A stretch of 55,960 nt of DNA, filler included, from Catajapyx aquilonaris (Eukaryota), in assembly GCA_000934665.2 (NCBI GenBank). It is 2 parts of 2 records of this genome, joined end to end, with 100 filler letters (N's around TTAATTAATTAA, not from the genome) between each part and the next. Parts side by side here need not be neighbours in the genome. Positions count along the whole stretch, not along the records: positions 1 to 27,875 come from JYFJ02004986.1; 1 more part is not named here. One strand, given 5' to 3'. The position numbers were made by a program, and so were the translations under genes. The notes beneath the pieces are model-generated. The model was not told the DNA's origin, made no database searches, and saw only the letters and a list, made by a program, of their open reading frames with translations. How positions within the stretch are numbered: the first letter of the stretch is position 1; the number at the start of each line of letters is the position of its first letter. This document shows, one piece after another, positions 1 through 55,960 of this stretch.

Positions 1-430
1 CATGTGGAGAGGATGAAGGAGGAGGAGATTGTGAAGAAGGTTTATATGGGTGGAGTAGTTGGTAAGAGGGGCAAGGGTAGGCCTAGGAAGACATGGTCGG
101 ACCAGGTGGGCCAGTGTCTTAAGGGTGTTGCTAGTGTTAAGCCGAGACGTTCTTGTGTCAATAGGACCATGGACGTGGCTGAGGCTAGGGTTGTTTGTTT
201 GGATAGGTGTAAATGGCGTAGGTTAATTAATGGGTAAATAGGTAAATATGTCTGAGGATAAGGTGATGTCTGAGGTGGGCAGGGGTGGGGGGTGGGACAG
301 GTTGTTTTTAGGTTCTTTCTCATGTGTTTTATTAGTTCATATGTTGGGTTAGCTTGCATCTCCCTTCATCGCTGACTACCCCTCATAGGGAAATGTCGTG
401 ATGTTGTTGTTGTTGTTGTTGTTGTTGTTG
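1..430 (+). mobile_element. 3' end of an RTE-clade non-LTR retrotransposon (RT C-terminus, 3'UTR, (GTT)n tail)
   Basis: ORF 4..237 HVERMKEEEIVKKVYMGGVVGKRGKGRPRKTWSDQV matches the RTE C-terminal 'GHV.RM...K....G.R..GRP...W.D' signature. It is followed by a 3'UTR and a (GTT)n tail at ~402-430. Confidence 0.8.
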
Positions 431-916
431 TATAAACACCTTAATCTTGGGAGTGGATGGGGTCAGAGTGTACCTCGTACCTCGACAACATTCTGGTTGG
501 TGGGAAGTCTCAAGAGTTATTACCAGAGCCTACATAAGGTTCTCAAGTAGCTCCAATCAGCAGGGTTTTGGTTAAATGTAGAAATGAGCCAGTAGCGGAC
601 ACAATAGATGGAATCCGTGAGTTTCAATGTAGACAATTTGGGTATCCACCCAATCCAGAAGTTACAGACTATCCAAAATGCTCCTGCACCAAGGAACAAG
701 GAACAAGACGGAGGTGCAGTGAGACTTCTGACCTACGAGGGAATGCTGATAATTCTTGCCATGTAAATGGAGGCAAAGATTATCAACATGCCTTCGTACT
801 ATGGCCATTTCCTACGACAGAGCTGCCGTCAGATGTAAGAAGACCGTAACTCAAAAACTACAAGGGCCTTTCAATAAAGGCTGATCCTGATATTTTAAAT
901 GAGAAAGTATAGGAAG

Positions 917-2845
917 TAGTATCATGATGGTGATATATTTAAGTACGTCTGTCAAAGATGGATGACATGCTTATGCTCAGAAGTCTACTGTGTATCATGT
1001 GGGTGTGTTGGCAGCACAAACACCATCAACCTTGATGTCGTCTCCAGAGTCATGGCATCGACATGTGTGGAGCAGTGAGTCGAGCTGAAATTCTGCTTTT
1101 GCCTCAAGAAGACAGCCAGTGAGTCGTACTCCACACTGACATAGGGTACAGGGTGGGACGGGTACAGATATGGCAAGGGTGGGCCGGTGGGGCAGGCCCC
1201 GGGCTGAGACAGATGAGGTAGCCGGTACCTACACAAATAGCTGGGTGAGAGGCACGACGCAACATGGGACCTAGCCGGCATGGCTGTAGGGGAGTGGGCC
1301 CAGATGTGCAGGGTGGCATGTGGGAATTAATTGCGGCCAAACTAGAGGTGGGAGGAGGGTGACAGTGCGTCGAGAAGAGATTTCGATTGTTCAGACGACG
1401 TCCACAAATAAAATAAATAACCATGGGTTATTTTACGGGGGAATTAAATAGGGAATATCTCGGCAAAAAATGCAACTTAGTCTCTGGACGAGAGAGGTCT
1501 GGCAGGCTGCAGGGGTGCAGGTTGACCTTTGGGAATTAATTGCATCCAAACTAGAGATCGGATGAGGGTGACAATGCTCCCGTCGTTGAGAGGAGATTTC
1601 GACTGTCCCAACGACGTTCAATTTAATATTACATACCGGGCGGGAAATTTACGGGGGAATAAAAAATTTAATCCAGCGGTTTTTGCCCAGATATTCACTA
1701 TTTACCAGTGAATATCTGGGCAAAAACCGGGTGACAGCATTCCCATCGTTGAGAGGAGATTTCGATTGTCCCGACGATGTCCATAATTAAAATAAATTCC
1801 TACGAGAAATTCTACAACATGGGAATTAAATTGCGAATTTCTCTGCAAAAAGTGGGGCTTTGTCTCGGGACGACGCGACGACTGCTACTTATGGACGTCA
1901 AGACGTCCACAAGTAGCAGTCCTGCTCATAAAGAATGGTACGACTCTATGGACGAAATGTTCATCCACAATGCCCAGCAGTTTTACCTACCTTATTTCGA
2001 CGCACCCTTAAGGAAAACCTTTTCTGGGCCTCTGGTGACACGGATGACCCAGCCCAAATTATAAATAAAAATTTTAATTACCAAAATGTTCAACCGGGTA
2101 TAGTGCGGAAAACTAAACAACGATATGACGTCATCAAGGTTGCCACGGAAATACCCTCACTGTACAATATGAGTCAACAGTGTCAATAAAAGGCGTCAAT
2201 GTAACAAACGATGACGTCAAATCGTGGTTTGGTTTTCCGCACTATACGTACAATGCGCACGTAGATTTGATGTGAATTTTCTCCCTAAAATTTTCCTATT
2301 TGCCTTGTTCTTTTCTTATCTTTTTTACTTTATTTTCATTCCCCTTTCCCGGACTTCCTTGCGACATGCTGGCGACCCAGGGGTTGGGAGCAGAATTAAC
2401 ATTTTGGCCATATCCAGTAGTACCATTTTTTTATGAGAAGTAGGCTACTGATACAGAAGAACGTCGAGTTTCATCCCACCACGAAACATAATTTGTTACT
2501 TGTCAGTTGTCACCACTTTACTCCCTTTTGGCCTTTTCCCTTCCCATGCTTGGCAGGACTCTTGATTCCCTTGTGTCCGCCATTACTCAGTTCCGTGGCC
2601 GCTGCCAGGTGTCAGCCACTTCTATGGGTCTTGCCAATACTCCTAAGTAAGCGTGGAGTACAACTCACTGACTGTCTTGAGTCGAAAGCAGAATTTCAGC
2701 GTGGCATACTGTGTGTCAACGCCATGACTTGGGAGGCGACATCAAGGGTGGTGGTGTTTGTGCATGATGTGCACTAGACTTCTGCTCATAAGAATGCACA
2801 TTCATCTCATCAGACATACGTAAATATATCACCATCATGATACTA
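917..2845. mobile_element. Non-autonomous DNA transposon with long degenerate TIRs (TAG...CTA termini)
   Basis: tagtatcatgatggtgatatattt (917-940) is the reverse complement of aaatatatcaccatcatgatacta (2822-2845). Degenerate inverted similarity extends ~140 bp inward. Internal ~60-90-bp direct repeats at ~1321, ~1530 and ~1729, and a palindrome at 1677-1729. No TSD recognised. Confidence 0.6.
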
Positions 2846-2851
2846 ATAGAT

Positions 2852-3794
2852 CAAAAACTTTCCCTTCAGTAAAAAAAAGAGAAGTAAGACCTCCGCGGCG
2901 GAATGAAGGTACTGAAACAAGGCAGGCGCACCTAAGACCTTCACCAATTGATTTAAGCTGTACCATAGGTCTTAATCAAGCAATTACCAATTTACTACTC
3001 ATGAAATCTCCTTTCTGAAAACAAATTTGTGGAATTTCTGTCGTACTACTAGCTACTTCTAACTTAGCAGTACCAGTGCAGTGCAATGGTATACTGCTAA
3101 GTTAGCAGTAACTACAGACCTATAGTAATAGTAATAGTAGTACGACGAAAATTCCACCCATTAATTTTCCATGAGCCACTCCATATTAGTGTTTTATGAA
3201 ATTAGGAACTTCAATATTAAGCGCATTGAATTTCTATGCGATTATGCAAATTATTGCTATGAAACATTTATGCAGAATCGTCACCTCTTTTAGATGCTGA
3301 TTTTAACTCTAACATTTAATTTTTCACATATAAACGTTAATTGGTGAATTTTAGAGGGTCTTTTTCGATTGGACCAAGTCTGTTAGAATGGGTTTAGTTT
3401 TCCCCCCATTTTTTTTCCTTTCATAATAAAATCCTACCTACTGCTCTGAGTAGTTTGCAGCAGTCATTTTATGAGACATTTCATACCGTACCTGAGAATT
3501 GCTTGAGTAAGACCTATGGTACAGCTTAAATCAATTGGTGAAGGTCTTACGTGCGCCTGCCTTGTTTCAGTACCTTCATTCCGCCGCGGAGGTCTTACTT
3601 CTCTTTTTTTTACTGAAGGGAAAGTTTTTGTGCCTTTGCATCTGTGTTCAAAATTTGGAAGCTCTACCTACAGCAGAACTTGAGTTAGGGCGAATAAAAA
3701 AAGCGGAACAAGAAGAAGAAGAAGAAGAAGATGTTGAAGAAATTCATTGTTGAAATCTATGCTACGGTCTTACTTAAGGGCTATCGCCCTTAAA
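2852..3794 (+). mobile_element. Helentron/HINE (DINE-1-like) non-autonomous element
   Basis: ~133-bp inverted repeat (2852-2985 vs 3497-3630). Short subTIR aagtaagacc (~2882) is inverted at ~3591 and again at ~3766. (GAA)n microsatellite at ~3710-3730 and terminal hairpin ttaagggc-tatc-gcccttaa at 3774-3793. Confidence 0.55.
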
Positions 3795-3797
3795 ATA

Positions 3798-3804
3798 CTA
3801 ATAC

Positions 3805-3863
<59 letters not shown>

Positions 3864-3866
3864 TAA
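3798..3866. repeat. (TAA)n microsatellite, probable retroposon tail
   Basis: Direct reading. The adjacent ttgggtagtgcct resembles the tail-proximal sequence of the SINE at 48637-48680. Confidence 0.8.
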
Positions 3867-3893
3867 TTATTGGGTAGTGCCTGACCCTATATA

Positions 3894-4060
3894 CTGCTGT
3901 CAGATGTAAGAAGACCGTAACTCAAAAACTAGTAAGGGTGAAAGTCGCATGCACGCCCTGCACTAATCCCCTCTGAGTCAGGAGGGATTAGTCCAGGACA
4001 TGCATGCGACTTTCACCCTTACTGGTTTTTGAGTTACGGTCTTCTTACATCTGACGGCAG
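3894..4060. repeat. ~167-bp foldback palindrome
   Basis: ctgctgtcagatgtaagaagaccgtaactcaaaaactagtaagggtgaaagtcgcatgc... pairs with ...gcatgcgactttcacccttactggtttttgagttacggtcttcttacatctgacggcag. One arm also occurs at ~823-866. Confidence 0.85.
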
Positions 4061-4520
4061 AGAGGGCCACCGCAATAGAACCTCTGCACCATCTGGTAGA
4101 CTCGAAGTTGCCTTTCACATGGGAGTCGGTTCCAGGCACTGTAGGGGCTGCTGCAGTAATCAACAGTCATACTCATTATGACTTGGAGAAGCCCCTGGTA
4201 GCATGCTGCGATACAGCTTATGGAGTGCAAAAATGGACTTTATTGGGTTAATTACTGGTAAATTGCTCCAAGGCCCCCCCTGCCTCCCCCGTTTTTTTTG
4301 TGGCACGGCTGCCTGGTCAGCACATAAGTCAGCCCATTAAGCCTTGTTGATAGGACTGCAAGTTTACAATTATCTCCATTCTCTGGCTGGCTTCCCCTCT
4401 TGTAACTGCATGTCTGTTGAAATCAGCAAGCTCGCAAGAGATAAGCCTCCACCATTAATAACAGCAACAGGATATGTGTTTTTTCTTATTTTTTATCTAC
4501 AACATTCCCAGCCCCTGTGT

Positions 4521-4597
4521 TCCACTGAAATTGGAACAAAGGCTACTCCACTGAAATTGGAACAATGGCTACTCCACTGAAATTGGAACAATGGCTA
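4521..4597. repeat. 26-bp tandem repeat x3
   Basis: Unit tccactgaaattggaaca(a/t)-ggctac at 4521, 4547 and 4573. Confidence 0.85.
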
Positions 4598-5556
4598 ATC
4601 ACTCGATGGTTCTGGAACAATATAGTGGATATGCAGGTGGTTGGAATGGCTTCTATTGTCTGCATTTTTCCAGCAGTTCCGGAACACTTTTGTTGCATAT
4701 ATAGTGGCATGGCCCGGTGGCCATGTATTGTTCTCCCCATGCACCGCCCCATGCAAGCCCCACTCACCATCTGCAGTTTCTCGTCTTCCTCCTGCTCATC
4801 ATCCACCCCATTCCCTGCAGCAGCTTCCATGTCCTCCTGCGAAGACAACGAGGCGTTCCATCCACTCCTCCTCTCCCGACCTTCTTCCTCACCCGCCATC
4901 CCTCAACCTTCAACCAGCCCTCCCTGGCCAAAGCTTCCCCCCGCTGCTCAGAATGCCGGCCTTCTAATGGAAACCAAATAGGAACGCGCAACGGCGACAC
5001 AGACAGTAAGGGACACTGAAAAACTGGTGGACCGCCCTCTTTCGAACACCCAACAAAGTGGGAGAGAGAAAGTGGGGATGGGAGGAGGATGGGGGAGGAC
5101 CGGAGGAGGAGGCGGGGAGGGGGGAGGAAACCACATGGCGATTCAACAGGTCGGATAGTCGCCGCTAGTAGCGCTGCAACACTGGGCAACAACTGGAGTT
5201 CGTTCCATTGCTGCGAATTACAAACAAATATTAACAGATTATGTGCGCCGGTACTGATTTTTGTGGAGCTTTTATAAGTACGGTATGATCCAGCATGAAT
5301 TTGTACGGAATCGCATTAATTTTGAGAAATTCTGCCCATGAATGCAGCGCCACAAGCGGGGCGTGATTCGAAATACTTACAAACGTTTACAACGGCCCGA
5401 TGCAATATAGACTAATCGGCATTTACTTTTTCAAATTGTTCGAAATTTGGCAACGGGTAATTCAGATTAACCGCTTAATTAATATGTTAATTAGGAATAG
5501 TGAGCGAAACACGTGGGTGGGTATTTTTATTATTATTTTAGGAGCTTTAATGTATA

Positions 5557-5650
5557 CTAGAAAAACCATCGCTACGCTCGAATTTTTCTATGGCGCAGGC
5601 GTAGAAAACCGCTCGCTTCGCTCACGTTTTTATACGCCTGCGGCGGACAC
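5557..5650 (-). mobile_element. Possible Helitron 3' terminus fragment
   Basis: Minus strand reads ...gagcgaagcgagcg...cgagcgtagcgatggtttttCTAG|T: GCGAAGC/GCGTAGC mini-hairpins just upstream of CTAG followed by T. Confidence 0.35.
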
Positions 5651-5926
5651 AGCATTTCAATAAATGTATATTGTGATGCACCTACGACTTTTTTGTGAAT
5701 AAAGATAATGAGATGGAAATACCTCCTCAGTTAGCCTAAAAATGAACAACACCGGAGATTGCAACTAAAGCTGCAGATACTGCCATTTTATTTTCAATTC
5801 CATGTTACATAAAACATTGGCAAGAACTCAGATCATGACACAGAAAATGAACCTAGACGTAAGCAATAAAGTATACCGGAAACAATTCAAAAAAATATAA
5901 TATTAGGTTGACATGCCAACAACTGA

Positions 5927-24374
<18,448 letters not shown>

Positions 24375-26805
24375 ATGTCGGTCTCCAGATGGAAGAGGGC
24401 TAAAGTACTGCATCCAACCAGTCGGGATGACCTCATACGGGTAATGGCACCTTTAACTAGTCACCTCTAATACGGCACACTATAGTGCATATACTAGAAC
24501 ACTATTAGTGCATACTATAGTGAATACTTTTAGAACACAGTGTGCACTAGTGAATACTTTTAGAACACAGTGTGCACTAGTGAATACTTTTAGAACACTA
24601 TTAGATGAACTACCACTAGTAAGTACTTTTAGAACACTATTAGATGAACTACCACTAGTGAGTACTTTTAGAACACTACGGTATTAATTATAGTGCATCT
24701 ACTATAATAGTGTTCTAAAAGTACTCACTAGTGGTAGTTCATCTAATAGTGTTCTAAAAGTACTCACTATAGTGAGTTCTTTTAGAACACTATTATAGTA
24801 GATGAACTACCACTAGTGAGTACTTTTAGATCAATATTAGTGTACACAAGTAGTACTTTTATGATGCTAATTAGTGTGCACTAGTGAGAACTTTTATAAC
24901 ACAATTAGTGTGCACTAGGGAGTATTTTAAAACATTGTTAGTGGTACCAGTATTTTTACAACACAATGCACACGAGTGAGTACCTTTAGAACACCGTGAA
25001 TACCAGTAAGTATAGTACTTTTAGAACACTGCACACTAGGGAGTACTTTTAGAACACCGTGAGTACCAGTAAGTATAGTACTTTTAGAACACTGCACACT
25101 AGGGAGTACTTTTAGAACACTATGCACTTTTAGTGAGTACTTTTAGAACACTGTGCACTAGTGAATACTTTTAGAACACAATTAGTGAGAACTGTGATTT
25201 TGCAGGTGGTTGGGCAGGCCAGAGAAAATGGGACGCCGGTGTTGGTTGCTGGCGGGGAGTATCCAGCTACCAATGGGAAGAAGGATACGGTTCTGCGCAT
25301 GCGGACGCTGCGGGGGATCCTGCAGCTGGACCTGGAGGCAGGGCAGGTTAAAGTACAGGCCGGGATCACCTTGAGGGAGCTGCTTGGACACCTGGAGACG
25401 CACAGTCTGACTCTTCCGATATCGGGACAAATGCCGGACCTTACTGTGTGCGATGCACTTGCCGTTGGTACGTCGATCAGTCGTTTTATTAAAATTAAGG
25501 TCATGATTTAAGAGTAGTTGTAAGAGTTTAAAAGGCCATTTGCGTGTAAGGCAACAATAGAAAGCAAAGTTATGGCATGGTCTCAGGGTGCCTTGGTCAG
25601 GCTGGTTCCAGAGGTGTGTGGCAGCGGGAGCGGAGCAGTAGGAGACAGCTTGCTCCGAGCCGAGGTCCTCTGCGCAGATGGACGGGTGTCTGAGTGGGAC
25701 TGGGACAAACATGCTGAGGAGATGTCCGGGTTGTTAGCCGGCCTGGGGGCATTGGGAATCCTGCTTTCTGCCACACTCAAGTGCATACCATTGTTTAGGT
25801 AAGTCTACATGCGGACTACTGATGTGTAAGCCTGCCAACGAAACTTTCTACATTTGCAGAATCCGTGAGGTGAGCTTTGAGTGCCCCCTGCAGGACATTA
25901 TCCGCCACTGGCATCTCCATCTGCAGGCCAGTGATTCCCTATCTGTCACATGGTATCCACTGCTAGATCGTGTCCTTGTGTGCCAGGCGGAACCTATGCG
26001 CTTGTGCCTGGCTCAGGGGCAGCCCTTGTGGAAGGCCGTCCTGGCCTGGTTACTCCTGCAGTCTTCCCGTGCTGCCTGGTGTGCCTCCTGGTGTCTCCTC
26101 CGGCTTGCCCTGCTGCTGCCAGGCAGGGGAGGAAGTCGAGGGTCCTCCCGTTCCTCCCGAAAGCAGTTGCTTTGCCGCCTGCAGAGAGGTCACTGCGGGT
26201 GGCAGCATCGGACCATGTGCCTGCAGGCTCAGCTGCGGACCGCACACTGCTTTCGGGCTCAAACTCTGCAGCCCGTGTCCACATTCTGCCGTGGACTGCG
26301 GTGGGTCCTGCCTTCAGACTCATTCCCACAGCTTCTACGCCAACTATTACCATTCACAACCAGACATCCACACCTGTGCACTTCCCCACTTCATATATCC
26401 TTCCTGTCACATACTGCTAACAACTCTACGCAGAAGGGACTACTGTCGCCCATATCACAGGAGTCCTCCATCATGATATGGACGGATTGGTTCAGGTAAG
26501 TAAATCTGGGTAAACCTGCCCTACATGTAATCCAAACTAGTGATTGTCACACAAAATCTCTCCTCTACAGGCTGCCTCTGAAAGGCTTCAGTGCGGAGCA
26601 GGCAGAGTACGAAGCTTTGCTGCAAAGCTTAGGCGGCAGAAAAAGCTGGGTGTCCGGTCCAGTGTTTGTGTCCCCATTCCTCCTGGCGCAGATGTACCCT
26701 GGTTACCGTCGGTGGTGCAAACTTCGACGCCAACTGGATCCAACGGGACTCTTCAGATCTGCCTATGTGCGAGGGATGCTGTATGCAAACCCACCTTCCA
26801 CTTGA
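24375..26805 (+). CDS. L-gulonolactone oxidase / D-arabinono-1,4-lactone oxidase-like FAD-linked oxidase, divergent, ~461 aa
   Basis: Exons 24375-24440, 25206-25467, ~25612-25798 (acceptor uncertain), 25860-26495 and 26571-26805 give 1386 nt in frame. FAD_binding_4-type motifs HPTSRDDL, VKVQAGITLREL, VLCADG, GLGALGILLSATLKC. ALO-type C-terminus LGGRKSW...MYPGYRRWCKLRRQLDPTGLFRSAY. Confidence 0.8.
24480..25190. repeat. Intronic minisatellite (~30-40-bp units, core tagtgagtacttttagaacac) with an internal inversion
   Basis: More than a dozen copies of (g/a)tacttttagaacac. Reverse-complement copies gtgttctaaaagtactcacta at ~24710-24770. Confidence 0.9.
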
Positions 26806-27778
26806 GAGCAGCCTACAGTAGTGACCTTTTTTTCCTCTTCATCGTAGCCAAATATCACTGGGTACAAAAATGGACTCGTTAACCTGCAAGAGACTCATTC
26901 TGTGGTTGTTGAAAGATTCTTCTTAGCAATGGGGGGAAACTCTTATATTGTACATTTTTCAAATAAATCATGACAGAAATAAATACATTACCCTTTCGAG
27001 TACATATTCGGCTCGTCATACAATAATTAACACTAAATAAAACATGACTGGAATGTCATTTGGCAACAATAACATGCACCAAAATGGTCTGTTCTTACAG
27101 TATGTCATCAACAAAGGAAGACCATGCAACTTCAGATGAGATTCTTCTGGAGATTTACTGTGTAAGCTTACGTTTCTTACCATTTCATAAGCTTAATTAT
27201 GAAACACATGGTTTAGTGATATACACATTTCACAATGCGGAGTTGACAAGGTGCTTTCTGAGTGACGAGCTGATCAAAATGTGCAGGACAGTGCAGTCAA
27301 CGCCATTTCAAAAACTTTCTCCCAAGTCTCTGGAAGTGGTATGGCATATTTTGAGCAGTATTTTGCGGTGGGAATGCCCAATGAAGCAAGTCGTGTACGT
27401 GCTCGATCAAGTTATTTTTAGGTTTCGCTGCAGAGAGGAGAACAAAAGGCTCTGGTTATCAGCGAGGCAATTGGATATAGCGACGTGCACGGAGTTTCAA
27501 CATTACACAACCATCAAATTACAGTGCTTTCTGACTTCTTGCTGTAAGCTGAAGCAATACAACATGACTTGAAGTGATAGTCTACAATGAGTTTCAATAG
27601 ATTGTATCGAGAAGGTTGCAGTGGAAGTTCCTTGAGAACAAATCGCTACAGGGAGCGCTAAGTTCCATCATTGGTTGTCATTACAAGGTGCCCATTCCTC
27701 GGAAGTGTACACCTGATTAAAATTACTCGTAATTATATGGAATAACTTTTTTCATACGGAAGCACTGGAGTCTTCTCA

Positions 27779-27875
27779 CAATGGGGAAGTAGCCTTCATT
27801 TTGGAAACTACATAATAAATTCGCCCATATTTTTTGGATTTTTTTGGCATATTCCGTTTTAAGATATCAGTTCCC
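27779..27875. mobile_element. One end of the CAATGGGGAA TIR element, truncated by the gap
   Basis: Near-identical reverse complement of 45996-46091. Confidence 0.75.
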
Positions 27876-27975
27876 NNNNNNNNNNNNNNNNNNNNNNNNN
27901 NNNNNNNNNNNNNNNNNNNTTAATTAATTAANNNNNNNNNNNNNNNNNNNNNNNNNNNNNNNNNNNNNNNNNNNN
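27876..27975. other. Artificial scaffold linker N44-TTAATTAATTAA-N44
   Basis: Exactly 100 nt, with the six-frame-stop 12-mer at 27920-27931 centred in Ns. Confidence 0.9.
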
Positions 27976-28025
<50 letters not shown>

Positions 28026-28080
28026 TACACAAATAAAGGTCCATGCTAACTATATTATATATATGGCTTGGCCTCTCAGC

Positions 28081-28383
28081 AGTTAGCATGGACCTTTATT
28101 TGTACAATGTACATATTTGGAACCTAATTATTGAAGCGCCTGGGCCCATGGGCAGGATGACAGGAGGGGATGTGCAAGGTGCAGTGCTATGTCCTTGTGT
28201 GGCCATTTTTTGTGAACTCCCCCGGGTGATTATTTTAGTCTATTGGAAATACCACCCGAGACGCAGCCAGAGGTGACCCTGAACTCTGCACGAGATGAAG
28301 GGGGTGTCCCCGGGCGGGATTTGATTCCGGGACCTTAGCATCCGTGGGCGCGTACGTTACCGCAGCACCACTTCGCCTCCCCC
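28081..28383 (-). mobile_element. tRNA-derived SINE (family A), copy 1
   Basis: Head ggggaggcgaagtggtgctgcggtaa...gtcccggaatcaaatccc (A/B-box-like). Body and tail acaaataaaggtc are shared with 48637-48988 and (head/body) 52304-52460. Confidence 0.75.
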
Positions 28384-28604
28384 TAGGATCATCAGTATAC
28401 ACTAGATACAGTATATATGTGCTCATAATCCAGATATTCCTAGCATCCTATAATTATACATATATGACACTTCTACATGTTAGATTTTAACTCATTATGT
28501 TAGTGCTTCATTTACTCATTTAAAATATTTAAATAATTCAGGAATATCTGGGTTAATTAGATATACTGTATAAGTTCATTATGTGCAATTGAGTGTTCAA
28601 CTAA

Positions 28605-29469
28605 CAAGGGAAGTGTCTGTAGGGCCATCGGCCAATCGGCCCGAAAATGACACTAGGGGTAAATCGCAGGCCAGAAATTCATTGGTGAAAGTAAAAAGTC
28701 GCATTAGCCAAGCGTTTTCGAGATATGGGCGACTATAGGTGCCCGGCAAACCTGCTCGGTGACAATGGGGCGCATTCGGCTGAAGAAATTATAAACAGTC
28801 TTCGTGGCTCAGTCGGTAGCGCGTCCGCGTCATGATCCGAAGTCTCCGCGTTGACGTTGATATTTCGCTTCTCTCATTTGTGTCCTTGTCAACTCGCAAT
28901 AACTGCTCGATGAAACCGCAACCATAAATGAACGCGTGTACATCGTAAACATATAATTACGAAGGGACACGAATAAGTTATTATTAGCTTGTGACTATTC
29001 ATTTTTCCGAATATGAAGCCATGGAGAGAGTAGGTAAGCATCGGCAGAAGAAAAAAAAAGTAATGCACTTCCCCGCAAGCTGTTTATTTATTCCTGTTGA
29101 TTGCAAAAGGGAAGATATGCGGTGATAAACGGTGTTGGGGAAGAAAGAAAAAGAAACGATGCTCCGAGACGAGAGAGGGAGGAGGGGGGGGGGGGGGGGA
29201 NGCTTCCCTTGGACTTGAACGCGGAGACTTCGGATCATGACGCGGACGCGCTACCGACTGAGCCACGAAGACTGTTTATAATTTATTTCTTCTGCCGAAT
29301 GCGCCCCATTGTCACCGAGCAGGTTTGCCGGGCACCTATAGTCGCCCATATCTCGAAAACGCTTGGCTAATGCGACTTTTTACTTTCACCAATGAATTTC
29401 TGGCCTGCGATTTACCCCAAGTGTCATTTTCGGGCCGATTGGCCGATGGCCCTACAGACACTTCCCTTG
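28605..29469. mobile_element. MITE with ~250-bp TIRs, TAA target duplication and tRNA-Met-like sequence inside both TIRs
   Basis: caagggaagtgtctgtagggcc... (28605-28852) is the reverse complement of 29218-29469, flanked by taa/taa. tRNA-like segments at 28798-28852 (+) and 29202-29272 (-). Confidence 0.85.
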
Positions 29470-32400
29470 TAAGTACAGGAAAAAAAATTTGTTTTCATGA
29501 CTTTCAAAAAGTAAAGCAGTTTTATTTTTCATAACATTAAGAGCTAGAAGCACCGAAAAACAAATCCTGCTAGATTGCCCTTATCGAGAATGATCTTAAA
29601 CAATTAATAACAAATGTGATCCAGCAAGATTTCTGAATTTTTTTAAAAGTGAATAATATTTATTTGTTAATAGCACTTCTCCTTTGTTAAATCTTCACTA
29701 TGTTGCATGTTGCATTTAAGCTAAGCTTATATGAAAAATTAAATCAAGCCATGCATCATTTTACACGAATCTATGATGTTATTGCAGAGGAAGGTCGGCA
29801 CCATTTGGACCGTTTGTCCCACCTCTCGAAACTGAAGAAGCTGACCCTGGGTCCATCACACAATTATCATTCCAGACCACCACCTCGTCCGGACATGTTT
29901 TTAACGAGGGATTGGGGCAGTCTCGAGGAGGTTCACATCTTCCGACATCCTTCTGATGTGGAGCTTCTGACAATAGTGAACAAGGTTGGGGAACAGCTCC
30001 GGAAACTCTCAGTGGGACACTTGGAGAAGACACCATCATACAGGAGCCTGGCAAATTGTCAACTCTTGGACGAGCTGCACCTCTATGAAACGAAGAAAAT
30101 GACTGATATCGGCCTGCTGGAGGGTGCAGGCTTCCTGACTAATCTGCGAAACCTTACGATTCGCAAACAAAAGCGGATTACAGCTGATGCCCTGCAGGAG
30201 TTTCTGACCCGTCAAGAAGTTGTTGGGAATCTGGAGACACTTGATATTTCTTACACTCCTGCCCTGCATGACTATCATCTGCAATTCATTACCATCTATT
30301 GCCCCAGGCTGACCCAGATCTGCCTTAGAGGATGCAGACGTATCTCTGTCAGAGGGCTTCGGAACATGGTCTTGGGTTGCCAACATCTTCAGACACTGGA
30401 CCTTGATAGGTGGCAATTGTTAAATCCTGCATTGCTTACCGATTTGAAGCCATTCCTCTCTGTTAATTTAAATTAATTGGATTAGGATGGGAAGCAGCAC
30501 CAGATGTTTAGTGTTCAAAGTTTAAAGTTGATAAGATTTGAGAGACATCCTTCATGTGAACCTGGGAATGTCACAATTTCTGCTGCAATTGGCCTTTCCC
30601 TAACATTCATGTTGTGGTGTTGGCCATTGCTCTAATATGTCATTCGTATTTCGTTGGAGTGCTGTTGCCGGCAATTATTGTATTTTATTCAGAGTTTAAT
30701 TTTTTAGTTAGTTGTGCAAATTGGAGTGTGACTTCTCAATGTTTGATTGGTTTCTGGGAGTGTCTGTTTTGTTGTGGCTCCCAGATGGGTTAAATTGCAG
30801 TACAAAAATATGTCTTGATACCACATAATAACACATGGAAGCATATTTCAAGATCTCAATAGCACCTTGTACCAAAATCTTACTGTTATATTCTCATAAA
30901 CTACCTCATCAGTTGTGATATTACTGCAAGGGTTTCAGGTTAGTTTCTTTCTTTCAGCGTTGGTATTTGTGTTTTGACCTATTTAATTTCACAAGCCATG
31001 GAGCTACATTAATGTATGCTCACATTTTTTCCTATGTTAGCATTGTTATTGTTTCTTGTTTGGCAATGACTGAAATTACTGTCAATAAAAGTCATGATAC
31101 TGTCAGAACATTAGTGTCTTGTGTACCTTGTAAAAATGAAATTGTAAATTATTGTTCTTGCAGCTGTGCTACTGTTGCATATTCTCATCTTGTTCAGGCA
31201 ATTTTAGTTATTGCATGTGGATCCATGCTGGTAGAAAGCTGCTTTTTATTCTGCCGGTTAATTTTCATATGTCACAACAAACACCCTGTGACTTCAATTG
31301 AAGTAGTTTGTTTTTGCTAGGATCTGAATACATCATTTTTTGGTCTCTCGCTGAGTAATTTAAATTCAGCATATTTGAACATAAGTTGCTGTTGGTTATG
31401 GTTCCTCATGATTAGAATTGCAATTAAATTAACATCAGTGTTGCCTACATTTTATTTGTCATGCATGGTATAAATTGAAAAATTCTATGACCAACTGTAA
31501 TAGCACAAAATTAATGGCCACTTGTCTTTTGCTACACATCATCAATAGTTTTAGTGACAATTTGTGATGTCATGGACATGCATGTTGTATGCCAATTTAT
31601 TGATGTTTTCTGCAACCTGCTCTTATGTGTGCACATAGTCCACACAAAGCGACATGAAATAAATTTTGTTACTCAATATTAATTTTGTGTCTGTATTTTT
31701 CTTATATCTATATAATATGCAGGAGAATAAGAGCTGATTTTACTTATGCACAGATTTGACCCTTTGTGCCAGGGCAAGTGCATCCCAGCTTTGTAATCAT
31801 AGCCAACCATTTAGTGTTTCTTACACTAACCTATGTCATTGCACCAATATCAATGCATCTTGTTGCTGTATGTATCATTGTTGAATGTCTTCTTTGGCCT
31901 GCGAGAAGCTGAACCAGTTACACTTACATCATGGTACATGTCGGAAGCAAATTTGCACCTCCGCACTTTATACAGTAGGCCTACACCATAATTATATGAT
32001 ACAGGGTGAGGTCGTAAGGGTGGGTAGGGAAAAACCCATTTGGATGGTTCGCAGTAGATGAGAATAGCTGCAAAAACTGAAACATATGTCACAACTATCT
32101 TTTCTGTACTGGTACTGAATTTTAGGGAGTTACACTGAAGGACGTTCCATTCTGAAAACGAGAAAGTGAGGAAAAAAGCGAACGTACAGGATAAATGATT
32201 ACAACTCAATTTAATTTCAATCCTTTATCAAACATTACAAATGATTTAACAATGTCACACAATGCTTTATATTAGACATTAAAATTACATCTCATTATTT
32301 GTCTTTCAAAAATACAGTCTCACAGTCATGCAAATAATTGCATTTTATAATTCAGCACAAATTTAAATTGAATTCAATATAACTATGTTAAAGTGCTTCA

Positions 32401-32578
32401 ACATTGTAATTGCAAAAAAGCAGTATGTTACAGTGTTAATAGAAGTTGATTAAAAATCCTACTTGTGTGTTTAAAAAACACTATTGTCCTAAAATTAATG
32501 CAAAATGTTTAACAATACACGCAATTATTTCTGCATAAAATATACTCGATTTCAATGAATACTGTCAGAAAATTCATT

Positions 32579-33350
32579 TTTTTAATATCATTTATTTACA
32601 GATTTACAGAACTATTCAGCTTACAATTTACCTCCCTTCTTATTCTAAGGGGGGGAGACACATGCGTAATATATTTGTTTAATAAACATTTTATGACGTG
32701 TTCGTATCTATCTCTGTGTTGTTGGGGATTATTCACTGGTTTTATATTCATTATAACACTCTATCTTACATTGTTCTCTCCTTGCTTAATCTAACATAAT
32801 TATTCATGTATTTGTTGTATTTAATGAGTATTTTATTGATGTTTTCTATTTCATTTATTGGAGCAATTGCTATATATTGTAGAAATTGGTTTCTAGGTGG
32901 GGGATGCCAGTTTAACTGTTTTATTATAGATTGTGTGCAATTACATTCGGAAATAATATGAAACCACGAGTTGTTTTCTAATTGATTACAAATCTGGCAT
33001 TTCTCATTTATGTCTATTGTAAGTGCTGAACCATCTGTTAATGGAATCCAGTTATTTTTATTTCTTATTGCACATATTTGTCTTTTGATGGTTATCGAAT
33101 GGTTTTTATTGAGATATGGTGCCGGTAACGGATCGAATGTTATATTGTGGTAATATCTGTATGTGTCTGATGTCTTAAGTTTATTTAGATCTTCCTGTCT
33201 TGCTTGATCAATTACTCTCCTGATTGTTAATTCTATTGCTTTTATGTCATCGGAATCTATTATTGAAGTCACCATAGACATTGACAAATCATGGTCATTT
33301 AGCATCTTCGATATCTGTGTTGCCGAGTTTTTGTTACGTTTTGGGTAATT
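32579..33350 (-). mobile_element. 5'-truncated non-LTR retrotransposon (ORF2 C-terminus with Cys/His knuckle), 19-bp TSD
   Basis: tactgtcagaaaattcatt is duplicated at 32560-32578 and 33351-33369. Uninterrupted ORF with CQICNQLENNSWFHIISEC, then a 3'UTR and short A tail. Confidence 0.85.
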
Positions 33351-33697
33351 TACTGTCAGAAAATTCATTACCTCTCCAAGTACAGAATTTCACATTATTA
33401 TGCAAAAAAAAAAAATCGGATAGATGAAATCTACACTAGATTTTACATAAATACAGTAACACGTAAAAATATCAACTTGTCCTCAAAAATGCAAAAAATA
33501 ATTCTGAACAAATCCTAATTAAAGTAAATCATGCATCATCTCAAATATATTGGTCTCACAAATGCAAAATATTCCATATGTATGCAAATTCTCCTACTAT
33601 TCGGCACAAATCAAAATCTCATTCAATCACGTCAAAAAAATTATTCACTTGCCATCAAACAATGCACAATGTCCGAAAAACACTTTGAGGGACAAAC

Positions 33698-34930
33698 TCA
33701 AACCCTCGGTGCTGGTAGCAGGTGCATGTGCATGTGAGAGGCCAAGTTGTCTACATTTTCCAGTGTCATGTTCCTATTCAACCTGACCAGGAACTGCACT
33801 TCATGTTCAAACAGGTTCAGACGACTTGTCGGATGGAAAAACAGGTATGTAAGTCCTCTACACATGTATACCACATCGACGAGCCCGAAGAAGGAGGTTT
33901 AGGTCAGGACCAGGGATAGTCTGACCAAGGTCGGACAGTTGTTGGACATCAGCAATAAATGCTTGTCGTCCAGGTTGGACAGGGAGAAGAGGGAGAGGAC
34001 CTCCAGGTTGGGGAAGTGTTGGTGTCTGAAGAGTGCGGACAGGGCTGTACCCCTCGGGTCAGCTGCTAACTCGGGTTGTGTGAAAGGTGCCGCATCAGTC
34101 ATAGTAATTTTATCATACATCTCAGACAGCTTTTTGCAATCAAATTCGTATCTCCTAAACAACGATGATTTCATAATTCTGTAAATTGCACACTTCAGCT
34201 CAGATTATGATTAGTGGCACTAGCCCCACTGCAGCAGATATAGATCATTGGACACAGAAATTGGATGGCAGGTGTGTTCTTACCTCTAGTACTGTACCCA
34301 GGGAAATGCATACCCTATGCATTATTATTATTATGATTATTATTATGATTATTATTATGATTATTATTATGATTATTATTATGATGATTATTATTATTAT
34401 TATTATTATTATCACCATCATCATCATCATACCCAGTTATCAGCCGGCGGCTCTTTAGGGGGAAGTTTTTGTTTTGACTGGAACTCTTTCTTTGCATTTT
34501 TTACTTCGCTTTTGGGGATAGGATAGGGACGGAAGGAAGCGGCTGTGGCCTATTATTTTAAGAAACAACCCCGGCATTTACCTGGAGGGACCGCGGGAAA
34601 CCACAGGAAACCACGGTTAGGGTTGCCGGCAGCGGGGATCGAACCCAGGACCTCCCGATTAGCAGTCGGATACCATATCCCCTCCGCCACCACTGCTTCG
34701 GTCCCTATGCATGATTACTTTTGATTGTTGCTTCCTCGGAAACACTTTGTTTTGATCATTTTCCTTCTTGCAGTGTCTTAGTAGTGGACCAAAACAACTG
34801 CAAGCAATTTCATTCACATACGAGGAACAGGTGGAATGCAACACTTCCTCCACTTCACCTTCCCTCAATTCAGATGATGTGCCTATTATCCTCACTATTA
34901 TCCTAATGTATTGGGGTAAGTCATTAAAAC
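33698..34930 (-). pseudogene. F-box/LRR pseudogene, interrupted by a SINE
   Basis: F-box-like FNDLPQYIRII...EVEEVLHSTCSSYVNEIA near 34800-34930. LRRs FPNLEVLSLFSLSNLDDKHLLLMSNNCPTLVRLSL, in-frame TAA at 33899-33901, then TSFFGLVDVVYMCRGLTYL continues the LRR pattern. Confidence 0.6.
34323..34702 (-). mobile_element. tRNA-derived SINE (family B) with (TAA/TGA)n tail and 10-bp TSD
   Basis: Head with B box ggttcgatccc, body gtggtttcc...ccctccaggtaaatgccggg...taggccacagccgcttccttcc. TSD ccctatgcat at 34313-34322 and 34703-34712. Confidence 0.85.
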
Positions 34931-35074
34931 AGGGTTCACATATTTGCTGCAGCTAGTGTAGCTGAGTACAGGAGCCACTAGCGGGTACTCAGTCGCATAA
35001 GTGTACACCTGCTGACCTGCATGTGTGGATGCTACGTATACTCCAATTTCAAGTTTTATAACTTGATATGATTG

Positions 35075-35195
35075 AATATAATAAATATAATATATATATA
35101 ATATTTATTATTATATAATATATAATATATATTTATTATTATATATTATATTATATATATTTATTATATTATATATAATATAATAAATATAAAAA
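35075..35195. repeat. AT-only low-complexity tract
   Basis: Direct reading. Confidence 0.8.
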
Positions 35196-37910
35196 ATAAC
35201 TTATAGTTATATATACCAATGAGATCATACTGTGTCTCTTTTGCATAAGAAAAATCATTATTGAAGAGAAGCAATGCAATGAAAAGAAAACCAATTTGTA
35301 AACAGTAGTTTACCAGCTCCATATTTATTCAGTACACCAAACCACCATATTTTATCACCACAAATGTGATATACCATGGCCCACATAAAATACACTGTCA
35401 AAGCAAAACCTGCAGGTTAAGACTTGGAAAGAGGTATGAGATTTTTACCCTATAAAATTCCTAAAGAATTAGGTCAGAAGTGATGTAAAATTGTGATTCA
35501 TAACCAGTACCATGGAAGGTAGATCAAATCAACTGATTATGAAGTGCAATCACCATTTACAGAGACACTGGTTCTTTGTCATCAATACAAACAACCTTTT
35601 AATGTAATTTTTGGGTGAAACCAATAATACATATAGCGGCCTCTTTTTAAGACCTCATCATCCAAAACACCTCATCTATGAACTATACCTTGCACTCTAG
35701 GAGCCCATCATTTATATGTGATATATTGTTGATTTTATCAGGCTTTAAGTCAGTTTTTCATACCATTTAATTTCATGCAATGGAATCACAGGAATCTTTT
35801 GTCCACTGTTGTAAAAGTCTCAATCGAGAAAGGGTACATTTATAAAATGCATTTTTAATAATTACTTTTAAAGTTTTGTTATTGTTTGATATACCAATCA
35901 ATAACAAAAACTTCTCACTTTGAAAGAGAAAGCACTAATCACTAATCGTCACAGGTTCCTGACATTTAAAAAATAACATTGGGTGATGAGCAGTTATCAC
36001 TACAGTTAAAAACACTGTCACAGGTATGGTATAACTAATAGTCTTGCACTAATAATTATGAAAATCTCACTGGTTCCATTTGCAATGACATTGATGTGCA
36101 TTGTATTATGCTGTGTCTTATATTATGTTCATCTTACAGCCTAACTGTGCTACTTGCATATAATTACCGCCTCACTTGTACACAACACAAAGCATTCATT
36201 ACTAAACGTCAAAAGTCACTCATCCCATATGAACTAAAGTCATATAAAATTATTGCACAGAATATGTACCAACACACAATCTGAGAAGCAAATAATCGCC
36301 ACATAAAAGTCAAGCTCAAGTCACAATAGGTGAAATAACTTTGTAACTAACACCATGAAAAAGACCTAAAAACTAAATCAGTATTAGATATTAGTCGAAA
36401 TGGATACTCTCCAGGGACAGCTTTCAAAATTCGATGATTAAGGAAGGTTTCCTTGTTTTACAGGCCTGCACAAGAATATTGTTTACAGCTAATATCAAGC
36501 GTGATCACTAATTGCAACTCATAGTAAAATGTTATTATGCATGATGCGAAATAAGTTTGCTATGGAGGGTGCACATTGCTAATTACCAAAAATTCAGAGG
36601 GAACCCCAAGACCCTCCACAATGCCACATCTATTGAAATTAGGTTACATTTAGAAGATGACTAATTCCATATCTTATAATCAAGCCCAAAATTCATGAAG
36701 AAATCATTGATTTTTGCATCAAATGGTTTTGTGCAACACAATGTAAAAGTATGAGTAAGTCAGGAAAGTTGGTGACCCTGGGCATGTGTACTCAGCGCAG
36801 TGAGAGGTTCCGTCTGTGTCGAGTATCATTTCCTGAATCAATTCAGCTGGATGGCCGGGAAGGAAGTCTAGGGAAGCCACACCCACATCTCACTGAAGCT
36901 GGCTGGTTCACCCTATTCAGGAACTAACAATGCTCATAAAACCAAGCTACGCATTTTGATGAATACACAGGTCCAGTCTAGTAGTCCTTACACCTAGGCT
37001 CTCAGTTAATTGTATATGGATTTTACTGGCAATGGCTGTATAAAAGTGCTTGATATTGACTAGAAAAGCTTTGTGATGTTTAGAAAATACCACAACACTA
37101 CCAGAAAATGGGTTAGAGTGCCTAGCTTACAAGGCATCACAAATAGGTTCACAATATATTGAAATCTGTTGAATAACACAAAATTTTGCACTTTGGAGTT
37201 GGGCCCTTGTTCAGCATGCATATGAGTCAGCCGTTTCTCTGTTGGACAAATGATAAATGCAAGAGCTCGTGGACAGCATTGTGCTCATCCATTGTTTTCT
37301 GTACTAGTCATGTCAAGGCACACTTCTCATATCAAACCCGACAGATATGGTCAGTGGAAATATTAAAATGAGGCACATTTGTATGCAGTCAAGATTGCAG
37401 CTGTAATATTAATAGCAGCATCAAAATATCAGAGATCTAGGCAATGTGCATATTCAGTTATAAAAACTTCCACACAGTATGAAGAATACTACTGCATGAG
37501 CTGACACATTAAAGAGATTGGTTGTGTCTGTATATGAGAGAATTTTGCAGACATGGGTGGGTAAAATGAAATGTTAACACTATTGTCCCAGTAGACAAAA
37601 GATTTGGCAGCTCAATTCTGACTCTCCTAGATGATCGTATTACCTGTCAAAACAAGTTTCAGCCAAATGTATCCCTGGCCCTACAAAACCATCAGCACTG
37701 TAGTTTTTTTCTAGCAAGATTTCCATTGCCAACAGAACAAGGGCCCTAAATGGGTGGTTTCAAAGGTAATTGCATAATCTTTTTTAAAGTACCGTACCAT
37801 AACATTATAATAATATTAAACTCAGCATCACTTCCCACATCCATGTGAGGTGCAATTGTTCATTCACTTCCAGTTTCTAGACATGACTGGAACATTGATA
37901 GCCATTACAA

Positions 37911-38029
37911 CCTGCATAGCACAAAAGATCAGCCCAATTGGCACCAATGTTGGTCCAATGTCATGAGGCTTGGCCAATCTTGGACCAACACTGGTGCCAA
38001 TATTGTTTCAGTCTTTTGTGTTACGTGGG
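37911..38029. mobile_element. Short degenerate foldback MITE
   Basis: cctgcatagcacaaaaga...ttggcaccaatgttggtccaa pairs with ttggaccaacactggtgccaa...tcttttgtgttacgtggg. Confidence 0.5.
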
Positions 38030-39918
38030 AAAATACATACAGGTCGACATGATATATGATCTCGTTTATGAGTGGAAATATATACACCATGAATTTTGAA
38101 ACCCAAATGTATGTTTTTCTGTTTGTGCGTGGGAGGGGGAGAACAAGGGCAAGGGCTTGAGCGACACTTGCACGGAAATAAACTGCTGTGCCAACTAATC
38201 TATTCCTCTCAAGAGGACTGCAGCTTGACTTGGGTGACTACTTATTTCTTGAAGGAACAGTTAGCATTTGCTGATGGTGAGGTTGGGGCAGAAGTAGATA
38301 CAGAGGTAAGGTCGATAATCACACACTTCAGCCTTTGACATGGAAGGACAATGTGGCAATGGTGCAGGCTAGGGTTCCATTGTCTATCCTCCTACCAGGG
38401 GTTCAGATTAGTTGTCACAACAATAGTTTCAAGTGAAACACTTAAAATTGTAACAATTATACCATGAGTTGCACATATAATGATGCGGAAATTCCACAAA
38501 AATGCAAATATTCTGAGCTCCATCTTCTCAGGGGTTGTAATATCATGTGGAGCAATTCATAACCAAAAAAAGAAAAAGGAAAAACCAAAAGATACCTCCA
38601 AATGCCATAAATTCAAATTGAAAGGATAGTGCACCTTCCTCAAATGTCAGTCTAGGTTTTTTTTTTAACTACTCGCAATAAAACATTAGCATTCTCATCA
38701 CCTGACAAAGCCCTACTCTGTAAGAATTAAAGCTTATGCCATCACCTGAATATTACAAAATGTTTTAAACCCATTTTCATAGTAGTTGTGATGTCTAAAA
38801 TATACAAACCAACACACACCCCTAATAAAAACTAGAGTCAACTAAATACGCTCGTAGCTGCAGGCTTGTTTTTAAAACATGCAAATGCCTGCAAAAGGTA
38901 CAGTAATGTGATATATCTGTCACAGAAGTCACAGCATGTGTTTATACAATTTTGTTCAGTAGAGTCTTGATTATTTGGACTAAGTGGGACCTAAGAGACT
39001 TCCAGATTTTTTTAAAAAAATGCATCTGGATAAAACATGAAGCCAGCAGCAAGGATGGGTGGGAGTCACACGCAGACAAAACACTTGTGGGAGTAATGGG
39101 TAAAGTACACTGCATGTCTGCATGGATAGCAAAACTCTGCAAATAGTAGTAAAGAACATATTCTGCAGATCTCCAGATAACGTGGAAGTCTGGATAATTA
39201 TTGAGACTCTACTGTAATTTCACAACCAGGATCAGTGATGGCCCAATAGTGTGATGTAAGTCATGTGAAAGCGAATTTGTGGCAGTAAATTATATTTATA
39301 GTTTCTATATGTTGGAAGTAATATTCCCACCTATCAACTAAAGCACCAAGACCAAGGAATAACCTTTCACCAACTACCCAAGAAGAGGGAAAGCATGCAA
39401 CTTATACACCAGCATTGAATTTGCCACAGCAAAATCCACTGGCTGTAATGCACTACTAAGTAGTTTATTACAGTCATCACCTGCATGTGACGCGTGTCGA
39501 TATATTCTCACAGTTAAAATAACTAATTACTATTCCGAAAAAAGGCATGTGCATATAATTTTTTGAAGCAGGCAAAGGCACATTCTTGCCACTTAAAAAC
39601 CATAGAAATGTCTCTCAGCCACTGCATAGAAGCATCTTAAAATCAGTCATAGTTGCAGATAAAATTTAGTCCAATCATCATAAATGGTTTAGCAATTTTC
39701 ATATAATATTGTCTAAAGATCATGTTCTCTGAGAGGACTCCTAATCCATTAGGAACTGAATTATGCTTCATTGCAACATATGATGCATGAAGCTCTTTTG
39801 AATTCATATATGAGACCTGGACTATTTAAAAAGAACTGGGAGTGCACCTCTAATTTGTTTCCAAAAAAGAGAGAAAAAAAGTTCTTAATGGCTAATGCCT
39901 ATAACAATTTAGACATAT

Positions 39919-42900
39919 TCACTGGATCATTTTGCGGATCATGTAGTGCAAAATTCCGCCATTCTTAAAGTAGGCCAGCTCCACTTCGGTATCAAAACGA
40001 GCCAACACATTGAAGCTGCGTCCGTCACTCACCTGAAATTGCAAAATGAAGTCATGAAGAAGCCATAGAATACATTCAAAAAATTTAATGGGGTACTAAC
40101 CTTCACTTCCAGCACCTGGCTAGGGCGAATGTCATCTGGAATGTGGATTGAAAATTTCTCATGCCCTGTCAGTCCCAATGACTCAGCTGTTTGGCCTGGA
40201 AGGTACTGAAGTGGAACTAAGCCCATTCCAATCAAGTTGGATCGGTGAATTCTTTCATAGGATTCAGCAATCACAGCTCTAATGCCCTAAGAACATAATG
40301 AGGACATTGTTATAATATGCCATAATAATGCATAATGTACATACAGTAATAATTGTTACTTACGAGTAGATATGGTCCCTTGGCAGCCCAATCTCGTGAT
40401 GATCCTGATCCATACTCCTTTCCAGCCAATACAATCACTGGCATGTTTTCCTGCTTGTACCGCTCTGCTGCATCATACACATCCATCTGTAAAGAATGGC
40501 AAATGTTGAAACCTCAACAAAATGCAGCTATCCAAAGTAATTGCACTTGGGACTATATTAACTGAGTCGAAAAGTTTGCAAGTGACACACTGAGATCATT
40601 GTTAAACTGCAAGCATCATCACTCAATACTTCTTTATTATAATAACTGTAATTCAATACCCAATAATAGGTCTACTTGGGCCTTTAGGTCACAGGGGCTC
40701 ATCTTTTTAACCCCCGACTTTATTAATTGCCTCTGCTGGATTCTGATTGTAGGAGGAAACAGGAGAACTCTCCCAAAAAACAATGAGAACATGGAGAGAC
40801 CCAACTGAAACATTTCCCTTATGTGCAATTCCCCTGTTCGATCTGGGGATTGAACATGAGACCTCAGAGGTACCACACTGTGATGATGACTATTATACCA
40901 TCATGCCATGCTAATACTGCTCTATTATTCTCCTTGATTAGCAGGGCAGTTATTGACCTTACAATTGAAAGTTGATCTTATGTTTAATCTAAGCATTCAA
41001 ACCAACTTTGGTAGCATTGGAAGTGTGACTGCCATACCTCTTCCCCTGATGGAATGTGAATTGTCTTTGCACCTGCTTTCCCAATGAACTTGTTCATCAG
41101 ACGGATGTTGGCAAATGTTCCTCTTGCCATCACATCATCATTCCCACGGCGTGATCCATATGAATTGAATTCTCTTGGAGTCAGGCTACAATTAAATTTG
41201 TTTTCGATACCTTCACAGTAAGGAGATGACCTTGCAAAGCAATGACCCAATGGAACCCAGGTCAAAGTCCAAGTAATAATTTGGAATCAAACTACACTTT
41301 TTCATGGAATTGACATCATAAATTTACAACCTACTGCTGTGATGACCCTTTAGGCTTATAATGTCAAGTACAAGGAATCACCACTCAATTGAGTTTTGGT
41401 GCAGAAAACTTTCTTATATAACCACACAATGTTTACACCCTGCTGGACTTTGACTATTGTTCAATTGGACCATTTAATAAAATGATACATACCCTCGAGC
41501 ACCAAGATACCGAGCAGCAGCACTATTGCGAGCTATGCTTCCAGCAGGAGAAATATGGTCAGTGGTCACTGAATCACCCAGGTTCAGTAAAGCATGAGCA
41601 TCAACAATTGCCTCAAACTTGGGAAGATCCTGAAAGCATTGTGGTTAAAATACAGTATTACTTTGATGCAAGGTGTAGGCAGATAATGAAGGCTACACCA
41701 TCACCACTCCAAAAACTATGGAGCAGTGTCATAAGGACCTACACTCAATTTCAAAAGGAACAAAACCAAAACAATTAACCTCATTCACCCTAAGTGGGTG
41801 GGTGTAGAGTGTATTGATTTATCTCATTATTGCCGAAAAGCTTAAAATGTACCATCACAAAGCAAGAAGATGGAGATGACTGGTCACAGACTGACCAAGA
41901 GTTCTCTGGAATTTCTTAGACATAATTATGGGAGCTTACTACTGCATACTGCTATGTACTATATCGCTCAAAAACATATGAGACGATTTTGCGTTTGATT
42001 CAAGTGCAGGCTGCACATGAGTCAAATGCAAAATCGTCTCATATGTTTTTGAGCGATATAGTACATTCTTACCTTAGTCATGGTTTCAAAGAATGGTGGA
42101 CGTTTAATATAAGTTGACCGACTGTCCCATGGATAGAGGCTGCCATCTGGAGCCTCCAGCTTATTCCAGGTGGAATTGCCATCTTGGAGCTTGGAGTACA
42201 CTTCGTTGAACATTGCTGGCAGAACATACTTGTGCTCTACTTCTTGAATCTCATTTCGTAATGGCCACACATCACGCAAGAAGATTGGCTTATTGTTTGA
42301 ATCGTACCCTATTTTGATAAAAAACCATGTATAAAATTTTTTAACATTCATAACATACGAGTAGATATTGCTTACCCAAGGGATCAACTTCAAAGTCAAT
42401 AGCCATAGTGCCAGCAATTGCATATGCAATGACTAAGAGAGGAGATGCAAGGTAGTTTGCACGAGTGTTGGGATGAACTCGGCCTTCAAAGTTGCGGTTG
42501 CCAGAGAGAATGCCACAGCATACAAGATCACCCTGTAACAGAAAATGCAAGCCTCATGCACTTCTCTTGGGAGACATTACACATACCTTATCAATAGCCT
42601 CCACTACAGGATCAGGAAGTGGCCCACTGTTTCCAATGCATGTCATGCATCCATAACCAACAATGCCAAAACCCAATTTCTCCAGGTAAGGAATGACACC
42701 ACTTTCCTGGAGGTAGTAAGTAACCACTCCAGATCCAGGTGAAAGACTTGTCTTGATTGCAGGGGACACTGACAGTCCTGCCTCCACTGCCTTCTTAGCC
42801 AACAAACCTAAAAATACATCAGTGTATACCTAATTGAAGCTGTCTCTGTTGCTGTAGGAAGTCATGTTGTAGGTATGCCATGTACCTGCACCAAGCATGA

Positions 42901-45900
42901 CAGATGGGTTGCTGGTATTGGTGCAAGATGTTATTGCAGCAATAACAACTGAGCCATGCTTCAGAACATATTCTTGTCCATCCAACGTCACAGGCATAGT
43001 AGTGCTGAGTTTATCTGCTGGGATTCCGAAGCCTTTGAATCCAACCTGTTTTTTATTTGAAAAAATAATACATGAAAGTTACTGGTTTCAATTGAGTGAC
43101 ATTCAAAACTACGACGAACATGATCAAAGTCTCAAATGAGGGCTGTGGGGGAAAAACATGATAACTGACATTTTTGTCATTTTTTACCTAAACACCTAGC
43201 AACTATGTATAAGACATGACGAACAGTTTGGTATACTCCAAGTTCATGTACCATGCATGAGACGGCCACACAGACTAGATCAAAACCAGCATTCCCTATG
43301 ATTTGTTAAGCAAATTCAAACTTCAATCCGCTCTCCTGAAAAATAACTCTTTTGTCAGTTATCATGTTTTTCCCCCACACCCCTCAAATATATGAGCACT
43401 CAAATGAACTTACGACAGAATTCCAAAAGTACAGTTTGTACGTAAATTATTTTAAATATTGTTCCCCAATAATAATAATCAACATAGACACATGATTCTT
43501 TAGCTTCCACTAAGCACAAACACCACTTAATTTAATAATAATAATTTTTCAAACTGTGGGAGTATATTTTGTAAGCCTACATCAAGCATTTTTGCTGCCA
43601 AGCCTATTCCTTCAGATCTCGTGTCACTCCTTCAGGGGTCTTTTGCAAAGAATTTTCTGGGAAGTGTGAAACTAGGAAAGGTTATTTGGTGAAAGATCTT
43701 GACCAGTTCTGACTAAATGGTCAAAGTAACTGTTTGAATGTTTGAGTAATGCCTACATATGAACTGTCTACTTGCAGATACTGCTGTGCATCTTCCTCCT
43801 GAAATTCAAGTGAACATCTCTGATCATTCTGCAAGCAGTCCAAACTGTGGTCCAGACCTTGCAACAATTGACCTTAATTTGTATCACCATCTACAAAATT
43901 TATCTGCCAGGCAAAAATACAGAGAGGATCCAAGAGATGAAGGAATGTTTTTCAGCAAGAGTCAACAACATCAGCTAACAAAATCTGATACCATAAACCA
44001 TAGTAAATTTTATATTAGTAAGCTAGATATTGTTTGAGAAATCAGCCCTGTCTTTCATTATGGTGAGCTGCTACTAATGGGGAGCAGGTAGTGTCATGGC
44101 TGTCACCTCTGTAGCACAATCTGATATCAAAACCATGAATGTAAATCACAAGCCCGATATCAAGTGCTCAGAAACATAAAAAATGTAACAAAATATTCAA
44201 TAAACGGTTGATACAACTTCAGAAAAAAATCAGCTTATAGCAATAATCACATTATCACATAAAACAAGCTTCAACATGTATATGGTAGGTACATAAATGA
44301 GTTCATATCATAAATTCTCTAATGGCATAAAAAAGATAGAAATGGCATTTTAAAACTCACTTTGCTAGCTAAACAATGCTGAAAATCTTTCTTCATGTCA
44401 GCAACATTAACACGGTCATGAGGTCTCTTAGGCCCACTCAGAGATGGCACTACAGTTCCCAAATCCAGTTCGAGCACCTGAGTGAAGTGAGGGTACTCGG
44501 AAGACTCATAATCACAGAACATATCAACACGACGAAGGTATTCCTCAACGTATGTGATCTTTATGTCGTCACGATCTGTAAAAGGTATTGTAAAAATTCA
44601 GTTCAGTTCACTAATAAGAAAGTCACCCGTGAATAAAGACAAAACTGCATTTGAACTTAGGTGCTTACTTGTCTGGCGAAGATAGACAAGGCTCATTTTG
44701 TCTACTGGGAAAAAACCCACTGTGGCACCATATTCAGGGCACATGTTGCTGATGGTAGCCCTGTCAGCTATAGATAACTGGCTCACACCAGGTCCATAGA
44801 ACTCCACAAACTTTCCCACCACACCAATTTGGCGCAAGTTCTGCAAAGGAAATTGGAGAAAATAATGTAATTGACATTAACACTAGTAAAGAACTACGAT
44901 GAAATTGAGAGAGAGCCCAAACTGTGGAACTGGGAAATACACATTATAACTAGTTACCTTTGTAACAGTAAGAACCAAATCAGTTGAAGTAGCATACTGG
45001 TTCAGAGTACCAGTCAGTTTGTACCCAACAACTTCAGGAATAACCATTGAAATTGCCTGTCCAAGCATAACTGCCTCTGCTTCAATGCCTGCAAAACAGA
45101 AGCCACACATTGTATTTGTGCTACAGATACAAAATAATGCACTAACAATAAAAATATTATCCCCCCCAGGCATGACTTTTGCTCTGGGCTGACCTGGCTG
45201 CATCTTCCTATGTGACTTTGAAAATGGGAACTATAGCAAAAGGGGAGGGTTTCACATCACACTTGGCTATACTCAGCCCAATCACAACTTACCAGGACCT
45301 TGAAAATACAAGCCCTGCGTATTCACTTGCTACCATTCTCTGTGAATTCACAGAGATAAGTGCACCTGACATTTTCACTGAAACAGGTGTGAGATAAATT
45401 CCGAGACATCATATCCGCTCAATGGGGAACTAGCCTTGGTCTGGGATTTGGGATTTTTGTTCATAACTAGCTAGCCCATGCCCGTAAACATACATTCCAT
45501 CACTCTGTTGCATCAAAATGACATTACTGGATAAATTACGGCACATTTAAAAGTGCCTTCAAAATTGGCGGGAAAAACGCGGAGGCCAATCGAAAGGGTA
45601 CACCGAAATGCCTGGTTGACTGCGAGATATGAGGAATTTGACCTTGAATTAACCGCGGATGCGACGGAAAGCATTCGCAAGGCGGCTGTAGGCCATCGAG
45701 GTGGAGAAAGGGGGCCTTCATGTGCCGAATTCGGGTGACAGATAATTCCTACCAGTTGGCACCACTGTCAGCACAGAAGCGACTGAAGCGGCCTGGAATA
45801 AATACGTGCCCCGGCCACTATCTTCCTCACGGAATGGGACGGTTGCTAACACGAGCGAAGCGTTTTACAACAATGACGGGGCGCGTTCTATAACACCCTT

Positions 45901-48900
45901 TTTGCGTTCATTTCACTTCGCGTGACGTCAACATTTTCTAGGGAAACAGTGACGTCACCATTTCCCTACATAAAAACCCCAATTACTCCGGAACGGGAAC
46001 TGATATCTTAAAACGGAATATGCCAAAAAAATCCAAAAAATATGGGCGAATTTATTATGTAGTTTCCAAAATGAAGGCTAGTTCCCCATTGCAGAAATGA
46101 CCTTAACCTTGTGCAAAATTTACAGCAGTAGCAATAACAGCACACATGTAAAACACGATGGTGCAAAAGCTGTGCATTTCCTCTTAGATTTAGGTTTCAT
46201 GAGATATACTAAAAAGAAATTATTTTAGTTGTTTTTGTTCATTTAGGCTCCATGACAGAAACAATCACACTTGAAATCCCATCAAGTCACTGCTTATGCA
46301 CTGGCTTGAATGCTTGGCCAGGAGGAAAAGGGTATGGATAAGAGGTGGGATAGACCTATAATGTCCCCAATGGATCACCTGCAAATGTCCTTATGCAAAT
46401 ATTTTTTCACCTATTACGTGCAATACACAAAATCATATTTACCCATTCCCTCCTGCCCAAGTATTCAAGCCAGCACAGCCAGGCACTGATGTCATGGCAA
46501 ATGCAATAATATCTGTCATGGAGCTGAAGTCAATGAAACCAGCTCAAGTATTTTGATCCTAGAATATCTCAATGAACCTAGATCCAAGAGTAAGTGCATA
46601 CCTTTTGCACCACTCGCACTCGTTCCACTCCTCAATTGGATGGTGTTATGCATTAATGTGCCAACCCACAAAATGTCAAAATTGAGTTAAGCCCAGGAAC
46701 ATATACCTAAAGGATCCTACTTCATTCAGTGAAAATCACGCTGGCAAAATCGGCATACTTCTATCATAAATGACCGAAAAGAACACTGAATTAATTTCAC
46801 AGACTATGACCTTCAAAGCCATTTTCTCAAAACTGTTCTCATGTGGGTTGACTCATTATTATTGCATAACACCATCCAATTTCTACTTACAAATAATAAC
46901 TAGAATACAAGCTATATGAAGTGAACTACTTCATACCTCCAACACCCCATCCAACAACTCCTAATCCATTGATCATTGTGGTGTGTGAATCAGTTCCCAC
47001 AACAGAATCCGGAAATACCAGCCCTGATTCATCAAACACAACTCTAGCCAAGTACTCCAAATTTACTTGGTGGACGATCCCTGAGCCAGGTGGAACAATC
47101 AGCATGTTCTTGAAGGCCTTTGCTCCCCACTAAATAATTCAGAAAGTTAACAACTGCAAAATTCAATTCTTTGCCAGACTGAGCATTGCACTTACTTTTA
47201 GAAACATAAAACGTTCCCGGTTCCGCTCAAATTCCATCTGTTGATTCTTCTGTAGGGCATCAGGCCTGTGAACAAGGAGCAATTAAGAAACACAGAGAAG
47301 AAGACACTGCAAAACTTACTCTCGTGAAAAATCCACTTGTACAGAATGGTCAATCACCAAATCCGAAGGGCAAATTGGATTTATTACTTGTGGATCACCG
47401 CCAAGTTCCTTCACGGCATCCCGCATGGCAGCAAAGTCAACAACAGCAGGTACGCCAGTAAAGTCCTGCATAAAATGTAGTATTGGTCAGTGGACATCAT
47501 GTAGGGGTGCCGCAAAAAGAATGAATGTCATATAGTTTCCTGCCGTTACGCCCTGCCAAAATGGAATTAGAAATCGAAGGTGTTCTAATTTTATATAATA
47601 AGTGTCATAATACTGGTTGAAATGTAATGCAACTCTATTTACTATTTTACTTTTCACTATGAAATATTGCTTATGACTATTTGCAAGAGTGTAAAGTTAG
47701 GAGTACCTTCAGAATTTTCAGTGCATAGGGGTGCCTCGAGCAAAAAAAAAGGTTGGAAACCAACTGGTATAGGTATATGCCTTCTCTTACGCATCACCAG
47801 TGGGCACGTGCACAGATTTCATTAGAACCATTTTCAACCCTTTATGCTGCAGTGTGCAACTTACAGATCATTTACTCGCAATGCCTTAACTATCTCAGTG
47901 TATTCTTATGGACATTTAGTGAAGTTTCACCTTTTAATCAGAGGACAATCTGCATAACACTGTAGTTGCATATACAGGGTGTTCCAAGTATTTGGGTCAC
48001 TTCTTGATAGCTGATATTGCCCGATATCAGTTATCAATAAGTGTCCCAAATACTTGGAACACCCTGTAGATTATGCTTAAAATGTGGGCAAGTAGGGGCA
48101 AAGGTTTCACCAGAAGTGTGGGTGGAAGTTACTGCCATAAGCAATGACAAAGTGGGTTGCTAGATATATGTAACACATATAGAAATATTTATACAGGGTA
48201 AAGGGAAACTCGCGGACAATAGCCAGGTAGACTGATAATACTCGCAAAACTAATATAGGGATGTGCAATAGTTTTGGGCTCCGTTGCGTAGTTCATGCGT
48301 ATGGCGCCGTCAAAGTTTCGTGACGTCACATCCATTCTTCCAGCTTCGAAGAAGCAAAAGTCAGCTCGAGGGCCTCTGGTTCCTTGCATGTACCCTAACA
48401 CATCATCCATATGCAATAGGTGATCAAATCCCGTCAGAGTAAGTATCCGGGAACGACACCAGTGCACTTTGTCGTTTTTACCTCGTATTTTACCATCCGG
48501 CCCTCTACACTTTAAAGGCGCCGTACGCATTAACTACGCAACGGAGTCAAAAACTAATTGCACATCCCTATATTAGTTTTGCAAGTACTATAAGTTTAAC
48601 TGGTGATTGTCCGCGAGTTTCCCTTCACCCTCTATAATATAATAATAATATAATAATAATTTGGGTATAGTGCCTACCTCTTCAGAGGTCTGAGCAGACC
48701 TTTATTTGTCACATGGGTAAGTTACATGAATTTGACAATGTAGAATTGGCCCTTGGCCCAAGGGCTGGGTGACTGGGAGGGATGTGCAAGTGCAATGTCA
48801 TTTGCTGTGGACATTTTGTGAGCTCCCCTGGGTGGTTCGGCTATCGGAAATCCCACCCTAGACAAGCAGGAGATGCCACAGAACTCCGCACGAGATGAAA

Positions 48901-51900
48901 GGGGGGGAATGCCCAGGCTTGGTATCGAACCCGGGACCCTTCCATTCGTGGGCGCGTGCATTACCACAGCGCCACTTCGCCTTCCCAGCCCTTCACCCTC
49001 TATATGCACTATTACTACCTGGTAAATTGCAACCTCATTTATGATTGGTTCAAGGGATAACTTCCTCCCATACTTCTGATACAGTCTTGGGCTCAGTGCC
49101 CACCAGCAACCATTTAAACATAGATCTCACATGCTAGAACCCTTCTGCTGTAAATAAGGGATTCAGGAACAATGCTAAATGAATTTTTAAATTTTCCATT
49201 CTTGCCAGTTCCAGCATATCACATGTCTCTTGAGGAACCACAGTGGATATTGAAAACAAATCCTAAAACCACACACAGTACGAAGCAAAACCATGGATGT
49301 AACTTTAAAATTAACAGTGGTAAACTTACAGAAAATCTTATTTTTTAACGGTGAAGCTCATAAAAGTCTAAACTTCCTGCTTATTAGTGTTATCTTTCAA
49401 GACAAGAAACCAGCCTTGATTACAGATTACTGACCTGCAAAATTACTCGAGCTGGTTTAAAGGCCACCTCCACACCCCCTTCAACATGCTGGTTCTCTTG
49501 CCACTGCAGGATATTTTGCACATCCTTTTCGGTCACTTGGAAATTGTCGCAGTTTCTGACAGCAGATTCCAGTAAAACACGAATTGAGTATGGTAATTTT
49601 TCTGAAAAAAGAGAAAAACATTTGTCATTAATATAAAAACCTACACATATTTAGCATTTCCACATGCTGTCATAGTTGGATTTCCAACAACCCAATGAGA
49701 TAGCTCATGGAGATTTCAGGTCCTGACAGATGCAGTGTTGTCATGTCATTGGCCATTGTGCTACCCTTCTACTGAAAAAATATGAATTTAAGACATAACA
49801 TTTGTCACTCAATACTTACTATATTTATCCACTCCAAGCGCAGGTAGGTCATAGTACCTATATTCTTTCCCACCTATATTAAAAGTCTTGAGGATCTTGT
49901 TGTACGGATTTTCTGTAAAGAACAAATCAAATATTACTTCGAAAAATAAAAATCACACCAAGATTTCAGAATTATTAAAATCATGTATTGCTGCATTAAG
50001 TAGAATTTTCATCCGTGATTGTACATTAACCTGGTAAATTAATGCACTTCCATTTCATGATATTAAGGCTGAGCTACTGGATGCAGCCACACCTTTTTTT
50101 TAAACAGCATACAGGGTGTTTCAGAGTCACGGGTCAAGTGCGCACGAGGGGGTGGGGAAAAATCGTAGGTGGCGACAACCCCGGTCGGTTTTATAAAACA
50201 ATTATAAATAGGGGAGTAATCAATTATTTTATTACGGCGTGACATCACATCCTTTCTGTTCGAATTGACTGGTGCGGACTGGCAGGTGCTGTGGGTTGAA
50301 CCTGGTTGAACGGCTTTTTAGCCTTGCAGGTTGCACTGAAAAAGGCTCTCTCACCGGCAAGGCAGGGTACTGTACACACTACTGTGCAGTAGTACACTAC
50401 TTTGTACAGTACCCTCCCAGTATAGCATGAGAGTGCCTTTTTCAGTGCAACCTGCAAGACTAAAAAGCCGTTCAACCAGGTTCAACCCACAGCACCTGCC
50501 AGTCCGCGCCAGTCAATTCGAACAGAAAGGATGTGCCGTCACGCTGTAGTAAAATAATTGATTACTCCCCTACTTATAATTGTTTTATAAAACCGACCGG
50601 GGTTGTCGCCACCTACGATTTTTCCTCACCCCCTCGCGCGCGTTTGACCCATGACTCTGAATCACCCTGTATACAGTGTGTTCCAAGTAATTGGGTCCTT
50701 TTAGTTCTTGCAAATTTGGCCTGAAGTTGTTATATTTGTGCAGCATTTTGGTCCCCAATCGAGGTGCCAAATTATTCACAGGTGTGGTCAAATATAGCAA
50801 CTGCTATGTAATTGGGGCACCTCGATCAGGGCACAAAAGCTACACAAATATAACAACATTGGGAGAAATTAGTGATAACTGATAGGATCCCAATACTTGG
50901 AATGCACTCTATTCCACAATGAACCTGGAGCTGCCAAAGATGAAAATTGCAGAAATTTTAGCCAAGGCAGCTGACAAAGTGGTGAAAATATCTCAAAATC
51001 ATAGGCAAAGTCTGTTTTTCTAACTTTTTTTTGCAACACATTCCGTGAAAGTATCGTCATATTGTATGAGCTTCATGTACTGAAACTAGTTTGTTGAAAT
51101 TTCAAACTTGAAATAAGGTACACAATGACCAAGAAGACATAATCTTGGAAGATATTTTTCACAGATTACAATGCAATTAACATGCTTGGATAAGTTTATG
51201 CACTTTTTATGCTAATTATGAACATATACAGGGTGGTCCAACCTCAAGTGTCGTTTTATAACGGCGATTAATAGCAGTGATTTTGCGATGACGTAGCAGC
51301 AACGTGTAAAATGTCCCACTTCGACGCCATCGAAAATATTAGCTGCCAATAGCACCACACATGTAATCAACCCTGCTGCTGGGTTGACCTGGAAAAAAGG
51401 AGGTGCACATGACCTGCGATGAGTCTGAATGAAATGGGTGACGCCCAAGGCACCAGATTGGCATTGGTGCCGCATGTGGTTGCACAGGGTTCATTACATG
51501 TGTGCTGCTATTGGCAGCTAATATTTTCGATGGCGCCGAAGTGGGCCATTTTACACATGGCTGCTATGATAATCGTAAAGCGCTTCTATAAATAGCCGTT
51601 ATAAAACGACACTTGAAGTTGGACCACCCTGTATAATGGCACATTAATGGACTTCTTGATGACACTCTTGGCACACACAAGGTTTATGCAAACTATTAAG
51701 CAGTTGTTAATTAGTATTCAAAGATTGGTAAGTTTTTCCAGTAAGGATTCTGGTAAACTGAGGGCTACAAAAATGATATGTATTGATACACAAAACAATG
51801 GTATGGATGTCAAGAGGAATGTTCTGCTTTAACTTGAATTATTGAATGGGGTTTAATTTTTTATTTCAGCTGATTGCATTTGCACCACCTTATGACCAAA

Positions 51901-52990
51901 CTCACTCGCCCAATATTCCACACTTAAATGTTTCCATCACTGATTTATAAATTAATATAATGTAGGAGAATACAGTACTAGAATTTCTTGTTATGTAACT
52001 TATGCATGCTGCCAACATCACGCAACTATTCATGATGCAAACTACTGACATTTCGCAACATCAAGATTACTCTTATGACCCTTGCAAAACAAATCAAAGT
52101 GTGCCTCTGATCAACATGCAAAGCCATGTGATAAAACACAGGCTGCTCATTCACCCATGATAAGATACATATCAGATTGCCTATATTTTTAAGCTATTGT
52201 CCAAATGAAGAAACGAAACAATGGTTAAAAACAGAAGCATTGTATAGTACAGCGCAATTTCTGAACCTTTGGCTTTTGATATTTTCAGCACTAAAAGGAT
52301 TCAGGGGGAGGCATAGTGGTGCTGTCGCAATGTACACATGCCCACAGACGGAAGGGTCCCAGATCCTCCCCCCTCTCATTTCGTGCAGAATTAGGTCATC
52401 TCTGGCTTTGTCATGGGTTTCTTCTAGACTAGCCAATGCATAAAATGACCAACATTACACTGGTTAAACACATACATAAGTCAAGTTTGAAGTAAATCAT
52501 TCAAAAGATTCCAGTCATCATGATGTAATCATTTTTATGGTCACACCAGTAATGTTGTAACACCTGAAAAACCTAGCCCTCTTGAATAATTTGAAGTCTA
52601 CTGCAGTTTAGCACTTCCTTTCCCTAAGTGTAAAACTAATACTTCCCTAAAGCACACTCCACATTTTATACACCCAGGCTATCAAAATCCAAATTACTTT
52701 TATTTCATGCCACATGAATCAGCACATATGTAGGCTACTATATCACTCAAAAAGTCTGAGAATTTCCAACTTCTTATAACGCTAGATAAAGTTCAATCAT
52801 GAACTCTCTCAAGTTCCTTCCCGTAACAAATAGCGCTATAAACTAATCCACATCAATCAACGATTTTCGGACACATCAGATCCAGGCTTTCTTAATACCC
52901 GTCAGAAAACGGCGAAGGAACCCTACATCTATAATTTCGTAAAGTAAAACGCAAGAAAAGAGATGTATAGTTACCCATCCTGGTCGCCAT
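39919..52990 (-). CDS. ACO1: Cytosolic aconitase / iron regulatory protein 1, 18 coding exons, ~894 aa
   Basis: Exons (minus): 52975-52990, 49820-49912, 49435-49601, 47320-47465, 47196-47265, 46937-47129, 44958-45088, 44669-44840, 44361-44575, 42886-43045, 42587-42807, 42376-42532, 42073-42308, 41493-41629, 41038-41185, 40364-40486, 40101-40286, 39919-40032 = 2685 nt, in frame. Motifs [80 protein letters not shown]. No mitochondrial leader. The 16-nt first exon is the least certain. Confidence 0.96.
40740..40909 (-). mobile_element. Decayed tRNA-derived SINE remnant
   Basis: Minus strand ggcatgatggtataatagtc...gtctcatgttcaatccccag shows A/B-box-like spacing. Confidence 0.35.
41954..42066. 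repeat. 113-bp near-perfect hairpin (mini-MITE) in an IRP1 intron
   Basis: atgtactatatcgctcaaaaacatatgagacgattttgc... pairs with ...gcaaaatcgtctcatatgtttttgagcgatatagtacat. Confidence 0.9.
43138..43385. mobile_element. Sola-like MITE (GAG...CTC termini, 4-bp AAAT TSD)
   Basis: aaat|gagggctgtgggggaaaaacatgataactgaca ... tgtcagttatcatgtttttcccccacacccctc|aaat. Confidence 0.7.
45420..46091. mobile_element. Non-autonomous TIR element (18-bp TIR caatggggaactagcctt)
   Basis: Perfect TIRs at 45420-45437 and 46074-46091, CpG-rich interior, second partial copy at 27779-27875. No TSD seen. Confidence 0.7.
46154..46616. mobile_element. Old foldback MITE with CACGATG terminus (Transib/Chapaev-like)
   Basis: cacgatggtgcaaaagctgtgcatttcctctt...ctccatgacaga...ctggcttgaatgcttgg is inversely matched by ccaagtattcaagccag...tctgtcatggag...aagagtaagtgcataccttttgcacca. 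Confidence 0.55.
47488..47766 (+). mobile_element. hAT (Charlie-like) MITE remnant
   Basis: The end ggggtgcctcgagcaaaaaaaaggttggaaaccaactg resembles the common hAT MITE terminus aaaaggttgggaaccactg. Confidence 0.35.
47975..48066. mobile_element. Tc1/mariner-type hairpin MITE (TA|CAGGGT...ACCCTG|TA)
   Basis: cagggtgttccaagtatttggg...cccaaatacttggaacaccctg with TA on both sides. Confidence 0.85.
48194..48632. mobile_element. Tc1/mariner-type MITE with ~115-bp TIRs
   Basis: ta|cagggtaaagggaaactcgcggacaat... / ...attgtccgcgagtttcccttcaccctc|ta. Confidence 0.8.
48637..48988 (-). mobile_element. tRNA-derived SINE (family A), full-length copy with 16-bp TSD
   Basis: TSD cccttcaccctctata at 48621-48636 and 48989-49004. 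B box gggttcgatacc and (TTA)n tail. Confidence 0.85.
50112..50669. mobile_element. ~560-bp almost fully palindromic Tc1/mariner-type MITE
   Basis: ta|cagggtgtttcagagtca... / ...tgactctgaatcaccctg|ta. The arms pair over ~250 bp. Confidence 0.9.
50674..50909. mobile_element. Tc1/mariner-type MITE related to the 47975 element
   Basis: ta|cagtgtgttccaagtaattgggtcct ... aggatcccaatacttggaatgcactc|ta, with internal inverted repeats. Confidence 0.65.
51229..51631. mobile_element. Tc1/mariner-type MITE with ~145-bp TIRs
   Basis: ta|cagggtggtccaacctcaagtgtcgttttataacggc... / ...gccgttataaaacgacacttgaagttggaccaccctg|ta. Confidence 0.88.
52304..52460 (+). mobile_element. tRNA-derived SINE (family A), decayed copy
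   Basis: gggggaggcatagtggtgctgtcgcaatgtacacatgcccac...catttcgtgcagaatt matches the heads of the 28383 and 48988 copies. Confidence 0.6.
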
Positions 52991-53580
52991 GATGATAGAA
53001 GAAACTTACACGTACTGCGGGAAGTACCGTATCGAAATAATACCAGTATTTTTCATCGGAGACGACCGGTTTTATATGATGAACATATTTTTTTTCTGTA
53101 GCGTTAGTGGCTCATATTAATATAGTAGGACGTTTTTAGATATAATATTATCTAAATTATAATTTTATACCAGGGGAAAAGGCCCGATCCGGAGAGTACA
53201 GTTGGTGGGATTAGTCATGCCTGGTAAAGCTGGGGGTATCAATCAAGTGTTTCGCATTTTTACACTTTGTAATGTACATCCGCAGTGCCTCTGGCATTTG
53301 ATGTGAGTCATTCAGAACACTCACGGTTCAAAGTGTACAACAGTATAAATGAACATTTCGCATATTGCTCCTGCTCCGTAAGTTATGCACTGGCATGAAC
53401 ACACAGGCTGGCATTTTCATCCCTTACAGACCCGCCCGTGTTTTATGTAATATTTTGCACCGGTAGGCTATAGCAAACGTGTAGCCCACGAAATGTGAAC
53501 TATTTTTTGTGAAAGTAAAGCCTGGTTCTTTTGGCACTTCGGCGCAGATGGTATAGTATTTTCTTTATCTAAAAAGTACG
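52991..53580. promoter_or_regulatory. Probable divergent promoter region IRP1 / SLC25A44
   Basis: IRP1 ATG at 52990 (minus). Candidate SLC25A44 5'UTR exon donor acg|gtaagt at 53580 and acceptor ttttgcag at 54330. CpG content is raised. Confidence 0.4.
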
Positions 53581-54346
53581 GTAAGTTTACTTTTTTGCTG
53601 ATATACGGTAGTTTTAAAAATTGCTTATCTTTTTAATAAACATCGGTTCACTAGCCTAGTCACACAAGACAAAGGTGCAATTTTTTGTCATCTTTTGCTT
53701 CGTTGCACTCGTAAAGTTCGGGATTATGATGAATTAAAATTACTGATATACGATCAGGTTTAATGTCAACGTTATATATTGCAACAACCAATGTACTGTA
53801 AGAGAGCCAGTTTTCTTGCATAGGAATTCTAGGCAGCACAATATAATTCCATTTTAAATAACGCAAGAGCGCGCAAGAGTTACCGTACCTATTGTTGAAT
53901 CACGCGCTAATAGTTCGACCAGGCAAAACTGCTCCATAATAATTACATTAATTTAACCCAATATCTAGCATTTAATAGTAATTTTAGCAAATTAAATGAA
54001 TTTAAACTTCTGTTTATGTTATTAAAACGTTTACCATTTTAATTGGATGTTGGCAACTCTGATAAGTTGAAGAGGCAATGGCCGCCTGGTAGCTGGCATG
54101 TGCAGGACACCGCCTCTGATTATCTGGTGTACCATCACGAACCCAAGTGAATTTTTACGTGCTTACCAGGTGGGCCTCATGTCCAACATTTTGCCCAGAA
54201 TTTGTCTGGAGGGTACCATGAGAGGTGCTCTGGTTGCTCTGGGAAGGACTAGGTTTCCCTGTACTTATGAGACATGATTTTTGAAAGAAGCATGAATGCC
54301 GAATTATCTAAAAGTACTTTAATTTTGCAGCTGTCTACCAACCAAA

Positions 54347-55229
54347 ATGTCAGAACGGATTAAGAAAGTGGGGACGCGTTCAAGACAACTGGACTTTCGC
54401 AACATTGAGTGGGACATGATGGACAAGAGGCTTTTTTATCCTATGAGTATGCTCAGCACATTCACAGTGAGGTGCTTTCTTTACCCGTTTACCGTTGTAA
54501 AGACTCGCCTTCAGATCCAGCACCAGAGTGAAGTGTACAGAGGAACCTTTGATGCCTACAAGAAGATCCTCAGGGACGAAGGTGTGCGGGGCCTGTATCG
54601 GGGGTTTTGGGTCAGCGCGTTCCAAATAGTGTCCAGCGTCTTTTATATCACGACATATGAGAATGTACGTCAATTCCTTCGAGATCGAGAAGTGGGTAAC
54701 AATGAATTTCAAGCGCTGATTGGTGGGGCATGTGCTTCTGTGGTTGGTCAGACTACCATTGTGCCCTTCGATGTGATTAGCCAGCATGTGATGGTATTAG
54801 GCCAGGCTAACAGGAACTCCAAAAATGTGAATGCCACTGTGGTTAACCCATTAAAAGTCCGCTACCAGGGTCGCAGTAGTGCTGAAATCACCAGGGAGAT
54901 AATACGTGCCATTCATCGTCAGGATGGACTACGAGGATTTTACCGAGGTTACTTCACCTCTTTGGGTACATATGTGCCAAATAGTGCTCTATGGTGGGCC
55001 TTCTACCACTTCTATCAAGGTAATGCACTGACTGGGAGTTATGCTCTTCGGTATGTTGCCATACCCCTAATTGCATTGAAACGTGTCATTTTCAATTTCA
55101 GACCAGCTGTACAAAGTTACGCCTATGGGGACATCACATCTGTTGGTACAGTGCACTTCCGCCACCTTAGGAGGAGCAACTGCTGCCTTGATTACCAACC
55201 CATTGGACATTGTTCGTGCTAGGTTGCAG
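54347..55229 (+). CDS. SLC25A44: Mitochondrial carrier SLC25A44-like (5' part; continues beyond the window)
   Basis: Exons 54347-55019 and 55102-55229. IEWDMMDK..FYPMSMLSTFTVRCFLYPFTVVKTRLQIQ, VPFDVISQH, YVPNSALWWAFY and TNPLDIVRARLQ are carrier repeats typical of SLC25A44. Confidence 0.92.
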
Positions 55230-55590
55230 GTATATTATTAGCATGAATGCAAACTAGGTGTATTGTAGGGTTAACTTCTAACATTCTGCAAAAGTTTCCT
55301 GCCCACAACTTCCATTCCAACTTAACCATTGCCTTTGAGCAAGGGCAAATTCAGGCTCTGCTAGACTATTGTAGTGATAGTGGGATGACATAATTCAAAT
55401 GCTGTATGAGCAGATTTCTGAGGCTATTATTCCCAGTGACGTAGACTGGTTTGTGCCAGCCCTATAGGAATAGATTGAAAATAAATAATCCTGGGATTCA
55501 GGGGTTTTGCGCACAACTTCATTGACTATATTGGACTGGAATCCTCAGTAACATTGAAGATGGATGATGTGACAGCATTTAAATCGGAGT

Positions 55591-55680
55591 GTAGTGAAAC
55601 CTCGATTCATAATTTTTGTCGGGACCCCTGAAGAAAACCATGGATACAGGAAAATGATGGATTCGGAAAAACGATACATT
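55591..55680 (+). mobile_element. Possible pogo/Tigger-like TIR remnant
   Basis: tagtgaaacctcgattc... resembles the Tigger-type cagtgaaacctcg terminus. Confidence 0.3.
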
Positions 55681-55759
55681 TGGGAATGATTGAATAAAGG
55701 TTTTACTGCACATTATAATGTTCAGAAGATTTTGGCAAGCCAATGACCCTTACGGAAAT

Positions 55760-55960
55760 TAATCACTGGTAATCACTGGCAGTGATAATTATACTGACCA
55801 GTGCTTCAGTGATAAATTGGCCAGTGATTAAATCACTGGCAGTGATTGAAACACTAGTAGGCTAGTGATTAAATCACTGGCAGTGATTGAAACACTAGTA
55901 GGCTAGTGATTAAATCACTGGCAGTGATTGAAACACTAGTAGGCTAGTGATTAAATCACT
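55760..55960. repeat. 41-bp tandem repeat running off the window end
   Basis: gtgattaaatcactggcagtgattgaaacactagtaggcta at 55824, 55865, 55906 and 55947 (partial), with degenerate subunits from ~55760. Confidence 0.9.

Follow-up and report, generated by a model that had tools for sequence, protein, structure and literature searches.

An intact, spliced gene of Catajapyx aquilonaris belongs to a conserved pancrustacean family of GULO/ALO type with replaced catalytic signatures, a predicted pseudoenzyme

The window analysed here, a 55,960-nucleotide stretch of Catajapyx aquilonaris DNA (filler included), carries at 24375-26805 (+) a gene that is probably an intact, transcribed and spliced member of a conserved pancrustacean family of GULO/ALO-type descent, kept as a predicted pseudoenzyme. 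We are highly confident that the gene is a real, constrained member of this family with dead GULO sites, and, judging by its residues, the encoded protein is very probably not an aldonolactone oxidase. The initial annotation had proposed a retained homologue, either catalytically re-wired or non-catalytic, and this proposal is supported by the family affiliation, the constraint and the replacement of the signature residues.

The gene consists of five exons and 461 codons, with the ATG at 24375 and the TGA at 26803-26805, and its spliced frame of 1386 nt has no internal stops, in agreement with the full-length frame of ~461 aa that had been read initially. When the exons were shuffled one by one, a mean of 16.05 stops was obtained and none of the 20,000 shuffles remained open, while the other frames of the spliced gene hold 9 and 11 stops (sense) and 13, 7 and 18 stops (antisense). 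Codons ~206-357, midway along exon 4, have no stop in any of the sense frames and carry no weight in this test. Borders of the GT..AG type were found in all four introns. A minimal 5' untranslated stretch (24339..24374, +) is marked by the second record of a public run, X1, which begins at 24339 and continues into exon 1 (24375..24440, +; aa 1-22 with the start codon), the N-terminus of which can be aligned to relatives. Intron 1 (24441..25205, +; 765 nt, GC 0.34) is filled by tandem and inverted repeats at 24477-25179. Exon 2 (25206..25467, +) encodes aa 23-109, ends after one base of codon 110 and comprises the FAD-binding core; it is followed by intron 2 (25468..25611, +; 144 nt, GTACGT..TTCCAG, phase 1), which was placed by frame and homology. 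Exon 3 (25612..25798, +), which has tblastn matches in the family loci L014 and L016, completes codon 110 and extends to the second base of codon 172; it encodes the end of the FAD-binding domain and carries EVCGSGSG at the GTHG region as well as the GLGALGILLSATLKCIPL strand. After intron 3 (25799..25859, +; 61 nt, phase 2), exon 4 (25860..26495, +; codons 172-384) encodes a very divergent cap (substrate) domain that retains CRGLRWVLP, HPHLC..P and IWTDWF and matches termite-like loci in frame (E ~1e-21). Intron 4 (26496..26570, +; 75 nt, phase 2) precedes exon 5 (26571..26805, +; codons 385-461 and the stop), the ALO C-terminal end, to which termite-like loci are 57-62% identical over 63-74 aa.

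The contigs of X1 join 24440 to 25206 in record 2 and 26495 to 26571 in record 4, both across GT..AG borders, and the loose end of record 4 is identical to the end of exon 3, joined to exon 4; introns 1, 3 and 4 are thus spliced out. The run is RNA-derived, because it also removes a 9.9-kb intron of COPA (coatomer-alpha). The initial annotation had asked for the exon-3 acceptor to be confirmed by RNA, and here homology provided the support while the contigs did not: no X1 contig spans the exon 2-exon 3 joint, 25440-25501 is without X1 cover, and record 3 covers 25502-25797 unspliced, running from the final 110 nt of intron 2 straight into exon 3. This intron-2-retaining form would terminate the frame at 25509-25511. 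The acceptor at 25612 is supported by its gap-free fit to the aligned relatives and by an intron of L014, a distant family locus, at the same place and in the same phase. Many donor/acceptor pairs within intron 2 leave the frame open, and two uses of another, strong-looking acceptor, 25587, were rejected by homology and the common intron phase: with the best donor, 25467, the frame shifts and meets a stop at 25693, and with a weaker donor, 25463, seven extra residues appear that are absent from every relative.

The gene is a GULO/ALO homologue, as proposed initially, together with its FAD-binding fold and ALO C-terminus. In Pfam searches with the four exon pieces, exon 2 matched FAD_binding_4 (PF01565; E 4.9e-11, 42.9 bits, cut-off 26.4) and exon 5 matched ALO (PF04030; E 8.6e-7, 29.3 bits, cut-off 23.1, profile positions 202-256 of 258). 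Exon 3 had no Pfam match, and exon 4 had no family match in Pfam, which gave only a sub-threshold Sushi_2, or in NCBIfam; it was likewise not recognised in an Atlas search (recognition 1210, best score 0.77). The relatives described below match the entire ALO domain, and their FAD-binding domain is found at E 1e-8 to 1e-15 (Pfam). TIGR01678, the sugar 1,4-lactone oxidase subfamily, was the best NCBIfam model in all eight relatives searched (50.8-118.7 bits), ahead of the bacterial (36.8-51.5 bits), plant, GLDH, GlcD (GlcD/GlcE at most 21.6 bits) and DprE1 models. These scores are far below the TIGR01678 cut-off of 396.8 bits, and none of the cut-offs of TIGR01678, TIGR01676, TIGR01677 and TIGR01679 was reached; the exon 2 and exon 5 pieces of the Catajapyx gene gave 21.7 and 22.8 bits. 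An Atlas search with the relative P0054 returned bacterial FAD_binding_4/ALO clusters only. The central hydrophobic segment noted initially is present at aa 228-260, but it is amphipathic, with no 19-residue window above a Kyte-Doolittle value of 1.4.

Membership of another clade of the VAO superfamily, such as DHCR24, D-lactate or D-2-hydroxyglutarate dehydrogenase, DprE1 or alditol oxidase, is extremely improbable. DprE1 and alditol oxidase do occur among the weaker sequence and fold matches, and phmmer searches of the PDB gave no match at E<=0.01 with exon 2 and only weak matches, to xylitol oxidase and DprE1 (E 0.06), with exon 5. However, the ALO domain is present, no FAD-oxidase_C-type C-terminal domain (lactate/glycolate type) was found in the Catajapyx exon pieces or in the family members, TIGR01678 outscored all other models in every relative, and plant GLDH topped both the sequence and the fold searches of the PDB. 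The DHCR24-type protein of Bombyx mori, a VAO superfamily member reported to have 'GULO-like activity' and discussed as a substitute for the GULO that insects lack (PMC11377030, PMC9602106), belongs to such another clade, has no ALO domain and is unrelated to the family described here. The lineage GL1, which includes the B. mori gene, is reported only from Lepidoptera and Paraneoptera.

An exhaustive phmmer search with exon 2 among 1.84 billion representatives returned 18 matches at E<=0.001, with ALO in 9 and FAD_binding_4 in 16 of them, and a profile built from eight members returned 20, of which 16 were strong (E<=4.9e-95). The sources named are Anabrus, Cryptotermes, Periplaneta, Zootermopsis, Blattella, Schistocerca, Diploptera, Gryllus, Bacillus rossius, Lepeophtheirus and Coptotermes, and the family occurs in polyneopteran insects, in the copepod Lepeophtheirus, and in transcript or metagenome contigs. 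Database entries include XP_063224618.1 (Bacillus rossius, 'L-gulonolactone oxidase-like'), XP_040578787.1 (Lepeophtheirus salmonis), KAK7866353.1 (Gryllus longicercus) and GFG33098.1 (Coptotermes formosanus), the last two hypothetical, besides entries from Anabrus, Cryptotermes, Schistocerca and Periplaneta; 'L-gulonolactone oxidase(-like)' is among the automatic names. These entries share with the Catajapyx protein the motif replacements, the invariant residues and the length, and are 27-36% identical to it, whereas the Catajapyx protein has a 27-residue insert and, ahead of the kept Trp, Ser rather than Cys. Word-index searches with exons 4 and 5 found no homologues, though the same collection contains family proteins of 446-467 aa, so these results are false negatives. 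A search that depends on shared words returned no family member from Drosophila or Bombyx. None of the 16 family loci was matched by another ORF of at least 50 aa in the window, be it COPA, an LRR gene or any other, but the contigs of these loci are short and the result carries little weight.

Over its whole length the Catajapyx protein could be aligned with 18 full-length relatives, and with one fragment over the part that both have; identities were 26.7-36.3%. It keeps 32 of the 36 family-invariant columns, the misses being L>M, E>Q, G>E and W>F, with the Gly to Glu change at the exon 2/3 joint; it is also the most divergent member at conserved columns, retaining 80% of those defined at the 90% level, where the others retain 84-100%. 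All the marks of the family are present in it, namely GG.[FY]P, D-A-x-x-[VI]-G, CRG..W.LP, W.DWF, the kept Trp and the MYPGY..W tail; the D-A sits at a flavin-loop position, and several Trp residues are also invariant in the family. Introns 2, 3 and 4 lie at the codons and in the phases of the L014 introns, and tblastn alignments break at intron 3 also in L013 and L016 and at intron 4 also in L015 and L016, whereas the termite-like copies are intronless. The dN/dS values among relatives that the initial annotation had called for were 0.12-0.37 in all 14 informative pairs of termite-like loci. In a tree the Catajapyx gene formed its own, third lineage, with an end branch of 0.87 against 1.01-1.26 in other lone members; the only canonical sequence in this tree was a bacterial protein, P0067, on a branch of 5.3, so that the root is uncertain. 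The view that the gene is retained and does not evolve neutrally is thus borne out by the open frame, the invariant residues, the ordinary branch length and the RNA-derived spliced contigs.

The same evidence bears on the possibility that we are dealing with a decaying unitary GULO pseudogene, transcribed as a by-product of its neighbour. The coding start of COPA (ATG at 23854, minus strand) lies 520 bp away, head to head, and the interval 23855..24338, up to the X1 contig start, is probably a bidirectional promoter of both genes. Along with this arrangement, the intron-2-retaining contig, the failure of Pfam, NCBIfam and Atlas to recognise exon 4, and the stretch of that exon open in all three sense frames are features that decay could account for. 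Nevertheless, such decay is very unlikely in the face of the shuffling result, the invariant residues kept, the residual similarity in one frame through all exons, the three conserved intron positions and phases, and a branch length ordinary for the family. Moreover, the supposed lesions must be old, with conservation afterwards, because copepods and insects have them in common.

All four sites at which the initial annotation had read altered signatures (GGEYP, EVC, HIS and GGRKSWVS) were confirmed by alignment, for which P0067 served as the canonical bacterial relative. At the canonical G-x-G-H-S loop, where P0067 has GASHS, the Catajapyx protein has GGEYP (aa 38-42; 25251..25265, +), with the covalent-flavin His changed to Tyr and the Ser to Pro; relatives read GG[STA][FY]P, with the Pro invariant. 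Its AGGEYP departs from the published N-terminal flavin pattern X[GR]X[GS][HLK][SG], in which His denotes covalent and Leu or Lys non-covalent FAD (PMC9602106). The GTHG of P0067 is aligned with EVCG. The strand that bears Glu-x-Arg in canonical enzymes is PLHISF (aa 348-353; 26386..26403, +), without Glu or Arg, the site itself being H-I-S or S-H-T according to register. Finally, GGRKSWVS (aa 405-412; 26632..26655, +) stands at the canonical GGRPHWAK (GRPHWGK in P0067), so that SWVS, as compared with HWxK, has lost the His and the Lys and kept the Trp, where relatives have [CA]W[SY]x. The motifs HW.K, G.[GS]HS and G[TS]HG occur in none of 20 sequences (the Catajapyx gene and 19 relatives), and E.R in the strand after HP..C..P is absent from every family member compared.

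In comparison with animal GULO and fungal ALO (TIGR01678, PF01565 and PF04030), the two domains have the same order and the length is similar (~440-460 aa), relatives are collinear with the profile over positions ~15-436 of 438, and the C-terminal tail MYP..W....LDP...F.S.Y is held in common. On the other hand, the covalent His, GTHG, Glu-Arg and the His and Lys of HWAK of those enzymes are replaced in the family, and its cap domain is barely recognisable. What these replacements may do is indicated by the galactonolactone oxidase (GALO) of T. cruzi, in which a change of the His or the Trp of HWXK to Gly is reported to eliminate both the binding of flavin and the activity, the latter of which also requires the Lys (PMC11505616); these are, however, laboratory point mutants of an active enzyme and no natural family, and the Catajapyx gene keeps the Trp. 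The loss of the covalent His alone is not lethal to an enzyme, because GLDH, with Leu at this site, is active with non-covalent FAD (PMC11505616, PMC9602106).

From the residues present, we infer that the Catajapyx protein would no longer oxidise L-gulono-, L-galactono- or D-arabinono-1,4-lactone, and that no vitamin C would be made by it. The opposite reading, a working last-step enzyme of vitamin C synthesis that has GULO or ALO activity with unorthodox residues, could appeal to the name 'L-gulonolactone oxidase' of relatives, to TIGR01678 as the best model and to the ascorbate reported from some insects without a known GULO (PMC9233358, PMC11377030). We consider it highly improbable: each of the 20 sequences has lost all four signature sites, the HWXK mutants of T. 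cruzi GALO are reported to lose flavin and activity (PMC11505616), the TIGR01678 scores are far below the cut-off, and the shared-word search did not find the family in Drosophila or Bombyx, where synthesis is discussed. Locusts, moreover, carry a family gene despite their need for dietary ascorbate.

The fold appears to have outlived the signatures. An AlphaFold model of the relative P0054 (pLDDT 85.8) has the two-domain VAO fold with FAD-binding and cap domains, and plant GLDH (8qmy, 8qnc, 7sml, 7a24 chain z) is the best solved match by both profile and fold: Foldseek gave 8qmy at E 1.2e-24 and TM 0.69, and the family profile matched GLDH in the PDB at 1.1e-41, a score that may be raised by the one canonical bacterial row among the 17 of the profile. 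Like the family, GLDH is without the covalent His; it differs in that the family profile aligns well over its N-terminal half only, and in being an active enzyme that has retained HWAK, E-x-R and the HG loop (PMC9602106). An Arg/Ser/Gly-rich, lineage-specific insertion of 27 residues in the Catajapyx protein (aa 260-286; 26122..26202, +), a gap in all 19 relatives, would by alignment fall at the turn between two long helices of the P0054 model (244-270 and 272-291).

With the fold kept and the signatures gone, a family that is still a catalyst, whether or not it depends on flavin, with a new active site made of its own invariant residues and another substrate, has to be weighed. Such a site would be composed of the Tyr/Phe-Pro loop, Asp-Ala, a Trp cluster and often a Cys before the kept Trp. 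The family-specific invariant residues are indeed clustered at the former active-site motifs, purifying selection acts in the family, and the fold is kept in the P0054 model; a flavoprotein with new chemistry is conceivable, because the FAD-binding domain is still well recognised. However, the Cys before the Trp is not invariant, being Ser in the Catajapyx protein and Ala in Lepeophtheirus, two of the three loops that we take to be flavin-contacting are altered in all members, and neither a candidate substrate nor a pathway neighbour came to light, the neighbours in the window being COPA and an LRR gene. We therefore regard a re-wired enzyme as rather unlikely, though deserving of consideration. 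It is improbable, too, that GULO, instead of being simply lost from Pancrustacea, became, before the copepod-insect split, a protein with a rebuilt pocket still doing chemistry, be it flavin-dependent or flavin-free, on sugar lactones or related metabolites, which might feed an unrecognised ascorbate route in the lineages that have the gene.

On balance, a pseudoenzyme is the most likely mechanism suggested by the residues. The ancestor would have been an aldonolactone oxidoreductase of GULO/ALO type, descended from animal GULO or an older paralogue. In the Catajapyx gene and 19 relatives, all residues by which the ascorbate-forming reaction is defined are replaced, the linking His by Tyr or Phe, with GTHG, Glu-Arg and the His and Lys of HWxK gone, and the family's own invariant residues (the Pro of GG.[FY]P, D-A, Trp residues, CRG..W.LP and W.DWF) have taken their place. 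Flavin binding would be weakened or lost, and the VAO-fold protein may have been kept for a binding or scaffolding role that was already present in the ancestor beside catalysis. A precedent for such a non-catalytic job is provided by GLDH, which has a second, structural role in the assembly of respiratory complex I.

GULO is stated in several sources to be absent from Pancrustacea and to have been lost before the crustacean-insect split (PMC11377030, PMC6582580, PMC9233358, PMC4396506). In one GULO survey, annotation was not attempted without a putative exon encoding HWXK, and the phylogeny was made from HWXK-bearing sequences only (PMC6582580), which agrees with the initial expectation that motif-based surveys would miss the gene. 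In the literature searched on gulonolactone oxidase-like proteins and on gulonolactone in copepods, termites and cockroaches, we found no report of an arthropod GULO-like family. Beyond the initial reading, the aligned proteins show that insects and copepods have conserved one and the same altered form, which already stands in databases under automatic names. The Catajapyx copy brings a third lineage into this family, one with introns, and there is RNA-derived evidence that it is spliced.

In no fewer than three lineages of Pancrustacea, a gene of GULO/ALO type has thus persisted for hundreds of millions of years beyond the replacement of its catalytic residues. Where termite, locust, katydid or salmon louse entries are called 'L-gulonolactone oxidase', the name could mislead if taken as evidence of vitamin C synthesis. 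The family may offer a natural, conserved VAO-fold pseudoenzyme, or a re-wired enzyme, open to study in crickets and cockroaches, in which RNAi and genome editing are established. The pancrustacean 'loss' of GULO would then become a change of function, and the question would be why a dead aldonolactone oxidase is kept.

The GULO/ALO-like gene (24375-26805, +) has the coordinates, length and domain content that the initial annotation had assigned to it. Its five exons (24375-24440, 25206-25467, 25612-25798, 25860-26495 and 26571-26805, all +) join into a frame of 461 codons with no internal stops, and all four introns (765, 144, 61 and 75 nt) are bounded by GT..AG; GC content is 0.53-0.60 in exons versus 0.34-0.44 in introns. 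The alternative frames carry 9 and 11 stops in the sense and 13, 7 and 18 in the antisense direction, and none of 20,000 per-exon shuffles was open (mean, 16 stops), the central part of exon 4 (codons ~206-357) being open in all three sense frames and hence carrying no weight as open-frame proof. In a Pfam scan of four exon pieces, exon 2 matched FAD_binding_4 (E 4.9e-11), exon 5 matched ALO (last 55 positions, E 8.6e-7), and the exon 3 and exon 4 pieces matched no family. Exon 4, missed by the domain libraries, aligned in frame with termite-like genomic copies (E ~1e-21). Intron 1 consists, from 24477 to 25179, of nearly nothing but tandem repeats whose period is 21-63 nt (core AGTACTTTTAGAACAC); judged by eye, the part at ~24700-24800 resembles the reverse complement of the repeat, and the repeats may be a satellite or foldback element.

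None of the runs catalogued as RNA covered the gene; contigs matching it came from a single public run of unknown kind, X1. As one X1 contig joins 13862 to 23775, excising the 9.9-kb GT..AG first intron of the coatomer-alpha (COPA) gene, the run must be RNA-derived. In X1 contigs, intron 1 (24440 joined to 25206), intron 4 (26495 joined to 26571) and intron 3 (the final 15 letters of exon 3 preceding exon 4) were spliced out. No exon 2-exon 3 joint was seen among these contigs, and a low-depth one extends unspliced from 25502 across exon 3; therefore, a form retaining intron 2 exists, whose frame would end at the stop 25509-25511. Three observations place the exon 3 acceptor at 25612: it pairs in frame with the best donor (G|GTACGT at 25467), its fit to the relatives is gap-free, and L014, a distant copepod-like family locus, has an intron at the identical codon and phase. 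At 25513, in intron 2, an X1 contig lacks 3 letters present in the window, which is an allele or assembly difference. The contig with exons 4-5 continues unbroken for ~1 kb beyond the stop codon, from 26806 to at least 27500 (its end, ~27809, was judged from its length), and spans a 174-codon open frame (27048-27572, +) without a Pfam match, which may be the first exon of a downstream leucine-rich-repeat gene (LRR open frame at 29691-30476, +). A long 3' UTR or read-through could explain this run-on, as could an assembler merging overlapping transcripts.

The COPA gene (5900-23857, -) is arranged head to head with the GULO-like gene, their start codons being 520 bp apart; its first exon is 23775-23857, its second ends at 13862, and one downstream open frame matches Pfam B-prop_COPA_B_2nd (E 5e-51). 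The window also holds a mitochondrial carrier gene (54323-55222, +; Mito_carr, E 1.7e-34) and two open frames without Pfam matches, one of 207 codons (32766-33389, -) and one (42022-42432, -) presumably resembling cytosolic aconitase/IRP1.

An exhaustive phmmer search of 1.84 billion representatives with exon 2 gave 18 matches at E<=0.001 (best 2.2e-9, identity 34-46%), with FAD_binding_4 in 16 and ALO in nine; several full-length matches share the odd motifs of the Catajapyx protein. A profile of eight full-length relatives recovered 20 proteins at E<=1e-5, 16 of them strong matches (E<=4.9e-95) and the other four weak, unrelated FAD_binding_4 proteins. By source names, the family occurs in Orthoptera (Gryllus longicercus, Anabrus simplex, Schistocerca piceifrons), Phasmatodea (Bacillus rossius), Blattodea including termites (Periplaneta, Blattella, Diploptera, Cryptotermes, Coptotermes, Zootermopsis) and the copepod Lepeophtheirus salmonis; further members are unnamed contigs. 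Over its whole length the Catajapyx protein can be aligned with 18 full-length relatives, and with one fragment where the two overlap (26.7-36.3% identity); it keeps 32 of the 36 columns invariant in all other members. No other member diverges more at conserved columns. Two entries, P0057 (Zootermopsis, 853 aa) and P0058 (Blattella, 808 aa), join GULO-like domains to zinc-finger Pfam accessions that we take to be of the C2H2 type; merging of separate gene models is a more probable cause than genuine fusion. In two closely related copepod-type transcript-like contigs, the frame is 243 (L010) versus 553 (L011) codons, with a frame break or an error in L010.

The best NCBIfam model in all eight relatives was TIGR01678 (sugar 1,4-lactone oxidase subfamily, GULO and ALO), ahead of bacterial (36.8-51.5 bits), plant, GLDH, DprE1 and GlcD models, its scores of 50.8-118.7 bits lying far under its cut-off of 396.8 bits. 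When the Cryptotermes member was modelled with AlphaFold (pLDDT 85.8, pTM 0.86), the best solved match to the model was GLDH 8qmy (E 1.2e-24, TM 0.69), with DprE1 and alditol oxidase next; plant GLDH is also chain z of the multi-chain PDB entry 7a24. The family profile, in which one of 17 rows is a canonical bacterial protein, matched GLDH at 1.1e-41, almost wholly via the FAD-binding half. Judged by these comparisons, the protein is built as an aldonolactone oxidoreductase, nearest to the GULO/ALO type. It putatively descends from the ancestral animal GULO. Membership of another VAO clade fits the data poorly and is extremely unlikely. At both residue and score level, the protein failed all tests of aldonolactone-oxidoreductase membership.

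Alignment with P0067, a canonical bacterial relative (GASHS, GTHG, EVR, HWGK), and 12 family members bore out the four altered sites proposed initially: GGEYP replaces G-x-G-H-S, EVCG replaces GTHG, PLHISF replaces the E-x-R strand, with no Glu and no Arg whichever of the two registers is taken, and GGRKSWVS replaces GRPHWGK. The patterns HW.K, G.[GS]HS and G[TS]HG were found in none of 20 sequences (the Catajapyx protein and its relatives). According to Table 1 of PMC9602106 and PMC6582580, the first His carries the covalent FAD link in GULO and ALO, Leu or Lys taking its place in non-covalent enzymes, and every aldonolactone oxidoreductase retains HWXK and the Glu-Arg pair. In T. cruzi GALO, a change of either His or Trp in HWXK eliminates both flavin binding and activity, and activity also requires the Lys (PMC11505616). 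Several family members are labelled 'L-gulonolactone oxidase(-like)' by NCBI; a still-working GULO fits our data poorly, and we consider it very unlikely.

A 19-row maximum-likelihood tree separates a copepod-type clade (support 99/100), a polyneopteran clade (97/96) and, as a lineage of its own next to them, the Catajapyx protein; the root is unsure because the outgroup branch is very long. The end branch of the Catajapyx protein (0.87) does not exceed those of the remaining lone members (1.01-1.26). Introns 2, 3 and 4 are identical in codon and phase in L014, and the copepod-like loci L013, L015 and L016 match the window gene in the breaks of intron 3 and/or intron 4. In the termite-like copies (L001-L007) the entire coding sequence is uninterrupted, while introns occupy common positions in the window gene and in L013-L016; the cockroach/termite line seems to have lost its introns or undergone retroposition. 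Pairwise dN/dS among eight family loci (28 pairs), a check suggested by the initial annotation, revealed constraint: 14 informative pairs of termite-like loci gave 0.12-0.37, one pair was identical, twelve were saturated, and one more, involving a truncated frame, gave 0.56. The catalytic-site replacements are therefore old, common to the family and subsequently conserved. Such a pattern, its dN/dS values coming from the termite-like loci, is unlike that of a dying gene; a decaying pseudogene fits poorly and is highly improbable.

Three loops of the VAO-type fold presumably contact the flavin, and two of them are changed in every family member: the second has D-A where G-G stood, and the H-G loop has been lost. 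GLG..G[IV][IV], the third loop, is kept. If these loop roles hold, flavin binding is doubtful. From its residues, the family protein is probably unable to oxidise lactone to ascorbate. The reading we lean towards is a pseudoenzyme that may be retained to bind a partner or serve as a scaffold. There is a precedent in plant GLDH, which has a second role in assembling respiratory complex I. A re-wired enzyme, built on the family's own invariant residues, is possible but clearly less probable than the pseudoenzyme.

The initial annotation had stated that GULO is reported absent from insects and other pancrustaceans, and statements in four papers agree: GULO is not present in Pancrustacea (PMC6582580), Insecta have no GULO gene (PMC9233358), it is absent from all insects and Daphnia (PMC4396506), and its loss predates the crustacean/insect separation (PMC11377030). 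The expectation that motif-based surveys would miss the gene also held, as PMC6582580 describes a survey in which annotation was not attempted without a putative HWXK-encoding exon and the phylogeny comprised only HWXK-bearing sequences, and the Catajapyx protein has no HWXK. Targeted literature searches turned up no publication on an arthropod GULO-like family. The family sequences are already public under automatic names; what the window gene adds is a third, intron-bearing lineage and RNA evidence of splicing.
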